A DNA stretch of 64,000 nt from Eledone cirrhosa (Eukaryota), in contig OZ024746.1 in assembly GCA_964016885.1 (NCBI GenBank), positions 75,082,001 through 75,146,000 on the forward strand, read 5' to 3'. The notes beneath the pieces were generated by a model. It did no database searches, was not told the origin of the DNA, and was given only the letters and a program-made list of their open reading frames with translations. The position numbers and the translations under genes are program-made. Each line of letters opens with the position of its first letter. Positions within the stretch are counted from its first letter, which is position 1. Shown in pieces: positions 1 through 64,000 of this stretch.

Positions 1-170
1 AAAACTTGGTGGGTTTGCAAATTGGCGCCTGGAAAGGCAAATCGATACTGTTAAACTGTGTTGTCAGAAGCTGGAGGGACGAACTGCTGAAGTTGCTCGG
101 GGTCTGGTTCGGACAAGGTCTCAGGTAGATAAGAACTGGGACGAGGTAACGAGCAAGGTGGCCACTCTCA
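1..170 (+). mobile_element. Tx1/L1-like LINE RT fragment
   Basis: GLQIGAWKGK..LKLLGVWFG..DKNWDEVTSKV. Confidence 0.6.
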
Positions 171-535
171 AATTAGTGATCTATCTAGATAGGATACATA
201 TACGTTGACCGAGCTAATGGAAGCTGAATGCGTAAAGAAACAGAGACCGAATTAGCGAATGGTTGTTTACCCTGAAAAGTGTGATCAAATTAGAATCCAT
301 TAGATTTAGCAAGGCTGTAGTGATAGAAAAGAATAGACAAGAGGGAAAACAAGTTAGAAAGCTAGGCGAGGCGCTTAGTAAATGCATCGCGACCGACGTG
401 CAACCGGCGATATTGGCCCTCGAGCAATTTTTCAACTCTAAGCCCGAAGGTTGCGTTGTCAGAGCTAAGGCGCATGTACTAAGACATATATATATACAGA
501 CATACATTCATATATATATATATATATACATACAG

Positions 536-591
<56 letters not shown>

Positions 592-601
592 GTAACCCGA
601 G

Positions 602-900
602 TTTTTCGAATATTAATAATAACATTCGATTCGCTTGCAATTATGCAAACAAGCCTCAATGTTATAGCCATGTCAGTAGAATGAACCCTTCATTCTTGCT
701 CTTGTGTTGGCATGTCAACAAATCGAATGTTATTATTAATATTCGAAAAAAATCAAATTAGAAACATTAGTGTCTGCAGTTCTGTTCGCATGCCAACACA
801 AGAGCAAGAATGAAATGTTCATTCTACTGACATGGCTATAAAATTGAGGCTTGTTTGCATAATTGCAAACGAATCGAATGTTATTATTAATATTGGAAAA
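602..900. repeat. Inverted-repeat element next to (TA)n
   Basis: 602-715 is reverse-complementary to 786-900. Confidence 0.75.
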
Positions 901-1128
901 ACTCAGGTTACATTTATTGTATTCAGCCATGTAGAGTGACATTTTCTTTTATATATATCACGGGCGCTCTAGCTCAAAATTATTTTTGAAAAGCATTAGA
1001 AATGCGTAACCGGTAAAAACTTAAAACTAAAACTGAATACTAACCAATACTTATTACTAATTTTTACTTATTCCTAATTAAACTATTTTTCAGTGGGAAA
1101 AATTTATCAGCATTTTCTTTTCCTTTTA

Positions 1129-1187
<59 letters not shown>

Positions 1188-1399
1188 GTATGTATATATA
1201 TATATATATATAAATGTATGTACGTATATAAATATATATATATACACACACACACAGATAAATCTACCAATTAATGGTAGGGTCCATGCCTATTAAAGAA
1301 CTCAATGTAATCCGTATGTAGAATATGTCGTGAAGCAAAGTTTAAAATACAAAATTTCAACGATATAATTCATTGGAAGCAGAGTCAAAAATAATTAAA

Positions 1400-1745
1400 A
1401 TAGTGAAAACCATGAAATTAAACAAAATAGTAAAACTCATTATTTTACGATCGTTTCTGGAGGGGGGGGGGGGTGTAGTTCTCCGTATGTTCATTTTATC
1501 GGTGATCTATGTAAAATATACTACAAATTATCAAAGTAAGAAAATATACATACGTCTTCTCTAATGATTTCTGAAGACGGCGGGTGGAGAAGACGTATGT
1601 ATATTTTCTTACTTTGATAATTTGTAATATATTTTACATAGACCACTCATAAAATGAACATAAGGAGAACTACCCCCCGCCCTCAGAAACGATCGTAAAA
1701 TAATGAGTTTTACTATGAATGTTTAATTTCATGGTTTTCACTATT
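1400..1745. repeat. Inverted-repeat element containing the 1567-1701 hammerhead
   Basis: 1400-1560 mirrors 1588-1745. Confidence 0.8.
1567..1701 (+). ncRNA. Type I hammerhead ribozyme with ~110-nt stem II region
   Basis: attt-CTGAAGA-cggcggg...cccgccctca-GAAA-CGATCG-TA-aaat; palindromic stem III. Confidence 0.6.
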
Positions 1746-1762
1746 TGTATTATATATATATA

Positions 1763-1930
1763 TAGGAAAATGTATGACCCCGACGGCAGAGCTCAAGCCG
1801 TTTCGACGGGTATTTCTGGACAGAAATAGCCGTCGAAACGGCTTGAGTTCTGCCGTCGGGGTCATACATTTTTCTATTACCCACTCTACTACTCTAAGTA
1901 TTGAGTACTCTGGTGCGTTATGGTCCATCT
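1763..1930 (+). mobile_element. Short fold-back PLE-type end (family also at 27691-27875, 31575-31757, 39300-39425)
   Basis: Palindrome 1763-1876 followed by the shared tail tattacccactctactac..ggtgcgttatggtcca; adjacent to (TA)n. Confidence 0.7.
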
Positions 1931-2229
1931 GTTTGTATTTAAATCTAAACGTCTGATAAGCGAATCAATATACGAGTCAGGTCTATCACATCCATTAAGA
2001 CCTAGAACCAATCATCAGCGAAATATATGTAAAGTTCGGTATGCAATAAAAACATTCTTATGTGAAACTTCATTATCTCAATCCGAGGTTTACTTTGCCT
2101 TTCATCCTTACGGGGTCGATAAAATAAAGTACCAATAATGCACTGGGTAATTGCTGGCCTTGTGCCAAAAGTAGAAACAATTATCTCATATATATATATA
2201 TATAAATATATATCTATATATATATATTT

Positions 2230-2385
2230 CTTTTTGGTTGTGCGGATGATTAGTTTAACCACCATCTCAGTGTGTTTGGCCTTTAACGTGTAGCTCTAAT
2301 TCATAGGCATTATCGAGCGCTTGCCACACAACTCGGAAGTGTTTTTCGTTAATTCCTGAGCTGAAATGCGATTCTCGCTAATTTA

Positions 2386-2390
<5 letters not shown>
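2230..2390. repeat. Dispersed (TA)n-flanked repeat (also ~27480-27670 and 48600-48790)
   Basis: Shared tgtgcggatg..ccatcgtctcagtgtg..gccacaca..gattctcgctaattt. Confidence 0.65.
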
Positions 2391-2436
<46 letters not shown>

Positions 2437-2987
2437 AGAGAGGGGGGAGATAGATATATAGATAGATTCGCGTGTGTGAATGTGTTTATCATTAATGATC
2501 TGTGAGGAACGTGTTACCTCTTCCACCCTCCCCATTAATTTCAATGGCTTACATTTTCACCACGATATTATACTTCCTTCTTCCATTTTTCTTTCTTTCC
2601 TTTTCCTTCTTTTCTTTTCCTTTGTTTCAGTCCTGAGATTTCATGCTATAGGAAGTACCACACTTTTTGCATGACGTCACATAAGATTCTATGTGTACTT
2701 GTTATAGCTTAATTGCTATAAATTAATGTTTTGTCTCTCATCTCTTACTCAACTGGTCAGCGTTTGCACTTATGTCTGACGCTGTGCCCCCGGGTGGATC
2801 AGCAGTAGCGTTTGTTGGGGTTGAAACTACCAAAGTCCATCTCAACGGCCGGTCACCCTGGCGTTGTGTGTTTTTCGTTTATACTTTCATTTGTTTTAAA
2901 TCATTTTTTAAGGTTCTCCTTAAGAAATTGCCTTGTTTTTCGTTCATTTTCCTACCCTCTCTTTGTTAATTTTCCTAAGTTTATCAT

Positions 2988-3084
<97 letters not shown>

Positions 3085-4190
3085 CTGTGTTTATATCTTT
3101 TAAACTGGCAGTTCCACAGAAAGAGGTTGATGAAGTAAGTAACAGGCTTGCAGAGATATGTACTGGGGACGATATGATCGATTAAATCCCTTAAAGACAT
3201 TGTCACAGTCTAATAAAAGAAACCAGTAAAGAATATATGAAATGAAACAATATAAAAGTTACGTAAAGTTTTTCTCGGGATGCTTGGTGGGAAATCCTGT
3301 GTTTAAAGAGATATTAGGAGGTTATAAATGCCAATACAAACACTTGCACCTGTTGAGTTTTACTTCAGTTTATTAATATTAAAGTAACTAATCGATTTAT
3401 CGGTTAGTTTAGTAACTGGGTGATTGTTCAACAGTTAATTGTCAAAGTTATTTCATCGCACATTTTGTGACCTTCTCAATGATTACTCTTGCTTCTCTGT
3501 GTCTCCTCTTTTAGTCTAATCTTGTTCTATTTACACCATCTTCTTTGTGTCTTAGAAGGTCTAACTTCTATTTAGCCACAAGACGCCCGCGACTGCTCAA
3601 CTGCATCAGTAACAGCAGAATCTTCACAGTATCAAGATAAATGCCTGCTGATGGCAATACCGTAACACCATTGATAATGAAATTGCAGCAAATGTTTAAA
3701 TTTTAAACTAAATCTGCCGTCTGATATATTAAAGACGGTTGCAGTCCATTAGATTATGATTTTTCCTGGGATTTTCTTCATGTTGCCTTCTGTATGAAGT
3801 TCACGCGTTATCTATGCTTTTTTTTTTTCTTTTCGCACTCTTTTCAAAAACACATAATTAACCAATTGAGATTGAAATAACTAATTCATTTTAGTTATCA
3901 TGTGGAGTTAATCGAGCTAATTCTGATAAATTAAATCATATTTCTATCGGGAAAATACTACAATGATAAATAAACGATACTCACACACATATATATAAAT
4001 ACGTACACACAATTCATATATAATATATATGTAAATATATACGTCAATCCGAGGTTTACTTTGCCTTTCATGCTTACGGGGACGATAAAATAAAGTACCA
4101 GTAATGTACTGTGTAATTGCTGGCCTTGTGCCAAAAGTAGAAACAATTATTTCTGTAATGTACTGGGTAATTGTGCCAAAAGTGGAAACA

Positions 4191-4322
4191 ATTATTTCTG
4201 AAGACAGCATATATATGTGAAGGTATGTATATTTCCTCTGATAGTTTGTAAAATTTTTACATAGATCTATATGATATACATACCAACACACATATATATC
4301 CTAGAAACGATCGTAAAATGAT
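4191..4322 (+). ncRNA. Type I hammerhead ribozyme, long stem II (duplicate at 19520-19651)
   Basis: attattt-CTGAAGA-...atatatatgtg...cacatatatat..-GAAA-CGATCG-TA-aaatgat; 7-bp stem I. Confidence 0.6.
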
Positions 4323-4372
4323 GAATTTTTTAATAGAAGGAACTTGTTCTTTGTTTTTATTCATTGTTTTTA

Positions 4373-4438
<66 letters not shown>

Positions 4439-5987
4439 TGCACACATATATATATATATATATAAATACGTACACACAATTCATATATAATATATATGTA
4501 AATATATACGTCATTTATTTATCTTTATTATGAATAACTACCCCATTTCATACATTAACCACAGAATGAGGTAAATTATTCTTGGTAACAATAATGTGAA
4601 CACTTGCGGAGATCGAATCACACATCTGCCGAATACCGGGCGACTGCGGTAAACTTTACACTAAAGTGACCTGGCTAACCTTTCAACGTCTAATTAAAAG
4701 TCTTAGCAGATGACTAGAAGTGAAAGCAAACCAATAAGTTTACGAATTAAAAGATTTATTAACGACAACCAAAATAACACACGAAATCATATATGCAGCT
4801 TTAAAACATTTCTATTTATTTTTATATATTTTTTTTCAGAAAAATGCAATTCTAATCATTACTACTTCGAAGTCTGATCCTTGGTGAAATTAAAAACCAT
4901 TTCTGAAATATGAAAAATATATCAAAGATTAAACATGTGTCTTCAAGATAATTTGATGCATCTATTATCTGAAGTAAAACAATTTCTTTCATATATCCAT
5001 TGCATATTCTTTTACTGGGGTACAGTGTAAGATTATGAAACAGATTAGTGCAGTAAGTGACATGAATTTCAATCCGTTCAGACTTGAATCAGGTAAAGAT
5101 ATTACTTCTTGCTTGCCGTTTTTGTGTCCTTTTAATATAAATATCGTAACATGAGATGCATTCATCATAAATGTATGCCTAGCACATAATCGACACAGGA
5201 CAAATGAAAGAGAAATTAAAATGTAGGTGCATGGGAAATCAGGATCCCAATTGATTAGAATACGAAACCTCAGAATTTATATAAGTACACTACCTTTTCC
5301 AGCAGATACATTCACTTTTATCGAAAAAGAGAAAATATGAAGAAAATTGTAAAGATAGCTTAAGAGGCTGAATGATCATTAAGTTATTCTCTCTTTAGAA
5401 ATATTTCAATCAGCATTTTAAAGTTACTTAACTCGACGGTAGGTGATCTCCGAATTGCACTCGATAGGTTTGATGCCGAGTGCTGCATGGCTGAAACGAA
5501 CATCAGTGTTGCGATAACTATATATTAATGGTCTAAATCTATATGTTAATGGTCTCGCTCGGGGAACCAGCTGGATCAGTTGGAGACGGTTGTTTCTGAC
5601 AGGACCCACTGGAAGAAGTGTTTGAAGTCTCTACTCACACGCCTTTCTCAAGAAGAAGAAGAAGAAGAAGCATTGTAGAGGAATAGGCAAACCAAATAAA
5701 GTCATATGATTGTGTTCTATTCTGAAGGCAATTTCGAGAAACCTCATTACACTCACTCTGATAATCTGAGGAAAACCGAACTGTCAAAGTTCCTATTTTG
5801 TCCTCATTTAAAATATAAATGATCTGTGGCAGTTAAAAGAACTTTTTTTATTTTTCTAACCCGAAACATTTTCTCAGTTTTCTTTTACTGTTGGTGAAAC
5901 GTGTATCTATAACTTTTCATACTTGAAAATTTAGATCTTCTAATAAAAAGAAAAGATGTCATAAAATGAATTAAAAAATTAATCACA

Positions 5988-6166
5988 TTAGTTCCTGCAA
6001 TCTGCGTTAGATCGTTCAGCACATCTTTGCTCTCGGACGTTAAAGTAAAGACCGAATTGGCATGGCATGGACGGGAATGATGTTCGGTTGTAGCAAGGAA
6101 TATATCTTGTGCAATCATTGGGGTCACGGTTATTTCCGAATGGGAATTGGTTACAGAGAGGATCAT
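5988..6166 (-). CDS. CBM14 paralog 1, coding exon 2 (domain 2, stop); full protein 151 aa
   Basis: Acceptor ttccttttcag|AT, phase 1. Reads (N)DPLCNQFPFGNNRDPNDCTRYIPCYNRTSFPSMPCQFGLYFNVREQRCAERSNADCRN*, six Cys. This is a different frame from the listed ORF 5885..6166. Confidence 0.92.
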
Positions 6167-6929
6167 CTGAAAAGGAAATATTTTGATCTTAATAAATGCA
6201 CTTCAAGGGTTTTTTATTTGTACATTCTATGTGTATATCTACTTTCCGATATTTATGTGAGGGTAGATAATTATGTTAATGTTTGTGCATATTCTTAGTA
6301 TTTTTTAAATATGTATTATTTATATTAAGTTATACATATATATTTAAATGAAATCATACGATAATTTTCAACATAATTATGATTGAATTCTATTATTAAT
6401 TAATAATTCATAAAGTTAATCACACACTTATTACTTCATCATACACATTTAGCTTTAATGTGATTATCCCAACCCTGAAATACTATTTTTGTTTCTTCTG
6501 TTAGAGTATATATTCATATATATTTATAATTCTAGGTTATTTTTTATCGTACTATTCTGTCGTTAGGTGAGAATAAGTTTATGTCTAACAGTTTGCAGGC
6601 TTATATAAACTAGGAATGGTTATCAATACTTATATTATGTACCACCCGTATTTGTATAAAGTAATGGAAGGGTAATTATATGATTATGAACACTTTACAA
6701 CTTTTGATATAATTCAGAAATATTAATATGTACACTTATGAATTGAATACTTCGATATTGTATTTATACTGTTTCATACATTTGATATGTTGCCTTTACG
6801 GAATTTATATACGCTTGTGTTTGTCTTGAATAATTTTTATTTGTGTCTATTACACGTCTATTAGGTTTTAAGGGTTTGTGAGTCTATTCCTTTTATATGG
6901 TTTGGGAGTGGTTGTGTGTGTAGTGCGTC

Positions 6930-7790
6930 TATATGGGAAGGTGGGTCTTCTGTATTACTGCATAACACCAGATATCTCAATCCCATGTCATCGTCTTTGA
7001 GAGGTGCAATTGTGCAAGGTCAGCATTTATCACCTCATCCCAAGACTTCCCAGGTCTTCCTATTCCGTAGCAACCATCAAATACGAGCGCCCTGTATCTT
7101 TTTATACAGCTGTCATCCTTCATACGTATCACATATCCACACCAACGCAATCGTCTCTCTTGCACACTGCATACGATCCCTCTTATGCCACGTTTCTCAG
7201 TTCTTTTTTACTTTGTCATTTATGCCGTTCATCCATTAAGCATATCGGCTTCATTTCTTTCCAATATTCGCAGATCCACTGCATACAGAGCCTAGGTTTC
7301 ATTACCATGCAACATAGCTGCTCGTACACATGCATCATACACTCTGCCCTTCATTTTGAGGGGAAACTCTTTTGTAGCTACAGCGGTAGTAGCTCCTTAA
7401 ATCTTTTCCATCCGTCCTCACTCTGGCTACTGTACATTTCGAACACCCATCTCCACTGATTCTGGTACTTCTTCTTGGGACAAATCCGAACTGCATCTCA
7501 TCTAAGTTAATTCGCTCCCAGATCAGTTGTACAATGGCTCTTTCTATAACTTTCATGATCTGGTCCATCAGTTTTATGCCTCGGTAGTTCCCCCTTTCTA
7601 GGGCGTCACCCTTGCCCTTATATCAGTTGACGATGCTGCTGCTACACTAGTCATTGAGTATGGCACCAATTTGTATAATTTGGTTTACAATATAGGTGGT
7701 TATAGTGTGTCCTACCATCCCAGATGCTTTCAGCATCACAGCAACTATAGCCCGATGGCCCCACTCGTGCCTGTTTTTATGTCCTTAATT
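6930..7790 (-). mobile_element. RTE-clade LINE fragments in the paralog 1 intron
   Basis: GKGDALERGNYRGIKLMDQIMKVIER..LDEMQFGFVP; RRLRWCGYVIRM..GRPGKSW. Confidence 0.8.
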
Positions 7791-8112
7791 GCTTTACTCA
7801 AATCATTGACTGGCAATTGACTTCTGAATAAACTGTATTTTTATCGACTCCCGAACACTCTCTAACCTTGATACTAGGAGGGTGTCACAAAAGAGATAAG
7901 AGTGCCTGTTGCAAACGGCTTGGATATTGAGAATGGTTCTGGACTACCAGGAATAGTGAAATGACAAGAAAGGATATGAAAACGTTGGAGTTACTCTAGG
8001 CTACCAGTTGTAACCCGGTATTCCTTAAAATAACCGACCCAAACGCAACAACAAAATTGGTTGTGATAAATAGTCAAATAACAATGAAATAGATATTGTT
8101 CAATAAACTTAC

Positions 8113-8389
8113 TGTATTTTCCTCCATAAATCTTACGGTTGCAGTCATCATATTCGCTACCCGGGGAGACACAAACCTGTTGTGATTGAGAAAACACTGT
8201 GCCTCTACCACATGCTAATGGGTAGGGAAACATGGCGTTGCATAAGTAGAATTCACTGCAATTATTTGGTGATCGCATATAAGATGACCCTGGTCGTATT
8301 TCTGTGTTCCTACACAGAGTCATGATATCTTGACTATAGACTGCTGTCACTGCAAGAAATAGAACGATGGCGGCAACACGAAACTCCAT
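8113..8389 (-). CDS. CBM14/peritrophin-A chitin-binding protein paralog 1, coding exon 1 (signal peptide + domain 1)
   Basis: ATG at 8389. MEFRVAAIVLFLAVTAVYS is a hydrophobic signal peptide, followed by a six-Cys domain with CBM14 spacing (C26, C44, C50, C60, C73, C83; CGRGTVFS). Ends TAC A|GTAAGT, a phase-1 donor at 8112. Confidence 0.92.
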
Positions 8390-8510
8390 TCTTATTGTAT
8401 TTTATCAACTGTGAAATCAAAGGAGAGTTAAAACAAATTACTTGCAATGAATCTACCACTACTCGATTGCAACCTTGGTATGTGTGAATCTGTTGCTTTA
8501 AAGTAGTCTC

Positions 8511-8517
8511 TTATATA
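8511..8517 (-). promoter_or_regulatory. TATA box of CBM14 paralog 1
   Basis: TATATAA about 125 bp upstream of the ATG; positionally conserved with paralog 2. Confidence 0.6.
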
Positions 8518-8776
8518 GTCTATGAACAGGGTGTAGGTAAGGTTTAGGGTTGGAGTAAGGGTAATGCTTAGGTTGAATGCATGATTGACACAAGAGATTG
8601 GTCTCTATTTTTTTAAGAAAAGTTGAACTAGGCTTGATAACCTATTTAGGAGTTTATCTTCTTCTTCTTCTTCTTCTTCTTCTTCTTCTTCTTCTTCTTC
8701 TTCTTCTTCTTGTCATAAATTTGATGTAAAGAAATTATGTATACGTAAATGTATGTATATATATATATATATGTAT

Positions 8777-8829
<53 letters not shown>

Positions 8830-9569
8830 TGTGTGTGTTTGCACGCAATAGTAATAAATCTTATCTCTTCTCGTGTTTATTGATTTTGTGTACAATCAAA
8901 AATTTGTTTTATATATAAAAATTGGAATTTATGTATAGAACACTCATAGAGGTAAAGAAAACAATTAAATACCTATGTATGAATACAGTTAGATAAGCCG
9001 TTAAAAACATATCATATGCAACTGCAGCCCACACATACACAAATATAATCCCATATAGTTACACAGGGATAAACATCAAACCAAACACAAAGTAATCACA
9101 AAATAATTTTATATCAAAATAATAACAAAGTTGAATAACACAAATAGATGGCTTTAAAATCTAAGACAACAAAAAATTTTGTCGATCGACTTTCGTCAAA
9201 TCGGACCGAGTAAACAATGTTTCCGTTGGTGCTTCCGATTGCTGATACTATCAACTCCAGGTGGAAGGAGGAACGTGAAATAAAGTGTCTTGCTCAAGGA
9301 CATAACGCATCGCCAGGTCCAGGAATCGAACTGACAACCTCACGATTGCGATACCAGTTCTCTAACCACTCAGCCGCATGCCTTCACGAAGACAACAAAA
9401 TGTCTAAATAATTCCAATTTCTATTAGCAGCGATGTTTTGGATTGCTTATCAATTCTAAAAGTCTTTGAATCGTACTCTACCACTGGGAGGTTAATTGTT
9501 TAAGATAAATGTGTACGCTAAAATGATGTTACAGGATGAAAAGGAAAACACACACAGACACACACACAC

Positions 9570-9666
<97 letters not shown>

Positions 9667-10032
9667 TATACCATTTCCTTCTTTATATATATATATATAT
9701 ATATACACATATATTAGAATTGGTGATCTGAAATAGCGATACATATATGAATGTATATATAGTGTATTTTGCAATACACTGTATTGCAAAATACACTATA
9801 CTATATATATACATTCATATATATATACATTTACTTATATATAATTTCTTTACAACAAATTGACTATTGAATAATAAAAATCTTTAATATAAAAATTTTA
9901 AATTAAAAATTGAATAATAAATATTAACAAAAAACACGACCACTAAGAAAAAGAAGATATATGACTGTTTGCATGCAAACACGCACACACACGCACACAC
10001 ACGCACACACACATGTATATATATATGTATAA

Positions 10033-10203
<171 letters not shown>

Positions 10204-10353
10204 ATACTTTGGGAGGGTCATGTTGCCAATAAGAAACACACGCACCAGTTGCTTTCACTTCAATTTATTATATACTTATAAATTTACAAATTTATAAATT
10301 TATAAATTTCTGGTTGGTTGATTGGTTCCACAACCAGATAGTTGTTTATATAT

Positions 10354-10398
10354 AGTCATAGTCCTTTCGTCACACACTCTGTGATCTCTTCAGTGACT
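10354..10398 (-). ncRNA. Hammerhead ribozyme copy (one stem II mismatch)
   Basis: Reverse complement of the 12888 motif, with atcac in place of gtcac. Confidence 0.65.
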
Positions 10399-10610
10399 GG
10401 GGATTCCTTTCTTTGTTTCTGTGCCTTTCCTTTGTTCTGTCCTACGCCATTTTGTTTCTGTGTGTGTGTTGTGTGCCCAGTTTGCGCATGCGCCACATCC
10501 GGGTGTCTGTGTGTGTTTATGTTCATTTATCTATTTGTTTATTTATTTATTTATTTACATGTTATTGGTTGGTTGTTTGTTCTATGTGTGTGTGTGTTTT
10601 CATTTTGTCC

Positions 10611-12803
10611 TTAATTGTAAGTTGTGATGTTGCTGTTCCACTCATATTTTCTATTTAATTTTGGTTGTAATTCTTTTATGTTTATTGCCTCTGTAATTTG
10701 TCTAAACATTGCATCTTTTCTGTGTGTAGATTCTATTTTTATTTCTGTTCTCTAATTTACCCTTGTGTTCTATCTTAGCATGTTGGTAGAGCACAGATGA
10801 TTCTTTATTATCTTGAAGGTCTCGCCAGTGTTCATTTATCCGTTCCCCTATACTACGAGCTGTCTCACCTATGTACACTATATTTTTGTTTCTACATTGT
10901 CCTTCAGTACATCTTATGCTATACACTACATTTCTAGTTTTACAGTTAATATGGGGGCTTATTTTACAGGTTATACATTTCTTATCTATACATGAGGGTC
11001 TTTGAAAAGGGTATGTCTTGCTAATAAGTGTTTTTACGGAGGTACCTGGTCTTTCTACTATCTTAATATTGAGTTTATGTTTATTTAGGGCCCTTCTAAA
11101 TTTGTAGGCTAGTTCGCCTCTAGGGGTTGTATCGATGAACATTACACTCTGGTATTTATTGCTATCATACCATGAGTTTATTCTATTAGCCTTGTTCCTA
11201 GTTCTTTCTATTCTATTCCAAAATTTGCTCCTATACAAGGGGCAGGTCCCATTTATGTCATTATTTACCATTTTTTCCCATTTGGTTCTGGCTCCTCTAT
11301 ACACTCTGATTCTATCTGTCTGATTGTAGCCAGAGAACTGCATACGGTGGATGAAGTGTTGTATGTGTCTCTCTAGTTCTTCGGGGTTGCACATGCGGGA
11401 CACATTTCTCATCACCCGTACCAAATCCGCAATCAGTATGTTGATTTTGGTATGGTCCGAAATGGCCGAGTTTCGGTAGATCAGATGTTTGGAAGTCATG
11501 GGTTTGGCATAATGGGAATGGAGGATTTGTTTTTGGTTGTTAATGGTATCTAACCAGAGCTCTGTGTCTAGTACAGGTAATCGATGGTTGGGGTCTCTAC
11601 TTGGGTAGTCTATAGTAACTCTAATGCTCTGGTGGATGGAGTTTGCTATTTGCTGGATGCTTTCCATTGTGTTTTTCTCTAGTTCCTGACTGTTCTCTAG
11701 TGGGGGTGTCTTAACTACGATGTTTATATCATCTACGTAGCGGGAGTACATTATCAGGGTTAAGCTGTCATCTAATTGTTCTTTAAGTTTAAGTTTAAGT
11801 CTACTGTCCCACCATACCATGAATAAGTTAGCTATGTCGCCTGCAATGCTAACACCAATGGCTGCTCCTTCCTCTTGGGCATATGTTTTTCATTAAATTT
11901 GAACATATGTTCCTTAAGGGTTAGTTTTATGCTGGCCCCTACCGCATGTGCAATCATTTTCTTCAGTTCATCGTGGTTTTCGGGTGTCCGTATGGCTCTG
12001 GTCCACCCGTTCCATCTATCTGTGTGGGTTTTCTTGGCCATTGAGGTAATGGTAGGTGGTCTGCCTCTTGCTGGTCTTGTAGGGCACAGGTTGCTAAGGT
12101 CATATGTGTCTAGGTAACTATTACTATAGGTAAGCTTAAGTAGAAGTCCCAGCTCACTGGTATCAATCCCACGGAACTCAACCTTGCTCTCGCTGATCAT
12201 TTCTACGCATTTCTCCACAGCAAAATCCACGTCAATAGATGGATACAGGGACACAACATCCATACTGCCTATTATGCAGTTTGTCAGGTCCCCAGATCGG
12301 TTACTCACGCCGATTCTGCTGAGGAGGTCCTCCGTGCTGTCACATACATCTGGGGACATTTCAATGATGGGGCGTATGATCAGGGAGAGGAAGTAGGACA
12401 GTCTGTAGTTACTAGCAATGTTAGCTCCACAGACTGGCCGTGTTGGTGGTCCCGCGACAGGGTCACAGCCCGTTTTATGGTCTTTTCGAAGCCCATACGA
12501 CGCCGGCACGTCATTGTTCCATGTCTGGAAGTTGTTGGCAGTCCTTTTGTTGGGCTGCATTATATTCGTCCACATCACCATATGGGCATTGAGGGCTTTT
12601 TCTCTATCCTCATGCTCTTGTGGTGTTACCTCTCTTGTGTTAGTGATGTGGGGTTGCATTGCCTGGATGTAGTTTGGCAGGCTGTCAACCGACATTCTGC
12701 CAGACTTGTCTGTTGGAAAGCATGCTATCTCTCCATTACGTGAGCGCTGCATGAGCTTACGCAAGCCATTTGCAGATTTTTCTCCCAGTTGCTGGGCCTC
12801 CAT
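10611..12803 (-). pseudogene. PLE reverse transcriptase-GIY-YIG endonuclease ORF with two frameshifts
   Basis: Motifs PTDKSG, TRPVCGA, GSMDVVSLYPSID, GAAIG, RYVDD, LPVLD, CxxxxCxxC, NVVYSIRC, YIGETARSIGERINEH. Frameshifts near 11888 (A-run) and near 10748; the restored C-terminus ends RQITEAINI...LNRKYEWNSNITTYN*. Confidence 0.88.
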
Positions 12804-12887
12804 TCAGAGGCAAAATGGCGTAGGACAGAAACAAAATGGCGTAAGACAGAACAAAGGAAAGGCACAGAAACAAAGAAAGGAATCCCC

Positions 12888-12932
12888 AGTCACTGAAGAG
12901 GTCACAGAGTGTGTGACGAAAGGACTATGACT
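12888..12932 (+). ncRNA. Minimal type I hammerhead ribozyme in PLE pseudo-LTR
   Basis: agtca-CTGAAGA-g-gtcaca..tgtgac-GAAA-ggac-TA-tgact; stems I and II pair. Confidence 0.75.
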
Positions 12933-13136
12933 ATATATAAACAACTATCTGGTTGTGGAACCAACCAACCAACCAGAAATTTATAAATTTGTAAATTTAT
13001 AAGTATATAATAAATTGAAGTGAAAGCAACTGGTGCGTGTGTTTCTTATTGGCAACATGACCCTCCCAAAGTATAACAATATCGGTTTCAACACACGATT
13101 TCAGATAAAGAATCTTGCTAAACAAATTCAGAAACG

Positions 13137-13171
<35 letters not shown>

Positions 13172-13798
13172 GAGGTTATATTTAATTTGTTGGGATTCAA
13201 CAAGCTTAAACATTTTTATAACTGGAACTTTATCCAGGGAACTTCAACCGTTAAGGTTGTCTTTTTTCCGGGTATGACAATATTTATTTATAAAACAAAT
13301 CTGTATTTTATCTGCGCACTTGGTTGACCTTGAAATATCATTATCTATAAAAGGCAGATTGTTGTTGTTGTTGTGTGTGTGTGCATGTTCCATGTTTATA
13401 CATTTGCACAATTTCAAACCGATTCGACTCAAAGTCTGTAAGAATGTTGTAAATGGTCTAACTTAGCTCAACGACTATTTATTTCGTTCAAACTCACTAC
13501 TCCCCTTAAAATTCGATAAAACTACATACATGCTTAGAAACTTCCTTTAGGAATGCCGAAGAGAGAGAGAAGAGAGTGAGAGGGAGTGAGAGAGAAGAGA
13601 GTGAGAGGGAGAGAGAGAGAACGTTTGTTTATGAGTGTGGAACGGTCAAACATTTATTTACTTCAATGACAAAGAGAACTTATTACACTTCATACGAAAC
13701 AACAATTATTCAAAAGCAACAGATAAATTTATTCAACAAAAGCAACAGATAAATTTATTCAACAAAAGCAACAGATACATTTATTCAACAACAAAAAA

Positions 13799-13987
13799 CA
13801 TATCCTCTATGAGGTCACTAAACCTGCTAGAAACAGCAGCTAACTCTCCCCCACATCACACCACTCCCTACTGTCTTAAATTTAGAAAACACATATCTTC
13901 TATGAGGTCACTAAACCTGCTAGAAACAGCAGCTAACTCTCCCCCATATCACGCCCCTCCCTACTGTCTTAAATTTAGAAAACACAC
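13799..13987 (+). repeat. Tandem duplication of a ~93-bp unit
   Basis: atatcctctatgaggtcactaaacctgctagaaacagcagc...ttagaaaacac occurs twice. Confidence 0.85.
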
Positions 13988-14254
13988 ATTAGACAACCAT
14001 GCAGAACAACTCCATCGCAGCTCTGTTGTTCGGCTGGCATCGTCTACGCGCGTGTTGCGCAAGTACTGTGAAACAATAAATTTCAACACTTCTTTGCACA
14101 GAGATAATATCCATAGGCGAAACTACAATTGTCACTGCTGGCGCAGCTCCTGCTTCAGCAGTCCAGGTCTGCAATTCATTCACCCAGTGCCTGGCAGACA
14201 AAAAGGTGGTGCCATAAAATGGGTGGTGCAACCTAACTTTGGTAACTTACTGAC

Positions 14255-14283
14255 CCCGAGCAACGCCGGGCTTTAATGCTAGT
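14255..14283 (+). mobile_element. Helitron 3' terminus (5' end not defined)
   Basis: GC hairpin cccgagcaacgccggg, 8 nt upstream of CTAG|T. Confidence 0.6.
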
Positions 14284-14284
14284 A

Positions 14285-14334
14285 TATAATAAAATAATTA
14301 TGGTTTTATAAATATAGTTTCCATTTATTAATAT

Positions 14335-14371
<37 letters not shown>

Positions 14372-14665
14372 ATGATATTAATAAATGGAAACTATATTTA
14401 TAAAACCATATTTATTTTATTATATATATTTCAAGGGTACGCCCTCATCAGATAAAATACAAAATTTGTTTTATAAATGGTGACATACCCCCAAAACCAG
14501 ACCTTATCGGTTCAGGTTCAGTTTGAATATCCAAACTGATCCTAAACCGATAAGGTCTGGTTTCTTGGGTATATCTGATGAGTGCGTACCAAAATGTTGG
14601 TACCCTTGAAATATATATAATAAAATAAATATGGTTTTATAAATATAGTTTCCATTTATTAATAT
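14285..14665. repeat. Nested inverted repeats around (TA)n (related copy at 37389-37570)
   Basis: Mirror arms ataataaaataa..tggttttataaatatagtttccatttattaata; degenerate CTGATGA motifs. Confidence 0.7.
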
Positions 14666-14724
14666 TAGTGATATTATACTCCAGAAAAACTGTAGAGTGC
14701 TTCGAATCTGTTGCGAATGTGATA

Positions 14725-15090
14725 CATATGAATGAAAAATAGAGCAAGAAACCAGGACTATCCGTCATCAGTGATCTGCTGACTATCATCGATATTAAAG
14801 ATCAGATACCTCAAAGTCAGTGCGAGCAATAATTGATTTGCTAGAACTTAAGTTCACATGTATCATTGGCTTGTTTTCTCATTTTCCTCTCTTTACGTTG
14901 CCTTACCATTTTTGTTTGTTTACATGTCTCTCTTTCTCCATCCAATTCTTTTTATCCCAATAACTTATTTTAGTTATTGCTCGCACTGACTTGAGGTATC
15001 TAGTCTTTAATGCGAAGAAATACCGATGATAGTCAGAAGATCACTGATGACGGATAGTCCTGGTTTCTTGCTCTATTTTTCATTCATATA
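14725..15090. repeat. Inverted-repeat element
   Basis: 14725-14832 mirrors 14974-15090. Confidence 0.75.
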
Positions 15091-16000
15091 CATATATGTA
15101 CATATATACGTATACATAATTTATTTACATCAAATTTACAAGAAGAAGAAGTGGATTCTTCAACGTCGGTTGGTTTGACTTTTCTTGTGTTATAAATATT
15201 ATATCACTTCAACAGACCATGATATATGTCACATTCCGCAGTCACAATTGGAATAATCTCTTGGTTTTAAAATCGTTGCTGGCAATGCTGAGGATGAGAG
15301 ACGTACCACACGTCTCTCTCTCTCTCTCTAGCTACTCCAAGTTGAGGGATACATCGACATTAAATTGTTGGCTATCCTGACTTCTCGGCTACTTATTCTT
15401 CCTGACCAGCAATACCTTCTTTAACACATTTGAGTTTATTCATATTAACACTGCATTGTGATTCCAACGTGAATTAAAATATTAGAAATTATTCAGCTAT
15501 TGATAAATATCCACATTAATAACTTATTTGACTTTAGCTAAAATTATTTTAAATAAATGTAATCAATATTGTTATAGCAATAAATATTTTAAACAACTGG
15601 GGAACATTTTCACTCAATCTGCCACCACCTTCATATATATCAAACCTATTTGATATTATTTTATCAAGCGTAGTGGGTCGGACGCCATGCTTTGACGTAT
15701 AGATTTACGGCGCTTGCCATTCTGAGTTCAAATCCCGCCGAGGTTAACTTTGCCTTTCATCCTTGCGGGGTCGATACAATATAGTACCAGTAATGCCCGG
15801 GGTAATTGCTGGCCTTGTGCCAAAAGTAGAAACAATTATTTTATCAAGCGTAGCTGTATGGTTAAGTTGTTCACTTCATAGCCATGGGATCTCTGGCTCG
15901 CGTGTGCTGTGTGTTTTATCCTCTAGGTTTGACCAATGCCGTGTGAGTGAAGTTTGATAAACGAAAACTACAGAAGCCTATCATGTACACACACACACAC

Positions 16001-16077
<77 letters not shown>

Positions 16078-16189
16078 CGTGTGTGTGGGTGCGTGTGTGT
16101 GTGCGCGTGCGTGTGTGTGTGTGCGTGCGTGTGTGTGTGTGTGTGTGTGTGCGTGTGTGTAAGGGTGTAGGTCGGTTTGTGTGTGCGCG

Positions 16190-17995
16190 TGTGGATGAGG
16201 AGGGGTCAGAGGGATGGGGGAGGAGGGGAGAGGATTCCGGAGGCTGAGTGTGTATATATGTGGGGGTACGCACGTGTGTGTGGTGTTTATACGTATTGTA
16301 GATGTAGGTGGCGTGGTTCGAAAAAAAATGTTTGTGAGTGTATGTCCGTGGGTAAGTTCCTAAGGTAGTTCCGTAGAAGGTGTAGTGAGCTGCCGGATAT
16401 TTTCCTTGTGATGGACTTGATGGTGGGAACGATGGCCAATGGTGTGTAATCCGTGGTTGTGTTGGTCGGAAGAGGGGAGATGTGGGGTGCGCGCGCAACA
16501 GGAAGTGGTCAGAGGGTAAAGGCAGGTGGAGGGTAGAGGAGAATGACAGGTGGAGAGGGCTGTGTGTCTGTGTGTGCGGAGATGTCGTCAGAGGGTCAAG
16601 GCATAGCAGCAGTAGAGGAGAATGGCAGGTGGAGAAAGTCAGTGTGTCAGTGTGTGCGGAGAACAGGGGTGAGGATGGGTAGGTGTGAAAGGTGGAGTGA
16701 GGAGGGGGTCGCGCGGGGGAACGGGGTGTGTATTAGTAGAGGTGTTAGTGGGATGTGTGTGTGTGTGTGTGTGAAGGGGTGTGGGTGGAGCAGGGAGAGG
16801 GATAGATAGGTGTGGGGGACGGTGAGGGAGTGTAGTGTACTGGTGTGTGTGTGTGGTGAAGGGGGTGTTAGTGGAAGTCCATAGACTACTGGTGGTGGGG
16901 AAAGGGTTTAATGCGGGTGTCTTAGTGAGGGTCAGTGGTGGTAGGGTGTGTAGAGTGATGGTGTAAGTGGGTGTGGAGGGGGGGGTTGTGTGCGTGGGGT
17001 CGGGGGATAATAGTGGTATTAGTTGTGGGGTGGTGGGAGTGGATGTGTGGGTGAGGGTTAGTGGTGGTAGTAGGGTGTGTCGATAGTGTGAGTACGTGTA
17101 TATATGTACCGGTGGGTGTGTGCGTGATAAGGGGAGGGGGATGTTAGTATTATTAGTTGGGGGTGGGGGGTTAGTATTGTTAGTTGTGGGGTGGGCGGTG
17201 AAAAGGAGGAGTGTGTTAGTGGTGTTAGTGGGGGATATGGGGGGGAAAGGCGGTCGAAGGCTAAAGGAATAGGCTGGGGAGTTCAAGCCGGGGGGAGTGT
17301 GGGTCTGTAGGGTGAAGATGGTGCGTTGTTCGACCCTGAGACGGGTGGCGGGTGTTCCGTGGCATTAGAGTAGGCCACAGACTGTTAGGTGGTGCGCGGA
17401 ATGTCCAGGGGAGCCAAAATGGCTGGCGATGGGGGAACTCCCGCCGAGACGAATATCCCGAAGGTGTTCGGTGAAACGGTCCGCCAGGCGACGTCCAGTC
17501 TGTCCGACGTAGATTGCGCTGAACTCCGTGCAGCGAAGTCCATAGACTAGATTGGAGGAGGTGCAGCGGAAGGCGTGCCGGACAGAGAGAGAGTGGCCGT
17601 TGGGACCCTGGAAGGTGGTGGTGTTGGTGATGTGGGGGCAGGTGTTGCAACGAGGCCTGGAACAGGAAAGGGAGCCGGGGGGTTGGGGGTAGGGAGCTGC
17701 GGACGAGGAGGGTGCGGAGATTGCGTGCGCGTTTGAAGGAGGGGAGTGGTGGGGATGGGAAAATATGGGAGGTGGAGGGGTCGGACTGGAGGCGTCGGAA
17801 GAGGCGGAGGATGGTGCAGTGGAGGGGTAGGGTGGAGGGGTGGTAGGTGATGGGGAAGGGGAGACGGTGGGTGGGTGTGCGGTGGTGTGGGGTGAGGGTA
17901 GTGGAGCGGTGGACAGCACGGGCGCGAGTGAGGACGAGGGGGGAGGGAGAGGGTAACCTCTGCGGATGAAATGGCTGACTAGGGAAAGGGCCTGG

Positions 17996-17996
<1 letters not shown>
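16190..17996 (-). mobile_element. Neptune-like PLE fragment (GIY-YIG region and very G-rich 3' region), abutting (TA)n
   Basis: CSRPRCNTCPHI...FRCTSSNLVYGLRC...IYVGQTGRRLADRFTEHLRDI at ~17270-17670; frameshifted upstream thumb and linker residues (HFIRRGYP). Confidence 0.8.
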
Positions 17997-18076
<80 letters not shown>

Positions 18077-19094
18077 CAATATCGGAGAAAGCTTTTTAGC
18101 GATACTCCGGCCAAATTCCAACTCACTCAACAAACATTAAGAAATAAGTGATTATATTCCCAATTATGCGTTCGGGGTGCTAACTAAAAGTATTGCGTGG
18201 AAAATTGGCTGTATTATTTCATATGAGATATATCGAATATATCTCTTCTCAGACGGACGTCTCGTTTCATTATAGGATTCCTACAGTTTGGGTTAAATTA
18301 TACCAATTTATGTAGGAGCTTGTATAGCATCAATAGATGTATATTCAAGTGGGCTCCTATAATTCATCAGTGGGTGCCCCAATAATACTAATATTGTTAA
18401 TCTAACCAACATCAGTATTTAGCGATAACCATCATCTGTGCCTGGGGTATCTATCAGGTTGCCAGTCCAGCAGTTCTAAAGAAATGCTTAAACTGATTCA
18501 AAAATGAGGAAGTAAATTACCGCAAAAAAAACAATACATGCGCATGGCAATGAACTCTAAAAGGAATTCAGGCCACGTGCTAAGAACTCAATTGGAAATT
18601 GAAAAATATCTATGTGTGTACAAAATTTGATGACACACACAGATATTTTCTCGGGCAAAATAACAGAATGAGATATAAGGAACAATCAATATTCATATAT
18701 AAAAAATAAACACAGAAATTCTAACCTGATACTGGGAAAATTTCAATTCTGCTGCGCCAAGAGTAAATAAATAAATACAATATCGGAGAAAGCTTTTTAG
18801 CGATACTCCGGCCAAATTCCAACTCACGAATATATATATATATTCGTGTACCCTTCACCAGCTTGACCTCTTTTCATCCCCAAAGTATTCTTTTCATTCA
18901 AAGTATTTTTTCCATTCAAAACTTAAGCCTGCATTCCTCTACCCATAAATTAAATTTCTACTACTACTATTCTATCAACTTGACATCTTACTACTTTTCT
19001 ATTGGTCAATTCAAAACCTGTTCCCAAACAGACCTATTATATTTAATCTTTGTTGTTTTTTTTTCAATAAACAAATATCATTATTTCTGTAATG

Positions 19095-19480
19095 ACAGTA
19101 GCGGTAGAGGGTCGGTCGCCATGCTTTGACGCATAGAGTTACGGCCCTTGCCATTCTGAGTTCAAATCCCTCCGAGGTTAACTTTGCCTTTCATCCTTAC
19201 GGGGTCGATAAAATAAAGTACCAGTAATGTACAGGGTAATTGCTGGCCTTGTGCCTAAATGTAGAAACAATTATTTATGTAATGTACAGGCGGTGGATTG
19301 GCAGTATCGGTAGAGGGTTGGACGCCATGCTTTGACGCATAGAGTTACGCTCCTTGCCATTCTGAGTTCAAATCCCGCCGAGGTTTACTTTGCCTTTCAT
19401 CCTTACGGGGTCGATAAAATAAAGTACCAGTAATGTACTGTGTAATTGCTGGCCTTGTGCCAAAAGTAGAAACAATTATT
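19095..19480 (+). mobile_element. Two tandem tRNA-headed SINEs with Nin/Deu-type core. Other copies at ~2080-2185, 4047-4150, 15670-15840, 23607-23797(-), 25600-25797(-), 34360-34777(-, two), 46270-46450(-), 46830-46965(-), 50680-50870(-), 53940-54060, 56667-56838
   Basis: B-box gagttcaaatccc followed by the core gcctttcatccttacggggtcgataaaataaagtaccag. Confidence 0.8.
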
Positions 19481-19519
19481 TCTGTAATGTACTGGGTAAT
19501 TGTGCCAAAAGTGGAAACA

Positions 19520-19651
19520 ATTATTTCTGAAGACAGCATATATATGTGAAGGTATGTATATTTCCTCTGATAGTTTGTAAAATTTTTACATAGATCTATA
19601 TGATATACATACCAACACACATATATATCCTAGAAACGATCGTAAAATGAT
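19520..19651 (+). ncRNA. Type I hammerhead ribozyme, long stem II (copy of 4191-4322)
   Basis: Same motif inside duplicated block B. Confidence 0.6.
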
Positions 19652-19701
19652 GAATTTTTTAATAGAAGGAACTTGTTCTTTGTTTTTATTCATTGTTTTT
19701 A

Positions 19702-19769
<68 letters not shown>

Positions 19770-21315
19770 TGCACACATATATATATATATATAAATACGT
19801 ACACACAATTCATATATAATATATATGTAAATATATACGTCATTTATTTATCTTTATTATGAATAACTACCCCCATTTCATACATTAACCACAGAATGAG
19901 GTAAATTATTCTTGGTAACAATAATGTGAACACTTGCGGAGATCGAATCACACATCTGCCGAATACCGGGCGACTGCGGTAAACTTTACACTAAAGTGAC
20001 CTGGCTAACCTTTCAACGTCTAATTAAAAGTCTTAGCAGATGACTAGAAGTGAAAGCAAACCAATAAGTTTACGAATTAAAAGATTTATTAACGACAACC
20101 AAAATAACACACGAAATCATATATGCAGCTTTAAGACATTTTTATTTATTTTTATATATTTTTTCAGAAAAATGCAATTCTAATCATTACTACTTCGAAG
20201 TCTGTATTAGGTGATCCTTGGTGAAATCAAAAACCATTTCTGAAATATGAAAAATATATCAAAGATTAAACATGTGTCTTCAAGATAATTTGATGTATCT
20301 ATTATCTGAAGTAAAACAATTTCTTTCATATATCCATTGCATATTCTTTTACTGGGGTACAGTGTAAGATTATGAAACAGATTAGTGCAGTAAGTGACAT
20401 GAATTTCAATCCGTTCAGACTTGAATCAGGTAAAGATATTACTTCTTGCTTGCCGTTTTTGTGTCCTTTTAATATAAATATCGTAACATGAGATGCATTC
20501 ATCATAAATGTATGCCTGGTACATAATCGACACAGGACAAATGAAAGAGAAATTAAAATGTAGGTGCATGGGAAATCAGGATCCCAATTGATTAGAATAC
20601 AAAACCTCAGAATTTATATAAGTACACTACCTTTTCCAGCAGATACATTCACTTTTATAGAAAAAGAGAAAATATGAAGAAAATTGTAAAGATAGCTTAA
20701 GAGGCTGAATGATCATTAAGTTATTCTTTCCTTAGAAATATTTCAATCAGCATTTTAAAGTTACTTAACTCGACGGTAGGTGATCTCCGAATTGCACTCG
20801 ATAGGTTTGATGCCGAGTGCTGCATGGCTGAAACGAACATCAGTGTTGCCATAACTATATATTAATGGTCTAAATCTATATGTTAATGGTCTCGCTCGGG
20901 GAACCAGCTAGATCAGTTGGAGACGGTTGTTTCTGACAGGGCCCACTGGAAGAAGTGTTTGAAGACTCTACTCACACGGCCTTCTCAAGAAGAAGAAGAA
21001 GAAGAAGAAGAAGAAGAAGAAGAAGAAGAAGAAGAAGAAGAAGAAGAAGAAGAAGAAGAAGAAGAAGAAGAAGAAGAAGAAGAAGAAGAAGATTATTACT
21101 CTGATAACCTGAGGAAAACCGAACTGTCAAAGTTTCTATTTTGACCTCATTTAAAAGTTGAAAGAACTTTTTAATTTTTCTAATTTGAAACATTTTCTCA
21201 GTTTTCTTTTACTGTTGGTGAAACGTGAATCTAGAACTTTTCACTTTTCATACTTGGAAATTTAGATTTAATAAAAAAAAAAAATGTCATAAAATGAATT
21301 TAAAAATTAATCACA

Positions 21316-21494
21316 TTAGTTCCTGCAATCTGATCTAGATTGTTCAGTACATCTTTGCTCTCGGACGTTAAAGTAAAGACCGAATTGGCATGGCATGGAC
21401 GGGAATGATGTTCGGTTGTAGCAAGGAATATATCTTGTGCAATCATTGGGGTCACGGTTACTTCCGAATGGGAATTGGTTACAGAGAGGATCAT
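21316..21494 (-). CDS. CBM14 paralog 2, coding exon 2; full protein 151 aa
   Basis: Acceptor ttccttttcag|AT. Reads DPLCNQFPFGSNRDPNDCTRYIPCYNRTSFPSMPCQFGLYFNVREQRCTEQSRSDCRN*. Confidence 0.92.
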
Positions 21495-22073
21495 CTGAAA
21501 AGGAAATATTTTAATGTTAATAAATGCACAGTCAATCATACAGTTATTACTTCATCATACACATTTAGCTTTAATGTGATTATCCCAACCCTGAAATACT
21601 ATTTTTCTTTCTTCTGTTAGAGTATATATTCATATATATTTATAATTCTAGGTTATTTTTTATTGTACTATTCTGTCTTTAGGTGAGAATAAGTTTATGT
21701 CTAACAGTTTGCATACTTATATAAACTAGGAATGGTTATCAATACTTATATTATGTATCACCCGTATTTTTATAAAATAATGGAAGGGTAATTATATGAT
21801 TATGAACACTTTACAAATTTTGATATAATTCGGAAATATTAATGTGTACACTTATGAATTGAATACTTCGATGTTGTATTTATCCTGTTTCATACATTTG
21901 ATATGTTGCCTTTACGGAATTTATATACGCTTGTGTTTGTCTTGAATAATTTTTATTTGTGTCTATTACACAGGGTTTTTCATTCTATTAGATTTTAACG
22001 TTTGTGAGTCTATTCTCAGACGGAAATATTTGAAACATATATATATATATAAATAAAGATATATATATATATA

Positions 22074-22290
22074 TTAGAAAATAGAATAGTATTCACTGTA
22101 TTTTTTTACTAAATAAATTTTAGTCTGATAATGGGGTTTAGAACCCTCAGTTAAATGGAAAAAGATGAGTATTGACGTACATGTACGTCAATACTCATCT
22201 TTTTCCATTTAACTGAGGGTTCTAAACCCCATTATCAGACTAAAATTTATTTAGTAAAAAAATACTGTGAAAGCTATTCTATTTCCTAAT
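22074..22290. repeat. Palindrome between (TA)n tracts in the paralog 2 intron
   Basis: Centre gacgtacatgtacgtc at ~22180. Confidence 0.85.
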
Positions 22291-22374
22291 TTCAAACCTG
22301 CTCACTGTTTCAAAATATATTTACTATATATATATATATATGTGTGAGTGTGTGTGTGTGTGTGTGTGTGTATG

Positions 22375-22411
<37 letters not shown>

Positions 22412-23151
22412 CTTCCCTCATACCTCACCCAACATGAAATTTAAGTAAAGGAATACAACAAACTCAAAGAAACTAATAACCACTACCCAAATACAACTAC
22501 ACACAGCTGCAAACACACAGCGTTTAACGTAATTATTTAATCATCTAAAATAACCATTTAAACATTATATCATAGCTACACAACCAAACAAATAATTGTA
22601 GACAAAATGCAAAAATAAAAAATAAGAAATGAATTCATTCAATATATTATACCTTTCAAAACAAAATAGTATGCCTGTATAAAACAATTTAAAAAGGAAA
22701 AACATTCTAGTCACTTCTTAATTAAAACCTTAGCTATATTAATCCTCTACGAACTAATCCTCTCATTTCAGAAAATTGTATAAAATGCATGAATACTGAA
22801 AATAAGCATGGAAAACGATTAATTTGTAGATTTCTCAGTCTGAATGTCAAATATAAATTTTGTGGGGAGCTACGTTCACCCATTTCAAAATTCCTTATAC
22901 ATGTAGACAGAAGTTTTCTGCTTATGATCTTTGATTTAAAAACATTTCTTTGTATTACTGTTAGTTGCTCACAATAAAAGTAGAGGTTCATAATGGAATA
23001 TCACATTCCATTTTAATTGACTCCAGCATGTGACCGGCACATTTCAATCTGCGAAATGATGAAAAGGCAAGTAGGCCTAGGTAAGATGTGAACTCAAACA
23101 GAAAGGGAAGTCGTAAAGTAAAAACAAATGTTGAGAGGCACCTGGGGCGGA

Positions 23152-23207
<56 letters not shown>

Positions 23208-23848
23208 CGTGTGTGTGTGTTTGTGAGAGGAGAGAGTGGGGAGAGAGACGGAGAGTAGCTTCTTGACTATTAATAGGGTAGATAAAGATAGAAGGAAAAT
23301 TAAATATGAAGATGTGGAAAGTCTGGAAAATTGTTTCTGACATGAAGACTATCGTTTCACAGCTTGATACTCTAAAAATGATTTCTAACACAAGTACAAG
23401 GCAACACATTTTTGGAGAGGTATATAACCGATTAAATCGACTATAGTATTTGATTAATGCCTGTGTTATCGATCCGGGATTGAGAAAAGGCAAAGTTGAC
23501 TTCGGCAAGATTTGATCTTAGAGAGTAAAGAGTGGTAATTAAATAATGCAAGAATATTTTGGCAAAAACTTTGATGACCCTCTCGAATAAATTTTGAAGA
23601 CATAATAATAATTGTTTCTACTTTAGGCACAAGGCCAGCAATTACCCAGTGCATTACTGGTACTTTATTTTATCGACCCCGTAAGGATGAAAGGCAAAGT
23701 CAACCTCGGCGGGATTTGAACTCAGATCGTAAAGGGAGGTAACTATGCTGGAAAGCATGGCGTCTGACCCTCTACCGATACTGCCAATCCACCACCCTTG
23801 AAGACATAATAATGAAGACATAATAATAATGTTATTCAAGAAACTTAC

Positions 23849-24125
23849 TGTATTTTCCTCCATAGATTTGGCGTTTGCAATCATCATATTCACTGTTTGG
23901 TGTAACACAAACTTGTTGTGACTGTGAAAACACAGTACCCCTACCGCAAGCCATTGGCCTTGGAAACACGGGGTTACATAAATAGTATTCACTGCAATTT
24001 CTTGGTGATCGCATAAAAGATGATCCAGGTCTTATATCAATAGTTCTACACAGAGTCATGATATCTTGACTATAGACTGCTGTCACTGCAAGAAACAGAA
24101 CGAAGGCTGCAACACGAAACTCCAT
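23849..24125 (-). CDS. CBM14 paralog 2, coding exon 1
   Basis: ATG at 24125, MEFRVAAFVLFLAVTAVYSQDIMTLC...IYGGKY. 15 of 92 aa differ from paralog 1. Same phase-1 GTAAGT donor at 23848. Confidence 0.92.
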
Positions 24126-24243
24126 CTTTGTTAGTTTTTTTATCAATTTTCGAATTAAAGTTAATTCAAATTACTTGCAATGAATCTATCACGATTCAGT
24201 TGTAACCTTGGTATGTGTGACTCTGATGTTTCAAAGTAACCTT

Positions 24244-24251
24244 TTTATATA
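24244..24251 (-). promoter_or_regulatory. TATA box of CBM14 paralog 2
   Basis: TATATAAA about 120 bp upstream of the ATG, in a 5' region that aligns with paralog 1. Confidence 0.6.
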
Positions 24252-25905
24252 GATTAACAACAGTGTTGAGGTAGGGTTTGGGTTAAGGGAAATGGCAATT
24301 CGTCAAGTGACTCAGAATTTGGTCTCTATTCTTTAAGCTAAGCGACTTCCACCGGAACAACCTCGTTAGACAACCTTCTTCTTCTTCTTCTTCTTCTTCT
24401 TCTTCTATACATATCATCACACATATATACAACATACATAAATACATACATACAGACATACATATATATACACACTCACACATAGATACATTCATACATA
24501 CATACATACATACATATATATATATCATACATATATACATCATACTTATATACATCATATATATACACATCATGCATATATACAACATAAATATATAAAA
24601 CATATATACGTGCATATGTCTGCTTGTATGTACACATGTATGTATGTATATGAACAAACAAATAAACGTATATACTGTATACGTTTATTGATTTACAACA
24701 CCCACAAAATCCGTTTTACATATGAAAATTTGAATTTGTATGCAGAACATCCTTGCACATGCATGAAAACAAACAGATAAATAGACCTACACAAATTCAG
24801 TTTAAAAAAAAACAGTTGGAAACATATTTACGAACACATACAGAGAAGTAGACATAGATAAACATCAAATCAAAACACTGAAAAGAACACCTTATTAACA
24901 TAAAATATATATATAAACATATAAAGTTAAATCCTAAGAAAAGCACGCCATCTTTAAATAATTCGAAAGACGTATATTTACATCAACAGGATGTCTTTTT
25001 GGTTGCTTATCACGTTTTCCTATTATAATTCACTCCTGTAAGCCTAACATTCTAATCGGGATGGGTAATTAAAAGAAACAGAAGAGGAGAGGAGAATGTA
25101 TTTGATTGATTGTTTCTTTCTTTCTTTAATTTGTGTAATTCTTGGATTTTGTAATCCAAGCTGAGACTGAAAAATCTGTATATTATTGTGACAAAGAAAA
25201 TTAGTCTTAAATTAATAAATTGAATATCAGTGTTACCGATAATATATATCAACATATATCAACATATATATACAGTCGATCGACTTTCGTCAAATCGGAC
25301 CAAGGGAATAATGTTTCCGTTGGTCTTTCCAAATGCTAGTACTATCTATCGGTCGCAAGTCCAGGTAGAAGGAGCAACGTGAAATTATATGTCTTGCTCA
25401 AGGACATAACGCATCGCTCGGTCCATGAACTCACAACTTCATGATTGCGAATCCAATTCTCTAACCACTCGGCCACACGCCTTCACATATATCAACATAT
25501 AACAGGAAAATATGCGTTAACATTGAATATAGGCGAGCATTGGAAGTTAATTTTCTTAAGACTTAGAGGAATTTCAGCAGCACCCATAATGATTTCTACT
25601 ATAGTCACAAGGCCAGCAATTTTGGCGGGAGACGAAAGTCGATTAAATCGACCCAATGCATTACTGGTGCTTTATTTTGTCGACGCCGTAAGGATGAAAG
25701 GTAAAGCTAAACTCGGCGGAATTTGAGCATAAAGGGACGTAACTATGCCGCAAAGCATTGTGTCCGACGCTCTACCGATTCTGACAATCCACCGTCCTAA
25801 AAATGAATATATTTGTAAGACGCTTTATCAATAGACCTTGACCGAGATTGAACACCCGATGATCTTCACCATCTCTAATACCTACCACTTGGCCACCGAG
25901 ACAAT

Positions 25906-26062
<157 letters not shown>

Positions 26063-26630
26063 TATCTATACCTATTGTCTCGGTGGCCAAGTGGTAGGTA
26101 TATATATATATATTTTTTCTAATAGCCATCTTTTCACCCCTTGATAATTTGTGTGTGAGACACGTTGGCTGAGCGCTTCTGACAGGAACTAATAGATTGA
26201 TTTTTTTAGCTTCCCGTCCCACGTCAAATTTATAAATCAGTGGCTAGTTGAGAGATAGAGTCCTATCGGGTGCCAGTTAATCGCTTTACCGTGTCGGTTG
26301 TCACAAACAGTCATGACCGGCATGGGCCGGTATTTGGATTATGTCGATCGATTGGTTATTGATTAGGCGATACCCGCTGATGAAGCCGCATAAGCCAATT
26401 GTGCATTGTTGCATAATATATGCAGACAGATGGTGCAGTGCACCTTACTGCTGCATTAGTGCTGCAGAAACTCGAGTCCGGGAACCTTATAGGCACCTGT
26501 TTAACGTGTGTTGTGTTGAGGCAAATAACTATGTGTATACTCTGGTAATGCATCTTACATTGTCCATTGAGTGCGCTGAGATACAACCGGTACTGGCATT
26601 GATAAATATGCTGGGTCCGTCAACCCTTAT

Positions 26631-26709
<79 letters not shown>

Positions 26710-26714
<5 letters not shown>

Positions 26715-27034
26715 TTGCAATTCTTTATATGAAATCGTGTGTCGAATCAAATATTGTTATACTTGGGGAGGGTCATATTGTTATAATATTGCCAGAAATA
26801 ATACCAGAATACACTCACTGTTTGGTTTGGGTTGGTTTTCGCTTCTGTATCTTTTATATCGCCATAGTTAATTTATCTGGCAATCAATGTTTATCATTGA
26901 TTGACCAACAGTTAGAAATACAGATATAAATATATATATAGTCTATCAAAGTTCTTTCGTCACACATCTGTGACATCATCAGTGGTACTATTATGTTTCC
27001 TCCCGTTGTATTGTAATGCCTACGCCATTTTGAT

Positions 27035-27066
<32 letters not shown>

Positions 27067-27363
27067 TTCTTGCCTCTGTCTCTGTTTGCGCATGCGTTTG
27101 CTTGTGTGTTCCATGTTTGCTGTGTGTGTTCGTGTTTCAGTATATGTGTTTTTGTTTTTTGTATTCTATCTTTGTTCACTGGTGTGTATTTATATGTGTT
27201 TGTTGTTATTGTACTTGTGTATATATTACTTTATTTATATTTCCCTTATGTCAGCATTGTTTGTTTAGGTATGATTGTTGTTATTCCATTCGTTGTTTCT
27301 GTTTAACTTAGGTTTTCTTAGTTCTATCTCAGTTGCTTCTCTGATTTGCCTACCTGACCTAAG

Positions 27364-27365
<2 letters not shown>
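26710..27365 (-). mobile_element. Related PLE family 3' end, with hammerhead at 26944-26987
   Basis: Shares attgttatacttggggagggtcat and CTGATGA-t-gtcaca..tgtgac-GAAA-gaac with the family above; flanked by (TA)n. A shorter fragment lies at 37684-37830. Confidence 0.7.
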
Positions 27366-27418
<53 letters not shown>

Positions 27419-28931
27419 TTCTAGCGGGTCCGGGTGAGTTTTTACATTCATTTAATTTATTAATTTATTAATTTATTATTTGAGTGACCCGAATTTTCCT
27501 GGTCGTTTTTTTCGGCTGTGCGAATGATTTTAGGCATCGTCTCTATGTGTTGGTACTTTAACGATAGTTATAGCTCTGGTTCTTCCAAACTATTGAGCCC
27601 TCTGCCACACATGTCGAAGATTGTTTATCGTTATTTCGTGTGCCGAGATTCTGATTCTCGATTATTTACTTATATATATATATATATATATAGGAAAAGA
27701 GTCAGGACCCGGACGGCTGAGCTCCGACCGTTTCGACAGCTAGGTCTGAACCTAGCTGTCGAAACGGCCGGAGCTCAGCCGTCGGGGTTCTGACTCTTTT
27801 CCTATTACCCACTCTACTACCCTAAGTATCTGGTGCGTTATGGTCCACCTGGTTCCTTACCACACATTCTTCGCTATATATATACATATATATATATCTG
27901 GGCCAATACTGGCCGAAACTTATCAAAGTTATATATATATATATGAAATTATGTCAGGTCACTCTCGAGTGCTACTGGTAACATGTAACCCAGTACAACC
28001 TGTCTCATGGTCGGGTCGTTGGTGACTAAACCGGCAACCCCACGTAGCTTGTTTGGTGAGGAGGGTGACGTTCGGACACCCTGCAGGATTAAATACAAGA
28101 CCCGGCAAAGGGCGAAGGAACTCAGCAGATTCAACGGTCATCCAAATAGTACTTTTCTTTTTTTTTTTAGTTTGAAGTGAAAGGCTCTTCAGTTGCTGTC
28201 ACAACACCTTTCTAAGAGAGGGAAACTAGGAAAAAAAAAAACCTGCGGCTTCGGAAGCATCCGATGATGTTGACCAGTTCTCCTTTTCGGGTAGTGTTTT
28301 CGATGCTCAGAGAGTGGGATTAGTCGAGTGCAAAGTCTTTCCCCACTTAAAAAAACCTTCAAAGCACAGGCATGGCTTGTTCAGGGTCCCTTACAGGTTC
28401 GTGTGGCTGGCTGTAGCCTTAAAGTGTACCATTTTCTGTAATCTGACAAGCAATTGCAATACTCTTAACTGAAATTAACCAATGTTGTTTTGTCATGTTG
28501 CAACACAAGTTGAATTAATCTTGGTTGACTCATGCTTACTCAATAAGAGGAGTATATATTAGAAAAAGGAAGTGGATATAGAGAAAAGGTGAAGTTGGAA
28601 ATAGCACGGAAATTATTTTTCAGGGTCTGTTTTTCTTTTTTTTATCGTTTCTTTGATTCGTCAAAGTGACATTATTGAAAAGATTACATTATTGAAAAAA
28701 TGAGAGGGAGAATTCTTTAAAAAAAAGTTGTATAACGTATATAAAGTATATAAAGTACATAAAGTATATAAAGAAATTCTAATAATATTCCAATAATATT
28801 CCAATAATAGAATTTCTTTTACAACCCTACTGCTGCCTTAGAATTTGCCTCTAGCTTACAATTTCCCATCCCCTTTTCAACTCTTGACGAGTCAATTAAC
28901 ACAATCAGATATACACACATATTTACAGGAG

Positions 28932-28962
<31 letters not shown>

Positions 28963-28964
28963 TT

Positions 28965-30108
28965 AAGAAAAAACAAAAACAAAAAAAACAATAACAAAGA
29001 GTGCAGTACGAATAGTGTGATGTTATTTTCACGCGTGATAGTGAGGGGGTGGGGGACGACGTTTCGAGCATAATCCCTTCATCAGCAGAAAAGTGGGAAG
29101 GAAAAGAATTCCGAGGGTGTGAGGAAAAAATTAAAAGGAAGACGGGTTAGGGACGTTTGTAGGGTTATTTTAAATCCCCAGTCGCGGAAGAAGCTGATTA
29201 ATTGTTTACGGACCTGGTCTGTACTACTGGGGTTGTACCCTTTAAGGGTAAGGAGCCCATCACCACGGTACAATCCACCGCCGAATACAGGAAACATATC
29301 GGTGAATTTAACTAGTAGGAATAATCCTATAAGATCTGTAGGATTATTCCTACTAGTTAAACTCACCGATATGTTTCCTGCATTCGGCGGTGGATTGTAC
29401 CGTGATGATGGGCTCCTTACCCTTAAAGGGTACAACCCCAGTAGTACTGATCGGGTCCGTAAACAATTAATCAGCTTCTTCCGCGACTGGGGATTTAAAA
29501 TAACCCTACAAACGTCCCTAACCCGAGTAAACTTCCTGGACGTTACCCTTGACATCGATAATGAACTGTACTACCCATACAGGAAACCAAACGATAACCT
29601 GCACTACATCCACCGACGGTCAAACCATCCTAGAAACATCACCAATAACCTGGTTAAAAACATCTCCCTCCTCATATCTCGTTTGTCCATTAATGAGCAG
29701 ATATTGGAGGAACATGCGCCTTACTACAACCAAGCCCTCAGGCGGAGTGGCTTCCGGGAGGAAATATCCTACTGTCCAGCTTCCATTAGTGGAACCAGCA
29801 GGCGACACCGCCGCTCACGCAACGTAACATGGTTCAATACTCCCCACAACGCCGAGGTGACAACACCTACGGGAAAATCTTCTTTAGGCTCATCGAAAAA
29901 CACTTCCCACTACAACACCGCTACCACAACATAATCAACAAAAATATCATCAAACTCTCCTACAGCACCACACCTAACTTTGCACAAAACATCGTCTCCT
30001 CTAACAACAAAAAACTCAACCCCTATGGAAGAAATAACCTAGATAGCAGTGGAGAGCCGACCAGGAGGTGTAACTGTCCTGTTGTAACAATATATATATA
30101 TGTAAAAC

Positions 30109-30171
<63 letters not shown>

Positions 30172-30420
30172 TTAATTTTAATTTTTTTCTTCCTTTTAAT
30201 TTTTTTTCCTTACTTTTAATTTTTTCCCCTTTTGTAATGTCTTTCCACCACTCCCCTCACACCCTCGAAACTCTTTTCTTTCCCACTATTCTGCTGATGA
30301 AGGGCTTATGCCCGAAACGTCGTCCGCCACCTCCCACTCTCAAGCGTGAACCTAACACCACACTATTCATACTGCACTCTTTGTTATTGTTTTTGTTTTT
30401 TTCTTTTTTCTTAAAAAAAA
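28965..30420 (+). mobile_element. Second PLE family: truncated RT with 5' inversion and inverted pseudo-LTRs
   Basis: GLYRDDGL, VNFLDVTLD, YRKPN..YIHRRSNHP motifs on + (29340-30080). 29144-29335 is an inverted copy of 29342-29525. The pLTR at 30170-30420 is mirrored at 28965-29140. Confidence 0.85.
30294..30321 (+). ncRNA. Penelope-type minimal hammerhead core (inverted copy at ~29059-29085)
   Basis: CTGATGA-a-gggc-ttat-gccc-GAAA-cg-TC; stem I pairing is weak. Confidence 0.55.
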
Positions 30421-30458
30421 AAATATATATATATATATACATATATATATTTATATAT

Positions 30459-30491
<33 letters not shown>

Positions 30492-30520
30492 TATATATAT
30501 TTATATATATACATATATAC

Positions 30521-30554
<34 letters not shown>

Positions 30555-30555
30555 T

Positions 30556-31058
30556 TCGTTTCTGAATTTGTTTAGCAAGATTCTTTATCTGAAATCGTGT
30601 GTTGAAACCGATATTGTTATACTTTGGGAGGGTCATGTTGCCAATAAGAAACACACGCACCAGTTGCTTTCACTTCAATTTATTATATATTTATAAATTT
30701 ATAAATTTATAAATTTCTGGTTGGTTGGTTGGTTCCACAACCAGATAGTTGTTTATATATAGTCATAGTTCTTTCGTCACACACTCTGTGACCTCTTCAG
30801 TGACTGGGGACCCCCCTCCCTGTCTCCGCGTCTCGCCCCCGCCCTGTCCCACGCCACCCTGATCTGCGTGTGTGCTGTGCGCCCAGTCCGCGCACGCGCC
30901 ACATCCGGGCGCCCGTGTGTGCCCATGTTCATTTATTTATCTGTCCACCCACATGTCACTGGTTGGCTGTCCGCCCCATGTGTGTGTGTGCCTTCACCTG
31001 TCCCTTCAACCTTCAACTGTAAGCTGCGATGTTGCCGCCCCACTCATACCCTCCATTT
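30556..31058 (-). mobile_element. Solo PLE 3' end/pseudo-LTR of the 10198-13140 family; part 30806-31058 is A-to-G hypermutated
   Basis: 30556-30805 matches sister copies almost exactly. 30806-31058 aligns to 10399-10657 with dense T-to-C changes on the + strand. Confidence 0.9.
30761..30805 (-). ncRNA. Hammerhead ribozyme (PLE)
   Basis: agtca-CTGAAGA-g-gtcaca..tgtgac-GAAA-gaac-TA-tgact. Confidence 0.7.
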
Positions 31059-31121
31059 ATATATATTAGAAAGTGAACACAAAGTATAACTACTCCATTT
31101 CAGAGAAGTTAACTATACCTT

Positions 31122-31194
31122 CTCTGTCTGACGACCGATCCAGACGTGTATTATATTATTATCGTCTGTGATTCAGAAACCTTTGGTAATGGAG
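31122..31194 (+). ncRNA. Hammerhead ribozyme-like motif
   Basis: ctctgt-CTGACGA-..cagacg..cgtctg..-GAAA-cc ttt gg-TA-atggag. Confidence 0.55.
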
Positions 31195-31290
31195 TAGCTA
31201 TATTTTTGTGTTGTTCACTATCTAATTATATAGCTCTGTTCTATACATAGAGCACTCTTTTTTTTCCTTTGCTTTTCCTTCGGAATTACC

Positions 31291-31391
<101 letters not shown>

Positions 31392-31479
31392 GTTATTCCG
31401 GGTTGAATCGGAGGTAACCACAGTAAGTAAGGTACTCAATACATAGCAGAGTATAAAAGATGAGATTCTACAGAGATTC

Positions 31480-31520
31480 CTGATGATTTCTAATGAATGA
31501 AACAGTTCTAGTCCTGTAGA
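31480..31520 (+). ncRNA. Degenerate hammerhead-like motif inside a short inverted repeat
   Basis: CTGATGA-tttctaatgaat-GAAA-cagttc-TA, flanked by gatgagattctacag / ctgtagaatctcatc. Confidence 0.35.
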
Positions 31521-31536
31521 ATCTCATCTATATTAA

Positions 31537-31576
<40 letters not shown>

Positions 31577-31753
31577 CAAAGGAAATGTGGTAAGGAACCA
31601 GGTGGACCATAACGCACCAAAGTACTCAATACTTGGGGTAGTAGAGTGGATAATAGGAACCGGTAAGACCCCGACGGCTGAGCTCAAGCCGTTTCGACGG
31701 CTAATTCTGTCTGTCGAAACGGCTTGAGCTCAGCCGTCGGGGTCTTACCGGTT

Positions 31754-31828
<75 letters not shown>

Positions 31829-32052
31829 ACTGCTTGCTCTCGCTTAATCTTAATATCAATAGAGTATCGTTACAGAGATTACAAAATGTTATTGACATTG
31901 TTCTGATGTCAAACATCAGCTGATTACATGGTGTGTGCAAAGGTGTGAAAGGGGATGAAACTGCAATAGATCTACAAAATATAACCAGTGTGCAGTATAT
32001 TTCTAAAAGAGGAAAGTACTTAAAATAGCCCTCACACACACATACACACATA

Positions 32053-32102
<50 letters not shown>

Positions 32103-32233
32103 TGTGCGTGTGTGTATGTCTTTATACGTATATATTATACACATATAAAAGTAATTAGCCATTCCTTTATGAATCTACACACACACACGCGCACGCACAC
32201 GCACACACACGCACGCACACGCACACACACACG

Positions 32234-32268
<35 letters not shown>

Positions 32269-32384
32269 GTATATATATATATATATATATATGAGTGTGC
32301 GTGTGTGTATGTCTTTATACGTATATATTATACACATATAAAAGTAATTAGCCATTCCTTTATGAATCTACACACACACGCGCG

Positions 32385-32466
<82 letters not shown>

Positions 32467-34834
32467 GGGTGAAAGAGTCAAGCCGACATACTCAGAAAGA
32501 GGTAGTATAGAAATTCATGGAGGTGACAGACTTACGATCCACAAGTTATAGGTATATTTCGTCATTAAAACGCTGGGTCACTAAGTGTGAAATCTCAGCC
32601 ATGTTTGTGTTAAAAAAAACTAGTCTCTCCCTCTGCCTATTCAGTACATAAAGAGTTGATAAATCAACGATAGACACAAAGATATTGCATTTAATCGTGT
32701 TCGGTATTTATTTGACCGAAATCAAATTAAGGGCGTTTGCTTAAAATACTAAAGATGTCTCTTCGGTGGTTTTTATGAATCTTCGACGCATAAGAGCAGG
32801 CAAGCAAAATTCGTTCTCTTGTCAATACAGTTTATTGTTATAAGTGTATTTTGAAGTGTGTAAGAGTGTTTGCTCGTAAAAGAGTGAATAAATGAACATA
32901 ATGCCAGTTTGTGTATGTGCTTGTCTGCGTGTTTGTAGGTATATATTTATTTTAAATGTATATTTATTTCAGTATATATTTAGGTGTTTGTAGTTAAGGT
33001 TTGTGTGGGTAAGCGCTTGTGCCTATTTTGGGGTGTGCGGATGGTAGGATGATATCTTGGGTGCATGTACACAGGTGTGAATAGGTAAATCAATATGATG
33101 TAGGCCTCTCTATCTGAGGGAACGTTCTTCTATGGAATAATTGTGTATGTGTATGTATGTATCCAGATATGTGTGAGTGTGAAATTAATGAGGATGTGGC
33201 GTTATTCGTGCATATAAATGTCCAGATATAGACATTTATATGCACGAATATTTTAGCACTAACATTTATATGTTAGCTACCTTTTATACCCAAGAGTTAG
33301 GGATAAAATGTAGCTAACACTGCTGGGCATGATATAGAATAGCTGGAGAGAGAATGGTTCAGGGAGAAGGTAATGAAATTTAGGAAATCTATGAGGAATC
33401 AGAACAACATGCAAACTAGCAGAGGATGTCTGACGTTTCAGGATATATTATGAAAATGATTTGGGAGTCAATATGCTGGTTAGATTGGTAAGAGAGGTTG
33501 TTCATACATTTACTGGTAATAAGGGATCGGATAGATGAGAGATGAAGGTAGTTTTATGAAGAGAGGCAGAAGGACCAGTAGGATAGACATATTAACCAGA
33601 CATAGAGAAAAAATGTAATAGAACTATCTCCCTTACCATCCTCCGGGGAAACGCCTTCTCCATCCTGTCCACCAGGGCTATGGGGAGGTCAATAGGCAAA
33701 GTTATAAACTATTGTAAATAAATAATTATTGTGGCTTGCTTTTAAAAAAAATAAAAAATAAAATAATTATTTGTTGGACTGATAGACAAGAACGGAACCA
33801 TAATGATACCTGAAAATAAATTTGACCAATAAATAAACACAAAAGAGAAAGAGTTGGGTCACATGGAATTAGTGTAGGATTTTAGTCTGACAGAAATAAC
33901 TAACTAACAATGGTGTGCAGGATGAAGTACATAAGAAAAATGACAAAAACTAAGAAATTGTTTTCCAAAACCATTAAAGAGAGAAAATTATATTTTGTGG
34001 CTTTATATTTTTTTAATAGTTTACAAGGTGTAATAAAAGACAACCATATTAGAAGGAAGAGGAAAACCAAGAATTGTGTGGATAGAAAATAGAGGAAACG
34101 CTAAAAATACAGTGAGTTTATAAAGACAACACCAAGAAGGCCAATATGGTGATGCATGGTATTGAAAATATGCAGAGCAGTTAATACCTAATGAGAATAA
34201 CCAAACGTAAAGTTGCTTGATGATGAAATTCCTTATTATTTAACAAGAATATAGACAACTGATATATTCTGTATCAACCCAAACCAGCAGTACTTCTTTA
34301 TTTCTGTGTTTTCGCTATCTAGTTTAATTACAACAATAACAACAATAATAATGGTACAATTCAGGCACAAGGCTAACAATTTTAATTCGACCCCAGTGCG
34401 TTACTGGTACTTTAATTTATCGACCTCGTAAGGAAGAAAGATAAAGCTAACCTCAGCGGGATTTGAAATCAGAAAATAAAGTGACGTAACTATATGCCAC
34501 AAAGCATGTGGTTCGACTCTCTACCGGTATTACAAATTCACCTCCCTAATAATAATAATAATAATAGTAATAATAATAATAATAATAATTGTTTCTACGT
34601 TAGGCACAAGGCCAGCAATTACCCAGTGCATTACTGGTACTTTATTTTATCGACCCCGTAAGGATGAAAGACAAAGTTAAATTCGGCGGGATTTGAACTC
34701 AGAATGGCAAGGGCCGTAACTCTATACGTCAAAGCATGGCGTCCGACCCTCTCCCAATACTGCTAATCCACCGCCCAACAATAATAATAATAATAATAAC
34801 AATAATAAGAAGAAGAAGAAGAATAATAATGTGG

Positions 34835-35085
34835 AGAGAGAGAGAGGAGACTGTGGCTCACATTGTATCCGAGTGTAAACACCTAGCCCAGACTCATTAT
34901 AAAGGCTGGAGACATGATGTGATGGGCAGGGTGATCCACTGGCACCTATGCAAAGTAAACAATTTGCCACATTCTGAGAAGTGGTATGAGCATAAGCTAG
35001 AGTCGGTGATAGAAAATGATCAGGTGAAGGTGCTGTGGAATTTTAGGATACAGACGGACAAGAAATTAGAACACAATAGGCCTGT
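34835..35085 (+). mobile_element. R4/Dong-like (RLE) LINE fragment next to (AAT)n
   Basis: ETVAHIVSEC..RHD..IHWHLC..WYEH..VLWNFRIQTDKKLEHNRP. Confidence 0.75.
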
Positions 35086-35460
35086 GTAAAAACAAATTAA
35101 ACAAACTCAAACAATAAAAATTCCCCCAATAGGGGGGAAAACTTCCGAGGGTCACTCGTGGAGAAAACCACACAAAAGACCACGGCCACCCTGCCCACCA
35201 GGGCAGAGACCATCTCTCAGTTTTCCCACTTCTCAGTCTACAGGTTCATACTCAGAGAGGGCCCGTTCACTCAATTTCTTTATTGGCCATAAGGGGAACA
35301 ATAGGGGGCACTAGGGGACAATACTGCTGCCCAACCGGGGTCACAGCGTCTGACATAAGCCAAGGCGCTGTCCGTATGGTAAAAGACAAGACAAAACAAT
35401 AACTTATACCAATTAAACCATAACAGGTACACATAACATATACATACATACATACATACA

Positions 35461-35564
<104 letters not shown>

Positions 35565-36219
35565 TATATATATATATATTTATTAAAATAACAGATTAAA
35601 GTTTAAGCAAAGAATCGCTGCTTTCACCCTTAACGGGATCTTCTGAAACTAACAAAGTCAATCTGTAAACGCAGAAGTGGATATTTCAAAAAACGTTGCA
35701 ACCGGAGGAAGACAGGAAGACGATACTTTGGTTCGTGGAAACGTTCCCTGGCAAAGAACGGGAAAAAACGAATAAGATACGTCATTAATAGGAGCGGTGA
35801 AAAACAATTACGCGCAAAGACGAAGATAATACGTCATATGTGGAGCGTGGAGAACAATAGCACGCAAAGACAAAACCACGTAAATGGTATAGCAGAAGTC
35901 GTAGACTAAAATTCTAACTAGGAGACCGAATGAATCTCCGCTACAGAGTTAAGAACAAAGTAAATAAATACAATACAGAAGTAACAGAAATAAATAAATA
36001 CATACACGCAAACAGATACGTACATACACAAGCATACGCAAAACACTTACCATAGGTATACAAAACCAGGCACATATAAATATGTGTGTGTGTGTATGCC
36101 TGTATACAAATAAATTAATTGTATCACTGATTCTTCGTTTTCCATATTATATATATATATACACACACACACATATATATATATACACACAGACATATAT
36201 ATATATAAATTATTATTAC

Positions 36220-36279
<60 letters not shown>

Positions 36280-36280
36280 C

Positions 36281-36348
<68 letters not shown>

Positions 36349-36417
36349 ATGTAGTATGGTTGCTAGGATGCGTCCATAGACGGTATGCCGGTTGAGCACT
36401 CAATGCAGCAGAGTATG

Positions 36418-36695
36418 ATAATATGGAAAACGAAGAATCAATGATGTATCGTTACACAGTACATTACGTATTACAATTGTTTCTCCGGCGAACAGCTCGA
36501 GGTGCGATCTGTTTGTGGATCGAACCTCACTCTGGATTCGCAAGTTCCTCAGATACGTCTACTGATTTTGAAGCAAATTCTCTTTCACTCGATCCACAAA
36601 CAGATGGCACCTCCAGCTGTTCACCGGAGAAACAATTGTAATACGTAATAAATTGTGTTGCGATGCATCACTGATTCTTCGTTTTCCATATTATA
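36418..36695. repeat. Inverted-repeat element with hammerhead 3' half (GAAA-CAATTG-TA)
   Basis: 36418-36523 mirrors 36589-36695. Confidence 0.75.
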
Positions 36696-36776
36696 TATAA
36701 ATATATACACACACACACACATATATATATACACACAGACATATATATATATATATATATATATATTATTTATTCT

Positions 36777-36995
36777 AGTCGATCGACTTTCGTCAAATCG
36801 GACCGAGGAAACTATGTTTCCGTTGGTCTTTCCAATTGCTAATACTATCTATCGGTCGCAACTCCAGGTAGAAGGAGCAACGTGAAATAAAGTGTCTTGC
36901 TCAAGGACATAACGCATCGCCCGGACCAGGAATCGAACTCACAACCTCACGATTGTGAATCCAATACTCTAACCACTCAGCCACACGCCTTCACA
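36777..36995 (-). mobile_element. tRNA-derived SINE, second family (also 9180-9387, 25275-25487, 43470-43730(+))
   Basis: A-box tggctgagtgg, B-box gagttcgattcc, then tgtccttgagcaagacact. Confidence 0.8.
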
Positions 36996-37059
36996 CATAT
37001 ATATATATATATATTATATATAAATATATACACCCACACACATATATATACACACAGAC

Positions 37060-37391
<332 letters not shown>

Positions 37392-37622
37392 ATATTAAAA
37401 AAATGGAAACTATATTTATAAAACCATATTTATTTTATTATATATATTTCAAGGGCACCAAAACACTTTGGTACGCTTTCTTCAGATAAAATACAAAGTT
37501 TGTTTTATAAATAGAGACATACCCAGGAAAATCATACCTTATCAGTTAAATATTCCCTGGGTATTTCCCAGTTATAAACATTTATATTTGTCGGATTTCC
37601 AACAAATTAAATATCCCTTCTA

Positions 37623-37689
<67 letters not shown>

Positions 37690-37849
37690 ATACTTGGGGA
37701 GGGTCATATTTGCGTAATATTGCCAGAATTAATAACAGAACACACTCACTGTTTGGTTGGTTTTCGCTTCTCGCTGTCTTTTATATCTGCGATCTAACTC
37801 ACTCGGTCCTCAATTGACTGACCGACGGTCATATATATATATATGCAAA

Positions 37850-37876
37850 TAGCCACTCAATTATAATTCTGCTTCC

Positions 37877-37927
<51 letters not shown>

Positions 37928-38145
37928 GGGAAGCAGAATTATAATTGAGTGGCTGCTATTTGCAGTATAGCAATATAAGGCTGCACTTACCAATGAAACG
38001 GTCGTAAATACCTGGATAAAATCCTTCTCTTAATGCTTACCTGTGTTTTCTCTTATATATATATATATATATATATAAGAGAAAACACAGGTAAGCATTA
38101 AGAGAAAGATTTTATCCAGGTATTTACGACCGTTTCATTGGTAAG
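37850..38145. repeat. Two palindromes centred on (TA)n
   Basis: Arms 37850-37882 / 37922-37953 and 37988-38054 / 38076-38145; a related end lies at 53109-53172. Confidence 0.8.
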
Positions 38146-38394
38146 ATCAGTCAACATATCAATATGATCAACCTCCGAAACTATCGTAAAACAATGAAAT
38201 GAATATGTAAAATGACTTACTTTCGTTATTATTATCATTGTTAAACAAATATCTAATATATTGGACTCTGTATCAAAAGGACTGACTCAGCGAAACACGG
38301 AACCTATCTCTGGATCTCACTGAATTACTTGCTAACGAATTACATTGACATTGAGTTCTGACTACGGTATAGACCCTACCACAAACATAGACTA

Positions 38395-38467
<73 letters not shown>

Positions 38468-38659
38468 AATTTTAGTACAGCATCAACGAAACTTTTGGCT
38501 GCGGCCAAGCTAACGAATGCAGATTCGGAAGGCAGCTTAGCACTCGATGGAGAATATTACCCCAGAGTTATAACAATACGTTTAGACAACTTTGCAAATC
38601 AAATATAGCGACCGACAGTCCGGCCGTATTGCTATAGCAACGAAAAAAACTGAACTCAG

Positions 38660-38748
<89 letters not shown>

Positions 38749-38834
38749 GTAGGAGGTGAGTTTTATTGTAGTACAATAAAGCAATGCAGATATCGGATAA
38801 GAAGCACTCTACAGTTTGTGGGACTGGAGTATGC

Positions 38835-39164
38835 ATAATATAAGATCAAAAGATGGTTAAAGGAGTTCCATATATTTTATTATGCGCATTTCAAAAACAA
38901 ACATCATCAAGCAATAATATTTGTGTTTTCATCAGATAAAACAGGAGAACATGATATGAAGGCAAAAAAACACTTGTGGATAGTGCAGTTTTAAATCAAC
39001 ATATATGTTGATTTAAAACTGCACTATCCACAAGTGTTTTTTAGCCTTCATATCATGTTCTCCTGTTTTATCTGATGAAAACACAAATATTATTGCTTGA
39101 TGATGTTTGTTTTTGAAATGCGCATAATAAAATATATGGAACTCCTTTAACCATCTTTTGATCT

Positions 39165-39172
<8 letters not shown>
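38835..39172. repeat. Near-perfect ~340-bp palindrome carrying two hammerheads
   Basis: Centre caacatatatgttg at ~39003; arms are reverse-complementary. Confidence 0.9.
39066..39132 (+). ncRNA. Type I hammerhead ribozyme (mirror copy on minus strand at 38875-38941)
   Basis: ttttat-CTGATGA-aaacacaaatattatt..gatgatgtttgttttt-GAAA-TGCGCA-TA-ataaaa. Confidence 0.75.
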
Positions 39173-39197
<25 letters not shown>

Positions 39198-39421
39198 GAG
39201 GGGGGGCTTGAGTATGGTACCACAGGAAAAACATGAATAACTAGGCAGGAGGAGAAATTTATTGAGATTTCATTCCTTAACATATATTTCTGTACAATAT
39301 CCGAAACGGCTTGAGCTCAGCCGTCGGGGTCTTACTGGTTCCTATTACCCACTCTACTACCCTAAGTATTGAGTACTTTGGTGCGTTATGGTCCACCTGG
39401 TTCCTTCCCACATTTCCTTCG

Positions 39422-39455
<34 letters not shown>

Positions 39456-39501
39456 AAGATGAATATAAAATGAAAGTGCTTTTATAAAGGAATTTATTAG
39501 G

Positions 39502-39619
39502 TATTGACATATGTTTCTGTAACAGACGTAATACCTATGTATCGCTGCTTGCGTAATCATATAATGTTAGCAAGTATTCGATAGCAAATGTATAATCAGT
39601 TGTCACTTCTTCAGAGATA
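39502..39619 (-). ncRNA. Hammerhead-like motif with long stem II
   Basis: CTGAAGA-a-gtgaca...tgttac-a-GAAA-CATATG-TC-aata. Confidence 0.5.
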
Positions 39620-39913
39620 TTGGATAAATTCATTTTATATTCATCTTTTCTACATTTTCTCCGGAATATAATTTATACTCGTTGAGCAAACCTACACGTA
39701 CGCTGTTCATCTCTAACGTGACGATATATTATCACTACATTATTGATAACTTGAAATTGTATATATATATATTGCGAAATGCGCAACCGGTAAAAACTTA
39801 AAAACTTAAAACCACAACTGAATACTAACCCATACAATCACTAATACTCTTTTATTCCTAATTAAACCATTTTTCAACTGTGAACAATTTGTCAGCATTT
39901 TCTATTCCGTTTA

Positions 39914-39992
<79 letters not shown>

Positions 39993-39994
<2 letters not shown>

Positions 39995-40165
39995 AAGGCG
40001 GGTAAAATTCCCGAGATCCATGGACGAGTTCTCTCCAGTGGTCTCTGTCCCTCATTATCGCTGCCATATCCTGCATCTCCAACAGACCAGTGTCTGTCCT
40101 TAGGGCATCAACATATGTTAACCTTGGTCTTCCTCTTCTAGTGTGTCCATGTAGGGGCTCCCAAA
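39993..40165 (-). mobile_element. RTE-like LINE 3' end
   Basis: WEPLHGHTRRGRPRLTYVDALRTDTG..MRDRDHWR. Confidence 0.7.
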
Positions 40166-41120
40166 TATATATTACTATACTGTCATTTTGGTACAAATGA
40201 TTCTTTAGTTGACTATCTCACAAATTAAACATCTACTGTCAAGATAATTCATTACAGCATTCAAAGACTCGCTGGACAAACATGTAATACGCATTCTCAT
40301 TTTTTTTCTCATATAGAACCTATCAATACCTGGATATATTTCAATTGGAATTTGGATATTTTCAGTTTTGACATCAGTATTGCAATTACCCCTTTTTTGT
40401 CATAATCTCTGCTATAAAGTGTTTATGATACTTCGATTATTTTGATACCACCATGTGCTATATTATCACTAACACTCAAGTAATATGCGCATAAAATATT
40501 TAGTTCGAGGAGAACAGGAAATAATCTTATATTGATTAATAAAACATGATTTTCTTAATATCGCACTTTGTGTATTAATATTAATAGTTAAACTTTATAA
40601 TTAGTGAAGACTAGAAAGAGTGAGAAACGAAAATCAGGTCAGCTAAATTTTAAATAAAACTGATATAATCAGTGTACAATAAAAAGAAGAGATATTTATC
40701 ACTTCAGACATAAAAGTATTACTGAAATTGTGGTATCACAATCTCATCAACTCAACATTTTAACATCACAACTTAATCAAGTTTAGAATTTTGTGGAGTT
40801 GGGGAAATTGCTTCTCTAGATTTCAACTTCAACTTTCTCTATGATAACTGCGCTAGTTTATTGATCAGCATTTAAATGACTGGAGCAATGTCGATAGTAT
40901 TGGTAATGCTGATACGTCTTTCAAAAGATTAGCTACTCAGCCGACCATTAGCCGACTTAGAATTTGATCTTTCATTTCGATATTCCCCAAATTTGTATCA
41001 CACCATAAGAAGGTAATCGTCGAGACAACGGCGGAACCTTTACTTTTCGCTCAACTTGATGGAAATGTCAGCTTAATTACATTCAATTATCACCACTTTT
41101 AAAACGAGAAGACATTAGAG

Positions 41121-41385
41121 CAGTTATGGGCAACCTGCGGCCCGCGAAGCTTTCTGAATGGCTCACCTAAGTCTCCTAAGTGAAATCTTTCTGATTTTTT
41201 TATCATTTCTATCATTTTCTATCATTTTTACGATCGAGGAAAACAACGTGTACGAATTCTGAAGAAAGAAATCAAAACAACTTGAGTTACCGCCCTTTTT
41301 TTTTAAATGTGTGCACAAATGTAAATTAGCGTTTGCGGCCCGCCTGATGATGAACCATATTTCTCAAAAAGGTTGCCCATGCCTG
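41121..41385. mobile_element. Non-autonomous hAT (Charlie-like) MITE
   Basis: TIRs cagttatgggcaacct / aggttgcccatgcctg; perfect 8-bp TSD CATTAGAG (41113-41120 and 41386-41393). Confidence 0.85.
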
Positions 41386-41799
41386 CATTAGAGAATGGAG
41401 TATTAGCTACACTAACTGAAAAAATATATAGAATGGTTATTGCTGGAAGTCCTTTGATCATAAGTGTTCTCCACCAGGAGTAAATTAATATTGAATAACA
41501 GCCACAACAGCAACGAAAACAACTAGAGCGTTGATGCTTTCAGCAACACCAAATTGCAACAATTAAATATATATGTATATATAAAATATGTTAAGTATTT
41601 CCGAAGAAAAGGCAAAGAGAAGGAGAGAGCTCTATGTATAATACACAGCTATTTAATTAGAAAGTAAACAAAGAAAATATTACTCCATTACCAAAGGTTT
41701 TAGGACCTTTTGCACACAAGTATATTTTTCCGTTATATTTTTCCAGCCTTATTTTCAATTTTAATAGAATTTTATTTTCATTTCATATATTCATAACAT

Positions 41800-41865
41800 T
41801 TCATCTGATGAGCGAACTACACGTATGTTAATATTGTCTAGAATACTGAAACCTTTGGTAATGGA
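41800..41865 (+). ncRNA. Hammerhead-like motif (family of 31122)
   Basis: ttcat-CTGATGA-...-GAAA-cc ttt gg-TA-atgga; stem II is degraded. Confidence 0.5.
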
Positions 41866-42388
41866 GTAAGAACAATTCACACACACACACACGCACACAC
41901 ACACACGCCCCCCCCCCCTACACAGACACCACAACACAACTATAGACACGCACACACATATAAATATAAATATAAATATAAATATCAATATAAATATGAA
42001 TATAATATACGTGTTTTTGAGTGTGTTTGTCTCTTTATGTTTCTGTATGTATTTATGCATGCGTGTGCATGCGTGCTTTTGTGTCTGTATGTATGTTTAT
42101 GTGTGTGTGGGCGTTATTCCATCTCTGTGCGTATTTGTCTTAGTGCGAATGCTTGGTAATGAGTGTATTTGTGTCAGTGCGTGTGTTTGTGTCGGTGTGT
42201 ATTTGTGTCTGCGTGTGTTTGTACATGTGTGTGTTTGTATATGAGTACGTTTGTGTTTTGTGTATGTACATGTGTGTGTGTGTGTGTGTGTTTGCGTCTC
42301 TGTGTATACTTGCGTATATAGGTGTATTTCTATATCGGTGTGTCTGTTTATATGTCCGCGCATGTGTGTCTGTATTCATGAATTCGCG

Positions 42389-42427
<39 letters not shown>

Positions 42428-42515
42428 TAAAATAAATATATATAAAGATATATATATATATAGTATATATATATATATATATATATATAAAGATATATAT
42501 ATATATACATGTGTG

Positions 42516-42558
<43 letters not shown>

Positions 42559-43230
42559 ATATATATGTATGTATGTTTATGTCTATGTTTGTGTGGGTTT
42601 GTGACAAGTTGTGTTTGTGTTTTTTTTTTGTGTTGTTGTGTCTCTATATATGCTTTTGTCTGTGTCATTATGAATATATAATGAAAGGAAGCAAATGCCT
42701 TTATCTCTATAATACTAATGCTTGCATTTGTTTTGTTTTTTGTTTTTTTTTTGTTTTTTTTTCATTAACATATTTATATATATATATTTATTTAAGGTAG
42801 GAATATAACATCACTTGATTCATTCTACTAAAAACAAAACCAACGCAGTACAACAGCAACACCAATGCAATAAAAACAAAAAGAAACAGAAAATATTAGG
42901 AAAGTAACAACAACAATAACAAAAAGAAACAGAAAATATTAGGAAAGTAACAACAACAATAACAAAAACAAGAAGTAACAATTTTATGTCATCAACCACA
43001 TCATCGATGACATATTGCAATGGGTATGGGCAATGTTTATATACAACAGCCCCCACACTTCCTACCAGACAAGTAAATAAACACCTACATCAACAGTTTT
43101 TAAAATATATGAAAAAAAAAGCGCATCTTTTAAAGTGGCAGCAAAATTTCAATGACTGGAATAAGAAGACCAAACCAATATCAACAACAGAGATAAAAAC
43201 ACACACACAAGATGGCTATTTACGTCTTAT

Positions 43231-43350
<120 letters not shown>

Positions 43351-43864
43351 AGAGAGAGAGAGAGAGAGAGAGAGGGGGAGAAAGAGAGTCATATATATAT
43401 ATATACATATATACTCACACACAGATACACACATATACACATACACGTGTGTGTGGGTGTCTGTATCTGAGAAGGCACGTGGCTTAATGTTTAGGGTATT
43501 CGGCTCAGAATTGTAAGATCGGAAGCTCGAATACCGGCGGCGCGTTTTGTCCTTAAACAAGATACTTTATTTCTCATTGCTCCAGTTTACTCAGCTGGAA
43601 AATATAAGTTATGCTTGTAACTCAAAGGGCTAGCTTTGTCACACACTGTGTTCCGCTGAATGCTCCTGTGAACTACGCGAAGAGTGCACGTGTCTGTAGA
43701 ATACTCAATCACGTGCACTTTAATTTCTACACTAGGGAATTACGTTATTGGAACAACTAGAACGCTCGTTGTCGCAACCGATTGAGGTTTTTAAATTTGT
43801 ATGCGTGTTTGTGTGCGTGCGTGTTTGTGTGTCCGTGTGTGTGTGTCCGTGTGTGTCTGTGTGT

Positions 43865-43942
<78 letters not shown>

Positions 43943-44157
43943 TTGTGTGTAACTGTGAAATTAATTATATGCATTTTACCGTTGCGAAAGTAAATACCCT
44001 CTACACCACTTATCAGAATTTGATCGTTATAATAAATTTCATACAAGTCGTGACATTTACGAAACCCGTGTTACGTGTGATCCCGAATAAAAAAAAAATA
44101 TGTTGAACTGAAACTTTGTTCTCTTTATTAATATATATATATTGAGGTTTTAAAATA

Positions 44158-44210
<53 letters not shown>

Positions 44211-44242
44211 CACCGCTTTACTTTAAAATGCTTTTATATCGA

Positions 44243-44329
44243 ACGTTACATATGTTTCACAGATCATCGATTCGAGGTGTTTATCGATATGATGGACGTG
44301 ACTCCATTACCGATCTGCTCATCAGACGT
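44243..44329 (-). ncRNA. Type I hammerhead ribozyme
   Basis: acgt-CTGATGA-gcagatc...gatctgt-GAAA-CATATG-TA-acgt. Confidence 0.7.
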
Positions 44330-45558
44330 GTAGATTTAACTCTTTAGCATTTAAACCGGCCGTATCCAGCCAGAATTCTCTCACCTCTTTCTATTCAAAC
44401 CAGCTGTAATCGGCCACTCATACTGAAGGTATTCTTCTCAAAATAAATAATATCAAAATCTCATAGATTCTATATTTTGTGAGATTATGTGGGGTAAAGC
44501 CTTTACCATAAACATACAATAGTATATATACAGTCATGTAAAGGCTAAAGGGTTAATTCAAAACATTTCCATCTCTTGGGCATTCTACCGATATATATAT
44601 ACCGCAGATATCTTATTACAAGTGGCCTCAAAGTGTGGAGATGGAGCTATTGGGATGGTTTTATTCATATTGTGGTGAGAGTGGTCACAGTAAAGGTGGG
44701 AGTGCACGCCAGGTAGAGGGACCCGGCACTAGCTACCGTATTGGCAGCGACGACGACGAAGACAACAAGAAGAACAACAACAACGACATCAAACGCGATA
44801 GCACCTACAGCGTCAAGTCAATCAACTACAGTAACTATAGCAGTAACAACAACAACAACGACAACAACAAATACTACCACTATCACCCACCGTGATGACA
44901 ATAACAGCAACTACTGAGACAACAACACCGATATCTCTTTAATCACCAGACCCTAATTTCCTCTCTCATATCTTGTCTGTGGAGCAGGCACGACTACCAC
45001 CAGCGTTTCTGTGTATATGGAAATTTCTGATTGTTTCTGCGTCTTAATTGCACAGTTCTTTGCCTCATTACCTTATTGATGTGATATCCCCCCCCCCCCC
45101 CCCCCAGACATTTTCGGACGCTATATTTGTCATTCATAACACACAATAGATTTTTTTTAATATTTTCGATATATTATTCCTATAATATAAAGCTTTATTT
45201 TGTAGAGCTCGCTTTGTTGAGCCATTTATCAAAATAGATTATTCGATAAGGTTTTGTTTAATAGAGTTAGCTATTGTTACCCGTGTTTTATTTGTTCTCT
45301 TTTCTATTTCATCCTTGAATGTTGTATCTTATTAGTAACAACTAATCCTAAGTGTTTGTAGGGATGGGTTGCTTGTTAAAATGGCAAAAAACTAATTTCT
45401 CTTCGTATTATATTAATTCTCTACGGGGTCGATAAAATAAAGTACCAGTAATACACTGGGTAATTTCTGGCCTTGTGCCTAACGTAGAAACAATTATATT
45501 AATTCTCTTCTTCCTTACCCTCCTCCTCCTCCTCCTCCTCATCATCATCATCATCATC

Positions 45559-45590
<32 letters not shown>

Positions 45591-45769
45591 CTGTTTGCTC
45601 CAGGGGGACGGGGGGTCGGGGTTCTCCGTGTGTAAAAAGCAACCATGGAATAATCATTGCTAAGCAGTTAGCACAAAATAATTATAATAAAAGCCGACAT
45701 GTCTTGATGGAAATGTCTTCGAAATATTTCGAAATAAATGATTACAACTGAAGAAACTCTCACATTTTT

Positions 45770-46175
45770 CCAATTACTATACTCAACATTTATTAATCAA
45801 CGGAATAACATCAATATAAATACGATAGTAAATTTATAATAATCTCACTACAGTGGTATATGAAGACCATATTGATTAATTTAACAAAACTACTGAATCT
45901 CATAAATATTATATATTTATAATATCTCTAATATTAAAAATAAATAATATCTCTAATATTAATAATAAATTTCACCACTTTTCAATCTACATACTACTAA
46001 GATTTTATTACTTTCTTTTACAAATTTAGATTTTACATTTTATATTTATTCTGTTGTGATTAAATAGTGAACTTTCTTTAACAGGAACATAACAAATTTC
46101 AATATTCGAATTAGTTTTGCTCTGTCTTCTTTCATTTTGTATTCTCTGTATAATTCTCTGCTCATTTTTAATAAT
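45770..46175 (-). other. Putative non-coding 3' UTR exon of CBM14 paralog 3
   Basis: A GTAAGT donor lies 2 nt after the stop (47349). A polypyrimidine acceptor (ttttattttaattacag) ends at 46176, and AATAAA lies at 45789-45794 on the minus strand. Confidence 0.5.
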
Positions 46176-46714
46176 CTGTAATTAAAATAAAAAAGAAAAT
46201 GTTTTACAATAATTGCCAAATCATAATTATCGAATATTATATATATATTGGAATTTCAATATACGTATAATTGTTTCTACTTTTGGCACAAGGCCAGCAA
46301 TTTCCCAGTGCATTACTGGTACTTTATTTTATCGACCCTGTAAGGATGAAAGGCAAAGTTAATCTCGGCGGGATTTGAACTCAGAACGTAAGGGGCCACA
46401 ACTCTGCTGCAAAGCATGTGTCTGACGCTCTACCGATATTACCAATCCACATATACGTATAATGTCATTCTCTCTTTAAGGTATGCGCAATGATAATGAT
46501 CATCGTATATTTAAGGTATGCATGATGAAATCAACTCTTTTGAAATATTCATCCTTTTTTGGAAACATGCTGGACAGAATGGAAGTCTTCTCAAGGCGAT
46601 ATATTTCGAAAGCAAATGATATTTCAATGTTATTACGATGTCTGTCTCGTTTGGGTTGTATTCTAGAGTTAAGACGGCTGTAGTGCATACAAACTACGAT
46701 AAATGTATTAAAAC

Positions 46715-46770
<56 letters not shown>

Positions 46771-47351
46771 GCGTATGTGTGTTTGTTTAGATTTAATTTC
46801 TAGTTTTGTAAGAAGAAATAAACTACTACTTTTTTTATCGACCTTGAAAGGTTGAAAGGCGAAGTTGACCTCGATGGGGTTTGAACTCAGAGAGCAGAGA
46901 TCAAGAATAAATACCATAAATCACTCTATCCGACGTTCTACGGATTCTGTCAATTTGCCGCCTTATTTATGCTATAATATCATGGAAAAAGCACTTCTTG
47001 TCTAAAACCTTTTTATCTAACAGAACTAACTTTTGTTATGAAATTTTCAAAGGTAAAATGTTCATGATCCTTTGCATTTTTAAATCTAGTTTTAATCTTT
47101 TTTCTAATTTATTGATTTTCGTATCAAACTTTACTCCAACGTCATTAAAGGACTAAACCTCTAGTCGAAGAAAGTACGTGCTTGACAGAATATGCGTGCT
47201 TTACAGAAATGTCATGATTTCGAACATGTTGAGTCTTATCAGCTTCGATTTCAAAATTTTGGAGTAATTTTCACAATACTTTATGTGACATTACGTCATA
47301 TCTTTCTTTTTTATTACTTCTTTCTTTATAAATTACAAACAATACTTACGT

Positions 47352-47551
47352 TTAGGAAATATTGTTATTGTTATTTCCATTACACGAGACGCTGCCCTGA
47401 ACTGTACAGCGTTGCAACTGCATATTGAAGAATAAGTTATCCTGACAGTTCATAGCCGGGAATGATGTATGATTGAAGCATGGAATGAACCTTCTGCAGT
47501 TGGTAGGATCACGGTTAAGACCGAACGGGCGGGTATTGCACAACGGATCAT
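47352..47551 (-). CDS. CBM14 paralog 3, coding exon 2; full protein about 159 aa
   Basis: Acceptor ctccttttcag|AT GAT CCG. Reads DPLCNTRPFGLNRDPTNCRRFIPCFNHTSFPAMNCQDNLFFNMQLQRCTVQGSVSCNGNNNNNIS*, homologous to exon 2 of paralogs 1 and 2. Confidence 0.9.
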
Positions 47552-48791
47552 CTGAAAAGGAGATAGAAGTTTCACTGGTTCAGTTACATGGAGTTAGGGA
47601 ACGGTGAATCTAAAGATATATAAACTTATTAATTTAAGGAATCTATAATATTTTGGGGAGTATGCACACTGCACTTTGTTTTGCTGAAGAATGCAGTATA
47701 AGGGAGGCAACAAATCAAAAATCAAAAATTCAAAAATATCAAAAGCTGGAAATAAAGTAAGGTCAAGAATCGATAAATACTTGGGCTTATATATCCTTTC
47801 TACCGATATAACTTAATTATTAGTGGAGGGCTAAACAAACCTGGATAAGAATTTCTCTCATTAAGTAAACTGTATCACTCCTTTAATCCTAAATATCCAT
47901 GGCATTGGTGTTCCTATTATACAGAGAATATCGATGAAAATATATGAGAAACACTTATAGTAATAGGATATGTCATGAATGTTGGAAAATTTAAATGGAA
48001 GATCCTAACAAAACCAGATCACCTATTCGACTATTAAATAAATGTATGTACATGTGTGCTTATGTGTGTGAAAACCTTTTTTCTGTATATTTATACCTGT
48101 ATGGTGTGTATTGCTATAATGGAATATATGGAATACCTATAAGTACAATTGAGTATTTTCTTCAAATTAAATTGTTCAAAAAGCACAAACAGTATTCTCC
48201 TCAAATTGAACTATTCGAAAAGTACAAACAATACTTTACTCTCAAACCAAAGACCACATATGTAACACACCAGTGAAATTGATATATTTTACATTAATGA
48301 CTATTTTAAATGTAGACACAAGGCTACAAAATCGGATGCAGACACACAATTGAAGAGATTGATGACTTTATTTTGCCACTACTTATATTATCGCCTCCTG
48401 AAATATAAAGGGTAAAGAGAATCCCGGCAGGCTAAGATCCAGACAACTAAATACTGTAAGCTATATGGACTTGTGCCCTATCTACTCTGACACTAAACAG
48501 ATCGTTTTTTTTTTCAATACAATGATTCTAACATAGACACATGTTCCTAAATATAATATATATATATATATATATAAATTTTCAATCACATATATTTTTA
48601 TTGTTTGACCCGAATTACTTGGTCGTTTCTTTGACTGTGCGGATGTTTGTTTAACCATCGTCTCAGTGTGTTTGGCCTCTAACGTATGTTGTAGCTCTGA
48701 TTCATCTGAATCATCGAGCGCTTGCCACACATCTCGGAAGTTGTATTTCGTTAATTCCTAAGCTGAAATACGATTCTCGCTAATTTATATT

Positions 48792-48921
<130 letters not shown>

Positions 48922-49349
48922 CGGTGTTGGTCGTATAGAAAATAGTACTTGGCCGATACTTATTTTTATTTAATCGACTTCATAAGTAGTAAAGTTTCAC
49001 TTCGACAGGATTTGAACTCAGGCTGTAAAGGAACGAAATCAATATCACAAAACACCAAGTACCTTAACGATTTATTGATTTTACTAATCAACTGTTAATT
49101 TTCTCGCATCAAAAATGATTTTGTAGACAGAGGCTATATAAAGATTTGTGACATACATTAGAAATTGATATATCGATTGATTAGGGGAGCTATAGTTGAC
49201 GGTAAATCACTGGCTGCTAATTTATCGGTCCAAGAAAGTAAAAAATCAAAGTAGGTTTATATATACCTCGAAATTAATAGTAAATGAAATAGTAATGTTA
49301 TATTTTTACATATGGCCAGATTTTCGATAGAAGGCTATCTTCGACTTTC

Positions 49350-50060
49350 ATTTGATAGGTTTGATGCTGAGTGCTGCATGGTTGGAATGGTAATCAGTAC
49401 TGCGAAAACTGAGACACTCGTCCTCTTAAGAAGCCTGCGCCGTTAACTCTACATGCGAATGTAGTTCCACTGAAGCGGGTGGAGAAGTTTAAGTATCTCG
49501 GGGTCGTGTTCACGGGTGATGGAAGGCACGAGGCTGAGTTAAGTGCAAGAATTGCAGGAGCTGGTGCAGTAATGCGCCAGCTTCAGCATTCGGTAGTCAG
49601 AAGAGACGTAGGCATAAAAGCCAAACTCGATATTTTCAATTCGGTATTCGTACCAACCCTTACCTATGGTCATGAATCTTGGGTAATGACCGAAACAATA
49701 CGATTGCGAATACAAGCGGCAGAAACAGGATTCCCCCGAAGAGTCTTTGGATTAACATTACTCGATAGAGTGCGTATCTCGAAGATCAGAGTCACTTCAT
49801 GTAGAGCCGCTACTTTCTCCGAATTGAAAGATCACAGCTCCGATACTCAGGAAAGAATTAATGGACAGCTTTTACGGACAAAACCAACCGACAGGAGACC
49901 CAGGGTTAGACCTCGAACAAGATGGTTGGATAAAATCCATGAACTTGGCTGGTCATGCTTGGAGATCTAGCCGGATCAGTTGGAGATGATTGCTTCTGAC
50001 AGTACCCGCTGGAGGGAGTGTTTGAGGACCCTTTCAGAAATAAGTGGCCGAAGAAGAAAA
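49350..50060 (+). mobile_element. RTE-clade LINE 3' fragment in the paralog 3 intron (relatives at 5440-5670 and 20780-21091)
   Basis: VEKFKYLGVVFT..PTLTYGHESW..RPRVRPRTRWLD. Confidence 0.8.
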
Positions 50061-51078
50061 GAAGACCATCCCTTTCTGAGTAATTACTTTGCTTCATTCC
50101 TACTAAGTCTATTAAACCACTACTCGATGTAAAGAAGGAGTAAACTATAATAGCTACTTGACTATTATTTATCATATCTCAGTACAAATGACATCACTAA
50201 CGTAGTTACTGTGACCATTATTGTTTAGTCCTAGGTGTGTCCCCATTGGGAGGACCTGAGATCAAACCTTTCCAGTCGTGACCACACCGTGCTGGCTTTA
50301 TAAATATCGTATTTAGTGCTACCTTATTCAAAGCGTCCTTCCTTTTTGTCGACGGTAATATACGATTTCAAAGAGATTTGGTCGTTAAGCTAAGCAGTAA
50401 TACATGATGTCTGGGGATCCACCATTTCTATAAACACTTCAGTTTCATGATAAATATAAAGAAGACCAGATTTTCTTTAGAGGAAGTACAGAATTGACGC
50501 ACTACATTTTTGATCAAGCTAACAAAGTTGCTACCTGATTACACAATGTGGATACAGGAATTTTATACGATGGTATTGCCCAATCGGTTATATTATGAGT
50601 ACTTATTCTCATGAACTAAAAATGATAAAATTGAAATTATTTAAAGATTTGAAACCAGAAAGTAGAATTAAATATTTATTTCTAACTTAGGCACAAAGCG
50701 AGCAAATTTGAAGGAAAGGCAAAGTTGAAAAATCAGCCCCAGTACTTTACTGGTATTGTATTTCATTGATCCAGGAACAATGAAAAGCAAAGTTGAGCTC
50801 GACTGAATTTTGACTCAGAATGTAAAGAGCCAGAACTGCAATGGCATATTATCCGATGCTCAACCAATACTAAAATCTGCTACACCAATGTAGAATGAAT
50901 TATGTTGTGTCACATTGTTTCTACGTGTTCACCATACATATTTTAAAGAAAATAATTACAAAACAAAATAGTATGAAGAATTTCAATGATGGTTACACAA
51001 TAACAAAATGAATGACAAGGGAGAATAATAGATCGAAACAACCAAAACAAATTAACTCATTTTTATTTCACTCTAGAA

Positions 51079-51363
51079 CAGTCATGGACACGCTGCAGCC
51101 AGCGAAGCTTTCTGAATGGCTCGCCTAAGTCACCTAAGTGAAATCTTTCTGATTTTTTTACCCCAACTTTTCAGTCGTAATTTATATCATTTTTATGATA
51201 AAGAGGAAAATAACGTGTTCGAATTCTGAAGAAACAAATCAAAACAGCCTGAGTTACCGCCCTTTTTTAATGTGGGCGCGAATATAAATTAGCGCTTGCG
51301 GCCCGCCTGATGATGAGCCATATCTAATGCGACCCGCTTCTCGAAAAAGGTTGCCCATTCCTG
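51079..51363. mobile_element. hAT MITE, second copy, in the paralog 3 intron
   Basis: Aligns to 41121-41385; TSD CTCTAGAA / CTCTAAAA. Confidence 0.8.
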
Positions 51364-51519
51364 CTCTAAAAGGACGAAAGTTAAATTCGAACCTGTCTGG
51401 ATTTGAACTCATAGTGCAAAGACAAGATGAATAATTAATGTGTTTCATCATTCTACATATTTTGGAAAGCAAGGTAACAAGAATCAACAGAAAACCAAGA
51501 AAAATCACCCATTACTTAC

Positions 51520-51799
51520 TGTAGCGCCCTCCATATACTTTTTGGTCACAATCATTTAGAGGACTGTTTTTCGATACACATACCTGGTTTGCTTGGGAAA
51601 ATACAAGACCCTCATTACAGGTCATTGGAAATGGAATCGCTAAACCAGCATAACAATTGAAGAATATACTGCAATTTCGAGGTGAGCGCACTAGTGTGTT
51701 ATATGTATTTTTTCTCAAGTTCAGGCAGAGTTCCCACAAATCCTGAGAGAACACTATGGAGATGCTTACTAAAAGTAAAACAAAGCATAAGATCCGCAT
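51520..51799 (-). CDS. CBM14 paralog 3 (divergent), coding exon 1
   Basis: MRILCFVLLLVSISIVFS signal peptide; six-Cys domain (RSPRNCS...CNEGLVFSQANQVCV...DC). Identical phase-1 TAC A|GTAAGT donor at 51519. Confidence 0.9.
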
Positions 51800-51847
51800 G
51801 ATTTTGGTTGATACTCGACCAAGATATATGTGTCTCTTTTTATCTCT

Positions 51848-51855
51848 CTATATAA
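51848..51855 (-). promoter_or_regulatory. Possible TATA box of CBM14 paralog 3
   Basis: TTATATAG about 50 bp upstream of the ATG. Confidence 0.35.
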
Positions 51856-52223
51856 TGTTAATTGTATTGTGTACTTCTTTTTTTCCTTCAAAGAATGTTA
51901 TTATTCTTACAGGACTTTCTTCGCTTAGTTCTTTTGTTTTGTTTATTTTTTTCGCAGGTTTTCAGATAGCTCCGGAAAGTATACTGAACTAAATGTCTTC
52001 CAAAGAAATATCCAAGATATTGGCAAATTACCGTTCTTATATAATGCTGAAATTTGAGAAAGAATGACATATGCGAGAAAAACAATTTACAACTGAAATG
52101 AAGTATATTCGTGGAATTTGTATGTATGTATGTATGTATGTATGTATGAATGTGTATGTGTGTATATATGTGTGTATATATGCATGCATCTACACAAACT
52201 TGTGTCTATATATATATATATAT

Positions 52224-52303
<80 letters not shown>

Positions 52304-52304
52304 G

Positions 52305-52398
<94 letters not shown>

Positions 52399-52837
52399 TA
52401 CATACACACATACATTCATACATACATACATACATACATACAAACATCCATATATGCAAGCTCAAATAAATCCATTTAAATACTTAATGGAATTGAAAGA
52501 AGTAAAAAGTCAAACATAATCCAGATCAAGGGATTACAGATTAAGTTTATGTAACTAGTTTATACTGAATCATATTTCATAAAAGAAGTTTTGTTATAAC
52601 TAGACTGTAATATTAGAATCTCTTACAAACTTGCATTTACTTTACAATAATATCTATAGAACATAAATACGAAAACAATCAAATAAACACGCAATTACAC
52701 ACATATTCAGACGTATACATACACATACACGTACACACGCACTCAAACATTCAAACACTCAAACACACACACATAGATATATATATAGGACAAAACTATA
52801 ATGTAAACTAAATATCAGGTATCTTTTATTCTATATG

Positions 52838-52882
<45 letters not shown>

Positions 52883-52983
52883 ATAATAATAAATTTGAAG
52901 ACTAAAATCCAAAGAGGGCTCGATAAGGATAAAGATATATCAAATATATAAGAACCGTAGAGTAAATATTGTTATTTTAATAA

Positions 52984-53015
<32 letters not shown>

Positions 53016-53191
53016 GTATGTATACATATTTATATATATATATATATGTATTTATATACACATATATATATAGGTATATATATACACACATATATAGGTA
53101 TATATATATGAAACGGTCGTAAATACCTGGATAAAATCATTTTTTTAATGCTTAACTGTGTTTTCTCTTTTATTATATATATATATATAAA

Positions 53192-53237
<46 letters not shown>

Positions 53238-56200
53238 CGGGATTACAGAGATTACTTGTATGTATAGTGGAAATATGCCAGGAATCGGTAAATATTTATT
53301 TTGTCTCACCAACTCCAGATGTTTAGGGAGTTTGTGATATATATATATATAAATATATATAAAACCCTTTCAAGGACATTAGTTACGTAAGTGGGATGAA
53401 ATTGTGTCCAATGAACGTCATTGACGGCCATTTGGCAGACTCGTCAGAGCACACGATTAAATGCCTCGGCATCTGTTCTGACTATCTTCGCTTCGGGTTC
53501 AAGTCCCGTAGTTTTCAACTTTGCCATTCATTAATATCAGTGCCTAAAAATAAATTCCCAGGGGCGTCGGATTCATGGAATTGATAAAGAGTCCGAGGAG
53601 ATGTTTTCGAGTATATTTTCAGGCTATTTGTTTTGAATTAAAATCTCGCATCCCTCTGTCAATGATTGGAACCGACAGTGTATCCACAATGGGAAAATTA
53701 ATGGAAACATCGGTTGTCTTTTATGATTTGATGATTGGTTCTTTTGCTTTTTTTTTTTTCGTCTTTATTTGCAGCACTCATCATTTCTTTTTAATGAATT
53801 TACACTTTTAATTAATTTACACATTTAATGTATTTACACATTTTAATGAATTTACACAAGTTAAGCATATGTGGCCGTTTCACTTATTCGACACAGCGAT
53901 GAAATCTCCCTCTGATTATATCGTTATATAATTACCGCCTTTTACTTTCTGAGTTCAAATCCTGTTGGGGTCAATTTCGCCTTTCATCTTTCTGTGAGTT
54001 GATAAAATAAAATACTAGTTAATTACTGGGATCGATTCAATCGAGTGTCCCTTTCTCTTAAATTGCTGATATTCTTTCTAAAGTATACATCCTTATTAAA
54101 CCCGATAATTGGTAAAAACAATGGTTAACAAGATGTTTCTTAGTCTCGGCAGAAAAATTGATGAATTCATTACCCTGAAGAACAGCTAGTAATGTGTTTT
54201 AATAGACTTCTCGGTCGAGATCTCTTTCACTAAATTTTTCATCATTAACCTTCGACCTGTCAAGCGAAGAATCTTGCATTCAATGGTTATTTCACCAGGG
54301 TGCTACCGGAGGAAATATCACTGTAGATTGCATTCTAGGTTAAAAGTTTTCGTTTTGAAACGGGAAGATTGTGAGACTTCTGATATTTTGCCTTTCCGCC
54401 GATCTAGCCACATTGACTCTAGTAGCGATAGAAAACCGGTTGCATCCAAACCACGTCCAAATCACCGAATGCAGCATGCTGACAGATTCGGCCAAGCTAA
54501 AATGGAATGGTATGAGTAGGAGACAAACACGTCTACAACAGTCCGTCAAATCCTACTTTCAAGAATGTGAAGCTAACATAAGGCGGTGTTGAAAATTCTC
54601 GGATTGACCTATTTCCAAATTACATTTTCAATATCCCCTCATATAAGAAATAGGAGTTAAATCTCACGGAAATCATACCTTGTCGTCTTAACAAATGGCA
54701 CATTGATGTACGAAGTGACATTTTCACAGCTGTATTGGCTTTGATCGTAGGACTGACCCATCAACGTTGAGTTTTTAACGACTGATTTTTAACAAGAACA
54801 GGGAATAGTGATGAGATATTCGATTCGAACATCCAAAATACTTACGAAATAATAACTTGTTCTTCCTTTAAATTATTGATGTGTTCTATTCAAGATTCTA
54901 ATACAAAGAACCCAAGAGTCAAATAGTAGAGTTAAACTGGGCGAAGAATTACGCCTACCGCCGAAAAATTAATTCTGCTGTCCACTAATAATGACTACGA
55001 TGGCGATAGTGATATTGAAGTCAACAGAAAATGATAATTAATTGCAAATTGAGTGCTAGAATGGTTTATTTAGTGATACAAAAAGTATGTATCAATTAAG
55101 ATTAAAACTTTACTGATGAAAAAAGAAGCAATTGTGTAAATGGCTAATTATGGTCAGGAAAAGTAGGGAAACGTTTCCGTAATTCCAATTAATTAAAATT
55201 AAATAAAAAATGCTGTCTGATTTTTATCGATACAGTGAACATTTCCGATATGTTTCGGCCTTATAATCAGCGAAGTCTAGTCTAACCATTGCTACAGATT
55301 TTATAATGACTGAAGGGGATACAGAACTGTTGTGAATCAATAGCAAACGGCGTAATAATTTAAAAGAATGAATGTGTGGAAACTAGTGAAGCATAATGGA
55401 AAATTGTACAGTAAGAGATGGGGAAAATTATATACTGATAAAGAAAATTATTTAATTTTTTTCCTTTGGCTTTTAAAAATTCGGAAAAACAAAATTTGTA
55501 AAATCACGTGATGAAATTTATGACGCCATTCCTTTATTGTGGTACTTATCAATAAGGTCTTTAAATGTTTATTTTGCGATATATGAATATTGCTTTTCTT
55601 TTGCTGTATAGTAACATACAAAAGGACAGAGACTTTATATTATATAACTATTACGTGATCTTTGTGCTCATTATGAACAAGATATTTATACTAACCTACG
55701 CAAACTTCCATTCCTTTATCTGTGTATTTGATCCACTCTATCATCAATTGATATGTTTGGGTATGCTTATGAGTAGAAATGTATAATTCTGGCTATTTAT
55801 TTGGGTGTGTCTATTACAGCAACATAAAGGCTGATCACTTTTGTTAGTATTTTGAAAGTGTCAAGAAATGTTCTTCTTTTACGCATGTTTTCTTCTATAA
55901 CCATGTTATACGTACATATATATATTTATATATTTATATATAATAATACTAATATTATAATATAGTTAAAATTATAATATTAATGGGAGTAAGTATACTC
56001 CTTTACAGGGTATTTTAGCTCTATTTTAGTAGTTCATATATTTTAAAAAAAAACAAAGAATTAAGCCATTTTTTACACTGACAATTATTTCTACCCGCAT
56101 TGAGTCAAATATAGTGAACTATTTTGTTTAATAATCACTATTAGTATTAACAACACGGGTGTCTTCAGAGTTTATTAAAATGCTTATATAGTCCACTCAA

Positions 56201-56343
56201 AATAATATTTAGACCAAATAAAACATAAAACCATATAAAACGTAAACCACTCATTAAGATATCACGGTAAAAATACAAGTTAACATCCATAAAAACAGTT
56301 CAATTAAGGCAGTGTGGGATATATATATATATATCCCACACTG

Positions 56344-56381
<38 letters not shown>

Positions 56382-57771
56382 TTAGAATTTGTTCAAAGGG
56401 TATTTGTCATTATTAATAACAATCTTTCTATAATAAACTTGTAAATATATAGTTTTCCAGATAAATATAAACATTGCCTTACTAATACTAGTTAGGTTAT
56501 GTGAGCAGAATTGTAGAATTATAAATTAAGTGATGGATGTAGCGATAGATATGGTTGCAAAAAGAGTAACATTCTAGAATCTACATTGAATTAAATATGT
56601 ATGGCCGTACACTGGCAAGTGAATGCAACTGTATAGATAAAAGAATAGAGAGTCCTAACTAATATTATCGGTAGAGGGTCGGACGCCATGCTTTCCAGCA
56701 CAGTTACGTCTCTTTACTGTCTGAGTTCAAATCCCGTCGAGGTTCACTTTGCCTTTCATCCTTACGGGGTCGATAAAATAAAGTACCAGTAATGAACTGG
56801 AAAATTGCTGGCCTTGTGCCAAAAGTAGAAACAATTATAATTTGTTATCCATCGCTAATGTGTCATCACATATAAATATGTCTATGATGAATATAAACAC
56901 AAAATGATTTAAAGTATGTGTATATCAACTGAAAGGCATATGTTTATGTCTATATAAAACAAGTACATAAAAAGTGATATGTTGACGTATGACATGAGTG
57001 CAAGTATATGTCCACACACACCTATATAAGTACATTTACAGTAAACAAGGAAAATAAATTATAGGTTCTTTTTAAAGTATTGTTGCAGAAAGAATCATAG
57101 TTATTCCATTTGTGTTTTACAAACCTTTTAAATATACCTTTTAATGTGAGTTGTTATTTGTTGGTGTTGCAGGTATGTTGATTTTACTGTTTGTGTGTAT
57201 TTTTAAATGCGTGTTATGTGGAAATATTTCTGGTAAATTTTCTTAATTTGCTGACATTCGTTTTCTTAGTTTACTTGTTCTGTTCAAACGGTTTTTGATT
57301 GACTTTCACGGATCAGAGCAATTGTCAAATTACTCCTTCGCTCCTTTTTATTCTGTCCTGGCACATTTTCATCAGGGAATATTTTTGTCGAGGTGTCATA
57401 CCTGTACTCCATTAACAATTCAAGGAATCGTACACCATCAATGCAGACATTCAGCAAGGGAACAGCAACGTATCCATAGTGAAATGTATCATATAACAAG
57501 AGGCAAACCAAAATTAAAATAGTTGTGCTTCAGGTGACATACAACACAGATTTCCTTCATTATATATTTGAAATGTTGAAATCCAAACAAAGATACGCTA
57601 CAATGATATTAGCGTTTGAAAATCAGGTAAAATGCCCTGCTTGCCATTTATTTTCTGTCCTAAGGGCATTTAACTCAATTTTCTAACGCTATTATCAGTG
57701 TAGAGGATCTGCGTTTGGATTTCAACATTTCAAATTTCAATCATTCAATCACCTCGATAAATCGTAATACA

Positions 57772-57828
<57 letters not shown>

Positions 57829-57838
57829 ATTATATATA

Positions 57839-57930
<92 letters not shown>

Positions 57931-58156
57931 GGGATAACAGATTATTGTTATAGGTAGTCCACTTAAGTGTAGTCCAGTTAGGGTACTCCAAGTAGTGGAT
58001 GATATCAACGCTTGGCTAAGTTTGACTCAACAAGGCGTTTCCATAGTGATGCTGCGAGTACGCGGTGATTTCTATGTTGTTAACACTTGGAGTAATGATA
58101 AATCAGGAAAGAAGAGTGACACGGTTTGCTATACAAAAAAGGTTTTTAATCTCATT

Positions 58157-58251
58157 GCTGACAATTGTTTCTCTGAACTGGTAGGTCTAGAGATCGCTAC
58201 CCGCTTGTTTTCGCGTCATTCGATCACCAATACCAGTCAATTCATCAGAGC
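58157..58251 (-). ncRNA. Type I hammerhead ribozyme (degenerate inverted relative at ~60024-60133)
   Basis: gct-CTGATGA-a-ttgactgg...ccagttca-ga-GAAA-CAATTG-TC-agc. Confidence 0.6.
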
Positions 58252-59068
58252 TTGTGAGAATGAAAGGAATATACAGGCATGGCTTCTATATATAGTAATG
58301 GCATTCAATCAGAACAATAACAACAATACTAACAATGCTAGCAATAAATTATTTGAAATAATCACAACATCAATCTAAGTAAGAAACATAGTATATCTAC
58401 GACTTTAGCGTGTAAAACTAGCTGACATGAGGCAGATGTATGAAATTGACACGTAAAAGTTGTCATGGGGTGTATTATATATAGTGTAAAGATAAGCCGG
58501 TGGCTTTAAACAATGTAGGTCTGGTGACCGTAAGAATTATTTATTATCTGACAGATGAAATATTTATCATTGTAGTGAGGATAGTAATATTTGTGGTGTG
58601 AGGTGGGTTCAATATTCATGTGGTCTATATTAGATGAAGGTATTATTAGTTCGAATCATGGGGTTGTTTAGCTTTCACATCATCAATAACATACATGTAT
58701 AAGATAACATTAACAGAGTAGCAATATAATAGGTAAGTTAATACAGAAGTTAAGGAGGCTATATATAAAGAGAAAACATGCTGACTACAATTATAACAGG
58801 AGGAAGGTGATGTTTTACTGTAGTAATATTCTGAAATGTACTTGGATTTAGGTTCATGTGTTGAGAGTCAAGGGTGAGGAAGTTGTGTTGACAGCAGCTG
58901 AGAAGGGATATATTTATGGGTTGATAAGATACTTGCAGACATTACTGTGGTATAGAATTAAGAAGGCTAGAATTTACTTAATGAATATAGTTCTGCGGTG
59001 GTCCGTGTAATATTGTGGATATCATATGTTGAATGCTAAGTTATGTCGGTTCGATAACCTGTTATCCC

Positions 59069-59134
<66 letters not shown>

Positions 59135-59136
<2 letters not shown>

Positions 59137-59632
59137 TGTTATACTTTGGGAGGGTCATGTAGCCAATAAGAAACACACGCACCAGTTGCTTTCACTTCAA
59201 TTTATTATATATTTATAAATTTATAAATTTACAAATCTACAAATTTATAAATTTCTGGTTGGTTGGTTGGTTCCACAACCAGATAGTTGTTTATATATAG
59301 TCATAGTCCTTTCGTCACACACTCTGTGACCTCTTCAGTGACTGGGGATTCCTTTCTTTGTTTCTGTGCCTTTCCTTTCTTCTGTCCTACGCCATTTTGT
59401 TTCTGTGTGTGTGTTGTGTGCTCAGTTTGCGCATGCGCCACATCCGGGTGTCTGTTTGTGTTCATTTATCTATTTGTTTATTTATTTACATGTTGTTGGT
59501 TGGTTGTTTGTTCTATGTGTGTGTGTGTTTTCATTTTGTCCTTAATTGTAAGTTGTGATGTTGCTGTTCCACTCATATTTTTATATGTTCCACTCATATT
59601 TTATATGTTCCACTCATATTTTATATGTTCCA

Positions 59633-59637
<5 letters not shown>
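59135..59637 (-). mobile_element. Solo PLE pseudo-LTR of the same family, flanked by (TA)n, with hammerhead at 59299-59343
   Basis: Near-identical to 10198-10650. Ends in short tandem repeats of tatgttccactcatatttta. Confidence 0.88.
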
Positions 59638-59727
<90 letters not shown>

Positions 59728-60307
59728 GGGATAACAGGTTATCGTTATAGGTAGTCCACTTAGATGTAGTCCAGTTAGAGTACTCCGTGTTGTGGATGTT
59801 ATTAACGTAATGTAACCTATAGCAGTTTTCACATGTCAATTTCATACATCTGTATTATATCAGTTCGTTTAATATGCTAGATTCATCATTATACTCTATT
59901 TCTTACTTATATTGATGTTATTTTAACTATTCAGTATCTAGTTATTTTATTATTGATATTATTGTTCTGGTTTAATACTACTCCTCTATAAAAGCCATGC
60001 CTGGAGTATCTTCCTCACTTTCGCACGCTGTGATGAAACGAATGGTTATAAACAAAGTATTGGAGATCGATTGACGCAACATCAAGCGATTAGCGAACTC
60101 TAGACCTACCAGATCAAAGAAACAATTACCAGCAATGTGAATAAAGCTCTTATTGTATAGCCAACTATGTCACTCTTCTTTCTTGAATTATATATATATA
60201 TATATGCATGTATGTATGCATGTATGTACGTATATATGCATACATATGTAAGACAGTATATTCAGCGGTATGAGTGCGTAATCACACGCACACACACACA
60301 TATCGAT

Positions 60308-60551
<244 letters not shown>

Positions 60552-61009
60552 CTGTATATTAATAGATGTAAATATATTTTTTGTAATTTATCTTGACGAT
60601 TTTATTCATAGAAATCATTCCTTTCTCTAACAGTCACAAATATTCTTTATCGGAATCAAAACTGTTCGAGGGATTTTGTAATATAGGTGACTACGTTAAT
60701 ATGCACACACACACACATACACACACACACACACATGTATATATATATATATATATATATATACATCTGTGTGAGTGTGTTTGTGATTGTGTGCGTATGT
60801 GTACGCACTCATACCGCTGAATATACTGACTCACATATGTATGCATATATATACGTACATATATAGATATATACATGCATACGCAGATACATACATACAT
60901 ACATACATACATATAGACATTCAATACATACATACATACATACATACATACATACATACATACATACATACATACATACAAATCCAGTTTACAAATCCAG
61001 TATCCAAGA

Positions 61010-61200
61010 TACACCTTTAGCTTCATACCCATCATTATTGGTGCTACGGGTTATATACCAACCCGCTTGGACCAAAGTATGACCGAACTTGGATTTGCGG
61101 ACAAAAAGCGCAGCTCCCTAATTCATAGTCTACAAATGGCTGCGATAGCTGGCACCTTCGAAATTTGCAAAACATTCTTGCGATTCAAGGGATGACAATT
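61010..61200 (+). mobile_element. R4/Dong-like LINE C-terminal fragment
   Basis: IPIIIGATGYIP...LQMAAIAGTFEICKTFL. Confidence 0.55.
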
Positions 61201-61294
61201 TCTTTTCTTTTACAACCTTGCCACCAGGAAGGTGGCCGGTCAAAAAAATATACTCGAAATTAAGAGAAAGAGAAAACATACATACATACATACA

Positions 61295-61326
<32 letters not shown>

Positions 61327-61584
61327 GACATTCAATACATACATACATACATACATACATACATTCAATACATACATACATACATACATACATACATACA
61401 TACATACATACATACATACATACATTCAATACATATACTTTCGCACATGCAGGCAAACATATATACAAAGAAGTGTCTTTGAATAGAATCGGCTCCGCAT
61501 GAAATCTGTCTTATTCAACCCAGAAAGTAAACATATATTTCAAAACATAACTACACACTAGATAACACACAAACACACACAGGT

Positions 61585-61653
<69 letters not shown>

Positions 61654-61753
61654 AATATATATGTGTATGTGTGTGTGTGTGTGAGCGTGTATGTATGGAT
61701 GTATAAATATGTATGTATGTGTGTATATATTTATATATATATATATAGATGTG

Positions 61754-61831
<78 letters not shown>

Positions 61832-61836
61832 TATAT

Positions 61837-61905
<69 letters not shown>

Positions 61906-62034
61906 TTTGAGGTTCACCACTGGATAGAGCTGGTCAATTCCGTATGGTCAATCTTAATATGGAGAGTACTCAACGTAAAGCAGCTCAACCGTCTTTGTTT
62001 TTGTAGTTAGTGGTGCTATTACGGAGGTAAATAT

Positions 62035-63614
62035 TATAATAAAATGACAGGAGGCTGGACTTGTGTAAATCCTTGAAAGGTTTATTATACTATGATCATT
62101 TCAATGACCGGGTTCCGTATGAATCCGCTGATATCATCTGGTATTCGAAATATAACAAATGAATGCAATAGATAAAATCCATGGGGCTGAAAATCATAGA
62201 CCTGGAGGACGACCGACCACCTAGCATCTTCCACCTTAGCCGGTCCCCCTCAAGTGCTGGCTATTCAGTTTACTTGAGGCAATCTAGTGAGGGGGCTAAA
62301 GCTTATAGTGTGCTACTAACCTCCGGGTCAAATAGAAGAAAGACATAAAGGAAGAGGAAGATAAGTCAGCGTTAATATCATGCTACAAGAAAAAAGACAG
62401 AAAGAAAGAGGAAGAAAATGAAGAAGAAGAAAAGTCAACGTTAATGTCGAGCTACAAGAAGAAAGACAGAAAGAAAGAGGAAGAAAAGTCAGTACTGATG
62501 TCATGCTACAGTCAGGCCAGGAATGCCGCGAAAAAAATTTTTTTCTAAAGGATCCGTATCTTAAGAGAGGTATATATTATAACAGAGGTAAATATAGTGC
62601 GGGTCTGCATGTTATAATGTGTGAGCAGAGGATTGGAACGTTAAATTTTTGTTTAGATTTATAGGATGAAGTTACAAAAATTTAAGATTAACATTATAAA
62701 ATTAAAGAAATTAGAAAATTGAAAATTAAACAGTTTAAAATTTTTAAGGTTTTGGGTTGCGAGGTTTAGGTAAAGAAACTTTTATGAAGAAACTTTAATT
62801 GTATTATAGAGTAAAGATTATGTCTTTGTTTAGCAGTCAAACAGCATGCGGCGACTGCAGACCACATCCAGCCCATCCTAACCGCGTGTCAGCCATTCCG
62901 AGTGAGATCGCTTAAGCAAAAGATGTGGAAATCAATTTTTCAAAGCACTCTAGGAATGTATATCAGGCTTCAGGTGTGCTAGTGGGAAGTCAGCCCTCGT
63001 CGTTAGGCCATCCTTGTACCAAACCAGTACTATTAATTTACCCAGGAGGGGCATTTGTTTAAGTAGAGGGAGGCATGATACATCTAATAGTTATGATTAG
63101 GTCTATAATTTAAAGGTACTATATGGCGGTCAAACACCGGCTGCGCGCCGGGCCCCTTGGGCCAATCAAGCCGCTCCGAGTAATGTTTGACCGCCATATA
63201 GTACCTTTAAATTAACGCTGACTTTTCTTCTTCTTCCTTTTCTTCCTCTTTCTTTCTGTCTTTTTTCTTGTAGCATGATATTAACGCTGACTTATCTTCC
63301 TCTTCCTTTCTGTCTTTCTTCTATTTGACCGGGAGGTTAGTAGCACACTATAAGCTTTAGCCCCCTCACCAGATTGCCTCAAGTAAACTGAATAGCCAGC
63401 ACTTGAGGGGGACCGACTAAGGTGGAAGATGCTAGGTGGTCGGTCGTCCTCCGGTCTATGATTTTCAGCCCCATGGATTTTATCTATTGCATTCATTTGT
63501 TATATTTCGAATACCTGATGATATCACGGGATTCATACGGAACCCGGTCATTGAAATGATCATAGTATAATAAACCTTTCAAGGATTTACACAAGTCCAG
63601 CCTCCTGTCATTTC

Positions 63615-63622
<8 letters not shown>
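62035..63622. mobile_element. Element with ~410-bp terminal inverted repeats containing hammerheads (PLE-derived)
   Basis: 62035-~62445 is the reverse complement of 63213-63622. Internal hairpin at 63105-63212; (TA)n at the right end. Confidence 0.75.
63511..63568 (+). ncRNA. Type I hammerhead ribozyme (mirror copy 62087-62144 has core mutation CAGATGA)
   Basis: atac-CTGATGA-tatcacggg..cccggtcatt-GAAA-TGATCA-TA-gtat. Confidence 0.7.
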
Positions 63623-63666
<44 letters not shown>

Positions 63667-63704
63667 TCTCAGACACCAAACCGAGTATTTCCATGTTAGT
63701 GTGC

Positions 63705-63735
<31 letters not shown>

Positions 63736-63779
63736 AACATATGTATGCGCTCACTAACACGGTAATACTTAGTTTCGCG

Positions 63780-64000
63780 TTTGAGAGCAGGGTTAGCCCA
63801 TTGGCAGTAAAGGATCATATTTTCGCATCTCTTAGTCGTTTGGAAATGAGAGGTGGGGTGGCACTGCTGTTCAGTAAAGTTCTGGATCTCGAGGTTATGA
63901 TGATCTACCTGGACCCAGCCGTTAAGTTGGCAGTGCTGGACGTGAGCAATAACGCAGGTGATGCTTATAGACTAGTGATAGCATAACATTGTATGTCTTC
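63780..64000 (+). mobile_element. Tx1/L1-like APE endonuclease fragment
   Basis: GGVALLF..IYLDPAVKLAVLDV..AYRLV. Confidence 0.55.

Follow-up and report, generated by a model that had tools for sequence, protein, structure and literature searches.

Sharp-edged A-to-G hypermutation beside a hammerhead motif in a Penelope-like element of Eledone cirrhosa, and edited copies as candidate records of single RNA molecules

A Penelope-like element (PLE) copy in the 64,000-nucleotide stretch of Eledone cirrhosa DNA analysed here (hereafter the window) carries a dense tract of A-to-G changes that ends sharply beside a hammerhead ribozyme motif. Because most other edited copies in the genome run into or through this motif, the stop beside it is likely incidental, and a boundary set by the ribozyme is not the rule in this family. 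The valuable part of the boundary observation is that the edits act as barcodes for the PLE replication intermediate: the pattern of each edited copy is unique to one RNA molecule, and thus one can read from the genome which strand served as template, whether the ribozyme was already cut, and whether the arms of an insertion have a common origin. RNA edits enter heritable DNA at a measurable rate, with at least 34 events set against the 8,113 exact matches that one family 35-mer has in the 3-Gb genome.

The copy, from a young element, is 5'-truncated and lies on the minus strand at 30556..31059, as delimited by alignment to the three sister copies in the window (10190-12803, 12804-13140 and 59130-59620). 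It comprises the ORF end, the 3' UTR or pseudo-LTR, the ribozyme and a tail, and its site is (TA)n, with the target microsatellite at 30424..30555 on its 3' side and a short TA run at its 5' junction (31060-31066). Signed coordinates below count from the predicted hammerhead cut, which separates window 30766 from 30765, and follow the element (minus) strand. The minimal type I hammerhead motif, at 30761..30805 (-), was identified by motif scan and predicted fold, its self-cleavage being predicted, and has a conserved core (30800-30794), stem I (30805-30801 with 30765-30761), stem II (30792-30776) and a minimal stem III. Stems I and II appear in the predicted fold, which is weak (z -1.15 and -0.33), and no Rfam family, hammerhead included, reached its gathering score anywhere in the window. 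From the cut site to the first 3' end of the family (about +164, placed from sister 3' ends) the copy holds an unedited stretch that includes an ORF start (30611..30760, -), and a tail of about 55 nt (30556..30610, -) reaches the second, at about +219; the family has these two 3' ends, about 55 nt apart.

Compared with 31 unedited arms of the same subfamily, 58 of the 120 adenosines from the copy's 5' end to -46 (window 30811) read as G and 62 are unchanged, the tract running from about -286 to -46 (30811..31054, -; T-to-C on the plus strand). None of the 15 adenosines inside the ribozyme (-45..-1) is changed (Fisher p=1.4e-4), nor is any of the 99 from -45 to the 3' end of the copy (p=1.7e-19), which bears out the sequence-only reading that 30556-30805 is unedited and that dense changes start near stem I. 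The last edit lies 6 nt from that stem. With the site-specific rates of other edited copies, an absence of edits has a probability of 0.016 by -32 and of 0.0016 by -31; thus the edge lies between -46 and about -32, some 45 nt from the cut and not at it. Such dense, one-directional A-to-G change on one strand (58/120, versus three other listed differences from the subfamily, plus an 8-nt insertion) is the form that ADAR hyperediting takes, and the A>G background in unselected copies is 124/33,758. A 375-nt short-read contig (run X2, depth 4.5, possibly the assembly's own sample) matches 30781-31130 without a difference and reproduces both the edited tract and its join; run X2 covers the edited part, and runs X5, X6 and X7 have no coverage there.

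To place this edge among others, the genome was searched with markers that forced edits at two sites, located in the ORF, in the 3' UTR, just upstream of the ribozyme, inside it, and downstream. Of 39 candidate events scored, 34 with at least five edits after masking of subfamily sites were kept (L061, L068, L125, L129 and L134 fell below five). The sample is small and marker-gathered, with ORF edges under-sampled. Eight of nine matches to the downstream marker proved to be an older subfamily with a fixed G, which is why its sites were masked, and a further marker search returned 87 matches, largely of the older subfamily in the 30 plus a few more loci examined. A marker for antisense edits had no match in the genome, and 80 unselected loci, chosen on an unedited ribozyme, held no hyperedited copy.

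The sequence-only reading had proposed that the ribozyme fold or its cleavage defines the edge, and mapping edges against the cleavage site across edited copies speaks against this. Among events edited at -100..-46, 18/22 are also edited within the ribozyme (13/17 without events also found by the ribozyme marker); 14/34 edited tracts cross the cut site, and core or cut-site adenosines are altered in 19/34. The 3' ends of the 27 tracts found by upstream markers, the set used for the rate test, span -441 to +145, with four at stem I (-55..-31) where 5.0 were expected. Per 100 nt at risk, tract ends number 0.34 (-473..-101), 0.64 (-100..-56), 0.93 (-55..-31), 1.34 (-30..-1), 0.73 (+1..+50), 3.47 (+51..+100) and 2.22 (+101..+164): the rate is raised across the whole pseudo-LTR (1.16 for -100..+164 vs 0.34 upstream, p=0.01), with no peak at stem I and no cluster at the cut. 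The tail is unedited throughout, at 0/459 adenosines in 21 edited events.

I infer that the enzyme was ADAR. With 26 marker-selected arms pooled, the edit rate by 5' neighbour is 0.33 for T, 0.30 for A, 0.18 for C and 0.13 for G, and is highest, at 0.35, with a 3' G; ADARs disfavour a 5' G and prefer a 3' G, and both the depletion and the preference are present here. Furthermore, L043, L067, L069, L130 and L133 each combine A>G in one arm with T>C in the inverted arm, which is A>G along one continuous strand. The edited tract matches the paired part in L043 (edits 18/79 and 13/59 in the two arms), L133 (21/62 and 18/54) and L130, which is edited only at +114..+163 with a partner arm at +111..+170; confinement of edits to double-stranded RNA is seen in the fold-back copies L043, L130, L133 and L225. 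Because its four loci share flanking DNA, the L130 junction travels inside a larger unit, and editing is absent from one of these loci and light at another, while the patterns at the other two overlap but differ. At L223-L226, four loci on as many contigs, one small PLE hairpin sits within a larger repeated unit, and its editing, whether none, light or heavy, stays within the paired arms. An RNA hairpin is needed to explain fold-back copies, and the paired arms of head-to-head insertions are the likely source of double-stranded RNA. Such insertions are frequent, with 29 pairs among 80 unselected loci, which makes their fold-back transcripts the likely substrate of ADAR. The window itself holds an unedited head-to-head sister insertion (10190..13140; long arm -, ending at +164; short arm +, ending at +219), whose transcripts would fold back, as well as an unedited short sister copy (59130..59620, -).

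The suggestion that editing might serve as a natural tag for the PLE intermediate has proved fruitful. Edited arms overlap in 11 head-to-head insertions. All of these read A>G on the sense strand in either arm, and in total 322 edited sites are common to the two arms against 30 unshared, whereas the overlap between separate events has a median Jaccard index of 0.34 and a maximum of 0.81 (189 pairs). No overlapping pair among the edited head-to-head pairs had one arm edited and the other clean. Among the unselected pairs, 23 have both ends at a start site, and 22 of these divide the two sites between their arms, +164 for one arm and +219 for the other (p=6e-6); the remaining six had an arm ending elsewhere. 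The longer arm has no tail in 4/11 edited pairs (L060, L064, L078 and L138), which a single cDNA folding back cannot explain. Two primings on one sense, uncut RNA would be the simplest reading of the inverted insertions, given the sense-strand edits, the sites shared by the arms, and the use of both 3' ends, with the caveat that conversion between arms after insertion could also cause shared edits. In these arm comparisons the tandem-repeat block at +45..+99 was masked, and the convergent copies L047/L048 (G000:C2, 10 kb apart), whose identical edit pattern is probably due to local duplication, were counted once and left out of the twin count.

Taken more broadly, and with chances that I would put at about even, ADAR scars may be barcodes of single RNA molecules that solve how PLEs come to insert head to head. 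On this reading, both target strands are primed by a dimeric enzyme on one sense RNA that is still uncut, each at its own tail site; the resulting palindromes yield hairpin RNAs, which undergo editing and move anew; and at times, as in L069 and possibly the window copy, the enzyme switches template where an RNA has its 5' end, just upstream of the ribozyme. The 5' ends of arms lie at -112..-83 in 22/95, at -60..-24 in 10/95, and within 10 nt of the cut in 1/95, counts for which one arm per locus had to span -45..-11. Together with the tracts that cross the cut, these ends suggest templates starting upstream of an uncut ribozyme, although a religated circle is a possible template instead.

The 5'-end pile-ups at -112..-83 and -60..-24 occur family-wide (L002, L004, L007, L013, L028, L159, L166, L175, L178 and others), suggesting RNA starts. 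Near -93 lies what I take to be a YY1-like motif, and near -135 an NRF1-like palindrome; both would presumably fit a promoter at about -100. At L142 and L146 (events L098 and L076), the short arm ends about 40-55 nt short of the point where editing of the long arm begins (-378 vs -434; -159 vs -196), as if one reverse transcriptase had stalled at a duplex edge; L094 misfits this pattern (-191 vs -441).

What, then, placed the edge of the window copy beside stem I? The explanation I favour, with slightly better than even confidence, is that the changes were made by ADAR on double-stranded sense RNA before reverse transcription, and that the edge is where an antisense partner stopped pairing, a chance duplex end. 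The partner would probably have been the inverted arm of a fold-back transcript from a head-to-head insertion, or an annealed antisense transcript. The region from the ribozyme to the two reverse transcription start sites may have been unpaired or protein-bound, as a start by the enzyme would require; reverse transcription would have begun at the +219 site, passed the uncut ribozyme, with inosine read as G, and ended around -290. One weakness of this explanation is that editing of a simple fold-back RNA would be expected to extend as far as +164, another that L069 is a true chimera with its edge at nearly the same place. It is weakened, too, by the source locus and the pairing partner not being found (a genome search for an unedited source with the edited copy's two private changes returned only the edited copy itself), by a discordant marker in L074, and by the small sample. 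In 6 of the 18 unbiased partner arms the 5' end falls within -42..-24, which also counts against a chance duplex end; such ends would be expected if some RNAs begin, or reverse transcription stalls, there.

The main rival is a template switch, in which the enzyme started on an unedited RNA with its 5' end just upstream of the ribozyme and then jumped by homology to an edited RNA of the same subfamily, a reading that I regard as tenable but distinctly less probable. The case for it is made by L069 (fold-back edited copy, event at L087:3379-4122), whose sense arm is edited at 21/50 sites above -50 and 1/78 below, while the partner strand is edited at 28/55 in the part where the sense arm is clean. 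The edited part carries the markers of one old lineage and the clean part those of another; this copy is thus joined between about -69 and -36, 5' of the ribozyme, by template switch or later conversion. The sequence-only reading had offered a chimera of two templates joined near the cleavage site, and it stands in so far as L069 is chimeric; its join is off the cut site, and the window copy is of one lineage on both sides of its edge. As L069 is a lineage chimera, a switch may have occurred in the window copy as well, and the abruptness of its edge (0/88) and the arm 5' ends at -60..-24 would agree with this. However, lineage markers also agree on both sides in 5/6 other young copies with edges between -76 and -5, the exception being one discordant marker in the young copy L074. 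Furthermore, linkage of the upstream markers with the -5 allele is nearly complete across 75 unedited arms, so a change from one lineage to another at that point is rare, and there is no excess of edges at stem I. Edges near -46 are common to both arms of the twin insertions L138, L078 and L045, and thus can be properties of the RNA.

Gene conversion or recombination after insertion, in which a fully edited copy had its 3' part overwritten by that of an unedited sister, had more than 8,000 near-identical donors to draw on, is in keeping with the mosaic haplotypes of the family, and could also account for L069. I nevertheless think it improbable, since conversion would not regularly yield a tail unedited in all 21 events that have one, or twin arms that share their edges. 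About as improbable, and if anything slightly more so, is that the hammerhead fold or cleavage fixed the duplex edge, or that a circular RNA was joined at the cut site. The 6-nt distance from stem I, the ends of L069, L074 and L138 within -51..-31, and the raised rate of tract ends across the pseudo-LTR are in its favour; set against these are the tracts that enter the ribozyme, cross the cut and alter the core, the lack of surplus ends at stem I, the single arm 5' end near the cut, the weak fold, and the dispensability of cleavage in vitro for an anole PLE according to the accessible text of PMC11167929. Finally, a sequencing or assembly artefact, or deamination of DNA rather than editing of RNA, is very improbable: ADAR can act on DNA in RNA:DNA hybrids of model substrates (PMC12925331, in the part available), but the X2 contig is identical to the assembly, first-strand cDNA editing would read T>C on the sense strand where single and twin copies read A>G, and fold-back copies require an RNA hairpin.

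As to the identity of the element, a full unit at L082 measures 4,423 nt and encodes a single 1,329-aa frame with a reverse transcriptase as well as a GIY-YIG domain at the C terminus, as in endonuclease-bearing (EN+) PLEs. The domain scores (RVT_1 E=2e-4, GIY-YIG E=4e-4) are both under the Pfam gathering score, and the whole L082 protein had no match at E<=0.001. The translation contains the CCHH arrangement (two cysteines between GIY and YIG, plus histidines) by which the accessible text of PMC8557442 defines EN+ PLEs. Tandem 4,423-nt units and the frequent head-to-head pairs described above give the tandem or inverted pseudo-LTR structure with optional tail. Judged from its translation and flanks, the family appears Neptune-like, because a C-x4-C-xx-C linker precedes the endonuclease (the Neptune trait being CX2-5CxxC) and because (TA)n flanks its copies, microsatellite targeting being a further Neptune trait. 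The ORF also has a long in-frame asparagine-rich segment (L082:5880-6440), which resembles those of rotifer PLEs as described in the available part of PMC3846280.

The closest precedent for the edits is ADAR hypermutation of avian retroviruses (PMC12925331), in which, from the text available, about half of the A in a region with an inverted repeat became G and were fixed by reverse transcription. Unlike those viruses, the carrier here is an endogenous PLE with at least 34 separate inherited events, and its marks report on the integration mechanism. The LTR retrotransposons edited by APOBEC (Knisbacher and Levanon, PMC4866542) are alike, as far as the accessible text goes, in having clustered, strand-biased, one-directional changes in single genomic copies; they differ in that the changes are G-to-A on cDNA of vertebrate LTR elements, whereas those of this non-LTR-type PLE are A-to-G on the sense strand. 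In the same part of that study, 19 invertebrate genomes served as a negative control. The literature searched, with most subscription journals and supplements outside it, held no account of ADAR-edited, germline-fixed PLE copies, and the part of a bioRxiv retrozyme preprint (10.64898/2026.07.22.740005) that was available contained nothing on templates or editing.

Formation of tandem and inverted PLE structures is named as an open problem in the available portions of PMC8557442 and PMC3846280. For the PAc Poseidon PLE in vitro (Frangieh et al. 2024, PMC11167929), the accessible text describes two adjacent internal start sites defining the tail, cutting and extension of both DNA strands, a predicted dimer, and no need for ribozyme cleavage, all of which resemble the present family. 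The two internal reverse transcription start sites of the anole PLE in that source correspond to the +164 and +219 ends here, and the reading of two primings fits its dimer and two-strand extension. That text gives no strand difference in start site, whereas here 22/23 pairs use one site each and share the edits of one RNA. This split, together with edits common to both arms, is in-vivo-style evidence for two primings on one molecule. Self-priming of an antisense template (Arkhipova et al. 2013, PMC3846280, in the part available) accounts for the same palindromic structure, but is disfavoured because all 11 twins are A>G on the sense strand and 4/11 longer arms have no tail. The motif itself, known here from its sequence, resembles the minimal hammerheads that metazoan PLEs carry (Cervera and de la Pena 2014, PMC4209133) in that stem I is short, stem II is longer and has an unpaired 5' base, stem III is minimal, and the location is the pseudo-LTR; no difference from them was found in the accessible text of that paper.

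Several further features of the window deserve mention. Adjoining the edited copy at 29020-30420 is a palindromic insertion of a second PLE family with hammerhead-like motifs of its own at 30294 (+) and 29085 (-). Older relatives of the same pseudo-LTR as that of the edited copy lie at 26700-27350 (-), which retains the hammerhead core and stem II, and at 3260-3550 (-). A C-rich PLE fragment at 16200-18000 (-), with a GIY-YIG frame, was considered as a second hypermutated copy and rejected, as it belongs to a naturally C-rich family and has 89-93% identity to 39 near-full-length sisters with no one-way bias. Lastly, a frame at 7991-8401 (-) has a signal-peptide-like start and a cysteine pattern, which I take to resemble that of a chitin-binding peritrophin domain.
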